NCBI RefSeq assembly: GCF_000143415.4 | Contig: NW_003314394.1 | Span: 1-64,000 of the forward strand | Source: Selaginella moellendorffii | Lineage: Eukaryota; Plantae; Lycopodiophyta | Reading direction: 5' to 3' | DNA length: 64,000 nucleotides | In this document: positions 1 to 64,000 of the stretch, in pieces | Position numbering within the stretch: position 1 is the stretch's first letter | Layout of the letters: every line of letters begins with the position of its first letter | Made by a program: the position numbers and the translations under genes | Notes under the pieces: model-generated | Seen by the model: the letters and a program-made list of their open reading frames with translations, nothing else | What the model was told of the DNA's origin: nothing | Databases searched by the model: none

Positions 1-3000
1 TCCTTGAGTACTTCATTGAGAGTCTACTCTCGACTATCTAAGTCGAAGCTTTTAGTCTAAATGTGTTACTCTAGTTTGGCTTCCATTTTAGCCACTACCA
101 CGTGGCACCCTTTTGGCTCCACTTTTGGGGCTCTGAGATTTGTGTCTCACAACTCCACCACCCATAGATGAAGTTCAATGTTCTCATCGAACGATAAACC
201 ATTTTATAAAGTAACACCAATATGTATTACCCTTTCCATCTTTGACACTTAGCTAATATTCGTCAATAGTTTGACACCAAGGCTCACCATGCCTTATCCA
301 TCCTCTAAGGAGCATAGCCTTTCCAACTTAAAGACTCATTCAATCACTTATAGTGGTTCTCTCCTTTTATTGGTTTAGTTCTTGCTAAACCTATTACAGA
401 CACCTTCTTTATTTGAATCTCACTACTCATTCTTGAGTAGTTTCAGTTTCCATCGATATAACCTTTGCACTTTGGAATTTTTAATTTTGACTTCTCGAAG
501 TCAACTTTTTAGGTGCCCCTGTCATTTTACATTGCATATATTGTGCAAACTCCACTTCCCCATCCTAAGAAGTTCTCTACTTAAAAGCACTATCATCCTC
601 TTTTTTATTTCTTGCCACTTTTGGCACTAAGTTCTAGTTATCATAATTGGTGCTAAAGTTGTCTATGGCCTTATCATTTGGCTACCTTGCCAATCCCTCC
701 CTTGGAGCTTCCACTTTCGCCAAATCAGAGTAGTGTGGAATCCATCATTGGAAATATATTATCTTTCCCACAATCCGTTAGCATCCAATACTTTAGTGTT
801 CCTGGCCTAACTTTGCTCTTTGGATTTCTTCCTATGATTCCCATGGCTCTTTTCTTAGCCATTAGTCTTTTACTCTTATCTTTTGACTATTGCACTTAAC
901 AACATAGGATCATTACTTTCATTCTCAAGGTATTCTTTCGGTTCTATAACAAAAACTTTGCTTTGCCAAGTCTAAAGGGTGTTTACCCCTAATAAATCTC
1001 TTTAGCATTTTCAACTATAAGCTCTATCCATGGCTCAACTTTGTGACCCTCCTATGGTCTTTCTTAGAGACTACTCTCTTCGAACTTACTATGCTATTGC
1101 ATTGATATAGCTCATTTCCCTTAGGTGTTCTTCCCACTTGATCACCTTAACCAAGCCACACCATTATCAATAATTCAAATCAACACTTTGAATTAGAAAC
1201 TTTATTCCTTAATCTCACAAAAACTTTATCTTTGCTTAACTGTAAGATCACTTAGCGATCTATCTTTGACACCTTAACAGGTTTGCCAATAAGTACTAGG
1301 TCTTCCAGACTTTTGAGTTATTGACCATGACCCCGGGGGGCATCCCCCACACTTAGCAATGCACCCAAGCTGGCCCTCCTAGCCAAGGGTCTATAGCAAT
1401 TGAGATCCATCTCATTCACTATGTCCTTGGTGCCACTTGCACCAAAGTGTTCAAGTTAGATATGTTATATTTTCACACTAAGTAATCTAATTGTGCATCA
1501 CGACTTTGGGGCATCCCCTCCTTGGCGGTGTGCCCAAGCCAACCTTTGTACTAAGAGTCCATGACCACCAAAAAATGAGTGTCTCATATTCTAAACCGTT
1601 CCCATGACTTTAATATGGCACATTCTGCCATCAATAAGATACCCACTGTTCTCATATTTGAATCTTATGATCTTCCCCATCCTTCATAAGGTACAAGACA
1701 CCTCAGTCCAAATGCTTCCACTAGTCCCTTGGGACCATTCTTTGACTCCACTTGAGTTATCCAACTTTTTAGACTTTGCTAATTTGATGACCCATAAGGT
1801 CCTAGCCTAATACTTGATTATTTTTCGTTCCTTATGGGTTACTTTTGCCCCTTAGGACTATCTATCCATATGATGAGAATACTTATTCATCATTTCAATA
1901 CACCCTAAATTCCTTGGGTTTGTTCCAACATTTATAAAATGTAGCCCTAGCTACCATTTCAAGGACTTGTGTCCTTATCCGTATTTGACCTTCCACAGTC
2001 ATTAATTCTAGTCTTAAATTCATGAGTACCAACCTCAACTATATAAGGATAATCTTATGACTCCTTTATTGTTTTAAAATCTTTATCTTTCTTGTGATCC
2101 CAACTATAGTTATTTACCACAACTACATTAGCTAGTTTGCTAAGTCAAATGCTCATCTAGATCACATCCTCAACTCTCTAAAGAAAACTTTATACTATTC
2201 CCAAGATCCCAAAGTTATTCCTTTATTGGCCCTTTTCTATCCACCACTTTGCCTACAAGTTCACACATGAACTATAGTGGAAAGTTATGCTCTCCTAACT
2301 TACTACTCCTCAAGGATAGGCCCACTCATAGAACCTTCTAATGCCAACACAAGTGATGATATACTTAAGTATCAATAAAAGTTGGACTAAGGAATAGCTT
2401 CGATACTAAATTGTAAGCGACTAAATTTTTCATTCTACTTTAGTCACTTAACCACACCCCCAACCATTTGGAGGAGTCTCACTTACAACCTCCATAAGTC
2501 ATATTCCAAACTTGGGGCTTGGCATCCATGCCACTCAACCTTTGCACTTGGTCCAAGTGCTCCACATGTCCCATCCCATAACCGCCACTCAAAGGTACCA
2601 CTAACATATTAGCCCGTTACGCTAAGGCTATGCCTATTCACCTTTGTCACACCGGTGATTCAACACCACCGACATCACAGTCCTGTCTTTCAAAGACTGG
2701 GCCATCCATCTATGAGTAATCATCCAAGATCCACTCCTTAGCATCCTTAGAACACCTGTAGACATAAAAAATAACACTTCTCCAATATCCCTTTTTCAAT
2801 CCCTACCAAGTCCCTATCTATCCATGGTCGTGTTTGCCAACATTGCCACTAGGTCAAGGCCCACCGGTCCGACCACTAAGTTCCATTGTCCTTTGGGACT
2901 TCCTCACTACGTAACCATATCTTTGGTCACTACACCAGAGGACTGCCCCTTTTCCTTTTCATAGTTTGGGACTTTGGGACAACATTTCGAAACACCATAA

Positions 3001-4210
3001 CCCTACACGAGCCTCATGGGTACTCTCCCCACCTTCTACCTTTAGGTGCTTTAGCCATGGGGCTAGAATAAGGTTCTATTGAGCCACACCAGGTATCCAA
3101 GTAGGTAGTGCCACCCATGCTTGGACTGGGAGTATTAGCCATTCGATCTCCCAGGGAACTAAAGCTGGCTCTTGAACACTTCATCACGCTACCCCGCTTG
3201 TTTGTCCATATTCACTCTAGCTTTGGACTCCTCAGTGGATATAATATCACCTAACACCTAGGTATAGCCTTCCTGGGTCACACTAGCCTTTCCTGACTAA
3301 ATTGGCTCCACTAAGTCCAACCCCCACACTCTCCCTACTATACTTTTGGAACCCCCTGCAGGCCCCCTCTGAGGGACAATTGCTTTGGGCTTTCACTCAA
3401 CAGCCTGTATTAGTATTTGGACTCGGACTCAGACTCGGATTCGGACTCGGATTCGGACTCGAACTTAGACTAAGACTCGGTCTCGGTCTTGGACTCGGAC
3501 TCGGACTTGGACTCGATCTTGGTCTCCATCTCAAACTCCATCTCAGGTCCATCTTAGACTCCATCTCGAACTCCATCTCAAATCCATTTCGAACTCCATC
3601 TTGGGTCCATCTCGAACTCAGTCTCAGTCTTGGTCTACATCTCGGACTTCATCTCGGATCCATCTCAGACTTCATCTCGGATCTATCTTAGAATCCATCT
3701 CGGACTCTATCTTGGGTCCATCTCAGACTCCATCTCAGATCCTCCACGAGTGAAAGCCTGTATTAGTATTTGGACTCGAACTCGGACTCGAACTCAGACT
3801 TGGTCTCAGTCTCGGACTTAGACTCGGACTCGGACTCAGTCTTGGTCTCCATCTCGGACTCCATCTTGATTCCATCTCGGACTCCATCTCGGGTTCATCT
3901 CAGACTTTATCTTGAACTCCATCTCAGGTCTATCTCAAACTCCATCTCGAACTCCATCTCGGGTCCATCTCAGATTCCATCTCGGGTCCATCTCAGATTC
4001 CATCTCGGGTCCATCTCGGACTCTATCTTTGGTCCATCTCAGACTCCATCTCGGGTCCTCCATGTGTCATATGTTGGTCCTCTTATGTCCCTTTTCTAGA
4101 GACTCACTTACTGCTTGCTTCGTGCTCATTCCTGACTCGACTTTCCAAGTCGAAGCTTTTAGTCCAAATGTGTTACTCTCATTTGGCTTCCACTTTAGCC
4201 ACTACCACAT
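1..4210 (-). mobile_element. Internally deleted, degenerate Ty3/gypsy-family LTR element: 5' LTR ~2412-4210, ~2.3 kb internal region, 3' LTR 1-151 running off the window
   Basis: On the - strand the LTR ends ...CTTACA at 2412, followed by a PBS-like TAGTATCGAAGC (2397-2408). PPT GGGTGGTGGAG (153-163) matches that of the 26494-33838 element. 30-100 matches ~4140-4207. 1331-1400 and 1505-1570 match that element's 3' UTR (33271-33350). No intact ORFs. Confidence 0.75.
3418..4055. repeat. Hexamer/12-mer tandem array (GGACTC / CCATCTCGGACT) inside an LTR
   Basis: Directly visible. The reverse-complement type of array (GAGACC/GAGTCC/GAGATC) occurs in the LTRs at ~26575-26757, 33495-33708 and 42527-42790. 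Confidence 0.9.
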
Positions 4211-4214
4211 ATAT

Positions 4215-4761
4215 ACAATAGCTCTCTCTTGAGCCCTGCTCTCTTAACACCCTACCCTTGGGTCGAGCCTAACTAGAGTAAATTGAACCTAACCTTTTTC
4301 CTCTATATTTAAACCCCTATGAATTGTCTTTCAAGTTGTTCCCTTTGGTTGCTTACAATCCACTACACTTTCTTACAAGTTCACACCCTCGTGAATAGAA
4401 GTTGAGAGTTATAGCTCTCTCAAGAGCTTCACTCTTTTGACACCTTACCCCTCAAGTCGAGCCCAACTAAAGCAAATTGGGCCTATCAAATATCAATTTT
4501 AACATATGGTGTGATTTCCTTATCCAACCAACAGAGTCGGACCCCATATTACTTTGATACCAAATATAAGCTTTTGAATTTAAACTTCATGAAATGTCAC
4601 CCAACCTAGTACTATTCAAATCCAAGGACACTTAACCCCGAATATCCCAAGACCCTTAACTGATTGGAAAAAGAGGGTGCACTCTTTATTCATATGTCTT
4701 TTCCCTCTATATTTAAACTTTTATAGATTGTTTTTCGAGTCGTTCTCTTTGGTTGCTTACA
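4215..4761 (-). mobile_element. TRIM (terminal-repeat retrotransposon in miniature), partly tandem
   Basis: - strand: ~195 bp LTR 4761-4566 starting TGTAAGCAACCAAAG, PBS TGGTATCAAAG (4562-4552), ~200 bp non-coding core, purine-rich tract, then a second LTR starting at 4357. The core is repeated at 4215-4290. Confidence 0.7.
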
Positions 4762-4769
4762 AAGGGGTT

Positions 4770-5335
4770 GTAGCGCACATGGTTTTTACCCTTTATCCTA
4801 TGATGATTTATTATAGGATAACCACAGAATTGGAACCTAAACCCTCCATATGCCACATGTCACATGCTATATGCCATATGCCACGTGTCCAAAGTACAAT
4901 GGTGCAAAACCTGAGTTTTAGAGCCTTGGGCCACTAAACGAAAGAACAGTGCCAAACTCCTAAACTAGAAGCCAAAGAGTGAAGGAACTGGACTACGGAG
5001 TAACTCCCGAGCATACAGCCCAAGGAGCGAAGGGATAGGAGCATGGAGTGACTTGGAACAATCCTAGAGTATCCAGCATTTTAATGTCAAAACCAGTACA
5101 CAAAACAGAGACAAACAAAGTCTTGTGCTATTTCAACATACTAGTGGCCTAACGCAAGGATATGGGTACTCTACCAACCAGCTTAGTACTATTCAAACCC
5201 AAGGATACTTAGCCCCAAATATCCCAAGATCTTTAATCGATTAAAAAAGAAGGTGCACTTTTATTCATGAGCCCTTTCCGTCTATCTTTGAACCCCACAG
5301 ATCATCTCTCAAGTCGTTCTCTTTGGTTACTTACA
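4770..5335 (-). repeat. LTR fragments of the 11430-12090/21750-22615 family plus a further TRIM LTR (5180-5335)
   Basis: 4770-5175 is the reverse complement of parts of 11750-12090 and 22320-22615. 5180-5335 matches 4605-4761. Confidence 0.65.
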
Positions 5336-7863
5336 GAAACTTACTAAATATAAAATGTCCTTTCAATTTGGACATAGGACGAACACCATGGTTCAAGAGG
5401 CATTAGAAAGCTCTTATCCAGCCACATGCCAAATATATGTGGATCTTCTCCTTGCTTTATTCTGCAGCACACTCACAAAAGGTGGCAATCTTCCTTGGGT
5501 ACTACTAGTAGCAACCAACTCCTTGGCATCTTTATTTAAGGACTAGGCTTCTTGGGAGTTCACAGCCCTCTCTACAGTAGCCAATAAGATTTTAGCCAAG
5601 CTTGGAGCTAGGGATAATGTGAAAACAACAAGTGGTGATTTGCCAAATGCAAGTGACAACATTGTTGGTGTTCCAGTCATGACTTTCAATGATCAAGAGA
5701 CATCAGCCTCCACACTCATGAACAATCTCTTTCAACCACACAACTCAAATAACTTGGATCACATAATTCCCAACTAATGGTGTTTACCCCTATTGAGAAG
5801 ATCTTGAATTTCTAGAGCCCTTTATTTGAACCTCATATCCACCATGTTGTATGTTCTTATCTACTAACTTTGCCTTTCCAGGACACACTCATAGATTTAT
5901 GTACTTTATCATGGATCCCTACAAGATCAATAGACAACACTCTTACTCAATTCACTATCACAACTCCAATTTGTTTTCCTCACTAGCAAGGAGCCTCACT
6001 CAAGGATCTATGACACTCACATCACCCATTTGGATATGGCATATGCTAGCTATGGAGCAATAGTGAGTGCTCCAACCTCTTTTCTTAACTTTGGCCACAC
6101 TTAAAAGCTTTTGCATAACTTCCTTGCCACTGAAATGAGTCTTCTTTAGTTGGCAATAGCTTTATATCATCCTAGAGTCACCACTCCAATACTTCAATAT
6201 GGCATCACACAATCACATGCCTTTGGGTTTCTTCATGTTTCAGCTCTGATTCTCTACATGGTGTCCTCAAGCATGGAGCCTTCCCAAACACCCTACATAT
6301 CACAGAGATCCAGCATAACTATAGCTATAAATTATATACAATTTCATAGTAGCTTTCTCAAGTACATAAACAACTAAAGAAAACAACTCAAGATATAATT
6401 CATAAAAGTTCAAATATAAAGAGAAATAGCCTATCCCTTAAAAGAGCTCATCCATTTTCCAATCTTAAGATATTTAGAGTTAAGCCCAAGAAGTTCAAAT
6501 TCAAGAGTTTGTAATTTGCCCATCAGACTTCTACAAGCACTTCAGATGACTTTCTCCTCTTTAGCAACATCAACATTCCCCATTTAGGAACAATCAGCAC
6601 AACCCAACATTATGCTCTAAGTTCTCATACCAATGTCTTTTGCAACTTCAGATTCTCTTGACATCACAAGCTTTAGACCATCTTGCTTGACTTTAACTTG
6701 ATTGTCCATGGAATCCAAAGCTTTCTCTAGGATTCCTTTTGCCCTTTAGAGGCGAGCTTCTTCACAACAACACTCAAGAAAAACTCAACTCACCACCTTC
6801 TTCACTAGTGCTCCTTTCTTTTCTTCTTTGTTTTCAGTTGCTTTTCATGTTCTTCTAGGTAATTTTCTCTTGCAAACACAATCTCAAGCTTGGATTCCAG
6901 CCTTGGATGCCCTTAACTCCTCTTTTCTAGGAGCTCATTTATTTCTTGGCTATTTCCCCTTTATTTCCAAGTTCTTGTCTTTATCACTTTTAACAACACA
7001 TCCTCCAATTTTATTTCCATCCACTTACATTTACAAAATATCACTCTATTCACTCTCAAAATCATCATCACAAATATCTGATCTCTATTTTTATCAATAC
7101 AATGCAGATATAATCAAGTTTTTTGAATGTCAGAAACAAAAGATATAACTTGAACCATCACAGCATGAGACTTATGGCAAATCTAAAGACATTCCAACTT
7201 TTTTTTTAGTCAATTGGGCTTGCATAGAAAAGGCATCTAGACATTCATTAGTGGAGTAGACAACTCTCCTGCCACTGATTCCTCATCACCTGGTCGTGAT
7301 GTTTGTTATGCAATTAGGGTCAAGCAGAGGACGTCTTCCATGTTGCCAAGCTTTTGTCTTGCTGTGAGATTAGTTCCCCTGGCTTGGCAAAGTTATATCT
7401 CTCCTTGTGACTCCGGCCACTAGTACTGCAAAACACCTTGCAAACTAGAGATTAGAGTGCAGAAGGCGACTTGCTGATCTTGCTCAAAAGAGACCCAGCT
7501 CACCACGATCCAAACTCTCATCATCAGATTATAGAAAAAATATTATTCCACTTCCACCAAAGTATAACCTCTTAAGAGCGTCCTGCCAAGTTGCCCTGGA
7601 GCTGCTCACATCAGTGAAATCTCTGCTTTGCTGACCCTCATTCCAGCTCTGGAGCTCTATGTAGCATCCTGCGACATGATCGGCTAGCTAGTGGGATCAA
7701 TCCGTGGCTGACAATCTCCGCGATGTTAAGGAGCCGATTGAGCGAGGATGAACCTTGTTCCGCTTGAGTCTATCTCAAGCAGTGAGGCAAAGTAAGAACC
7801 GATTTTGTTTTATTTCTTTCTTCCGGCTTTTTTTCTTGATTTTGATCTTGGGGGCTCTCTCGT

Positions 7864-8425
7864 TTGATCTTGTACCTCATTGTAGGTGCTATGCGATTCT
7901 CACTTCGTTACACATGTTCGAGAGCTCCGAAATCGAAAAAAGCTCTTCTGTATGATCCAAAGATCTCGTCCAAGGCGGCCATCCGGCAGAAGCATCGTTC
8001 CTCGAGTCCATGCGGCTCATGTTCCCCAACAAGCAAAAGCTTCGTGCACAAGCAGCGGCAGAAGAGTGTCCGTGATACTTTATACAAGAAAAAGAGAGGC
8101 TTGGCAGACGACAAAGGCGTGCTTGATGGCATCGCCAACGGTGGGAGCCATATCAACCTTGGAGAAGACGACTTGGACATGCTAGTTGCTCTGGACGATC
8201 ATGCTTTCTCTCAGATGGTCGATCTTCTTGCTACAGGAGGGATTGAAGCTGTCATTGGAGCTTTCCCTGTGAATCTGAGCTGGAACCGCAGCAGGATACC
8301 AAGGACGAAGTCTCGCTTGAGAGTTTACCCCCGTGATTCATCTCAAACTAAGCTTGACAAACCAAATGGAGCTGCCGAAAATGACGTGAGTGAAGATGCC
8401 AAGAAAGAGCTTCGTTCAAGACCAG
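7864..8425 (+). CDS. Open reading frame of unknown function, truncated by assembly gap
   Basis: ~187 uninterrupted codons in a GC-richer, undecayed island. No recognisable motif. Confidence 0.3.
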
Positions 8426-8910
8426 NNNNNNNNNNNNNNNNNNNNNNNNNNNNNNNNNNNNNNNNNNNNNNNNNNNNNNNNNNNNNNNNNNNNNNNNNNN
8501 NNNNNNNNNNNNNNNNNNNNNNNNNNNNNNNNNNNNNNNNNNNNNNNNNNNNNNNNNNNNNNNNNNNNNNNNNNNNNNNNNNNNNNNNNNNNNNNNNNNN
8601 NNNNNNNNNNNNNNNNNNNNNNNNNNNNNNNNNNNNNNNNNNNNNNNNNNNNNNNNNNNNNNNNNNNNNNNNNNNNNNNNNNNNNNNNNNNNNNNNNNNN
8701 NNNNNNNNNNNNNNNNNNNNNNNNNNNNNNNNNNNNNNNNNNNNNNNNNNNNNNNNNNNNNNNNNNNNNNNNNNNNNNNNNNNNNNNNNNNNNNNNNNNN
8801 NNNNNNNNNNNNNNNNNNNNNNNNNNNNNNNNNNNNNNNNNNNNNNNNNNNNNNNNNNNNNNNNNNNNNNNNNNNNNNNNNNNNNNNNNNNNNNNNNNNN
8901 NNNNNNNNNN
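8426..8910. other. Assembly gap (N run)
   Basis: N bases. Confidence 1.
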
Positions 8911-9079
8911 ATGTTTTCCCATTGTTGGCTATATCAGCACCACAAAAAGTATTGGCAGCTTGTTGGTAATTAGACACTGTAAGCCCTGCTGGCATGGAAC
9001 CTCCATAACAATCAGCACTATAAATTACACCAAAGTACAAAAGGTTAAGAAACATAAGTGCAATAATTACTCTATCCAT
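8911..9079 (-). CDS. Small secreted Cys-containing protein, 5' part (3' end lost in gap)
   Basis: ATG at 9079. MDRVIIALMFLNLLYFGVIYSA is a signal-peptide-like hydrophobic leader, followed by DCYGGSMPAGLTVSNYQQAANTFCGADIANNGKT. Confidence 0.6.
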
Positions 9080-9149
9080 TGTGATTGAAAAGATGTATTG
9101 CAATGTCAGGTTTTCTAGGCAGTTCTTTAATAGTTGATTCAAATGTGTT

Positions 9150-9395
9150 CTATTAGAGCACGCAAGTATTTGATATGATATGTGATAAGATCAATGACTT
9201 TTACTACTAACCCTACCCCATTAGTTGATTGAATGTTTTCTATTAGGACACGCAAGTATTTGATAAGATTCATGATAAGATCAATGACTTTTACTTCTAA
9301 TCCTAAGGACACCCAAGAATTTGATAAGATTCATGATAAGATCAATGACTTAATCATAAGGACACCCAAGTATTTGATAAGATATGTTTATGATA
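9150..9395. repeat. Degenerate tandem repeat, ~4 units of AGGACACSCAAGTATTTGATAAGATTCATGATAAGATCAATGACTT
   Basis: Units begin near 9155, 9245, 9306 and 9359, immediately upstream of the secreted-peptide gene. Confidence 0.8.
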
Positions 9396-10196
9396 AAATT
9401 TTATTTCTATCACTTTATTCAATTAATAGTTTATTTAAATGCGCATTATTAAAATAAATCAAATTTAGGATTTTAATATAAATTTTCTAAGTTATATTTA
9501 GTGTAATACAGAAATATTCAAAGCAATATTTCATGACAGTTTTAGACTGTAACCAAAGATAGCAGTATATAGAAGATCCACAGCATCTATAGTCTTAGGT
9601 GAGGCTTGGGGTCAAGTTGTACTGAGTCTTGTGGTGAGTGTCTAATGGAGTTAGCAAAGATCCAACAGGACATTTATTCAAAACTTGCACAAATAAAAAA
9701 AATCAAGAACAATTCATATGTTGAGGTAGCAATGGAAGACTTATTGTCATATCTTGTTTAGCCAAAAATCAAGGGTGTCTCTTGTGCAAGAAGTGATACT
9801 CCTTCTGGAATGTCCAAGAGTGAATTTGCAAGCCCTTATGTGTTTCTTACACAATTCTAACAGCCTGCTCTCACTTCGGTTTTGGCTTGTTATAAGCACA
9901 ATACAAGTTTGGTCTACTACTTTATACCTAGTGTGAGCTTTGTGTTAGTTTTATCCATGAGAAGGGATTTTGGTAGCTACGTAAATTAGTGGTGAAGGAG
10001 TAAATGAGTGAATGATAACTGACTTGGTCAGCCATTCATCCAATAGATTTGATCTTTTGTACCTTAGATAATATTATAAGAGTGTATGCCACTTTAGTAT
10101 AGAAATTGCCTGGTAGTTTGGCAATCTAACTACCATATCATCATAAATTCCAAGAATATCTATTAAATTTAATTTTGTGAGGTTTGTAAATATGTA

Positions 10197-10202
10197 TGTG
10201 TG

Positions 10203-10290
<88 letters not shown>
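10197..10290. repeat. Compound microsatellite (TG)n-(TA)n
   Basis: TG run 10197-10210, TA run 10213-10290. Confidence 0.97.
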
Positions 10291-10294
<4 letters not shown>

Positions 10295-11100
10295 TTATCC
10301 AGGTAATATACTAATTATAGGATTATAGCATATAGACTATTTAATCCATCCATTCTTGTATATAAGAAGGGGTTTACACCCCAATTAAGATATTTAATTC
10401 TCATATCCTAAACACTTACGTTGGTGGAAGTAAGGGGCATTGCAATTTATCGCTGAAGGGCAAAATTTTTACTATAGTGTTTAGGATTATGCTTTTATTT
10501 TTATTCTTTTCTTTTTCTTTTAGATTTAGATTTGTATTAGCTTTTTGTAAGATCTAAAATTTTACCTATTGCTATGTTTAAATTTACTCTTTTTTTTAAT
10601 CTTTATTACATTCCCTTCTTCTATCATGCCATACTATCATTGATCAAGGAATATATCACTTAAGGCTATTACTCCATTGAATCAAGTCTTTGGTGCTATA
10701 GGGTGTGATTATATTGGTGTTGCATTCATCTTTGATATATTGCCATCTCCAAATTTTGTGAGATATAATTACATAGCTTTTCTTGTTCTTAGTGTTTTGC
10801 CATCTCCTGTTAATGTGGAGCGTGTTCATGATATTGATTAAAGAGTTGTGAATAATGCAATTCAATCCTTGAAGAATGTTTAAGGATCGAGTTTATAGGA
10901 AGATAATGTTTACGAGTTTGAATAGAGTTTAAATTGTGATGAGGAGCTTAATTATTATAAAGATAGCTTTAAAGACAAATTAAAAATTTCATAAGGTAGG
11001 TATTAATCCTTCAATTTATCATTTGATCATTTCCTTTTACTTCTATTTGTTACAACTTTTTTTTATTTCTCGGTCTTTCTCAGTCTAAGCCACCTTCTCA

Positions 11101-11200
11101 NNNNNNNNNNNNNNNNNNNNNNNNNNNNNNNNNNNNNNNNNNNNNNNNNNNNNNNNNNNNNNNNNNNNNNNNNNNNNNNNNNNNNNNNNNNNNNNNNNNN
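11101..11200. other. Assembly gap (100 N)
   Basis: N bases. Confidence 1.
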
Positions 11201-11429
11201 TAATCATTTTGGGACTTTATGATTCTCATTCTCAATGTAGTGTTGAGTTGAGTGTTTTTTGTCCTCATACTAATTTAGATGTTAAGCATGTGCATAAAGT
11301 TAAGGATCTTGCTGTCGCAAATATAACTTCAAGTATCAAAAGTTACCTGTCGGCCAATTCTTACGGACACTCTTTCCTTATTGCCACGATGGCAGAAGGT
11401 CGGTATTGTTGAGACCTATTATTAGTCTC

Positions 11430-12090
11430 CGCCTAAGTTAGTTGAGAAATTGGTCTTCATGTGTGCACTTGACCAAATGAGTATAAAGATGGAATTCCTA
11501 AGTGCTATTAGTCAAACATACTTGACCTGGTTAGAGAAACTCATCCGTTGACTTACACTTGCTAGTGTTAGGAAGCCTAAAGTGTGTGTTTTTCAAGGAG
11601 GGGTGGCTGTGGGGGGTTCCAAATGTATAGTAGGGATAGTGGGTAGGTCGGGCATGGCTAACCAACTCGAGGCATAGTCTAGCTCCTGATTGCGTGCTTA
11701 TCTTTGTTCTACATCTAGCTTGGGTCTAAGCCCAAGCTCTACACCATATTAGCTAATGGAGTACCCATATCCTTGCGTTAAGCCACTAGTATGCCGAAAA
11801 AGCGCAAAACTCTGTTTGGCTCCGTTTTGCATGTTGGTCTTGGCATTGGGATATTGGTTGCTCTAGGACTGTTCCAAGTCACTCAGGACTCCTGTCCCTT
11901 TACTCCTTGGGCTGTATGCTTGGGAGTTGCTTCGTGGTCTAGTTTCATCACTCCTTGGCTCTAAGCTTGGGGGTTTGGCACCATTCCTTTGTTCAGTGGC
12001 CCAAGGCCCTGAACCTTGGGTTCCACACCACTATCCTATAGACACGTGGCACATGAAGGGTTTAGGTTCCATTTTGTGTTATCCTATGGT
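11430..12090 (+). mobile_element. LTR relic (same family as 21750-22615)
   Basis: Colinear similarity to 21750-21880 and 22130-22590. Contains the GGGGTTCCAAA-GTATAGTAGGGATAGTG motif shared by other LTRs in the window. Confidence 0.6.
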
Positions 12091-12189
12091 AAATCAAATG
12101 TATTTTTTGTTACAATGATGTTTTATAGATTGTAGTGGCTTTTGAAGTCCCTTTTTTCAGTTTGATTTGAGGTTGGTTTAGACTATACT

Positions 12190-12715
12190 TAACCAAAGAA
12201 AATGACTCAAGATACATTCTATAAAGTTCAAATATAAAGAAAATAAATCTATGAACAGAAATGCATCTCCTTTTCGAATTAGTTAAGAGTATTAGTATAT
12301 TTGAGATCTTTAGGTTTGAGTAGTATTAGGTTGGATGACTTCTTAGGAAATCTAAATTCAGAAGTTTACATTTTGTATTAAAGGGGTTTTAAGTTTGACT
12401 TTGTTGGTTAATTAAGGGAATCATAAGGGTCTCATGTTTGATTGTGTTGGTTAGCTAATAGAATTATACCATATATTGATATTGATATATAGTGGTTCAA
12501 TTTACTCTAGTTGGGCTTGACTCGAGGAGTAGAATGTCAAGAGAGTTGCAACTTTGAACTTTCATTCACACAGGCATAAACTTGCAAAGAAATATGATGA
12601 ATTATAAGTAATCAAAGAGAACAACTCAAAAAATAATCTATAGAACTAAAGTGCATTTTCATTTTCAATTGGTTAAAGGTCTTGAGATACTTAAGGTTAA
12701 ACATCCTTGGGTTAT
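12190..12715 (+). mobile_element. Second, more decayed TRIM copy
   Basis: Reverse complement of 4290-4761: LTR (AACCAAAGAAAATGACTC...TTTACA), degenerate PBS, core, second LTR from ~12603. Confidence 0.6.
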
Positions 12716-13471
12716 AAGAGCTTAGATGACCATTTTATTGCTACATACAAAGTTGTAATTGGTTCATCAGGATTCTGTAGTTGGCTAATACATGTAATAC
12801 ATGTATTACATTATGTAAGTAATAGATTAATTAATAGTACTATAACATATGGATCGTCCATTTAGAACTAAATCTAGTTCATCCATTCTCATATATAAGC
12901 AAGGGGTTAAACCCAAATTAAGGTACCTATTCCCAAATCCTGAGCATTCATAATTTTATGTTAAAAAATGTCTAATACACTTTATTTTAATATCTAATAC
13001 ATATTTCCTATTTTAGGGTAAATGGTTTTCTAGGGCACCTATTATAACTAAGACTACCACACTTCTTCAATTCCACCACATCCACCTCTTAAAAGAGTGG
13101 CTTTGGCAGATTAGGCAATTGCACATGATGGTGCTGCTGTCTATGTATGCTTGGTCTTGTGTGAAAGCCATATGGCCAGCCAAATAGTTTTCTAGGGTAC
13201 CCCTGGAAAATCATTAATGGTTTTTACATCATTTTGTTTTTTAGAAAACAAGATCATCACTAGCTTGTTTGTATGCAATAGTGGATAAACATAATGCATG
13301 TTAATTCAAACAAATTCTCACCTTTTATAAATAAAAAAAGTTTTAAACACATGTTTTCTACTTACTTTTTCAATATATAATTACATCAGGCTACTATACA
13401 ATTTCTGGCATAAAGTGGGAAATCTCCATGTTATAAACAATAAAGAGAAAGAGGCTTAGGTAGGCTACCTT

Positions 13472-15878
13472 TTGAAGTTCATTGTTATCACTTGTAAACC
13501 TTTAGAGGTACAAGAGAAACTTGGAAATTGCAAACATACTTTTTGGAACCTCCAGGATCTTCCCTTCAACAAACTTTGTGATCTACAATACCTCCACAAA
13601 TGCAAACTTTACACCAAGAGGTTACAAGCAAAATTTGGCGTTTATGGTATTCCTGAATTAGCCTTGGTTCAGCTGTGTTACCCACATTAGAGGGGAGTTA
13701 ACATAGCTCAAATGTCTCCTTCCATTTAACAAGTCATACAATTGGCTTTGAATGCAGACCTCAAATACAAGGAGTGGGAGTTGATGAGCAAAGAATGCTC
13801 TGATTGGCCTCGTTTACAACCTCGGCATGTGACAGGAGACTTCATATTCAGCAAGTCCTCAAGAAATTGCCATCTACCATAGGGAAACAAGTGTCAATTC
13901 CATCAACTTCACTTCCTCCCCAAGAGTGGCTAAAACTAATAGACAATATGAAGTTGGACAAGTGTTTTGATTGTAGAGCAAAGGGACATAGATAGGTTTG
14001 TAAGTCTTATATAGGTCAGCAATAAGGAGCAAGCATGAGCAGGTTGACGAGCATTTCAACAAAATGGTGAGGGAAATCTCATTCCAGTTGCTTTTGAGGA
14101 TTTGGATTTGGAGTAAGAGATTTTCGTTTAGGAGGGAAAATTTCTGTCTCAAGCTCCTGGGGAAGAAGCCACATTGGGAGCCACCATTTCATTGCCTAGG
14201 AAAACAGGACTCAAGTGCATTTGGGTAAAAGGGGCAGTCTTAGGTTGTAAAGCACATTGGTAAACTTAGGAGCTTCACATTCCTTTGTGACTGCTCATAG
14301 CTTTGGTTGATAACCAAGCCAGCTCTCATTGGGGATCACACATTGAATCAAGTTAGAATCACTCTCTATTGCAGTTAACTCTTCAATAATTCATCTTAGC
14401 CCATTTGCATCACATGTGCTTCTTGTTCTTAAGGACTGTTTGTGGAGGATTACAGGGCTCTTAACAGGAGAGCTGTCAAGAACAAGCTTCCTGTTCCCAG
14501 GGTAAATGAGCTTTTGGATGAGGCAGTACCAAGATTGACCTTTGTTTTGGTTAATATGAGATTGCCATAAGGCCAAGACAATGTTCAGGACTCACTGTTG
14601 AGGTTTGTTTCATTTCAAAGTAATGCCCTCTGGCCTTACTAATGTGCCTGCCATGTTCATGAACAAGCTTTTGGCTAAGTATCTTTTCCAGTTCATTATC
14701 GTTTTGTTCATGACATACTAATCTATAGTCAGGACTGGATTGGAAAATGGTGTTATCAATTTTGGAGAGCAATATTTACAAAGTTATTCATGTGTTCTTT
14801 GGGAATGGAGACCATTCAATACCTCAGATTTTGGTAAGGTATGGGCTGATCAATCAAAATTACAAGTTGTTGCAAATTGGCCACTTCCCAAGTCTTTAAA
14901 GCATTTACAAGTATTTTATGGTTTTGCCAACTATCTATGTTGCTTTATATTGTGACCCCATTTGGCAATATTTCCTGCTCTTCTATGGTCAGATGCAGCA
15001 CAATCGTTTGAGTTGTTGAAGTAACGACTTCTAACTGCACCATTACTTTCACTTTCAGATTCCTTGGAACCATTTATTGTTAAGATTGATACTTCAGATA
15101 TGAGTGGTTCTTCGCCAAGGAGAGGAAATAGTGGCCTTTGATAGTCATAGTTTCTCTATTTATGAGTCTAAAATACCAGTGTATGAACAAGAAAGGTGGC
15201 CATTATCCATGCCATTGGTCACTAGTGCCACTACTTATTGCCTCAATGGTTTACACTCAGGACAGACCATTATAGCTTGAAATTCATTTTGGAGTAACAA
15301 CAGTTATCCAAAAAGTAATAACACTAGGTGGAACAACTTCAAGCCTTGGATTTCACTATGAAGTTCTGGCTAGGGAAAAGCATTCTTCCATAGGCATTAT
15401 CACAACAATTTGAATGTCTCAAAGTGTTAACGTTCTCTAGTATTTCCAGATGGGAAGCAACGTATGTGAATAAGATTCTACTCACTAGATTTGACACTAT
15501 TGGGTATTTGGCAACAGTTCTGTGACAATCCCGATTATACAGATGACAAGCTGACATTTCATAAGAACTTATTATGGCGGTCTTATAGTTCTCAGTTCAA
15601 GTCGTGATTTAAGCAAGGAGATCTTTCAGGAGTGTCATGCAAGCATTCTGGCACCCTGATGTTTGGAGAACAACAACTGCAATCAAATAATGGTTTTACA
15701 TATTTGAAAGGTTTGCAACTGGACACATATCTGTTCTACCTATCAAACATAGAAAGGTCTTTTGGTTCCATTACCAGCTGCCTCTTCATCCAAATAGTAT
15801 TTCAATGGACTTTATTGTGGGCATCCCTTCAGTGCATAGCCATGATGCTATTTTTGTAGTGGTGGACAGTTTTTCTCC
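13472..15878 (+). mobile_element. Degenerate Ty3/gypsy gag-pol (zinc knuckle, protease, RT, RNase H, integrase N-half)
   Basis: CFDCRAKGH knuckle (~13960), LVNLGASHSFV protease-like (~14260), MPSGLTNVPA RT motif (~14623), TDHYSLK RNase H (~15260), SMDFIVGIP...DAIFVVVDSF integrase (15820-15875). Many stops and frameshifts. Confidence 0.85.
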
Positions 15879-15944
15879 CTACATCTTCAACAAGCTCAGC
15901 ACATCAGAAAGCTGAATCCTTTTGGTCTGAGGTAGTCCAGCATC

Positions 15945-16620
15945 ACGGTTTTCCATGGAGCACCCATAGCTCCAGCTCACACTGTCTTCAACATAGACAA
16001 TAAGCATAGCTGAAATAATCGCCCCAACCATCATGGACATGTAATAGCAGCTGAAGAAGGTGCTGGCCTGCTTCTGTTCAAGAGGATCCTCCTTATCAAA
16101 CTGATTGCCTCTGAACGATGAGATGCAAGGCTGATATCCTCCATAACCCACGGCTACTGTGTAAAGTCCAAGATCTAGAAGCGCTTCTTGTTCCAATGTG
16201 CTAACAGAGCATTTTGACACATTCGTTTCACAAGGAGAAGGTTTTAGCAAGGGCAGAGTTATGTGACTGTAAGTACCACCATTCCTTGAATGATAACAGG
16301 TTAGGGAATGAGATTTTATTCTCAACCTCTTCCCAGAAGGTAAATATGAAATTTGTAAATTTGTACGGAATCCACCCAGCAAGGAACTGAGGTTTCCATG
16401 GAATTAAGAACGGCATTAGCTGCTTCTGAAATATGCTTATGTAGTACACTACTGAGATAGAGAATTAAGTTAGTCCAAACAGAAGCAAATGTTTGAGTTC
16501 CTCAAAGTTAAACTAAGAACAGTTCCAACATAACCCCAAATATATCGAGATGTGGCAGGCCAATTGGTTGTTGCATCCTTCCATTCCACAAGAAACAAGG
16601 ATCAGCCCAGCACTAATAAA
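15945..16620 (-). pseudogene. NPF (NRT1/PTR) transporter pseudogene, copy 1, 3'-truncated
   Basis: LGLYTVAVGYGGYQPCISSF.GNQFDKEDP.E....STFF.CYYMS...VYVEDSVSW is an NPF signature. Near-duplicate of 19635-20290. Confidence 0.85.
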
Positions 16621-17073
16621 GAAATAAAGGATTGCAACTGCTCTGTTATAATTCCTCAGCCGCATTATTAGCAGGCCCTTGTCTGCATCAGGAATCGTGA
16701 CAGATAAAAAAGTCCCCGATTGTGCATCTAGCCTCTACAACATTCTAGAAAGACCTTGCCAGACTCCAGTTTTCAATTCACTTTCCAGAAGCCTGATCGC
16801 GCTCCACAAAACGCCACATAAGAACCCTAGCTGAAGGCGGGAGAATGTTTAAACTTTAGAGCTTGTGTTTCATGGATCTTTTATTTTGTTATCCAGACAT
16901 CAGAACACGTCTCGAAACAAATACCGTCGTCCAGAATAGGTCATGGAGAAGCTCCAACCTTTGCTGAACCTGTCCCCCAGAAGGTCTACAATACTGACTC
17001 ACTGGCCTGTTTTTCTGCTGGTGGAAATTTTGCAACCCGTGTTTGAACTTAACTTCTAAATAAGTTTATGTGA

Positions 17074-18657
17074 TCATGGGAGTATGAAGCTGGTAATCTG
17101 ATCGTGCACGACAGTTCCAAACCAGATCTTCCCATCTTTTTCATACACTTCGCTTATAAGTTTCACGATCCGGGCCTCGCGGTCTTCCAGCCGCCGGAGC
17201 AACCGCCCCCGCTTGTCAAACAGCGCCGCAACTGAGTACATCTTCTCCCCGACTACGTACATGATCCAGCTCAAGGGAACCGGCACCCGGAACACGAGCG
17301 ACTTTAGCCACGGAGTGGAGCTCATGATCTCCTGGATCCTGTTTCGGCAGCAGTCGATGGCCACCCAGAACTGGCCCTTGTCGTTGATACGAACGTTGTC
17401 AGGATAGCCGGGAAGATCAGCGAAAACTTCGAGAGTTCCAGTTAAGTTACCTTTGAGCCATAACTTGAGAACCCTGTCAAGAACACGAGCAAAGTTTTTT
17501 AAGAGAAGCTACTGATGCCATATCAAAATACAACAAGATCAATATGTATAACCTGCAATTGGTTGTCTCGACTACCAGGAGGAAAGATTGATCGCTTGCG
17601 AGCTGGACTCCGTTAGCAAATGCTAGGCCGCGAAGAACCACCACGGCGTTGCCTGTGTTTGGATCATACCGAAGTAGACGGCCTGTATTCTCTCCTTCAA
17701 CGATCACCATGTGATGTAACCTGTATTGAAATGGAAAGAAAAAAGAGCAAGAAAAAGAAGCCATAGTAAAAAGAGTGTTAAAAAAACATTTCTGGCAAAA
17801 AACTGCGACTCAAAGAGCATGGAAGACCAGCTATACAAAGAACAAGAAAAAGAGCAAAGTGTCATGGAAGTTGAAGAAAGAAACTCTCCAAGAACAAAGA
17901 CCCGAAGTGGAAAATGAAAAGAACCTGCGATTCCAGCGCGTGCTTGTGTCGGTAAAGTAGACGGATCCATTGGGATGAACATCGAGATCGTTGGCAAACT
18001 TGATAGGAATCCCTTCCACCTCGCTCACCAGAGGTCTCGCAATCCCACCCTTGGGGCCAACAACGAGCAAACCATAGTAAGAATCGGCAATGTAGAGATC
18101 GCCCGAGCGAGGATCGAAGCGCAATCCCAGCGGCCTGCCACAGACGTGCTCGTTCCTCACCCGCCGTCGCGGATCGTCTCCATTGTCGCATTCTTCCCTG
18201 TTCCTGCAAAGAAAGAAGATGAAGAACCCCACCCTAGAAAATATTTTGCTTACCAGTTGATCGATGAGAGGGCAAACGTTTCCCATCCGCGATCCGGCAT
18301 CCAGCGAACGATCCGGCCATCGCCCAGCCCAGTGTAAGGCCCATTCCCCTGTGGATCGAACTCGATGCTCTCGGGGCCGAAGAGGCGATCCTGGAACTCG
18401 ATGCTTGCGAATTGGAGCAAGCTATCGTTGCGCGATGGCCACTTGGGCAGGACGCTCTTAAGAGGAGCGATCTGGTGCTTCACGGGGTAGTATTTGAGGC
18501 CGCCCAGCGGCCCAGGCAGGATCGCGCAAAGAATCGCGGCTGTGGCGGCTATAATGGCGATGGACACAAATCTCTTCTTGTTCTTGAGCTTGGAGAAGGC
18601 GCCGTCTTTGAAGTGTAGCTCCATTGATTGATCCAAGACTCTTTCCGGAGAAACCAT
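17074..18657 (-). CDS. LAP3: Strictosidine synthase-like protein, LAP3/SSL13/MS45 type. Exons 18657(or 18624)-18254, 18203-17925, 17720-17553, 17473-17074
   Basis: GT-AG introns splice in frame to an intact 405-416 aa protein with an N-terminal TM segment and motifs GPESIEFDPQGNGPYTGLGDGR, CGRPLGLRF, FANDLD, FANGVQL, LPGYPDNVR. FWVAIDCCR is typical of the LAP3/MS45 clade. Orthology is inferred from motifs. Confidence 0.9.
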
Positions 18658-18890
18658 TCAAATTTTCTTCCAAGCTTCTTCTTTTCTTCTTCCATGCCAA
18701 TTTCATGGGACACGAAATTGTGGAGTCGCACCTACCCAAACGTACTATCTTACTACCCTAAATCTCTTCTTTTGTAAAGTCCTTATAACCATGGCACTGG
18801 GAAATGGCACTGTCCAATGACAATGGTGCGCATTGTCCGGACTGTTGTGTTGATTATATCGTCGTTCTCCAAGAAGTTGCCCAATAGCAA

Positions 18891-20266
18891 TCAGTAGCTG
18901 CCAGAAGACGCTTGGAAGAGTGTTCTTGCAACAGACTTCAACCTGAAGATTTTCACAACAGCGGCACAGACCATTGCAGTTGTTACAACTACCTTGCCGA
19001 TTCCCATTCGTTGCAGGTTGGTATTCCGCGCTCTTTGCCTGTTAACGTACGGGCTGCTGGAACTAGAAGCCACTCATATGCAGGACTGCATATGATGACA
19101 CTTAGCGTGCAAAATGTTGACAGAGATCCTGGTGGTATTTTGAAGTTGCCTACCAGCGTGTTCATACCAGCGCCTTGCTCGACAAACAGAGTGCTCACTT
19201 GTGTGTACAATGTTGAGAATATAATCGTTGTTGACCTACATTTCACCTCTTCAACTTGCGTGACTGTGCAAAGCCGTCATGAAATGTTAATATCATCGTG
19301 GGTATTGAGTTTCACTGCTGCCTTGTCAAGAAATCTAGGAAGGAAAAATGTCCGAGTTATAGTCGGCTACAGGTCTGAAAGTTTTAAGTGTTTACCTGAA
19401 ATTGGGAGTATGCTAGATCTTACGACTTCCTTGTATAGCAGAAACAGCAGAGTCAACCTCGTAAAGCTGAGAGCTGTCTGAGGGAACTTCTACATACAGT
19501 TTCAAAGCGGCTGCAATGAAGACCTTGACTACTCTGGTTAAAGGATTACCACCAGTTTTTTTATGCCGATGTAGCCGAGTGCCAATCAAGAAGATTATAA
19601 TCGATGCTGCTGCAGCAGCTGTAGATATAGTGAACCCACAGCTCCAGCTCACACTGTCTTCAACATAGACAATAAGCTGAAATAATTGCTCCAACCATCA
19701 TGGACATGTAATACCAGCTGAAGAAGGTGGTGACCTGCTTCTGTTCAAGAGGATCCTCCTTATCAAATTGATTGCCTCCAAACGATGAGATGCAAAGCTG
19801 ATATCCTCCATAACCCACGGCTACTGTGTAAAGTCCAAGATACAGTAGCGCTTTCTGTTCCAGTGTGCTAACAGAGCATGTTGACACGTTCATTTTGCAA
19901 GGAGAAGGTTTTAGTGAAGTTATGGTGAGTGTAAGTACCACCATTCCCTAAATGATAACATGTGAGAGAACGAAATTCTGTTCTCAACCTCTTACCAGAA
20001 GGTAGATGGTAAGAAATATGAGATTTGTACGATATTTTCCCCAGTAAGCACTGAATTATACTCATTTAGTACTCAAGAAAAATCTGAAAATGCAAACTAA
20101 GATAAAAGGAACAACATACCCAGAATATATGGTGATGTGCACCATCCACCTGTTGAGCCCTTGGCTGCAGACTTCCCAAACCAATCCACAGTCCCATCTT
20201 TGGTTGTTGCATCCTGCTGCTCCTGCTCCAATTCCTCATGAATCTTGTCCATTCCACAAGAAACAA
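18891..20266 (-). pseudogene. NPF (NRT1/PTR) transporter pseudogene, copy 2
   Basis: N-terminal exon DGTVDWFGKSAAK.STGGW, GGNQFDKEDP, GGNPLTRV.KVFIAA, LDKAV, CTVTQVEEVK, YTQVSTLFVEQGAGM. Frameshifts, missing exons and no C-terminus. Confidence 0.88.
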
Positions 20267-21109
20267 GGATCAGCCCTACACTAATGAAGAACTAACACAC
20301 ATGTAAGTGCTCAAATAGTCTTATAAAGATTGTTCCACTAGAGGTAATTTTTTTCCCTTAGCCAATCAAATGAGTTGAGATCTAATAAAGTTGCCTACCA
20401 CTTTGGGATGGTATCAACTAATAAAATTTTGAGTCATTAGAAGTGGTGATTCAGAATTGGGTGCTAAAACTTCCATACTAAATTTGAGATAAAAGATGAA
20501 TTTAGAAAGTCAAGAAAGAATCAAATAGGAGCTTTTGCATTTTTTAAGGATTTCAATCATACTTAAATATATATGCAATAGGCATCTGCATTAAATTCAA
20601 GCACAATCATCAAAATTTCATACAAATATCCAGGTAGAGACTAGCAATTGAATTAGCCTGGAGCTCCCACACCACCTCATCACTGTCTATTGTGTGATAT
20701 GGCTGAGGTGGGGGACATATATAACATTAGCTCCATGATCTCCAAGTTAAATTAAAAATGGTTATTTTGTTTTATTTTTTATTTTTTATGACAAGCCCAT
20801 GTGGGATGAAAAAGATCCACCATATGTATCTTTTGCTCCATCATCATTATCATGTAGGGACCAAGTGCTTTGTATGTTGGAGGCCTATAAGATGTAATCT
20901 AAAGTGTCTATCTATGAGTACAACTGCTTCAAGGATTTGGTTATAAGGCTATTAATAAAGATGTGATTAGAAAGGCCTTTAACAAAATGAAGAGCTCTTG
21001 ATATTAGAAAGTAGATTCACATTCCATCCCCAAAATCAAAGAATTGAAACATTCAAAAAAGACATTTCTACAAACACAAAAGTTTACCTAAATTTGAAAA
21101 TGTGGCTTC

Positions 21110-21292
21110 ACATTTGGTGCCAATCCACAATTCTTATATACAATGAAATTGGTATGGAAAAAATAGAAGAAGGTAGCAAGAAGGTTGAGGAAAGAATCTT
21201 GGATCAATCTATGAAGCTAAGTATCTTCTTCTTAAAAGATTGTAACTTTTCCAAGCTCGAGAATAAAATTTGTCCCCTTTATCATAGCAAAT
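21110..21292 (+). pseudogene. Inverted, decayed copy of the LAP3-like 5' UTR/N-terminus
   Basis: NEIGMEKIEE...ERILDQSMKL...KDCNFSKLENK aligns with HEIGMEEEK and ERVLDQSMELHFKDGAFSKLKNK at 18740-18550 (-). Confidence 0.7.
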
Positions 21293-21382
21293 AAAGTTAT
21301 AATTCATTTTTAAATCCTGCACTAGCAAGATATAGATAGAGGTGGAACTCTATCCTTAGACCACCAGAATGTTGAAATAGTG

Positions 21383-21745
21383 TTAAACTTTGTTTAAATT
21401 TATTTTATATACTAGTATTGGCTTTGAGATTTTGGATGTTATTATAAATTTATGTATGAGTATTGGAAGCTATTTGTTAGCAAGTCCTTTTAAATATATT
21501 TCTTTTACTACCATGACAACAAAAGGTTGGTATTGTTAATTCCCTTTATCAGTCTCCACCCAAACTAAACTTTGTTTAACTTTATTTTACGTACTAGTAT
21601 TGGCTTTGAGATTTTAGATGCTATCATAAATTTATCTATAGGTATTAGAAGTTATTTGTTTATAAGTCTTTTTAGATATTTTTCTTTTACTACCATGATA
21701 GTAGAAGATTGGTATTGTTAATTCCTTTTATCAATCCTTACCCAA
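21383..21745. repeat. Direct tandem duplication, 2 x ~180 bp, AT-rich
   Basis: TAAACTTTGTTTAA...ATCAGTCTCCACCCAA (21383-21563) repeated at 21566-21745. Confidence 0.85.
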
Positions 21746-21749
21746 GCTA

Positions 21750-22628
21750 GTTTAGAAACTAGTTTACACATATGCATTTAACTAAAAGAGCATAAAAATG
21801 AAATTCTTAAGTGCTATCAGTTAAACATATTTGACATGATTAGAGAAACTCATTTGTTGGCTTGCATTTGTTAGTGTTAAGAACTCTTTTGATATTGAGC
21901 TTAGTTTCTCAATACTCACTAAATGATAAATTATTATATTTGCTAAGGCACTCTTATTATCATTCCTCATCTATTGGTCCCATTTCAATTGCACTAGTTA
22001 TTTATGTAAAGTGTCTAGACCTACTAATTAAGAGATTATCTTGAAAATAACAGTGTTGTTTAGATTTGGAATATAATACCATTTCATATTTAGTTAGATT
22101 GTCCTAAAGACTAACTCGCAAACTAGGGTGAACACCTAAAGCATGCTTTTCTAAACCCTAAACTGGGGGAGGGCAATGAAGGGTTCCAAATGAATAATAA
22201 GGATAATGGGTAAATTGAGAATGATTGACCAACTTGAGATATTGTTATAGTTTCTTATTAGGCATATTTATCCTTGTTTTATATCTTTTTTAGGTCAAAG
22301 TCTAATTTCCATCCCATATTAGTTGGTGGAATATTCATATCCTTCCATTATGCCATTTGTATGCTGAAATAGCACTAAACTTTGTTTAGCACAGTTTGCA
22401 TCCTTGTCTTGGCATTCAATGCTTTAAGATTATTTTAATATCACTATGTCTTCTAATAGTTTGCTCCTTACTTGTATGCTTAGGAGTTCAACTTTATCCT
22501 TTTGTTTAGTGATCCAAGATTTTGAAATTTTGAGTTCCACTTTATTGTCCTATGTGTCTAAGAGTTAGATTTTGCTCTATGGTTATCTTATAAATTGAAA
22601 ACCATATGCACTACATTTGGTATCAAAG
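21750..22628 (+). mobile_element. Decayed LTR ending in ...CTACA with tRNA-iMet PBS
   Basis: LTR end at 22615, PBS TGGTATCAAAG at 22618-22628. Similar to 11430-12090. Confidence 0.65.
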
Positions 22629-23559
22629 GATTATTTAGCAATTGCCAACTATGTCATCAACTTACACTAACAAAATATCTCGAAACTAAAAGACTCACAA
22701 GGAACAAACAACACTAAATTTATTATCCGTTACATTTGAGAGTTCCACCATACTTGAAACCTCAACCATAGCAAATAAGAGTATTAATTCTAAGTCAGCC
22801 ATCATATCTATAAGAATTAGAATAACCTTGAATTCAAACTTATATATCTCAAAGAGCTCAATATCAAGATTTGATTTGGAACACTAAAATTCTAATTACA
22901 GTCACTTAGATTGGAATAGAAGATATTAACTCTCAAGTTTATAGACAAATCTAACTCATTGACATTAACACAACAACAATAATTTAACTCAACTCATCAT
23001 AAAAATTCTTGTGACTAAATTGTGAAACTAATTTGCAATCTTCATTGAGATAATCCTAAAAGAAGTTCAAGAAATCATTAAAGCTTCACAATAGAAAACT
23101 CAAGTAGTATAAGACCACAAAAAACAATAATGGAATAGAATTAAAAGAAAAAGACACGAGAATTGAAAAAATCACAATTATGATATTTTTTATTTTTGAA
23201 TATAGGATACAAGAATACTCCTAAAGCCATTTAAGAATCAAAATTTAAGAAAGAATCTTCAACTTAGTTTACAACAAAAAAACTCAAGAAAACCATACCC
23301 TAATACATTTAGGAATCATCATCCATTGGGATAAATTTTTAGAAAAAAATATACAAGCTAGAGTTTTATATATGGAGATTTATTCTCAAGCTTTCTTGGA
23401 TTTCTCATATCTACCTAAATCAAAAGTACATTTGCTAAAGAGAAGAAATACAACATACACAAAATAAAATTAATTGAATCTACATGAGATTTCCAATCTT
23501 TCTAATTTAAGAAATTAAAAAACTCACTAGACAAAAATTCTTTTTAGGATACATCACAC

Positions 23560-24320
23560 CTGTTGATGTAACCATACACAATAATTTAATGGATAAATTG
23601 AGTGCACTAACCAAACTCTAGAAACATTTTTACAAAGCTACATGGTGGACTTCTCAACTAGGCTTCACTAGTTACCATTTGTGGAGCTAGCAAACAACAC
23701 CACAGTTCACTCATCCATGGGACTGGCTCCTTACTCAATCTTCTATGGACAAACAGTGGCCACCTTGGCTTTTTTAGTGAAGGGTGTGTTCTGCTGGTTG
23801 AAAACCATCTCACTGAGCTCACCACTATTCATCAGGTGGTAACTCAACATTTGGAGTTTGCTCGGGCCAGGATGACGTTCTATACAGAAAAATCTGACTC
23901 TCAACGCACTTTCTCAGTGGGGGTTTGGGTTTACGTCTGTTTCAAGCCCCAGTGTTATACATTGGGACAGCAAACAATAACTAGGACCAAGCTTCATCCA
24001 ATGTTTTGTGGCCTGTTCAAAATTCAAGAGTGAATCAATGAGGTGGCATTTCACTTGCAACTTTTAGCTTCAAGCAGGTCCATGATGTCTTCCACATCTT
24101 CGACTTTAAGCTATACCATGGAGAGCCACCACAAGAGCAAGTTCCCTTCCCAGCCTTGTTGCCAAGGGATCTTCCTTTGCTCATCCCAGAAAGTATTGTT
24201 TGCATCAATGTGTGTCCACTGAGGAGTAGGACCATCCTGCATTTCCTCATCCACTGGTCCAGTACCCATGATAGTGATACTTGGATCACTCAGCAACAGC
24301 TTGAGGAGCGCAAGCTTCTT
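23560..24320 (+). mobile_element. Ty3/gypsy integrase C-half plus chromodomain relic
   Basis: ECTNQTLETFLQSY, LPFVELANNTTVHSSMGLAPY, KLHPMFCGLFKI (GPF/Y-like), VHDVFH, PESIV...HFLIHWS...DTW chromodomain. Confidence 0.8.
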
Positions 24321-24382
24321 TTCAACTGGGTTCCGGTCTGGCCCTTGTGGACAAGATCATCACGGAACACGAGATTAGATTG

Positions 24383-25148
24383 AAAGGCAAAACTTCAACA
24401 TGCTTGGAAGATTTTCTTGAGTTGCTGCTGAAGCTCAGGCAAAACACTATTAGGGACTTGATGATCGTAAGTACTTATATTTCACTTCGTTTAAACTTAA
24501 CCAATGTTTAACAGAATTTACTTCAAGCTGCAACTGATACATCAATTAGCAATCTCACCCTGGACCATGGACATGCATGCTGGATGATTTACAAGCTTGG
24601 CCAAAGTCCATTCCAGGGACACAGATGATGAGATTGCTAATGTCATTGGCTCGAACATAATGGTGGAAGAGAGGGACATTCCTAAGCTTCCCTATCTGCA
24701 AGCAATCGTTAAAGAATCACTCAGACTTCATCCACCAGGACCTTTGCTCTTACCTCGAGAATGCTCCAAAACTTGCAAAGTGATGGGCTACAAAATCCTG
24801 GAAACTACTACTTTAATGGTGAATGCATATGCAATTGGAAGAGACCCAAAAGTTTGGAAGGAGCCCCTTAAGTTCAAACCCGAGAGGTTCTTGGATCACA
24901 ACTGCTTTGATGTTGGTGGCAACAACTTGGAGGTTATTCCATTTGGAGCAGGAAGCAGGGCTTGTCCTGGAATATCTATAGCATTCTCCATACTTCACTT
25001 GACGCTGGCAAACTTGGTTCATGCTTTTCACTGGAGACTGCCTGCTGGAGTGGTGCATATTGACACAAGAAACGAGAAATATGGACTCACTGTGACCCTA
25101 GCAAAGAAGCTGGAAGCCATCCCTCTCTCCAAAACTAAGTCATGCTAG
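24383..25148 (+). pseudogene. Cytochrome P450 (CYP71 clan), 5'-truncated, disrupted I-helix
   Basis: ELLQAATDTS I-helix remnant after an intron (~24468-24513), K-helix KESLRLHPP, FKPERF, heme motif FGAGSRACPG, stop at 25148. Confidence 0.88.
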
Positions 25149-25391
25149 AGAATATTGTGCAAAAACAATACAATGCAAGAAATGTGATCAGAGTTCAGGT
25201 GGTCATCCAGCCCAGTAAGAGCATGACCGTGAACAAATATGCACTTAAGATGTGATGGAACATGTGTTGGTGATTGTTTGCTTTGTATTCATGAATCACC
25301 AACAAATTAGAGAAAATTTGAAATATTCCCCATTTTGTCTCAAGAGATAATGTTTTATACATTGATTCACTAAGCAGGCCAATTTCCTATT

Positions 25392-25646
25392 TCAATTCCG
25401 TTTCCTGGGAACATGAAAGGTGAACAAACCAATTTGAATTGTTTTTAACATACCTTCCGGATCATAGAAAAAAGCTTGTTTTACCTTCCCACTTTGCTGC
25501 GTCTTTTCAAAGATCTCAATGCCCCTGTCTTGTTTCCGACAAAGAAATCTTAGTGGATTGAAAGACGAGAAGAAAACCTCTATAAGTTGGACTGCAGTAT
25601 TATAATTTTCCACATGAAATGCTAAGTGATCACTTTTGGCAAGCAA
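25392..25646 (-). pseudogene. Glyoxalase/VOC (lactoylglutathione lyase-like) 3' exons, 5' part missing
   Basis: SDHLAFHVEN...DRGIEIF...KQAFFYDPEG / NGIE is the VOC C-terminal motif, split by two short introns. Confidence 0.75.
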
Positions 25647-26493
25647 ACTTAAAACTTACTAAATATGGAATGGTATTAGATTGCGAGTTTAGACATAGGA
25701 AGAACACCATTGTGTTCAAAACAATCTCTACATTTCGTAAATATGCCAAATTAGCAAATTTAGAGACTCTCTATAAATAGCAATTGGGACCAAATAAGAT
25801 TAACACAAAGGATATGATAGTGAGGGTGTTTAGTAGACACGGTAAACTATCATCTAGCGATATTGAGGGATCAGTCTCAATTCGTAAAAGTTTTTGTCAA
25901 GCCAATGCAAGATAAAACAAAAGAGAATTAAGAACTAGGCCGAGTATGCTCAGTAAGAAACACATAAGAGTTCTTACCTTATGTTCATCTGGCTAAGTAC
26001 ATGTGCTAAGTGTAGTTTATTAACACTTGAACAAGAAGGACTAATAAAGGGTCTAGCAATATTGACCTCTTGTTGTTATAGTAGTAAGGAAAGAATATCT
26101 GAAAGGACTAGTTTAATAAGTAACTTTCAATACACATAGTCACATTCATGACACTCTCCCCTTCTTAGGGAAAATCGACATCTTTGTCAATACATAATGT
26201 AGTCTAGAACACCACCATGGAAACAACTCTAGAAAAAGTTTACAGTATTCACACTTTATGAGAAATGCACCAACTTAAATAAGTTATGAGGCAACCTTTT
26301 TTTCTAACGCAAATGTGTTACTAACTTAAACACCTTATAGCCATTGCCGACAAAGAAATGACTAACGAAGTTAGCCACCCTTGCTACTTTGGGTGTCACC
26401 CAGTTTACAAAAGTGTGATACGCCTCTGCCCACAGGGATATAGAGAGAGAAGCTAAAGGCTCCAGAAGCAAAGAAAGCAAACCTGTGGGTAAG

Positions 26494-29400
26494 TGTAAGG
26501 AACCAACTCCCCGAGGTGTCGAAGGCTAAAGGATCCTCAAAAGCATGACCAAAATGATAAAGAGTTTATTGAATGAGACCGAGTCCGAGACTGAGTTTGA
26601 GACTAAGTCCGAGACCGATATCCGATATCGGGTCTAAGACCGAGTCCGAGATCAAGTCTGAGATAGAGTCCAAGATTGGGTCCAAGACCGAGTCTGAGAT
26701 CAAGTCTGAGACCAAGTCCAAAGTCGAGTCTGAGATTGAGTCCGAGACCGGGTCTGAATACTAATATAGGTCATGGGATGAAAGCCCAAAGTGTGTATCT
26801 AACGGGGGGGAGGCATGCAAGGGATTCCAAAAGTATAGTAGGGATAGTGAGGTCCAAGAACCAATCTTGAAGGAACTCTCTAGTGGTGCTTCCAAACTGA
26901 CTTGAGGTAGGGTCAAGGGGCCTTGGGTGGGAGTGAGCATAGACTTGGGTGGTGCTGGAGGGGCCACCCAAGGAAGTGTTCAAGAGCAACTCCCACTCCC
27001 AGAAAGGAAACGAACTGTAATGCTCCTGACTCATATGGACTAGTGCCCCACTTGAGTACCTTGCAGCTCATTAGTCCTCACCCTTCTTAGAGGCTTGGGC
27101 CTTCCCTTTGAGATGGAATTAGGGGAGTAGAGGTATCCATACCAGGCTATTAGGCCACGGTATTTCCCCTTGGTGTCCCGAGGCAAGTGTTGCACCTAAA
27201 GCTTGGGATTTAGAGGGTCCCATAATCAAGTATTATTATACTAAGGGATGTTAGGGATTTGGAGGCTTGGTGTGTTTGGCTTCTTGTGCTTGCAGAGAGT
27301 GTAGCCAAACATTAAGTCCAATCTAAACCCGTGGATGGATGGCTAATGCTCAATTGCTCATGCAGTGAGTAGCTAAAACCAAGTAGGACCAAGTAAAAGC
27401 TGGTACAATAAGCAGAAACCTTAGTGAGGGAACTTAGCTAAAGCCAAGGCAATGTTGGTTGGATAAACGAGGTAAACTAGCAAATTGGAAAAGAAAAATT
27501 GTGGCTTACAATTTGGTATCGGAGCCTTTTCCTTAGTTCTAATGAAGGATAGAGGTGGATTGCTAGAGATGGCAAAGGTAGGGCATAAAAGAACCAAGGT
27601 GGAGACAGAACCTTCGTCAGAGTTGAAGCCTCCAGTTGGATAGGAGGCTAGGGATAAAGAATCTTTGCATAAGAAGGACTCTAGTGAGGGAACTTCCAAA
27701 TAGGAGTCCGGTGGCAAGGTTCAGTCGTCCAAGGCTTGATTAAACATTCTAGAAGAATAATTGGCACAAACCAATGCCCTACTGGAGACTCTAGTACACA
27801 AGCTAAAGTGTGATAAAAAGTGAAAGAAAAAGCGAAAGATTGTAGATGCTGGCAGCGCAGAAGGTGCTGACCCTTCGGCAGGGATTGAGGCGGAACCAAA
27901 CAAGGTCAAACAAACTGAAGTGAAATCAATCCCTCAAGCAGTTCCGAAGTACAAACCAAAGCCCCCACCGGTGTTCAAGGGAGTGAATAACTATAAGGTG
28001 GTGGAGGATTGGTTTTACAATATGGAGGATTACTTCTGAGCATTGTGGTTACTAAGCTCGGAGAAGGTCCCATGTGCCAAACCATACTTGGTAGATAATG
28101 CCAAGTCTTGGTGGAGAATAACAGAGGCCAACAAAGGACCGGTGGCCACTTGGGAAATGATAAAGGTAAGGATTCATGCGATTTACATAACTCCGAATGC
28201 TATTTTGCACCTAAGTGATGAGCTGAGCAGGCTGAAGCAGACTGGAACCATTCAAAAGTATGTGAATGCATTTATGGCAAAGAGGATACTTGTCATGGAC
28301 ATGGGTGGTATGGATGCATTCTATGCCTTCATATTAGGCTTGCAAACTTGGGCTCGAGGTGAGGTGATGCATTGGAACTCAGCCAATTACAAGAAAGCAT
28401 AGGATGCAGCTATTAAGGTGCATTTCAATGATAACCTGCGAAAGGGAAATACAATGGGGTTTGGGTCCACATTTAGAAAAGGAGCTAAACCAAGGGGGAC
28501 ATATAGCATAGGAAAATTCAAGAAGAGTTTCTTTAAGAATGAGTCCTCAGGCTTTCGAAAAGGTAGATCTGGTGGCCAGCGAGCAAGTATGTGGGGGAGT
28601 CAAGCAAAAAGGGACAAACCCACGGATAGGAAGATCAAGTTTGTTAGTAGCATGGGAAATAACATATGTTTCAATTGTGGTGAAGCGGGACATTTTTCGA
28701 ATGAATGTCTATACCTGAAGAAGGCTAGAGCCAATATGGCCATTAAGTCAGGTTAAATCCAAATAGAGGTATGTGATCTAGTCCCTAACTCAAAGTTACT
28801 CATTACACTAACAACTTTGGTAGAGAGGCTAATGAAGGACCGGTGGCCACTCGGGAAATGATGAAGGCGAGGATCTGCACGACTTACATTCCTCTGAATG
28901 TTACTCTACACCTAAGGGATGAGCTGAGTAGGTTGAAGCAGACAAGAACCATTCATGAGTATGTGAATGGGTTTATGGCAAAGAGGATACTTGTCACAGA
29001 TATGGGTGACATGGATGCATTCCATGCTTTCATATCAGGCTTGCAAACCTAGGCTCGAGGCGAGGTGATGCATTGAAACTCAACCAACTACAAAGAAGCG
29101 TTGGATGGTCTCTTTTTACTTGACTCCCTCACATACTTGCTCACTAGCCACCGGATCTGCCTTTTCGGAACCCCAAGGACTCATTCTTAAAGAAACTCTT
29201 TTTGAATTTCCTTTTGCCATATGTCCCCTTTGGTTTAACCTCTTTGCTAAACATGGACCTCGACCCCGTCGTGTTCCCCTTTCGTAAGTTATCATTGAAA
29301 TACACTTTGATAGCCACATCCAAGCCCACGGATAAGAAGGTTAAGTTTGCTAGTAGCATGGGAAAGAACATATGCTTCAACTGCAAGGAAGCGGGACACT

Positions 29401-32400
29401 TTTCGAAGGAATGTCCATACCCGAAGAAGGCCAGAGCCAATATGGCTATTAAGTCAGGTGAAATCCAAATTGAGGTATGTGATCCAATCCCTAACTCAAA
29501 GTTACTCATTACACGAGCAACTTTAGTAGAGAGTCGTTTGCGACATTTTCTAGCCCTCTGAGGGAAGCTTAGGGGTAGCTTTATTAAGATTTTTATTGAC
29601 ATGGGTGCTTCGGATAATTTTGTGGCTGCAGATATAGTCTGGCAAGCCGGACTAATGGGGCAACGGTTGGGCGAACCAAGGACTATAAAGTTTGTTCAAG
29701 GTAGCCAAAACACCAATGAGATACTTCGATAAGCAAGAGTTGAAGTAGGGACTTAGAAGGTAAACATGGATTTCACCATGTTGCACATGGCGAGATCTGA
29801 CATAATCTTTGGGATGGATTGGTTCAATCAGTTCGTAGTAGCCCTACATATACAAGGTAGGAACCTTGTAGTATTAGCGAATGCCTGAGGAAAACAATCC
29901 AAGGTGGAGGCCTAGGATCTAAAGGTAGGGCAATGTAAGGCCAAAGACTCTTGTTTGAGTCTGGTATCTATGAAAGGACAACTCACTAAAGGAACCAAAA
30001 TAACATTTCTGTGCTTACTTTCGATGAGGAGTGACAAAAAGATGGGATCAAAAGAAGTGCCTTTGGTGATCCAACGGGTGTTAGACTAATTCCAAGATAC
30101 CATGCCGAAAGAGCTATCGGCGGGGTTACTCCCCGAATGATCGATAGAACATAAAATCGAGCTGGTCGAGGGTGCTAAGGCGATGGTTCATCCCCCCTAT
30201 TGGTTGAACACAAAGGAACTCAAGGAGCTCAAATGCCAACTTGAGGAGTTGGTGGAAAAAGGGTATGTTAGGTTGAGCAAGGTGCACCGGTGTTATTTGT
30301 GAAAAAGAAAGATGGATCTATGCCCATGTGCATAAATTACTGGTTGCTCAACAGGTATACAAAGAAGAACAAGTACCCTTTACCAAGGATTGAGGACTTG
30401 TTCGAAAGGCGAAATACTTCTCGAGAATCGACCTAAGGTTAGGATACTACCAGATCAGGGTAGCAGAGGAAGATGTTGAGAAAACAACCTGTCAAACAAG
30501 GTATGAAAGCTTCGAGTTTCTAGTGATGCCCTTTGGGTTGTGCAATGCACCAGCAACATTCTCAGCGTTGATGAACCATATTTTTGTACCCTATCTGGAT
30601 CATTTCGTGATTGTTTACATTGACGACATCTTGATCTATAGCGAGACACTAGAGGATGCCAAACACTTGACGAAGATGTTTAAGAAACTAAGGGAACACT
30701 AGCTGTATGCTAAAGAGAGCAAATGTGACTTTGCTAAAAAAGAGGTAAAGTTTCTCGGGCATGTGGTGGGTAAGGATGGGCTTAAGGTGGACCTTGAGAA
30801 GGTCCAAGCGATCCAGGAATGGGAACGATCATCGAATGTACACGAGTGAAGGGCATTCTTGGGGCTATGCAACTGCTACCAAAAGTTTATCAAACACTAT
30901 TCAAGAGTAGCCCTACCTTTAACGGACCAAATGGGAAAAAAGAAAATGGTATGGATAGTGGAATGAAAGGTGGCATTTGTCCACCTCAAAGGGAAGTTAA
31001 GGAAGGCTCTTATGTTAGTGTTACCAGACTTTGGTAAGGACTTTGAGGTAGAAATGAATGCTTTAGACTTTACATTAGGTGTAGTGTTGAAGCAAGAAAA
31101 CCATCCAGTAACGTTCTTCTTGAAGAAGTTGGACAAGGCTTAGCGAACGTGGCCTGCCCACAAGAAGGAATTGTTTGTGGTGGTCAAGGTGCTCAAGGAG
31201 TGGCGACACTACCTTGGGAGACACTTCAAGGTTTACACGGACAATATGGCAAAGAAACACTTCTTGTCACAGCTTGACTTGAGAGGGAAATAGGGTTGGT
31301 GGGCCAATGCTTTGGCCAAGTTTGATTGTGAGATTCTATACAAGCTTGGGAAGAGCAACATTGTGGCGGATGCTCTAAGTCAAAAAGTGAGCTTAAAGTT
31401 GGCGATATCCAGTGCAATAGCAACATTTTGGGATGATGTGCGGATAGCATATGAGAACAATGGTTTAGCACAAGAAGTGTTGTTGAGGAACCTAGAGGCG
31501 TGAGAAGCTCACCAGAGTGGTGAGCTGCCAACGAAAGAGAAAAACAAGTTATGCAGAACGCAATGGACTCATCTATTATAAACAAATGAGGGTGTATATT
31601 CTAGAAGGGGAACTATGAAAGGTAGCCTTAGAAGAGTGTTATGACGAACCTTTTACGGGATATGGTGGAGTGCCCAAGATGATGGGCTTACTCAAGAGGA
31701 AGTATCACTGGCCAAATATGGCTAAGGACGTCCAAGACTATGTACAGACATGTTTAACATGTCAACAGGTCAAAGTCGTGACTAACACTAGTAGGGGCTT
31801 GTTATAAAGCATCTCAATTCTAGATCGTCTGTGGAAATGTCTTACGATAGACTTCATCACGGGACTCCCCCCAAGTGAGGGGTTCGATGCAATATTTGTG
31901 GTGGTGGACCGATTTTTGAAGATGGCACATTTCATACCCACCATAACGGAAGTGGATGCGGAAGGTGTGGTGAAGCTGTTCTTCGAACAAGTGGTTCGAA
32001 TGCGGGGAAGGCCAAAGGAGATCATCTCAAATCGAGATAAGATCTTCACTAGTAGGTTCTGGAGAACTCTTCTGGAACTGTATCGCACTAAGTTGAAATT
32101 CAGCACAGCCTATCACCCATATACAAGTATTGGGTATTAAGTCAAGTTGGATGGCACTAACACTTTTTGACAGATGGACAAATAGGCAATTGGAGGATTA
32201 TTTGCGATGCTATGTCTCTGGAGACTAAACTAATTGGGTAAGTCATTTGGGACTTGTGGAAATGTGCTATAACAACTCACCACACTCGAGTATCGGGGTG
32301 AGTCCATGGGAAGTCATCAATGAGCGAGCTATTGAAGGTGTTGTGGAACTCGACATGGCTGAGTATCATGGGGAGTTACCCGCAGTGGAGGCATTCACGG

Positions 32401-33838
32401 TGGAAAGACTCAATATTTGGAATCTAGTGAGGGATTCCTTGGAACAGGCTCAACAAAGGCAAACCAAATATGTGAACTAGAAGCGCTGGAATGTAGAGTT
32501 CCAACCTGGGGAGAAGGTGTGGCTGAACACCAAGAACCTAAAGCGACCAAGTGGGATCAATTGGAAACTGACCCAAAGGTAAAATGCATGTATTCATAGA
32601 AATGAATTGATTTTGAGTTCCTTGAGCAAGTTCACGGGGCCTTACGAGATTGAGGCACGAATTGGCAAAGTGGCTTACCGCTTTCATCTTCCTCGAGAGA
32701 TGGGGAAGATGCACCTTGTGTTCCATATGAACTTACTCAAACTGTACTTTGAGGATCTGCTTCGCAAGGACCAAGTAAGACCTTTATCTGAGGTTATCCA
32801 AGGGGAAGAGGAATACGAAGTTAAGGCCATCCTCAATGTGCGCAAGAGCAAGCGACAAGGATGTGAGGTGAGGGAGTTCCATGTGAAGTGAAAAGAATTT
32901 CCACACTATGAAGCAACATGGGAACAAAAGGAGAACTTAGTGAATGCGCGGGATCTAGTGGAGGAATTTTTGCAAGATAGAACTTTATATACTTATGCAA
33001 AATTCAATTAAAGAATCTATTTTAAGAAATTGAGCAATGTCATATATTGGAACCCGAAGGCATGCTGAAGGTAAGCTAATTAGCATGGGTTAGCTAGGTC
33101 CCCTCACCACACCCTAGTATGGGGTTGGGACTTGAACCCAACTTTGCTTTACTAGAGGGTTGGGACTCAAACCCAACCTTTGTAAAATACATCTATGGAT
33201 TCAACATCCCTACAGGGAGTCGGGCGTAGTTTCCTATGCCTGATCGAGGGGTGTAGGGACACTTATACTCTGTTGTCATGGGCTCTTGGCCGGGGAGGCT
33301 AACTTAGGCACACCGCTATGTGGGGGGATGCCCTCGGAGACATGGTCAACAAGTTGTACGATTAAAAAGAGGCGTTCAATGTGGGCATTGAACTTCTTCT
33401 ATGGGTGGTGGAGTTGTAAGGAACCAACTCCCTAAGGTATTGAAGGCTAAAGGATCTCTGAAAGCATAACCAAAATGATAAAGAGTTCATCAGATGAGAC
33501 TAAGTCTGAAATCGAGTCCGAGACTGACTCTAAAACCAAGTTTGAGACCGAGTTCGAGATCAATTCTGAGATTGAGTTTGAGACCAAGTCCGAGACCGAG
33601 TTAAAGACCGAGTTTGAGATCCGATATCAGGTCTGAGATGCAATTTGAGATCAAGTCCGAGACAGAGATTGAGATTAGGTCCGAGATTGAGTTTGAGATC
33701 GAGTCCAAATACTAATATAGGTCGTGAGGTGAAAGCCCAAAGTGTGTGTCTCCTAGGGGGAGGGGGGGGGGGTTGTAAGGGGTTCCAAAAGTATAGTAGG
33801 GATAGTGAGGTCTAGGAATCAATTTTGAAGGAACTCTC
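26494..33838 (+). mobile_element. Near full-length Ty3/gypsy chromovirus (dead): 5' LTR 26494-27510, gag-PR-RT-RH-INT-CHD, 3' LTR 33415-33838 truncated
   Basis: TGTAAG...CTTACA LTR, PBS TGGTATCGGAGCC 27514-27526, CFNCGEAGHFSNEC knuckle, FIDMGASDNF protease, MPFGLCNAP and YIDD RT, VVDRFLKMAHF / STAYHP integrase, GPY, EEEYEVKAIL chromodomain, PPT GGGTGGTGGAG 33403-33413. Many stops. Confidence 0.95.
27514..27526 (+). promoter_or_regulatory. Primer binding site (tRNA-iMet)
   Basis: TGGTATCGGAGCC 3 nt after the LTR end. The canonical plant iMet PBS is TGGTATCAGAGC. Confidence 0.9.
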
Positions 33839-33849
33839 CAAAGTATATC

Positions 33850-36650
33850 AGGAACATAAAGTATTATTAACTAGCAAGAAAAGTTCTTGCGAATGTATCA
33901 CCTAAAGGAAATAACATGCAATTTAACAAAACCAACTTGAGTAATAATCAACAAAATAAAATGAATACAATCTATAATATCCTTTTCTACACATCCATAA
34001 GTTAAACTTCATAATGCAAAACTAATGAAGAGTATGTTACACATTAATCCAAAAGCTAAGCATAACTAAGTTATGCACAAGAAGTGATTATTAAACCAAT
34101 CCTCCATGAATCCACGTATAGCAAGATATATTTTACTATATAACAAGCACAAGAGAAATCATTAATGATCAATATATCCCCAACTTAAGTCCATAAAGAA
34201 TTTAAACATTTTAATATCAATCACTAACTCTTCCTCTCGTAAAGTTAGTATAGTCCATGACTAAATCACTTTTCAAGGAAAAGCTAAAGCTCAACCTTTA
34301 TTAAACTATAGCCAAATCATCAACACTATCTACATCAAGATTAATGAAACTCAATATTAATCCTATGGAAAGACATTTCATCTTATTTGAATCTCAACAT
34401 TAATAATGTTAACGACAAGACATCATTTCAATGCCATCAACATCAAAACAAAGCTAAAAGAAAGCAAGAGTGAATTACCACTCAAAGCTCTCTAATAACC
34501 AAGCTAACCAAAGTCAAAGATACCTTAATTAGTATTTGAGACCAATCCTTCTACAATACTCAGCTATAGATAACACATTATTAAAGAGTGCATCACCACA
34601 TCCAAAACTCAATAAAATCCAACACCACGAACTAAATGCAATCAAAGGATATTGACATGAAAAAACCATGCAAGTTTAATGACACAATCCTTTACAATAC
34701 TATTCGGTAAAGCAAATTTATCACTACTAAATCATTATTAAGCAAAACAAGTGTCAAAAGTCCTCAACAAAGTCTATAAGTAACTAATAATCACTTTTCA
34801 ACTTGCCTTTTACAAAATTCAAACACTAAACTCATGTTATTGAGTCATTTACTTGTCCAACAAGAAGGTAACACCCTAAGTACAAGTAGACAAATATGAA
34901 TTAAATGACCACTCAAATCCAACTCAACTGCAATAAAGTCACTTATACGTCTAGCCAATAGCTCTAAGTATGCCTTGAAGAGGCTAGCTATACATGGCCA
35001 ATACTCAGCGAAAACTAAAGAGAAGACCATGAGATAAACTCATATTAGTACACAACCTTCTAATAGTCAAAGCTATAGTACAAGTACTAACATTTTAACC
35101 TCAAACAACTAAATTGGACATCATTATCCTCAATTAGGGTGTAAAGTTACTAAAACCAAGTTAAGATCAGTGAGAATTCACTACTTTTATAAAGTATAAC
35201 AAAATGCAAGGTGTAACCTACCACCACACTAACTCCAAACTCTATCCAGCTCAATTGCTTTAGCCCCAAAAGTCAACATCCCTTTTGGGTTGCATCATAC
35301 AAATTACGTACTAAATTCTAAGCTAACCAAAGTCAACTCTAACCTCTTCACTAGTCTTTATTGGTTTACGAAAATGAATGGTTTTTGAGCAAAATGATTA
35401 ACAGATCAGCCATTGGAAAAACTTAAGAAAATTTGTGGAAAATTTTTCATCCTAGAAAAAGAATGACTCTCAGTCTAAGAATACAAACTTTCAAGACTCA
35501 ATCAACTTCCTTCTACTAACAACTTCACATAAGTTCACCTCAATACAAATTCTTATGATCTAATAATATGTCTAAGCATCGAGCATTTTGCCTATATTTT
35601 TTACATCTAACATTGACATTTGCAAAATGTAAATGAATATCCAAGACCCAATCATTAAACCATATTTTTAGATATCCATATTGCACTAACACTCTTCTTC
35701 AACCACCTTCAAGATCTAATCTGAAGCCAAAACATTAACAAGAAAAATGATATAAAAATTCAAGATCTAAGGAAAATTCTTTATCACTCAAAATAACAAT
35801 TTCAATTCCACTAACACAAGTGCTAGTGATGTTAATGCTTCAACTACACATTTTCTCCATCCAGCAATCTACTCCAAATGCTAATAAATAAACCAATAAG
35901 CTATAGCAAGTGAATATTATAACTTTTTCCAACACCTCAATGTGCAAACACTTAAGGAAACAAGGTACCAACTTAAGCTTAGAATAATGGATTAACATTC
36001 AGAATCCAGTCAAAGCTACTATAACACTACTACTTGCAAATAAACTAGTTTCACCATGAACCACTTTGGGGTTGATCATCATTTAACCAAGTAACTTTGT
36101 AAACATATTGCTCACTATCACATAGATATGATATAAAAATCATAATGACTTGATTATCAATTGAGCAACACCATGAGCAAGCCCATATCATTATTTCAAA
36201 AGTTTATGTGAGTATCAAATGCCAACTTTATTTGACAAAATGCAACATAAATGCCACACCCCACCAATAGAGATCTACAATACCGAATACCATTAATTTC
36301 ATGCATAACTTAGACAAGCTCATGCCACTCTCTTTCTGATCAAACTCAAAATTAATCTAACACCAAGCTAATCAAGGTGCAATAGCAAGGTTCCCTGTCT
36401 TTAATAGCAAACCTAAACAAAATGGTTTAGCACTTCACTGTTATCCATCTTATGACTCACCACTTGTAAAACCACCACAACCAACATGTATCAAGATAGA
36501 GACTCTTGATTGCATACTGTGAACAAGAATAATGATTTAACACTTTCTTATAAATCATCTTTCTAAGAAGAAAAGATGATTTATGTGTTTGATCTTTGTT
36601 CTTGATGATTTTCTTTTCAATCTCAACTTTGACTAAACCTCAAGTTTACA
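33850..36650 (-). mobile_element. Heavily decayed Ty1/copia pol
   Basis: On -: DWILN (WILDS-like protease, ~36000), LTFGAKA (FWAEA-like integrase, ~35270), SLYGLK (34198-34184) and YILLYVD (~34130-34110) RT motifs, in copia order PR-INT-RT. Confidence 0.65.
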
Positions 36651-38228
36651 TTTGCACTACTTTCAATCCAATTCAAGAAAAGTTTATGAGAGAGCACAAC
36701 AATAACTACTTGAACTGTTAGGGCATGGCCATTGAGAGAGTGAGAGAAAGAGAGGGAATATTTTGATCCTCAGAATATTCCTCATCTTCCTTCCATGCCC
36801 CAGAAGGGCAAGAGGGGGGGCACTTTGTGAAGAGTATTGAAATATTTCTCGTGTTTAAGTGAGTGTTGGCCTTCCCTCAACAAATGGTGAACCCAACGTG
36901 ACACGCAGCACTTTCTGAGACATCATTTTTTTCTTTTTCTTTTGGCCGCAGACTTTGGGAACTAATTTCTTATTCATCTTGTGGTGGTTTTGTTTGATCT
37001 TAGGCGTTTTGGATAGGTCTGGAGCTCCTCTTTCCAACAAGGTATGGCACTCATCAAGCCGTGCAGTATTTGAAGAGATACAACATTTCTTGGCTCAATT
37101 GGATGAACATTTTGGGGTTTTCACTTTCTCGCTTAGATCCTCGGCCCAATTTCTTAAGGTAGTGCATTTGGGCTTGTAGATCTGGCCTAGATCTATGAGT
37201 AGTGGTGATTCTTGGCACTAAATTTGGGTGAATTGATGGCATGCAAAAGGATTTTCTTCTCTGGCTAGATTGGGTCATGTTTGTAGCAGGAATTCGTGCT
37301 TCTTCGGGCTTTGTTTTGGATGCCATTTGTTTCTAGAAGTGCTTCAGATCCTAGGCTTTATGAAGATACCAACGGCACCCTAGTATCGATCTACATCAGT
37401 GACATACACATGTTTTTCCACAATATTGGTGTTCTGGGTTACCTCTTCTTGGATCTTGGGGAATATTGAGGTGGCTTCTTCCCAAATTCCTACGATAGAG
37501 GTAGACGGGGCTGAGCCCTTTCCAACGAGCCCACCAATAGTCAAAATGGGGAAGGATCAAGACTAGAGGATTCATTTTTCTCTTTTGGGCTAAACTTTGT
37601 TGGGGGTTCCTTGGGAACAAATCAGTCTTCAAGGAACAGATAGGCGTAGGAATAAGAACAGGAGTTGGTGTAGGAACAGGAACAGGAGGAGCAAGAACAA
37701 GAGTTGGCATAGAAATAGGGACAGTAGGAGCAAGCATAGGGATAGCAGTTGGTGTTGGAGCAGGCACAAGAGTAGGAGCGAGAATAGGGGGTTACTGGTT
37801 ATAAGTTACAGGTTATAGGTTACAGGTCCCCAGTTACTGGTTATGAGTTACCAGTTACTAGCTACTCTAGCAATTACCCTATAGGTCAATGGTTACATGT
37901 GCTTGAGGCCTACATCTCCTTTCATTTTGACCCTTATTTCTCTTCGTCACAGGCATTTTGGGCAACTTTGTGCAACTTGAGCACAAGTCTACAATCTTCT
38001 TGCTCCTATCAACCTAGTTGCCTTGACCAGGCATTTGCAGTGTTCAAGGTATTTGATGCCAATACAAATTAGACGTGCGACAAATTGCACCCTTTCACCA
38101 TACCTCAAGGCCTTAAGGTATGGAGTAAACTTTCTAACATCCAAAGGTAGCTTAGGTATGACACAGCACCTTCTTGAGCCAAGTCCTCTTTATCCTCGGA
38201 AGATTCCAGTGACTTAGATCTACGAGCT

Positions 38229-41200
38229 ATGGCACAGCCACCTTTAGCTCGACCTCAGCTCCATGTTTTGCAGAAGGGGAGTGATCTCCCGACCTTCTTG
38301 GGTGGTGGAACAGTCTCTCCAACATTGCATATCAGTCGCTTTGATTACTACTGCACCACAAACATGATCGTTGATGATGATCGTATGTGCCGCGACTTCT
38401 TGCAGTTTCTCGAATTTAAAGCAGCAACTTGGGCAGATTCTCTCCTCCCAGAGGACCGAGCAGACTTCTAGACACTACTTGCTTCATTCAGAGAACGTTT
38501 CGTTGAAGAAAACCCACAAATTGGCTACTTGTCAACCTCTTTTTGTTCCGGCAGGGTGCTTAAGAGTCTATTCCTAACTATATCACCCGGTTTCGAGCAT
38601 ATTGGAAGCAATGTTGGGATCACAGAGTGGTCCAAGATGAGCAACAGGGGATCATGGCATTCACAGTGGGTCTGCATGGGAACTTGCAGTGGAAACTTCT
38701 TAAGAAGACATTCAGGTCTTGTCGCGAAGCATTTTCATTTGCCATGAAGCTGGAAAGAGAGCTTCTTGTCGACTTGGGGATTGCTAGAGTTGATTCTGAC
38801 CAAGCTATCACCCCGTCAGAGTCACCTTGTGCAACTGTTCACTCGTCCACACCAAAGCCTGTCGCTTTTGAGCATACACCTCTGGCTATTGAGAGCTTTG
38901 CCAACGAGATGCAGCAGCTGAAGGAGATCATTCTTCAGCAACAATCACACCATGACAAACTGCTCCAGGAGCTGGTGGAGTCCAAGAAAGAGGCTGCTAC
39001 AGCCCGGGAATGCAGATTTAAGTCTCGTTTGTGCACTCACTACGAGATAAACACGCACAACACGCAGTGCTGCTTCAAACTTCACCTAGAGCTTCAGCCT
39101 CCACCTTCTCAACGTGTCCAACAATATCCCTTTACTGATAATTCCACATCGTCTCGGGGTCCAGAGATATATCAGGAGCAGTTGGAGCGACAAGCAATTG
39201 AGGCAGCTCCTTCGTCAAGTAAAGGCAAGGCACTAGCCTCATCAATCAACACGATTTTGGTAGCCGAGGAACTTTATAGGCAACAGTAGCAAACCGCAGC
39301 CACTCAAGCCCAAGTGAAGAAGAACGCAGCTGCTCAGCCCAGCATCGATCCCCCAGCATCGATTGAGAGTGAATCTCTATCGGCACCTAATCCAGTGACA
39401 CAGAGGGTGGCTTGTAAGCTCCCCTTCAAGTCACTACTCTCTTCTCCTTCTGAGATCTCACCAACAACTATTCCCGTTCTGGAGCCAGTTCTTCAACAGC
39501 TGGTTGACACTCCCGTCACCTTTTTGCTCCGAGACATGTTGTGTCTTGTCCCGGGATTCGGCCAGTGTTTAGAGGAGTTTGCATGGTCAAGCACACTAGA
39601 GAGCACTCTCAAGAGAACTCCTCAATAGGTGCACATTGTCGACATGACAAAATATGGTGGAGATCTTGGTCCATTCTTAGTCCCGTTGCAGATTGGTACT
39701 TCCTCTTGTAGGATGGATGCTTTGGTTGACTCCTGTTCTGGAAGCAACATTATCTCTTTCAAAGCTGCCCTTTCAGCATAGCTACAGATCACTGAGAGCT
39801 CCTCCATCGTGCTCAAAACCTTCACCAACCACACCATTCCTCCAGTAGGCATTTGCTGTGGTGTCAAGGTCTTAGTGCAGGGTGTTATTTCTGAGGTAGA
39901 TTTCCTCATGGTTGACTACCAACGTCTTGGAACGTCCTCTTTGAAGGACTTTATCATCCTTGGCCACTCATAGCAAGTCACAACCCATTGCACCATTGAT
40001 AGTGCACAAGGCAAGATGGAAATTAGCAATGGAACCCATAGCACCACCTTTCTCAACAACCACGGCAGAGCTCTTTGTCAGCAAGCCTAGTAGGCTCAGA
40101 CTAAGATGGCCTCCACACCACACTTCCCTCTTGAGTTCACATACATTTTTCCTGAGTTGGTGGTGGAGTCGACCATCTATATGATAGATGCTTTCTCATG
40201 CAATGCGATTGACATGGTTGGAAGTGAGTTAGATAGCTTGAGACATCTCTCAGCTTCACTCCCTTTATTTGAGAGTAAGGCCGAGCCTCTAGACACGCCC
40301 TCTTTATTTGATGGCGGGGCTTATAGAGTACAGGCCCCCATATCCAACTTTTCGAAGTGTTTCTCGATAGAGGAAGGGTTTCTCAATTTGTTTCTTGCAT
40401 GGGACCAACTCTCTCTTATGGAGCTTGATGACATAGTCACTCCAGACTAGGTCCATCTTTCACAGGACACAGCTGAACACAATCCTCCTCAGCAACTATC
40501 TGAGGTGTCACACAGCCCGCATCTTCCTACTAAAATTGCGGTAGCTAATGACTCCAAGCGTATTTTGTCATGCTGTTTCTTGGAGACAGAGGATGACATC
40601 CAGACACAAAATTGGCAGAAAGAATCAAGCCAATTGGACATGTTGCATGTGAGTTATGGCTCTTTGAGTTCAGAATTTCCTACCATGGAGCCCCCGGTAC
40701 TCCAACCACCAGAACGACAACTTCCTTTCAAAATTTACATCACGATGGGCACAGATGCTTTTAGATTATGCCTTTTCCAATGTTCATAGCCTAGCAAGCC
40801 ACCACATGCAACATATTATGCCTCACATTCATTCAAGGAGACTGGAAAGAAGTATGTGGATGCAGAAAAAGAAGCGGTGGCTGTTGTTTATTCCTTGGAG
40901 CGATTTCATCACTTTCTCGCTGGAGCCTATATCCATTTCCATGTCTGTTTTACTGTGCTAACCTTTCTTTTACAGCAGCTAGTTCACAATCCTTGTACTT
41001 TATCTTGGATTGTGACCATCCAAGAGTTCCAGCCAACTTTTCACATGCAACATCTTCTCCAATGGCTGTAGATGAAGCACGTGAAGAGCAGCAGCTATTA
41101 TCCTGAGTGCAATGGCCAGGTGGAGTCTAGCAACAAGATATTGAAGACAGTCATCTCAAAGCTTGTGGAGGATCACCCGAGGCGTTGGCACGAACACTTG

Positions 41201-41605
41201 GTTACGGCATTGTGGGCTTTTCGGACGTCCTTCAAGACATCCATCTCCATGACCCCATTCTCCCTTGTCTATGGGACAGAGGCCATGCTTCCAGTGGAGA
41301 TCCAAGTGCCATTACTCTCACTCTCACTTTGATACGCAGCAGTGATGCAGCTTAGCGATGAGGACAAACTTTATGCACGTGACTTGGAGGTTCTTGCCTT
41401 GGAAGAACAGCAACGATCCATGACTAAACATCTCCTTCAAGGCAAGTAGAAGATCAAGTCCATCATTGATCACCAGCAGCCTACTGAACCATTTGAGGAT
41501 GGCAATCTTGTTCTACTCAAGGAATTTACGCCACCTTTGAAGTTCTCCCCTCGCTGGACCGGCCCCTACTCTATCCAGCAACACATCGGGGGCGGAGCAT
41601 ATGAG
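38229..41605 (+). mobile_element. Non-chromovirus (Tat/Athila-like) Ty3/gypsy relic: gag, protease, RNase H, integrase C-half; no RT seen
   Basis: Gag-like 38229-39289, DALVDSCSGSNII protease (~39715), AEKEAVAVVYSLERFHHFLAG RNase H, SSYYPECNGQVESSNK...LWAFRT...TPFSLVYGTEAMLPVE integrase, KFSPRWTGPY. Confidence 0.85.
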
Positions 41606-42447
41606 GTGGTGGGAGTGGTGGGGGAGAGTAGGGGGGAGGGGGGTGTTGTAGTTGCGGGAGGGCATGAGGAGGGGAGAGGGCAGACCTTGACATTGGTGCA
41701 GGATGATGGGTGCTTGCTTTCACTCCTTTTCATACTCCTGTGCTGGCGCTGGTGAGGTGAGCTGTGGACTTGTCTTTTTTTGGCATGGGATGGAATTTTT
41801 ATCGTCGGAGGCTTGTGGATGGTGACCGGGGTACGTGGCACTCCCCTGGGGGTGGCATGTGTTAGCGTGGGGTGTGTGGCCCACAAATGTGACTGGCAAT
41901 TAGATTTTGCTGATGTCCTTGATCCTTGGCTATTGTGCACAGGAATGTCTCGATTCTAAGGGGACGTTGTTAATGATTGGCTACTCAAGGGAGGCGCATA
42001 GTGACTCTCGAGGTACTTAAAATTGTGGGGGCTTAAATGCTCCAATCTATCCTTTGAGCATGATGGTGCCACCATTTGTCTAAGCCGTCCAATGGTGTGA
42101 GAAGTGATCGTGGCCATCTGCAAGATTTTGGTATGATCGCTCCCTTGTGTCGGATCTTGGGCTGTAAAGGCATGGATCTGGGCTGACTGTGAGTTGAAAT
42201 TGCGGGCTGTAGCGCTTACGCGTGGTCCGATTAGTGATCCAACCCGTCTGATGTGAGTGCAAGGCGCCGGTACAGTACTTCTGGCTTGGGCATGCTCTCC
42301 AGCTCTTGTTGAGTGTTGGATGTCTTGGGCACCAATCCTGGCTGTTCCCGGGAGAAGGTTTATATAGATCACAACACTCTAAGGAAAACCTTATATTATT
42401 CCCAAGACCCCAAAGTTGTCCCCTTATTTATCCTCTTTCTATCCACA

Positions 42448-43157
42448 TGTAAGGAATCAACTCCCCAAGGTGTTGTAAGCTAAAGGATCCCTGAAAGCAC
42501 AACCAAAATGATAAAGATTTCATTAAATGAGATTGAGTCCGAAATCGAGTCCGAGACCAAGTTCGAGACCAAGTTTGAGATCGAGTTCAAGATCAACTTT
42601 GAGACCAAGTTCGAGACCGAGTCCAAGACTGAGTTCGAGACTAAGTCCGAGATTTGAGATTGGGTCTAAGACTATCGAGTCTGAGACAGAGTCCGAGGTC
42701 GGGTCCGAGATCGAGTTTGAAACCGAGTTCAAGACTGAGTCCGAGGTTGAGTTTGAGATTGAGTCTGAAAGTGAGTCTGAGGCCGAGTCCAAATACTAAC
42801 ACAAGTCATGGGGTGAAAGCCCAAAGCGTGTGTCTCGAAGGGGGGAAGGCGGGGGGGGGATGGGGTTGAAGGGGTTCCAAAAATATAGTAGGGATAGTGA
42901 GGTCTAGGAATCAATCTTGAAGGAACTCTTCAATGGTGCTTCCAAACTGACTTGAGGTTGAGGCTGGGGCTTAAGGGCCTTGGGTGGGAGTGAGCATGGA
43001 CTCGGGTGGTGCTAAAAGGGCCACCCAAAAAAGTGCTCAAGAGCATGGAAGGGAAACTAACTATAGTGCTCCCGACTCATGTGGAGTGGTGCCCCATTTG
43101 AGTACTTTTGCAACTCATTGGTCCTCACCCTTCCTAAGGGCTTGGGCCTTTCCTTTG
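42448..43157 (+). mobile_element. Truncated/solo LTR of the 26494-33838 chromovirus family
   Basis: Starts TGTAAGGAATCAACTCCCC and is colinear with 26494-27107 until ~43157. Confidence 0.92.
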
Positions 43158-43285
43158 TTTGATTGCATTAATATACAAGGAGTAGAGCCTCATGAGGCCT
43201 AAAAATCACCAAGGCATAAGTGCACTAAGGCATAGGTGTGGGGGAGGTAAAGGCATACCGAGACTGGTGAAGCCAGTGTTGAGGG

Positions 43286-43771
43286 AAAATCTTGGAGACA
43301 GGTGGGATGAACCTCAGCAAATCATAGTAGCAAGGCTACTTTGCCACTTACAATACCCTGTCCCTTATTTAAGTCGTCTGCAAAGAATTTATCTCTGAAG
43401 CCGTTCAGTTTGTATTTACCGGTCCAACACAAGCGGCAAGGTCAACCGCAAGCACATGCACAGGTCCTCGGGGGTGCACGTGCCACCCCTTTCCAAGATC
43501 AAGTAACAACGCGTGAGGTAGATAGTGCCACATCTAGCACAGATTCTGACTTAGAGGTGTTCAGTCATAATCCCACGCATGGTAGCTTTGTGCCACTGGC
43601 TTTTCAACCAAGCGCAATGACCAATTGTGTGAATCAACGGTTCCTCTTGTATTAAGTTGAATTATTATTGTGACACAAGGCATCAGTAGGGTAAAACTAA
43701 ACTCATGACAGTCTAAACCCAGCTCAAGTTCCCTATTGGTGGGTGAACAATCCAACACTTGGTGAATTCTA

Positions 43772-43814
<43 letters not shown>

Positions 43815-43837
43815 AACATTGCTATGAACGCTTGGCT

Positions 43838-43869
<32 letters not shown>

Positions 43870-44242
43870 TTGACACCTCTAGCTTCAAACCCAGAAATAC
43901 TAAAGGATCAATAGGCCATGTTTTCACAGTTTGTATCCGTACTAAAGATCAAAATCAAATGAGCTTTTACCCTTCTATTCCACACGAGATTTCTATTCTC
44001 ATTGAGCTCATCTTAGAACACCTACATTATCTTTTAACAGATGTACCACCCCAGCCACTTGACAATGTCATCCGCCTAGATCAGCCAACAAGTTGCCCGC
44101 CTTAAAACTAGAAGAAGGGGCAAAGCCCTGTCTCCACCTCACAGAGTAAGTAAAATAACATTAAAAGTAGTGGTATTTCACTTGTGCTGAAACTCCCACT
44201 TATGCTACAGCTCTCAAGTCATTTCACAAAGTCAAACTAGAG
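43286..44242 (-). rRNA. 25S/28S LSU rRNA pseudogene, 3'-terminal ~960 nt
   Basis: Reverse complements of conserved LSU motifs: TTTAAGTCGTCTGCAAAG, GTTCCCTATTGGTGGGTGAACAATCCAACACTTGG, GAGCCGACATCGAAGGATCAAAAAGC, GCCAGTTATCCCTGTGGTAACTT. Many C>T/G>A changes. Confidence 0.96.
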
Positions 44243-45169
44243 GGACTAGAGGAGAGAATGAAAACCCTAGCAGCACAGTGCCTTCTCTCTGAGCACCCAC
44301 TTCTCTCATGCCCACGGCACCCAAGCACGCTCCTATCCTCGGCACCATGGATTTGCAGTTGAGCGCCTCGCTGTTCGGTGGGTTCTGGGCACATCCGGTA
44401 CACGCTTGGCGATCTCATTGGTGGAAGTGCCAGGATCCCGGTTCTTCCTAGCTCCCCCCCTGTCCGACGCAGTCACCACAAGCATGCTCTTGATCACTCT
44501 CTCCTTCGCCACTTTCATTGGATCTACACTGGGTCCCCCTGATTCAAGCTTGCTCCACCCAACAATTGGTCCATGTGGATCCATTTGGGTAGTGAAGGGA
44601 TCGTCTCAGGACCGATAGGATTGATGGCCGCACAGCCCAAAATCCTCTTCGCACACCTGCAAGGTTAAAAGAGGACTTCGGTGGGGAACCAGCGAGAGTT
44701 CCCCTCTCCTCCCCCCACACATCACAAAAAAAGAAGAAAACGCACCAAGCTGGATCAAGGGAAGGATGCTCCAAGCACTAAAAGGGGATAGAAGCACAAG
44801 AGAAGCAAATTGAGCATGTACTGCCACTTACCCTCTACCTCTTGAACATGAGCACCCTCAACAAGCACATCCAAAGGAGCTGGAGCAAAGAACATCCCCA
44901 AGCCACGAACATGCTTGGTTTCTTCCTTGCGCACCTCTTCATTTCAGCACCATGGTTGTGAACACGAAGTGTGGATGGATAAGCAACTCCCCCATCTCCT
45001 CACGCAGCAGAACGCAACGATATGGCCTTCGATCCAACATCCTATTGCCAATACGCTTCTCACCGAGCCATGAATCCAAGCGACAGAAGATCCCAGGGGG
45101 AGAACTCCATGCTGATCTAGCCACCCAAAAATCAGCTAACTTAGTAAATTGGCTGATGTGGTTGTGGTA

Positions 45170-46600
45170 AACAACTATTGTTACAATCACAATATAGATA
45201 AAGACTCCAAGACAATAAAGGAGTCTCAAGATTATCCTCATATAGTTGAGGATGGTGCTAATGAATTTGATATTAGAGTTAACAACTGTGGGAAGTCAAA
45301 TATAGATGAGGACATATATTCTTGAAATAGTAGCTTGGGCTACCTTTAATAAAAGTTTGAATAACTCAAGGAATTGGGGGGTGTATTTAAAGAATGAATT
45401 GGTGTTCTCATCATATGAAAAGATAGTTTTAAGAGGTGAAAATAGCCCACATAGAACAAAGGATAATCAAGTGTCAGAGTAATATTTGTAAAGGTGGTCT
45501 TTGTGAATATGATACAAATACAAGAAGTTGTATTCAAGTGTGATGGCATCTCAAAAAGTAGCCAAGAGGATAAAACTTTATATAATGATGGATTAGTGAA
45601 ATCCAAAAGCTAGATGTAGAGTCAAGGGATGGTCCCAAAGGCTTGGAAGGATTTTATTTGGACAAAAGTGTGTTGTACCTTACAAAGGACTAGGAAGAAC
45701 ATGAAATTTAAGTATGAGAACAATTGGTATTTTATTGATGGCAAAATGTGCCATACTAAAGTTGTGGAAAGGCATTCATGGAAGAAAACAACTTTGGTGA
45801 GGAGTTATATATGAACATTATTTTGAGTGTTAATCGATAATTTACCATTGTTTTGGAAAAAACTTAGATACAAGTGGGAAGTGTCGTAAAGGTAAGCTTA
45901 TAAAGCTAATGGTGTGAAAACACCAAATGTTCCAAGGTGTGATGTTTTGAGGTTGAGTTAGTTGGTTCATAAGAACCCCTTGCCAAATGAATCTCTATGG
46001 AAATGGGATGGGCATAGCCTAAGCTAGAAGGCATACAATTTGAGTGCATTACCCAAATAATGATGGAGGTGTGAAAGTATCAGTAATGAGTTGTACGACT
46101 TGATGATTATGAAGCAACTAAGCAAATGGTATGATATAATTAATTGGATTGGTAAAAGTTAACTTCCAGAGACTTTTTATTGGGATAAAGAGGTTAAATA
46201 TATCCCTTAGGGGATAAATTATTTATGTAGTGATGTAGTGAATCAATGTGAAATGCTCATTGTCAAAGAAGGTCATCATTAGGAAGTGGTGTTTAGTATC
46301 ATGAGGGCATTAGATAAGGCCCAAGGAATTAAGTCTTTAGCAAAAAAAATGGATAGGAGGTGTTATCTAACGTCTAAAGTTGTAAAGATAGGATAAGTCT
46401 GTTTATTCGAATTAGATAAAGCTAAAAAGATTTTTGGCAAAGCTAGTGACAGGCATACAAAGCCCATGAGTAACAATGTTAACTCTGAGCTTTATCCAAT
46501 TCTAATAGATAGACTTATTAGACTTGGCCAAGTGAGGAATCTCCATACAAACGGCAATGCAACTTGAGCACGAAATCCAAGGGATGGGCCATAGTCTAAT
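45170..46600 (+). mobile_element. AT-rich decayed gypsy RNase H/integrase-like relic nested in the LINE 5' region
   Basis: Abrupt compositional shift at both ends. KDNQVSE (GKDNQVAD-like, ~45460) and GFYLDKSVLY (~45650) remnants. Confidence 0.45.
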
Positions 46601-46911
46601 GGGCTCTGAAAGTAAGAAAAAGAGTCATAAAAGTAAAGTGAAAGAAAGGAAGAAAAAGAAGAGAAGAGGAATGCCTCACCGGATGAAGCGTTTAAGGTGA
46701 GAGTGGTTGTGAGCGTGTGGGAGCTCACATCCCTTAGCATCAACTAGCACATCCTTGCTGACGCCCCCCATCCCCCCCCCCCCCCCCCACTCTCCAATTT
46801 TCCCCCCAGCAAAATCTTCTTTCACTACAGTGCCTCCCTCCCCCCGCACCACTGCCCCTAGTCATTTTTTGGACACAGGAATCTTGCTTGTCCTCTTCGG
46901 CGCGGAGTCAA

Positions 46912-49045
46912 TGGAACATGCCAAGAACAAAGCACACATGTAAACGTGGGATCCTCATGGATGAGGAGGGACACTCGGCAGGGGACATGATCACTCATGC
47001 CCCTCTCACGGCGCACCCGGCGTACCCAGACACAATCCAGAACCTGATAGAGGACGAGGAACCACCTGAAGCAGTACCCGCCCCACGCTTGGCAACAAAG
47101 AACATGGGGATGAAGCTATCCATCAAGCTCAAACAACATCCCTTGCCACCACCAAAGCCTGATGCCCCCCTCGTGGAGAAGGAACCAGACACGGCGCAAC
47201 CAACAAGCAATCCAACTCCCTCCCCAGCATTTTTAGCGGACACTGTCAAAGTTCCAAGGAAAAAGCCAATGGCAAAGAACCTCAGAAAGCCAAAAGGAGG
47301 AACTGCCGCATCCTCATCCAGACAAGCCCCGGCCACGAGGTCCATAGCCACACCACCAATGGCCAAGGCCCCTCCCCTCCTCCTGGCACTGGAAGGCCTT
47401 AGCACCTATGGGGACGAAGGCGCTGACGAGACCCAAGGACAACCTTTGGACTCACACGCCCCCTCCCCAACGGGCAGCGACCTCATCCTGAACACGCAGC
47501 AGAGGGACCAAGTCATTCAGGCCCTGCTGGGAGAACAAAGCACCGACGGTGCACATCACGGCTCACAAACCCCAAAGGGATCCGCACAGCTCACTGCTCT
47601 AGTGCCACGCCTCTCCATTGGCACCAGCTCCGGTCCAACTCCTCCAACCATCCCGGTAGTCAAGCTCTCCCCTGGCCGGGACAGTCCATGACCAACGGAG
47701 CACGTACCAGCCTCATTGCCACAGCTTGCAAAAATGAAGGAATTAGAGGTGCTGTATCTGGGCTGGATGCGCGTGGAGGAACTACATGTTGAAGTTGACA
47801 AGGCAGCTTCCAACCGCTCCAATGCAGCGCCCACCCTGTCAAATGTCACGGTCCCAATTCCTGGGGAGATCTAAGTCGAAGCCAATGAGATCCTCATGGA
47901 ACTACAACAACGCCAAGTCCTCGAAGCCAAGACACTCGTCCTTGCGATCTTCAAAGGGGGCAAACCAGATCGGGAGCTAGCCATGCAGTGGTTGGACGAA
48001 TGTTTCCAGGAGGTAGGAGTTGCTTTTCGGGGCCGCTAGGTCACCTTTCTCAGCCGCAACTGTTACAGCATCGAAGTCTACACCGAGACAAATCACCACA
48101 CACTCATCACTAGACAACGAATCACACGGCCAACATACAAGTGCTTCTTCTACCGCTACCCGCTGGAAGTCAAAAGGAGACGATCCACCGGCCGACAATG
48201 GAACTAGACCTCATCATCGATGACCCCTCCGAAACCAACAACACCCCGGTGTTTCTGGCCATGATGGTTGAAGGGTTTGCGCAGTACCTGGGAAAAAAGG
48301 CCACTCAGGAGGAATCAGGTGGACAACTCATCCATGTCCTATTCATAGGTAAAGCTCCCATCTCCTACAAGATTCAGATGCTTGGCAAGGTCTACCTAGT
48401 CCACATTATGGACTCTCATACAACGCCCATGACCGCACCAGAGCCATCTGGACACGTTGAGAGCCGCAAGCGCAAATGAAGCCTGGCCACACGGACTGGA
48501 ACCTCGAGGAGACCACCCGGCCGAGACTAAGTGCACCACACCAGGCGTTCACAGGGCTGGAGAGCTTCCCCAATTGCTCCTCAAGATGGGGAGCCGATCC
48601 ACTAGCCCAACATTTGCCCTCTCCAACCCAACCTCAACTGGAACAGTTTCGGGAAGTGTACACCCAATCCCATGCCAAGGAATCTGCCTCCAGGTCCTCT
48701 CAGCGCCTACAGGTCCGTCTCTAGATGCATGTCAGCACCTCACGACCGAGGAGGTACCTGCCGATGTGGCATGGCTCGCCCATAGGGTACACTTTGCCAT
48801 CTTTCCATATGGCACGGAATCAGCTCCCGGACCAGGGCCTTCAAGCCTTTTTTCAGGCCTCTGAAATCATCAACGACATCCAGTACCGGGTGAAAGTGGA
48901 CAAATGCACCATAGTGGGCAGCAACATGCACCTGTATGCAGCCCTCCTCACCAAAAGTGGCATCATCCCTGTGAGAAGAAGGAGAGATCGCGAATTCTCG
49001 TGGGTGGAATGCAATCGAATCTCCATCAACAACGATAATGACTGA
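46912..49045 (+). pseudogene. LINE ORF1 (Pro/Ala/Ser-rich N-terminus), frameshifted
   Basis: Chain of same-strand ORFs (46888-47691, 48141-48479, 48457-48864, 48725-49045) ending in a TGA that overlaps the ORF2 start (ATG 49038). Standard L1 layout. Confidence 0.7.
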
Positions 49046-52000
49046 GCTACACACACTGTCATGGAATGTAGGAGGCATTAGTAGAGAGGGTGTGATATGG
49101 AGAGACAAGAAGGCAAAACTGAGACAGCACATTCGCCAACTAGAAGGAGTGTTTGGTTCTTGTGATTTCCTTTGCTTCCAGGAGCATCGAATAAAAGAAC
49201 ACCACCCGGTGTCCAAACTGTCCCTGGGAGAACACTACTGGAATCCAGCAAGGAATGGAAAAAGAGGAACATTGATCATTGCCAAAGGACCCTTACAATC
49301 CCTCTGTGACTCTCATCAGATCCTAATCCCAAGGCGTGCACATGTGGTCACCTTCAAGATACACATGTGAACCATAGGCCTATTGAACATATACGTCCTG
49401 GCCTCAAACTCAACCAGCCGTGCACACTTTCTCCGAAAGCTCACGCACAGACTCCCACTAGGAATTGACGACTGGTTACTCATAGGCGATCTCAACTTTG
49501 TTGATCACAAAGCAGATAAAGAGGGGGGAATTCTCACGGATCACTGTACCCGAGCAAAGCGGCTTGCATGGAACTCCCTTCTGCTACACCTCGGAACATG
49601 TGACGCATATGAAATCCCAAGCTTTGCCGTCCACGAACCCCAATTCACTTGGCAAGAGCGCCAGCGCAGGTGCATCCAAAGGCAACTGGACCGATTCTAC
49701 CTCACCATGGAACTGTGCATGCAAGGTGGAAAGCTGGACATAGATACCTCATACCCAGAATTCTCATACCACTGTCCCATACGACTCATACTCCCACTTC
49801 AGAGATCGCTAGGACCCAAGAAACCTAGTGCCATACCCAGGAAGTTCTTCATGGACCCAGCCAACAACCTCTGACTACAAGAAAAATGGAAAAATTACAA
49901 TGGGGACTTGCATTCCTTCACGTTGTGACAAGTTGAGGAAATCCGAGCCAAAATACAAAAGGATAGACGAGGAGTCTTCAACACATGCAGACAGTCCTGA
50001 ACTCAATCAACACAGGCCTCCAAGACAACCCCGATGACCCCTGGCTACAAGCCCAAAAGATCCAAGTCAAGCACCAACTTGACAAAATTGAAGCTGATAA
50101 AATGGAAGCATTCTTGCAAGCTGGACACATCCATTGGCATGCTAGCGAATTTTCACTTAACAGAGAGTTCTACCAGTCCATAAAACCCAAGATAATCTCA
50201 CCCCCAATGTTCGGACTCAAGGATGAACACGGCCACATTTTCACCGGCCTTGACGACATGCACGCCATGGCCGAACAATACTATACCCAGCTCTTCACTA
50301 CTGAACCCTAGAGCAAGGATCGCCAGACCAAATTGAATTAGGTGTTGGACCACATCCCACAGAAGTACACCCCGACTATGTGCTCCAAGCTCACTAAACC
50401 CTTCACAATAAGCGAACTGTGGGATGGCCTTCATGATCTCAAAGACAACAAGATGCCAAGAGAAGATGGCATGCCACCGGCGTTCAACAAAACCAACTGG
50501 GACTAGCTAGGTCCAGCAGTCCTCAAGATGTGGGAAGAGGTCCTGATCATTGGACAATGGCCACCCAGTGCCACTGATGGCCTCATAGTGCTCATCCCAA
50601 AAAAGGGAGGAGACATGTCCCTTCTTAAGAACTAGCGCCCCATATCAATGTTGAACACAATGTACAAGATCATAGCCAAGGCATTGGCCTCCCAAATCAA
50701 ACCATTGCTCCCAGAGACAATCAAGGAGACACAGAACGGGTTTGTGGATGACAGGCAGATCATGGACAACCTCCTAACACTCCTACTAGCACAAGAACAC
50801 ACAAAAGACAAATTAGGCCAAATTGCTATCATACTGCTGGAATTCGAAAAGGCCTACAACCGAGTTGATTGGACAGTCCTCCAAGCCATAATGAGCAAGA
50901 TAGGGATCCCACAGGCATACATCAGCTGGACAGCATCCCTATACCACTCTGCATCTAGCCACGTCACCATCAACGGCACTCTTGGCCAATCGTTTAAGCT
51001 TCAAAGATCTGTGTGCCAAGGCTGCCCCCTTGCCCCATACCTCTTCTTATTTGTGGCAGATGCACTGGCATACTACCTCGCCTGACCTGGAGGTCCAAAA
51101 GGGATGTCTCTCCCCAGCTGCCAAAAATCACTATAGGACATGACGCCAGCAACCAACGAGGATCTTCTCTCCTCAACATTCACGGACGACATAGGGATCA
51201 TAGCAGATGGCTCACCAGCAAATCTATCACGCCTCAAGCAAGACCTTGACCATTGCAACGAAGGAATGGGATCAAAAGTGAACTGGTCCAAATCCGTGGG
51301 ACTATGGCTACCATAGGACCAACCGCCCACATGGGGAACTAAACTAGGCTTCAAGTGGGTACATCTAGGAGAAACCACTCGGATACCTTGGTTTCCAGAT
51401 AGGGCACCACTATGATCTAGAACCCCAGAACCGCAAAGCTGTCACAAAACTACAGGACCAACTCAAATTCTGGGCAAGCAGGAAATTGTTCTTCTCAGCA
51501 CACTGCATTGTCGCTAACAACATCCTACTCGGTGCAATCTGGTTCCTTGCGTCCTACTAGAACCTAGACCAAAGGACAATCCGAGAGATGAACCAATTGA
51601 TCAGAACATATGTGTGGAAAGGTTCATCCTGTGTCTCACGAGGCAGTGCCAAAGTGGACTAGCACTCGGTCACACTACCCAAGCACAAAGGGGGATTGAA
51701 TACAATAGACATTGAGGAACAATGCAAGGCCCTTCTTTTCAAGATCTTCATGAGGATGCTCATGCCAGGAAACCTGGAGACTACTACTACGGCACCAGTT
51801 CCTCAAGATCCTCCCAAATCGCCAAGAACACATGTGGCAAGACTGGGCCCCAGACGAGCAGTGGATGTTCTCAGATGCCAAACTCAAAATGCTAGGTGCC
51901 AACACCTTCACCAGAAAACTCTTCAAGATCTGGTCCCAACTCAAATCTAGGCTGCAACGCAAGCCACCATGAACCAAGGAATAACTGGACTGCCAACCAA

Positions 52001-53350
52001 TCTTCCTCTACAAGTGGTTCCAAGCCGAAGGAAAAATGCTAGGTGCAACAGAAGATAGAGGCCTGGACCAAACCTACAGGGACCTACATGGGCATGCACA
52101 CCTTTGCAGAGGCTAATACCATGATCCAAGAACACTAGACAGCAAACAACTCTAACTGGATCAAAGCGTTCTATGGTCTGGCGATCTCAAAACATAGGAT
52201 GTGGAAGTTCCAAACAGCCTTTCACAAAGCTTGACGGGCGTGCCTCAAGACACTACAGATAACCGACATGTCAACTCATCGCTGGTGGAGACTAAACGAT
52301 ACGATTATATACACACTCCCAGGCAGGACATCTAGTCTGATCTTTGAAGTGGGACACGCGGGATGCCTCCTTCCCCTCATTACCCTTGAATATGAGGATC
52401 TCCTAGACATGTCTGCTGCTCAGCCTATCCGTGTCATCCAGATGGAGAAGAAAACTACATGTATAGACCCAACAATTCCAGAATGATAGTACTCCCGACT
52501 CTACTGGTTCTACCACCAAACCTTGGATGAATTACAATGGGACCCAGCAGAATGGGAGTGGAAGGACACATGCAAAGGGTTCTTTCAATATGAGACCAAG
52601 CTCGGCTAACAAATCTTCTGCCCCCCGGCCCACTCCACCTTCTTCCAAAAAGCAAGAGCTCAGCAGATCCTCCCCTTGAACCACTTACAATGTGTGAACA
52701 AGATTTGGAGAGGCCACTAGTCCGCCAAAAACCGCTATTTCATGTGGCTAGCCCAACAAGAACGACTACCCTCCCTTGCGGCAATACACCTCCTGAACAC
52801 AGCATGCAAGCTATGTGGCACAAAGGAGACTCAGCGACATATACTATGGGAATGCTTGCTTGGCAGCACAGGAAGTTTGGGAGGGAGCCATGGCAATCCT
52901 CAAACGGACCTCACAAGGAGGCGTGGCCATCACCTACGAATCTGCACTCTGGGCAGCTTTCTCCAAGGGAAAACTAAACGCCCGGACACCTGGAAATGGA
53001 AGCAAATCGAAAACCCTCACTTTGACCAACTCAACCGATCACGCACTCATCTCACACATCTCCATTAGGAACTCTTCGACGCTCTCAGGGGATGTACTTT
53101 AGCAGAGATCTGGAAGGCCCGCTACACCAGGACGTTCAATGATAAGAACCCCTCGGCTCGGGCAACAATCTCAAAGGTTTGGTCACGACTGATCGTCGCA
53201 CTAGCATCTAGAGTTGATACGCTAGTCAAAAGAGGACACAAAGGGAAGATTGCCTAGGAATGGGCTCTCTGGCAGTTCTTTAGACATGGAAATGAGGTTA
53301 GTGAAGACAAATGGACTTGGAAACCACCAATATGGCTTTGGCATCACTTG
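49038..53350 (+). pseudogene. LINE ORF2: APE endonuclease, reverse transcriptase, C-terminal zinc knuckle (multiple stops)
   Basis: LSWNVGG, CFQEH, NIYV, IGDLN, FTW...LDRFY, SYHCPI (APE). LIPKK, N*RPISMLN..YKIIAK, QNGFV..RQIMDN, EFEKAYNRVDW, QGCPLAPYLF, FTDD, RYLG (RT). CKLCGTKETQRHILWEC (CCHC). Confidence 0.95.
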
Positions 53351-53557
53351 TCTAGGAACGACAGAACGTGTACCTCCCCAAGTCCTTCAACCTCCCCATC
53401 TGGGACGTCAACCACATGGACCATGACGGATACGATCTTGAGCTTCAATTTGTCCTCAGCCCCCTCACCACTCCCCTCTCTGCTCTTTTCCAGTTTTGAG
53501 CTTATCAAAACTGGACTTTATGGTTTTATAGAGAATAAATAAATAAAAACCCGGTTG

Positions 53558-53719
53558 ACAAAGTTGGACTAGAGTCAAGCTCAATAGGGTCTTCTTTCCC
53601 CGCTAATTCTTCCAAGCCCATTCCCTTGGCTGTGGTTTCACTAGATAGTAGATAGGGACTGTGGGAATCTCATTAATCCATTCATGCGCATCATTAATTA
53701 GATGATGAGGCATTTGGCA

Positions 53720-53755
<36 letters not shown>

Positions 53756-53759
53756 TGTG
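53558..53759 (-). rRNA. 25S/28S LSU rRNA pseudogene, upstream continuation (~200 nt) containing the empty R2/R1 target region
   Basis: GACTAGAGTCAAGCTCAA.AGGGTCTTCTTTCCCCGCT...GGCATTTGGC.ACCTTAAGAGAGTCATAGTTACTCCCGCCGTTTACC. Continues exactly from the left-hand fragment after the TSD. Confidence 0.96.
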
Positions 53760-53764
53760 GTGGA

Positions 53765-53950
53765 CACTGGAGATTCTTCATCAACACCTACCTCCGATGC
53801 AATTATGATCAGTTCTTTATATATGGCAGTTTGATTTATCGGAACAATCTCCTCTACATCCCTGCTGGCACCCAAGGCTCCTCATTCTGCAATCTTGTCA
53901 TGACACCCTAGTAGCAGGTCATTTTGGTACACACAAGACCATGGAATAAC
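53765..53950 (+). mobile_element. Ty3/gypsy integrase zinc-finger fragment
   Basis: LIYRNNLLYIPAG..RLLILQSCHDTLVAGHFGTHKT. Confidence 0.8.
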
Positions 53951-53978
53951 CATCCTGTTAGCTTGAACAATCACCTAA

Positions 53979-54051
53979 CACTGATGCTAGGGCATTGAAC
54001 CCAGGTCACCTACATGACAAGCAGGAAGACTAACCACTATACTACATTGAT
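53979..54051 (-). tRNA. tRNA-Asp(GTC) pseudogene
   Basis: Reverse complement TCAATGTAGTATAGTGGTTAGTCTTCCTGCTTGTCATGTAGGTGACCTGGGTTCAATGCCCTAGCATCAG matches plant tRNA-Asp with transition decay. Confidence 0.85.
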
Positions 54052-54232
54052 AGTCAACCATGTGGAGGTTGACCAAGAATATTCACATGTGTCAATATAG
54101 AGTTTTATTTCACAATATAATACTTTGTGTGACCCATCATCAAATAAGTTCCACCCTTGCTTAGGAAGTGCTATTTGAGAAGTGGGAGAACTTGTTTCCA
54201 AACAAAAAGGATTGTCCTTCTCTTGTTTGATT

Positions 54233-54287
54233 GCATTAATAGTCCAATGGTTAGCAATAGACCTGGGTTTAACTCCTGGTTGATGCA
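54233..54287 (+). tRNA. tRNA-Gly-like pseudogene lacking the anticodon arm
   Basis: GCATTAATAGTCCAATGG...AGACCTGGGTTTAACTCCTGGTTGATGCA resembles plant tRNA-Gly GCACCAGTGGTCTAGTGG...AGACCCGGGTTCGATTCCCGGCTGGTGCA. A second Gly 5' end GCACCAGTGGTCT is at ~54420. Confidence 0.6.
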
Positions 54288-54442
54288 TTTGGCTACGATG
54301 TTTCATCAGTAAAATCATTTTCAAATGATGAGATCCCTTCTTCCCAGCAACCACAACCACTGTAGCCTTGTAAATAAAGGTCTATGCATTACGATTGCTC
54401 CCAACTCGAAACCACTGATGCACCAGTGGTCTTCTCATATTT

Positions 54443-54514
54443 TGAACCTGATGCAAATTGAAAGCGCAACCTTTTGATCTTGAGTCAAACACGCTACCAT
54501 TGCGCCACGGATCC
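54443..54514 (-). tRNA. tRNA-Trp-derived pseudogene (anticodon CCA mutated to CAA, B-box damaged)
   Basis: Reverse complement GGATCCGTGGCGCAATGGTAGCGTGTTTGACTCAAGATCAAAAGGTTGCGCTTTCAATTTGCATCAGGTTCA, 72 nt, matches plant tRNA-Trp. Confidence 0.88.
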
Positions 54515-54557
54515 CCTAAAAAACTAACCTTCTTTCACATCCTCCATGTGGCTATGC

Positions 54558-54621
54558 TTCCCAATGCTGGGGATTGAACCCTGGTCACCTACAGAAATAC
54601 TGACCACTATACTACATCGAA
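54558..54621 (-). tRNA. tRNA-Asp pseudogene, copy 2 (anticodon arm deleted)
   Basis: Reverse complement TCGATGTAGTATAGTGGTCAGTATTTC-TGTAGGTGACCAGGGTTCAATCCCCAGCATTGGGA. Flanks match those of copy 1. Confidence 0.8.
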
Positions 54622-55039
54622 GGTCAACCATGTGGAGAGACGGGCTCAGAATAATGATACTTTCCACCCTAGGAAGTGCTATTTGGGAAGTGGGAGCACC
54701 TGTTTCCAAACAAAATTAAGCTTCCCTTGGTCGATTGAGTCAATAGTCCGACGTGTCATCACTTGAACTGGGAGCATCGACCATTCGATCTCCCGGGGGA
54801 ACTAGAGCCAGCTTGAGATAATCATTTGACGAGATCCCATCATTGTAGTTAGTGAACCTGTGAGCCAAAAGTTTGCGCCTATAATAGGACGTCAATTCCG
54901 ATGCTGAATTGGTTAACTGATTCAGATCCTTTTCAGGATGGCTTTGACTTGCTGACATCAGCAAAAGGGATTAACAAAGGGAATATCATCGATTTGGGGA
55001 CTGCTTAAACGTGCAAAAAAATGAGAGTTCAAGAAAAAA

Positions 55040-56340
55040 ATGGCTGAGGCAGAAAGGTCAGACGACAAGGAGGGCGAGCGGAAGAAAGTCTTGCGAACTT
55101 GTAAAGGCAGATGGCTAAAATGTTGAAGATTGTTGATCCGGAGGTGGGCAACGAAGACTCTGAGCAAGATAGTTATCGACGGGACTTTCAACAAACACGT
55201 GACCTTGGAAAAGTTGCACTCTATCGATGTCTCCAACAAAGATCGCGTGCATTACCTCGAGACTTTGCTGTCGCTGGAAACAAAGGGAGGCCGCGAGCCT
55301 TACAGACTTCGTTCTCTTCAGGTCCTGGATTAAGCACTAAGAACGTCGGTTGTATTTGCTTGGTTTTAGTCTTGTCATTGATCGTGGTTGCAGGTTTTTA
55401 CTGCTGCCATGGAATTGCTTGAAGGCTTGCGAGTATACGATGCTAGAGCCATTGTCACCAGAGATTTCAAAGACAAGTTCACGTGCTGGTACAATGCCGG
55501 ATTCGTAACTTGTGGGCATTGCATGTGGCAAGTGCAGACTTGTTTGAGGTGGACCAATCGGCTAAGAGGATGATTGCGAGGTATGGTTTCAAAGTTTCAG
55601 TGAGGATTTCACCTCATTTTTCCTGGTACATGTTCTCGCAGAATATCGAGCATCCACCTTTGATGGAGGCGTGGTATTGCGGGGATAATGAATCCTCATA
55701 CTTACTATGAAGATTTCAGCGTGGGAGAGAGCTTCGGTGCCTTTCTACCTGGACTATGGAGTACGCAAATTCCCGGACACTGAGAAAACTGTTTACGCGC
55801 AGCATGCTCGGGATCCCAAACAGTGGCCATTCGAGCCTTCAGCTGCTATGATGAAGTTGCTTCAGCGGATCCAGAAGGCAGCAACAAAGAGAAAACCTCC
55901 AGCGTCGAAAGCCTCTGTGGATGAACGTAGGTTCTTGCTGCCCAGCCTGTTGTGACGACGAGCGGACTTATCTACTTACCACACACCGACCTCGGATTGG
56001 AGGGTGCTACGGGTTTTGCATCCTTGAAGCTTGTAGCTGCTATTAAGGATAACACGGACACAGTGCTCTTGAGAGAAATGAAGACGTTCGTCGCTTCTCT
56101 TCCGTTGGGAATTCCGTGGGCAGATGGCGTGGATGAAGCTGCCGACTTGATCATCCTCGATCCTCCAAGCTTGTAGCAGATGACACCGTCCCGGCAACAT
56201 GTCGCTACAGTGCTACCTTCTTCACCGAATTGATGGCGTGCCTGGTCGTGATGTGTTTAGAGAACAAGCTTATATGGCGGGGAAAGCTTTTTCTTTCTGG
56301 GCGTCGATGGAGGCTGGGGTTATAGCAACGTGACAACAAC
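55040..56340 (+). pseudogene. Frameshifted coding-like region of unknown family
   Basis: Chain of overlapping same-strand ORFs (55130, 55388, 55483, 55707, 55952) with protein-like composition, ending near DLIILDPP. Confidence 0.4.
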
Positions 56341-56986
56341 GCTTGTGAAGGTGAGCATGCTCTTCATTTTATTCATGTCTTACTGAAGATCCTGTTTCTC
56401 CCATCACATCATGGACATCACCATAATGCTTGGTGAGTTTATATGGGCATTTTTGTTTTTTCTTACAGGCTTTATCAGCCAAAGAGTATGAGGCTCATGA
56501 GCTTTCTCGTCGACCATTTGACACCTTCCAAGTTGCTGGTCATGGATTTTTTGCCGTGGCTCTGAGGCGGCTCGTAACCACGGGAAAGTCACTCTTTATA
56601 AATTCCTAAATCCACCTGTATTTATGACTTCCAATAATGACCCCTTAAATACAGAGAATACAAGATTTCTGACCCTTCTATACAGTTACTTTTGGACAAC
56701 CCTAAGAAAATGATTTTTTAAAGCTATCATTTCACAATGCCCTTTTCTAAGAATATGAAATCCCTTCCTCAATTTTCCTTGACATGACTGAGAGGTTAAT
56801 GTGGAACAATTCTTATAACACCTAAATGATCCCCATCTGCACAAATCTTTGAATCTAACTTTCGATGTCACAAAGTAACTGTTATTACGTACTTGTGAAC
56901 TGTCCTAGCAAGATGAGAATGTGGAAAAGTCTATATTGGTGAAGACTTTTCCACAGCCTCATCTTGTTAGGAAGGTTCACAACTGG

Positions 56987-56993
56987 TATAAAA
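56987..56993 (+). promoter_or_regulatory. TATA box of the defensin-like gene
   Basis: TATAAAA ~75 bp upstream of ATG 57063. AATAAA at ~57357 downstream of the stop. Confidence 0.6.
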
Positions 56994-57062
56994 CTAGGGC
57001 TTCAGATCTTCATGAGCTAAAGTTGTCCTTAAGCTTGTGTTTCTCTTTACAAGTGTGTAAGA

Positions 57063-57311
57063 ATGGAGGCCAAGAAGGTGATCATCATGTTCATGGTCCT
57101 ATCATTCATGGCAGCAGTATGTGCAGCTCAACGTTGCCGAGATTACAATGATGGCATTGCACAGTGTTGGGGAGCCAGCCCCGACTGTCGCACCGCTTGC
57201 ACCACTTGCCACCGTGCTTCGGATCGTCGCAGCTGCGTCCGATGCAGTGGTTACAAGTGTAGTGGAATACTCCGTACTTGCGTTTGTACTGGAAGCTGTG
57301 TTCCTTGCTGA
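57063..57311 (+). CDS. Secreted cysteine-rich defensin-like (DEFL) peptide, 12 Cys in the mature part
   Basis: Signal peptide MEAKKVIIMFMVLSFMAAVCAA, CxxxC...G(YK)C...CxC scaffold, intact ORF with TATA and poly(A) signal. Confidence 0.85.
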   Translation: MEAKKVIIMFMVLSFMAAVCAAQRCRDYNDGIAQCWGASPDCRTACTTCHRASDRRSCVRCSGYKCSGILRTCVCTGSCVPC

Positions 57312-57419
57312 CGAACTGTATGGAGTGTGTGACCATATATATTATCTAGTGAGTTAAATAAAACCAAGTTTGAATTGTATCTAGCTGTACAAATATACAG
57401 ATGTGCTCCAGCTGATGAA

Positions 57420-57890
57420 TCTTGGCGCTACACCCAAGCTTCAATCTTGATCCCCAAGTCCGAAGCTTCGATCTTGCTTCAATCTTGCTTTGATCTTGGC
57501 CCTTCAAGCGCAGTCCGGATCCGCATTCTGCAGCAGTCTGCAAGCGATCGGTGAAGCTTCAAGCTTCAATCTCGCTTAAAGCTTCCTTCAAGCTCTCCAG
57601 TCCGCAGTCTGCGTAGTCTGCAGTATGCAATCGATCATGAGCTTCAATGGCTTCGATCTTCAATCTTTAGCGATTCATCCAGCTTCCAGCGTCAGTCCTG
57701 ATCCACTCCGATTGCAAGCTATAATCTTTCACTACTGTACAAGATTAAACCCTCAATCTGCAATCTTCAATCTCAAACACGTCTCACGCCTCAACCCTAT
57801 TCGCAGTCTCAAGCTCGTCGCCTCAATCTTTAAGGTTCAGTCATGAAGCTTCCCCTCTTCCACTTTTCAATCTTCAACTAATCTTCGCAA
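57420..57890 (+). repeat. Low-complexity region of AAGCTTC/AATCTT/CAGTC repeats (possible LTR-derived)
   Basis: Recurrent AAGCTTCAATCT and GCAGTC motifs. No termini identified. Confidence 0.45.
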
Positions 57891-59332
57891 GAAGAAACAG
57901 CAATTAAAAATCAACGGATCTGTATGCAAGTGTCAAGATTGATGACTTCGTCTCGCTCACAGTTCGATCTCCTCAGCCAGCTTGTCGCTAGTCAATAGTC
58001 AACGACAACAGATCAATTACACGGTAAGTTAGATTAGTCAGAGCTAAGTTTAAATAGTTTAAAAACTTGTAGAAATTCACGATGCGACGCATCTTCTTGT
58101 TCTTCCTTCCCTCTATCATAGTGATATCAGATCCAGCACTCTCTCCCCGTTTCCACTAGTCCTGGCAGATGATTCCTCTGTTCATGGTGAAGACGATCAC
58201 CGCATCTCTCTAGTAACTTTGATCAGCATCAGACTTTCACTCAGCTGCAAGAATTCATGACTAGTCAGCAAACTTTCATGTCTTAGACCTTGCAGCAGTT
58301 ACGTCACATTTCCTTCCCCATAAATATGCATAAATAAAATAAACTAAGAACAATAATTAATAAAAAGAAAAAAAAAGAAAAATAGGTCATTGCCAAAATA
58401 TCATAAGGTAGAAGTTGGGGTAAATGCCCACTAGAAAGTAACCAACCACTCATGGATGTGTGGGTGGCCAGTTTCTTCCTGAAACAACAGCCACAAAGCT
58501 TCCACTAAACATCCTCGCTTAGTTCAGGTCAAACCTAATTTCTGACCAAGTCCTGCCATGTTTTGCTCCCGCCAAGTCCCTGCCGCATGTAAATCCATTC
58601 CCTGGCAAAGATCGCGCCTTTGATCTGCCACCACAATGATTAGGGAATGATCCATCACGAGTGGATCTTCGAAAGATCATACAAAGCTCACCGTGAGCTC
58701 AGACTCCAGCAGACAGAAGAAGAGTTGTTCCTTGACATCAAATGAAACATTTCTTCTGGTTGTTTTGAGGAGCAAATCCTTGCAGCAGGATTGGGAGAAG
58801 CAGAGCCATCTTCAAGCACATTGAACGGCAACTGATCAGTAAGTGAAAAGAAAAGTAAAACTCACATTTTCTCTCGTAGCTTGCTCACCAAAACTTGCAT
58901 TTTTGGTCGCTCCATGTTCGCAAAAACCGATATCTTTTATCGTTGCGGCTTAGTGATGCAGATGTTATGCGCGATTACTAGGAGTATCTCCTGATGTACC
59001 ATGGAAACAGGCCGCCACTCCCGCTCGCGTGCTGGTTTGATTATGGACGATACAGGATGCAGAACGAAGAAAGAAAATAAAAGCGAGCCCCCAGAACTGT
59101 GTGGAATCAAAACTTAACTTTTGTGTGCGTCTCTCAAGAACCATAAACAAAATTAACCACGGAACCAAGCTCATTTGGAAATACATCTGAAAACTCAACT
59201 CAGCATGCAGAGGAACCTGAAGCTCCAGAAGAACTGGGAGCTGATATGGAGGAAGCCACATTTTGCCTCCTGTAACTGAGATTTAAATAAAGAAAAGCGA
59301 AGAAGGCCAAGATTATCTGGTCGAAAAAAGAT

Positions 59333-60400
59333 ATGATGTTTGCTGTTGCTGCAGTGCAGAGTGGGAAAATGTCTCAACACCAGGCTGCAAAAATCTTTGA
59401 TATTGGCAGAACAAGTTTACAGAATTGGTCAGAGGGACGAACTGTGATCAGGAGAAAAGGACCTGAATATCATCTTAGTAAGCAACTAGAGCAGAAGTTT
59501 GCAGACTGGTCATTCACAAGACAACAGGCTGGACACCCTGTGACAAAACAAATCCTGGTTAACAAGGCAGGAGAATCACAGACATGGTCGGCTTACCTTT
59601 TGAAAACGAACTGTCTGGCTCCTCGTGGTGGTCACGATTCTGAAGGCGTCATCCAGAACTGTCGCTGAAGTCATCATAGGCACTCAGCAGATCCCACACT
59701 CATTGTTTCAGTCCCGAAGGTTCTACAAAATCCTCCTCAAAGGATACACTCCTGATTGATGGATGAGACCAGACTTTCAGTTAGCAGAGGCGGGGGCCTT
59801 CAGGTAATTTCTCGATGAGAAAGCAGGGAGGTTGTCGAAATTGTGCCCGCCTTAAAATAATGGTTGACCATCGTCGTTGCTGTGAGCGCTGTTGGTCAGT
59901 CGATCCCAAACTATTACATCTTCAAAGGAGCTCGGTACTCCATCAACTGGATTCCCAATTGCAACTCTCAGGCAGCTTTTGCAATGTCAAAGAAAGCTTG
60001 AATGAAAAATGCTCTCTTTGTCGACTGAATTGATCACTTTTGCCATTCGAAGTCCTTGGAAGAGTAAACAAGAAAAACCCGGATCATGCTCTTGTGGGAT
60101 GACATGGATCTCACCTGACTTCTGAGGCAATAATAAAAGCATGGGAGGGCATGACGCCCATCCCTCCGCATACTAGCCACAACCCTCAGCCGTTCGATGT
60201 CTCCATCTCCAGTGATTCTCCACACCGAGTGAGTGAGATGGATGGTGGGAAACAATCAACATGAACTTATGAAGCATGAACTTGGTGGCATGGCATCCAG
60301 AGCTATTGGTCAAGCTCTTACTCTTTAAACATCATTACTTGATTCAAAGCAATTAGAATTTGCCGTTCGACTAAACGAAGATGGAGAAGGAGGTCAAAGT
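59333..60400 (+). mobile_element. pogo/CENP-B-like (Tc1/mariner superfamily) transposase pseudogene
   Basis: HTH_psq-like AVAAVQSGKMSQHQAAKIFDIGRTSL, CENP-B HTH (LSKQLEQKFADW...GHPVT...WWSRF*RRHPEL), DET, LTIVVAVSAVGQSIPNYYIFKG, HGSHLT, PHTSH.PQPFDVS DDE_1 motifs across frameshifts. Confidence 0.85.
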
Positions 60401-62149
60401 GCACCAGCACAATCCAGAACTTGCACTTGTTCTGCAACCGGACACACAGCAAAGTTCAGCAAAGAGGAAGCACAAAACCATAAAGAACGCTCACCTGAAG
60501 CTGCACCATTCTACTATCCAAGAGTTGTTGCAATGAATAATCTAGTGATCCAGGCAGAGGTAGATGCTCTACTCCTCGTCTAAGTGACCACAAATACACA
60601 ATAAAAAAGAGTGAGGGCAAAGACTCTGAAAGCAACTCCTAGCTACAACATTTATGAAACAACTTACCTCACGGAGAAAGCTGCACAGGAGGCAGCATTT
60701 GTAGAGATTGGAAGAGTCGAAGGGAATGTGGAAAGCCAAACTGCCAAAGTTGGAGTAGCAAGGGTGACGAAAGAAGAGGCAGCCAAGTGTAGGGCTGCCA
60801 AGGAACTGGAGAAAGCTACACAACTACCACCTGCAAGAAGGAAATGACAGGAAGTGAAGACTGCCAGCTTCCCAAAGATAATTGTCCCTGCCATCTGCAG
60901 CAATCAGCTCAGCAATCTCAGGCATCTACAAAGGGAACAGTCAATAGTATTGAGTTCACTGCAAACTAATGATTTCTATTTGTTTTAGCACTGTAAACTG
61001 TAAACTTATCAATGAAAAGTTTCGAAATTTAAGTTTGCCAGTTGCTTGTTTCTAACTGAAAACGTTCAATCAATCCTGACATTTTAAATTTGCCATATTC
61101 TTTCACATGGGGGAATGCTGGAAAATTAACCAAAGTGGGGCAACACTAAATAGTATTGTGCTAGTAACTCTTACCTCAGAACATGATTTTGCATATTAAA
61201 CTGAATATTCAGATTTGTAAAAAATATTTTATTAAAATAAATATGCAAAACTAATTGAATTAACTAAAAGATTAAATCTTTGAGAATTTTTGTTTGTTGA
61301 CTGTTTTGGTTAATTTATTATATTGAGTAAGGACGTTCAAGTCTATCTGTCACTGACTGCATACAACGATAGCAGTTGGTTCGTCATACAGACGGAATAT
61401 GTAGCTTTGTGTCTAAACTGTCAGCTTTACATAACTACGTCTTTTTGATCGAAGCTAAGTACCACTTGACATCTGATTGGACAAAACAGTCTTAAACACT
61501 TCTGATTTATGTGACAGGAAATGAAGCATGGGCATCTGCAGTTGTAAAGTGTCAATATTGTTCCGGGATGATCTGAGGCCTTAGTAGTTAGAGCTTAACC
61601 TGGAGAAACTCTGCAATATCCTCCAGCTCCTCAGGCTCTTTGATCCAATATAAGTAGCACCCACATACTGCTGCCATGTCACATCCATGTTCATGCTCTT
61701 TGTCAACGCATTACGACCTCGAACTATGAGCGACAACACCTTTCGGTCGTAGATGTCATGTCCCAAGAACACGGGGACTTGATCAGACTCATCGTCTGAT
61801 TTCAGCGCAGGGAGATGAAACTCATTCCTCAGGAACAATGCCGCTGTACGCAGATCCATAGTGGCAAGAATCCGTTAATGCCCAAAAACACTGACAAACC
61901 TGCCTAGCTGATCGTCTGAAGGGTTATCCTGGACTACTTGATACTTAGATGCGTCGAGGTCGAACCATCTTCCTCCTTGCACTGTGGTTTGGTTTAGCTT
62001 AAATGCCAGGTTTATTAGCACTGTGCCGCTCATTCCACAGAGCTGAATGAGTCGGTTCTATTGTGCATTTATTGATTTAGTTATGTTATAAATGATGCTA
62101 CACTATGGGGCTGGGCTTCTGTTGAAGATTGGCTCATCACTTTTATCAT

Positions 62150-62295
62150 CGTGATATGCATTCAGTTAATGGAGTATACAAGATTATCACGGGCAATGAT
62201 ACAAAACCGGCTATCAAGGCTGGTGATGAAGCCAGTTCAGAAGCTCTGCGGCAGCGGAAGATTCGTGATAGCAGGGCTGCAGGCTGTATCGTATA
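62150..62295 (+). mobile_element. Ty1/copia gag N-terminal fragment
   Basis: GVYKIITGNDTKP...RDSRAAGCI resembles the copia gag pattern (lw.iv.G...P...rD.kA...I). Confidence 0.45.
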
Positions 62296-64000
62296 TCTTG
62301 TAAGCTTGCTGGTGGTGATTTTGGTAACAGCTCGTCCAGTTGTGATCAGGATACAAATTCTAGGTCATTATCATAATTGGTCTCTCTTGATTCTTTCACT
62401 CCGGCAAAGGCCGGCGAGCTGACGGTATTCTGCATGGTCATTGTTTCTCTTATCGTAAGCTTGGGTACAAAGTCATTAATTGTCCAAACTGTCTGGCACA
62501 TTGATTCTGAGTAGGAGTTGGATGTTCATGGTTTCCAAAATGAAATTGAGGGGAACAGCTTCTTCTATTCTCTGCTGAGTGTTTTGAAGACCATGGTCAA
62601 AGTTGCTGTCAACATTCTTTAACGCACTGCTTAAGTCATGTTTCATTTAACGTCTAATGAAGGTTTTCATAGACGGAATCAGTGGCATAAGTTTTCAGCA
62701 AAGTTTCAGAGGAGGTTGAGGGATTTCTGAAGAACCCAAGATTACATTATTTGGAGCTTTATGCTGCTAAATATGTGGATGCAAATGTTTGCTTGATTGG
62801 ATCTTCGAGGCTTGGTTGGTGGGTTCCAAGAGTTCCTGCTCTATTGGACAAATGAAGTGTTATTCATCTCTGTTGTAAAGGTCACCAGCAGTTTTGAAGT
62901 AGTTCGTTATGGTCTTTGTGCACATGTGAGGGAGGGATGCCTCTACTGGTGATAAGTTATAATTTTCAAGATGAAGGGACAGTCTAACTACTTAGAATCT
63001 CTGTTTAGGTGGTAATATCGGTGAAAGTGATGGTGACGGTAGTGCTTAAGTAAAATGAAGAACAGAATCAGTACCTGAATGTGCTGAAGAAGATGGTGGT
63101 GCGCTGATAACAGTATTGATGGTGACAACTTGTGATGGAGGCGGTCTCCGTAAATAGGGAAGCTAATATTATGTAACCGTCTCAGTCGTCATTATTTGTA
63201 CACGGTTAATCTCAATCAGACATGGGATGATTACATGTCAACTGAGGTAAAAGTGACATGGACTGATGATTAGGCAGATTGAAATATGCACATGATGAGT
63301 TTTTTTATTTTTGGAGGTTTTTGTTTTTACAACTCAAAAAATTGGTGGCAATTTGTTTTATTAAAAAAAATGATATGATATCACATAATATATTTTTAAC
63401 TACGTGTTAAAATATGTTTTAAGATGTGATCTCAACTTAGTAAAATTTATTAAAACCATTGATTTTATCGTTATACTAACTATATAATAAAGCACAAAAC
63501 GTAGTGATAAGGCCCTACATTAGGGATCAAATCAGATTTGTCTAAGTCAAACATCAATTGCCCCTTGTCGAGTAGCTCGACATACGCACAGTACTAGTCT
63601 TCAATTCGTGTTGTATACCTCACCGTTGCGAGCAGACGAGCAGTGGGGTCTCATGATCACGACCTGACTGATGAGATTTCCCATTCTCATCACGAGCTCC
63701 TTGGTTCTCATCGTCACTTCCCATTGTCACGACCTGACTTATGTGGCAATTTCTGGTATAAGATCTGCGTGAAGTTGCCATGTCTTGTGTTGGATGACTA
63801 AAACCAATTATTTTATTGTTCTACTAAAAATTACAAACTCTTGTAAAATGGTAGGAAAATGTTATCACGTCCCTTTCTAGAACACGGCAAACAAACATAC
63901 AGTAGTATCTCCTTATCTTCTGGAACCAAAGATTTCACATTTGTCTAAGTCAAACATCAACTGTTGCAATTGCTGCTTGTCTAGTGGATAGTATTCACGT

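Follow-up and report, generated by a model that had tools for sequence, protein, structure and literature searches.

Retrotransposons that insert at a fixed position in ribosomal DNA (rDNA) are a classic model of a parasite that persists harmlessly in a multicopy gene, and to our knowledge they have so far been documented essentially in animals. The R1 elements of arthropods are LINEs with an APE-type endonuclease and are specific for the 28S gene. R2 has a single open reading frame (ORF), in which a restriction-like endonuclease lies C-terminal to the reverse transcriptase (RT); it inserts in the sense orientation and is co-transcribed by Pol I. In the L1 superfamily, elements of the animal Tx1 group (Tx1L, Keno, Mutsu, Kibi, Koshi and Dewa) have come to target multicopy RNA genes or repeats, namely U2, 5S, tRNA and microsatellites (see also PMC4640811).

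Here we describe a LINE that lies within a 26S rRNA gene fragment of the lycophyte Selaginella moellendorffii, in a stretch of 64,000 nucleotides (contig NW_003314394.1, positions 1 to 64,000; hereafter, the window). Like R1, it is a non-LTR element with APE and RT domains. Its insertion, apparently through target-primed reverse transcription, is at a fixed point in the large-subunit (LSU) rRNA gene, as is that of R1, and the two sites fall within one conserved region downstream of the R2 site; each element leaves a short fixed duplication, and each seems to depend on base pairing of its RNA 3′ end with the target. It differs from R1 in that its relatives are plant L1 elements, its site is further downstream, it lies antisense, it resides in a land plant and it is leaky in its specificity. 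It shares with R2 the host gene and the conserved LSU rRNA region, but it has an APE-type endonuclease upstream of the RT and lies antisense, and the R2 site itself is unoccupied. The Tx1 group resembles it in combining an L1-superfamily APE and insertion into multicopy genes with the lack of a simple dependence on poly(A), whereas those hosts are animals, their targets are other sequences and the Selaginella element is nearest to streptophyte L1. Dispersed plant L1 elements, the closest sequence relatives, have the same order of APE, RT and Cys/His knuckle (zf-RVT), but the Selaginella family has a fixed, conserved terminus that is not poly(A) and recurs at one 26S position. On balance, we favour the view that an L1-clade family of Selaginella, of which the window element is an old and now dead copy, integrates preferentially, but not exclusively, at one position of the 26S gene, in antisense orientation.

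The insertion and its host 26S fragment

Rfam searches of the window identified eukaryotic LSU rRNA on the minus strand at 43287-43678, 43695-44252 and 53666-53836, corresponding to model positions 3006-3399, 2412-2984 and 2131-2334, respectively. The 3′ part of the fragment (43287..44242, minus strand; model about 2412-3399; 536 and 188 bits) is decayed, with many transitions on direct reading, including changes in the sarcin-ricin loop. The 5′ part (53558..53836, minus strand; model about 2131-2411, from direct reading and the Rfam match at 53666-53836) is where the rDNA ends. This host rDNA is an orphan, antisense and 5′-truncated so that it begins at about model position 2131; neither 18S nor 5.8S was found in the window with Rfam, and the surroundings are decayed transposons. 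The R1 and R2 sites in the 5′ part are both empty, and direct reading through the R2 site (53720/53721), which an earlier note on this DNA had described as unoccupied, is uninterrupted. The insertion lies 146-163 nt downstream of the R2 site. The unit was orphaned either before the insertion or afterwards, and C-to-T transitions would since have eroded the host rDNA and the element together.

The earlier note had also proposed that a LINE interrupts the LSU rRNA in antisense between two copies of a 17-mer, and the junctions bear this out. On direct reading, rRNA identity ends at 44242 and restarts at 53558, with the element on the plus strand and the rRNA on the minus strand. Pattern search located exactly two instances of the 17-mer in the window, both on the plus strand, which form the left (44226..44242) and right (53558..53574) copies of a 17-bp target-site duplication; 100 shuffles gave none. 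It is native rRNA sequence on each side of the element. The two copies mismatch at three of 17 positions, and all three changes are transitions relative to the undecayed form found in a second genomic copy, L003 (two G-to-A in the left copy and one C-to-T in the right). At the 5′ junction, an extra 9-mer (44243..44251, plus strand; direct reading) repeats the last nine letters of the target in undecayed form, and the Rfam rRNA alignment runs across it as far as 44252.

Structure, decay and affinity of the element

With its nested repeats, the degenerate L1-clade LINE is 9,315 nt long (44243..53557, plus strand). The duplication bounds it on both sides, and it carries the domains described below. 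It is a fossil: the ORF list contains no intact ORF in the element, and ORF2 is in many pieces across all three frames. The APE, RT and Cys/His knuckle previously reported between the 17-mer copies were all recovered on the plus strand, at 48975-49367, 50648-51085 and about 52805-52855. The frame-broken endonuclease region of ORF2 (48975..49874, plus strand) matched Pfam Exo_endo_phos (E 3.5e-6 to 6e-6) and aligns to another Selaginella copy, L004, from 49370; from that position through the 3′ terminus, the element aligns with S. moellendorffii copies. The longest open piece holds the RT core (50636..51085, plus strand; RVT_1, E 1.2e-15). The C terminus of ORF2 (52721..53102, plus strand) includes the zinc knuckle (zf-RVT, E 0.01), which aligns to Selaginella proteins and scores better in L003 (E 1.8e-9), whose ORF ends at a position corresponding to about 53100 of the window.

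The description of the element as having two ORFs stood for ORF2, whose domains were found, but no recognisable ORF1 domain lies upstream, and the second ORF is only presumed. A proline-rich ORF of 267 amino acids (46888..47691, plus strand; ORF list) is a candidate ORF1 remnant; in this heavily decayed copy, a Pfam search of the open pieces across 46762-48975, this ORF included, returned no domains. Upstream of it, the 5′ part of the element contains about 1.6 kb of unrelated repeats (45139..46752, plus strand) with matches elsewhere in the window, in L003 and in L004: 45139-46479 matches window positions 1599-2145 on the minus strand and L003 17216-18599, and 46519-46752 matches L004 4389-4636 at 85%. 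These repeats are probably nested insertions, and the LINE 3′ terminus was not found within them.

The domain order (Exo_endo_phos followed by RVT_1 on the same strand and then a C-terminal zf-RVT) is the L1-type set that had been claimed for this element. Among solved structures, the best relative of its RT is human L1 ORF2p (E 2e-20), ahead of R2 (1e-13), and the nearest database proteins are streptophyte L1-type proteins from Closterium, Chara, ferns and angiosperms. A search of a word-indexed database with the RT found no close family member. Judged by this ranking of similarities rather than by a formal tree, the element belongs to the plant L1 clade.

Alignment between subfamilies placed the end of the 3′ UTR (53103..53557, plus strand) at a fixed terminus of the family. 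The earlier note had read an A-rich 3′ end as the footprint of target-primed reverse transcription; the footprint is real, but the end is not poly(A) and is instead a terminus common to the relatives. Identity between subfamilies is 75-82% over the last 80 nt of the 3′ UTR, compared with 46-51% in its middle. Two candidate hairpins (53490-53514 and 53516-53533) fall within these conserved last ~80 nt; covariation lends them weak support, with 94% of cells paired and 2 double changes, and only in the window copy does the fold reach a significant z-score. A metagenome scan with the terminus gave no match.

Related copies and their insertion sites

We took five related 3′ ends from the public S. 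moellendorffii assembly via gene models, regardless of rDNA; such a sample under-represents rDNA arrays that are unassembled or unannotated. One of them, L003 (GL377636.1), has the same terminus as the window copy and abuts the same 26S target. Past its terminus come a 15-mer and then a 16-mer of the target in tandem, with 9 nt between them, and beyond these target copies lie antisense LSU and 5.8S rDNA. The locus is rearranged: about 1 kb of LSU is missing beside the target copies, and the 5′ flank of the element is not rDNA. The filler after the second target copy (67-105 nt) showed no significant similarity to the 5′ end of the window element. Orientation relative to the rRNA is antisense in both the window and L003.

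L003 belongs to a diverged subfamily, so its presence at the same target in the same orientation makes a chance match very unlikely. It bears directly on the possibility that a non-specific LINE landed by chance in orphan rDNA and that the likeness of L003 is a coincidence or an artefact of assembly or rearrangement. The host rDNA is indeed a truncated orphan among decayed transposons, and specificity cannot be demonstrated from one copy alone. However, the window element and L003, which are independent, terminate at one and the same nucleotide of the 17-mer and share their orientation; under random insertion, the probability of such a coincidence is roughly the reciprocal of the genome size. 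The duplication is also clean, its copies differing by transitions only. We regard chance insertion, already disfavoured by L003, as very unlikely.

The separation of the two subfamilies is deep. The window copy and the L003 subfamily have 70% DNA identity, with a ts/tv of 1.2 and saturated silent sites, and the RT protein of the window copy is 82% identical to that of L004. The RT comparison between subfamilies gave a pS of 0.69 and a dN/dS of 0.06. The low dN/dS, together with 70% identity in DNA and 82% in RT protein, suggests that the lineages diverged as working elements while keeping the terminus and the target; the same 26S site is used in both the window and L003 subfamilies.

Use of this site is not exclusive. 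The rDNA site is occupied at two of the six 3′ ends examined (the window copy, which was picked for being there, and L003), and four of the five copies sampled via gene models are at non-rDNA sites. This qualifies the earlier suggestion of a sequence-specific family, which L003 supports. In all four copies outside rDNA, the opening 4-6 letters of the rDNA target recur at the start of the flank. [A/G]CAA starts all six 3′ junctions, and CAAAG directly follows the terminus in five. Because the four flanks share only these first letters of the target, the specificity would be leaky or partly dependent on annealing. No rDNA was found near L001, a Selaginella LINE that is more distantly related, or near L002, a LINE of Closterium; neither is informative about the window family. 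The length of the target-site duplication is variable, ranging between about 13-16 and about 50 nt.

One alternative is that this is an ordinary dispersed L1 that needs its RNA 3′ end to match the nicked DNA over only 3-6 nt, with the rDNA cases reflecting high copy number, open chromatin or better survival instead of an evolved recognition of 26S. The four copies outside rDNA, which have ACAA or CAAAG alone in common with the target, and the variability of the duplications would fit such an element. However, a genome of about 200 Mb should contain a 5-6-nt motif at hundreds of thousands of equivalent sites, and we roughly estimate the probability of finding one rDNA case among five sampled copies under a short-motif requirement at 0.01-0.05. 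Nor would it account for the target being present twice in tandem at L003, or for a second, deeply diverged subfamily at the identical nucleotide. We therefore consider a dispersed element with a short-match requirement unlikely.

It is also conceivable that the 26S letters were carried by the element RNA itself, through 3′ read-through or transduction from a source copy resident in rDNA, in which case L003 would not be an independent integration into rDNA. The target pieces at L003 are short (15 and 16 nt), lie 9 nt apart and are not followed by contiguous 26S sequence, and at L004 and L006 the letters ACA precede the duplicated target letters, as if copied from RNA. Against this, L003 adjoins antisense LSU and 5.8S rDNA in the orientation expected of an insertion, the window 17-mer is native rRNA on both sides of the element, and read-through from an rDNA source would itself require a source copy at the same site. 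Transduction of this kind seems to us quite improbable. The family probably homes to this 26S position, and the best reading of the copies together is a preference that has been long kept but is leaky.

Implications and a possible route of integration

We found no plant 26S-specific LINE described in the literature that we searched, and a table of transposable elements in rDNA in a 2024 review contains no plant 26S-specific element of L1 type (PMC10946416). It is possible, and we put this forward only tentatively, that the animal R elements have a true counterpart among plants in S. moellendorffii: a lineage of the L1 clade in which homing to one previously unused 26S site evolved independently, and which inserts in antisense under its own promoter, has been maintained for very long (with silent sites saturated between subfamilies), stacks head to tail and may mobilise non-coding passengers. 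Such a lineage would be the first LINE of APE type with rDNA specificity to be described in land plants. If a plant L1 lineage does have a 26S site of its own, this would represent convergent rDNA homing in a different clade and kingdom, and its antisense orientation would demand another expression strategy. The value of the window fossil is as an old, independent witness to use of the same site by a diverged subfamily. Animal R2 proteins now serve as tools for inserting transgenes into plant rDNA (PMC13580325), a field to which a native plant rDNA-targeting element would be of interest.

The junctions suggest how integration may proceed. The APE endonuclease of ORF2 would nick the rRNA-sense strand just past ...CTTTGT, and the nicked DNA end could then anneal to the letters with which the element RNA ends, ...ACAAAG, priming reverse transcription. 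These last letters may be either encoded by the element or read through from a source copy resident in rDNA. Cleavage of the second strand 16-17 nt away would produce the duplication. At L004, two copies lie head to tail at a single non-rDNA site that resembles the start of the target. Since the element is antisense to the rRNA, it would have to use its own promoter instead of Pol I read-through. A Telo-box-like sequence, AAACCCTAG, was read directly 20 nt inside the 5′ end of the element (44262..44270, plus strand) and is a possible promoter motif.

LINE inside an antisense fragment of 26S rDNA

Rfam, pattern search and direct reading confirmed the overall observation of the earlier note, a LINE inside LSU rDNA with a 17-mer on both sides. 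In the whole window, Rfam detected rDNA in only three segments, all eukaryotic LSU rRNA on the - strand, at 43287–43678 (model 3006–3399), 43695–44252 (model 2412–2984) and 53666–53836 (model 2131–2334); 18S and 5.8S were absent. On direct reading, LSU identity ends at 44242 and restarts at 53558, exactly where the break had been placed. The 17-mer occurs exactly twice in the window (44226–44242 and 53558–53574; 0 in 100 shuffles), and the element, flanked left and right by native 26S, is bounded by this 17-bp duplication. There are 3 mismatches between the two copies over the 17 positions. With the undecayed form in a Selaginella locus (L003, GL377636.1) as reference, G has become A twice in the left copy and C has become T once in the right copy. 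At the 5' junction there is an extra 9-mer, a repeat of the target's end, with AAACCCTAG 10 nt further on.

The rDNA that hosts the element is orphaned and dead: it starts at about model position 2131, has neither 18S nor 5.8S in the window and, on direct reading against the known consensus, carries transitions even in its sarcin–ricin loop. The R2 site reads uninterrupted at 53720/53721, in agreement with the claim that it is empty, and thus places the insertion 146–163 nt downstream of it, the same distance as previously claimed. The arthropod R1 target region (53640–53660) is likewise uninterrupted on direct reading. Just past the truncated end of the fragment sit two tRNA-like sequences on the - strand, Asp-GTC at 53978–54052 and Leu-CAA at 54443–54514 (ARAGORN; Rfam 30.6 and 43.9 bits), which may represent either tRNA genes or the heads of SINEs derived from tRNA.

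Domains, decay and clade of the element

Between the 17-mers lies a LINE of 9,315 nt (44243–53557, + strand) with three domains in order, all on the + strand: Exo_endo_phos (Pfam, 48975–49367), RVT_1 (Pfam, 50648–51085, E 1.2e-15) and a zf-RVT Cys/His knuckle at about 52805–52855 (Pfam and a match to Selaginella proteins). The earlier note had described a two-ORF element with APE, RT and knuckle. All three domains were thus recovered, but the upstream ORF (46888–47691) has no domain recognisable by Pfam, so the two-ORF structure is just presumed. As for the A-rich 3' end that the note had also reported, the element does not end in poly(A), and its terminus is common to five relatives (see below). 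The copy is decayed, with ORF2 in many pieces across all three frames and a longest ORF of 267 aa. Positions 45139–46752 consist of unrelated repeats, which recur at other places in the window as well as at Selaginella loci. A 1.9-kb block with these repeats lies between the two copies of a 15-nt direct repeat (14/15 match; 44858–44872 and 46740–46754), which may be the duplication from a nested insertion, although a match of such a size could arise by chance.

Among solved relatives of the RT, human L1 ORF2p comes closest, with R2 behind, and a comparison with 1.8 billion representative proteins gave streptophyte sequences as the nearest (Closterium, Chara, Adiantum, Selaginella and angiosperms). 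On the basis of these similarities, we assign the element to the plant L1 clade. A C-terminal ORF2 piece matches Selaginella moellendorffii gene models at 86–88% identity, and other transposon families are common to the window and S. moellendorffii loci (75–88% identity). Consistent with the claim that no 25S-specific APE-type LINE is well characterised in land plants, neither full-text literature searches nor the table of rDNA transposable elements in a 2024 review (PMC10946416) gave a description of a plant 26S-specific L1-type LINE.

Two lineages with a conserved 3' terminus

We sampled relatives via four gene models, which led to four loci (L003–L006; public assembly GCA_000143415.2) jointly containing five 5'-truncated LINE copies. 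These are mutually 90–92% identical, and nearly every difference is a transition. By contrast, the window copy is 70% identical to L004 (689 transitions and 575 transversions), yet the RT proteins retain 82% identity (pS 0.69, dN/dS 0.06). This pattern of divergence indicates that the window copy is a member of a second, long-separated lineage, and that both lineages were functional while diverging. In an alignment of LINE 3' ends, the window copy shares its terminus with all five relatives. Within the 3' UTR, identity between the lineages is 75–82% over the last 80 nt and 46–51% in the middle, and the terminal block holds two candidate hairpins with weak covariation support.

A probable, leaky preference for one 26S site

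Past the terminus in L003 come, in order, a 15-mer of the 26S target, 9 nt, a 16-mer of the target again and ~67 nt of filler, beyond which lie LSU in antisense (from model position 1352 to 24) and 5.8S. This rDNA is itself interrupted by a 2-kb insertion at about model position 1172 (L003 11268–13322), and the 5' side of the LINE adjoins a DNA transposon carrying a DUF7869 ORF (5872–8940). Rfam detected no rDNA in L004–L006. L004 has two head-to-tail copies, each followed by ACAAAGGG and non-rDNA sequence, with a third target copy upstream; L005 has a duplication of about 50 bp starting ACAACACGG; and L006 has a 13–16 bp duplication whose 3' side reads ACAAAGGG....

The earlier note had proposed an rDNA-specific family and a tabulation of the relatives' 3' junctions. 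Of the six 3' ends, two, belonging to lineages that diverged deeply, share both their 26S nucleotide and their orientation, whereas the other four are at non-rDNA sites. Strict 26S specificity is therefore not supported. Chance insertion into rDNA is excluded for practical purposes, because the L003 copy ends at the same target. The flank begins [A/G]CAA at 6/6 junctions and has CAAAG at 5/6, and the four off-target copies have just the target's start in common with it. This fits a mechanism in which the nicked strand (...CTTTGT) would anneal to the final nucleotides of the element's RNA, priming reverse transcription. A model with this motif only predicts well under 1% of insertions at the rDNA site. 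Three observations argue for a real preference: the 1/5 rDNA hits among copies sampled blind to rDNA, the target present in tandem in L003 and the second lineage's use of that site. The junction sample is, however, small and biased against rDNA arrays, which are seldom assembled or annotated. The earlier note's interpretation is thus partly supported: the element in the window is a fossil from a plant L1 lineage that has probably kept, over a long time, a leaky preference for a single 26S position.

In the L004 stack (6988–11800), the non-rDNA target CAAAGGG..TAAAT is present three times, and the first stacked copy is truncated at its 5' end where an inverted repeat (6975–7015) lies. The unusually long duplication around the 5'-truncated L005 copy (8970–9045 and 10996–11050) implies a very distant second-strand cut.
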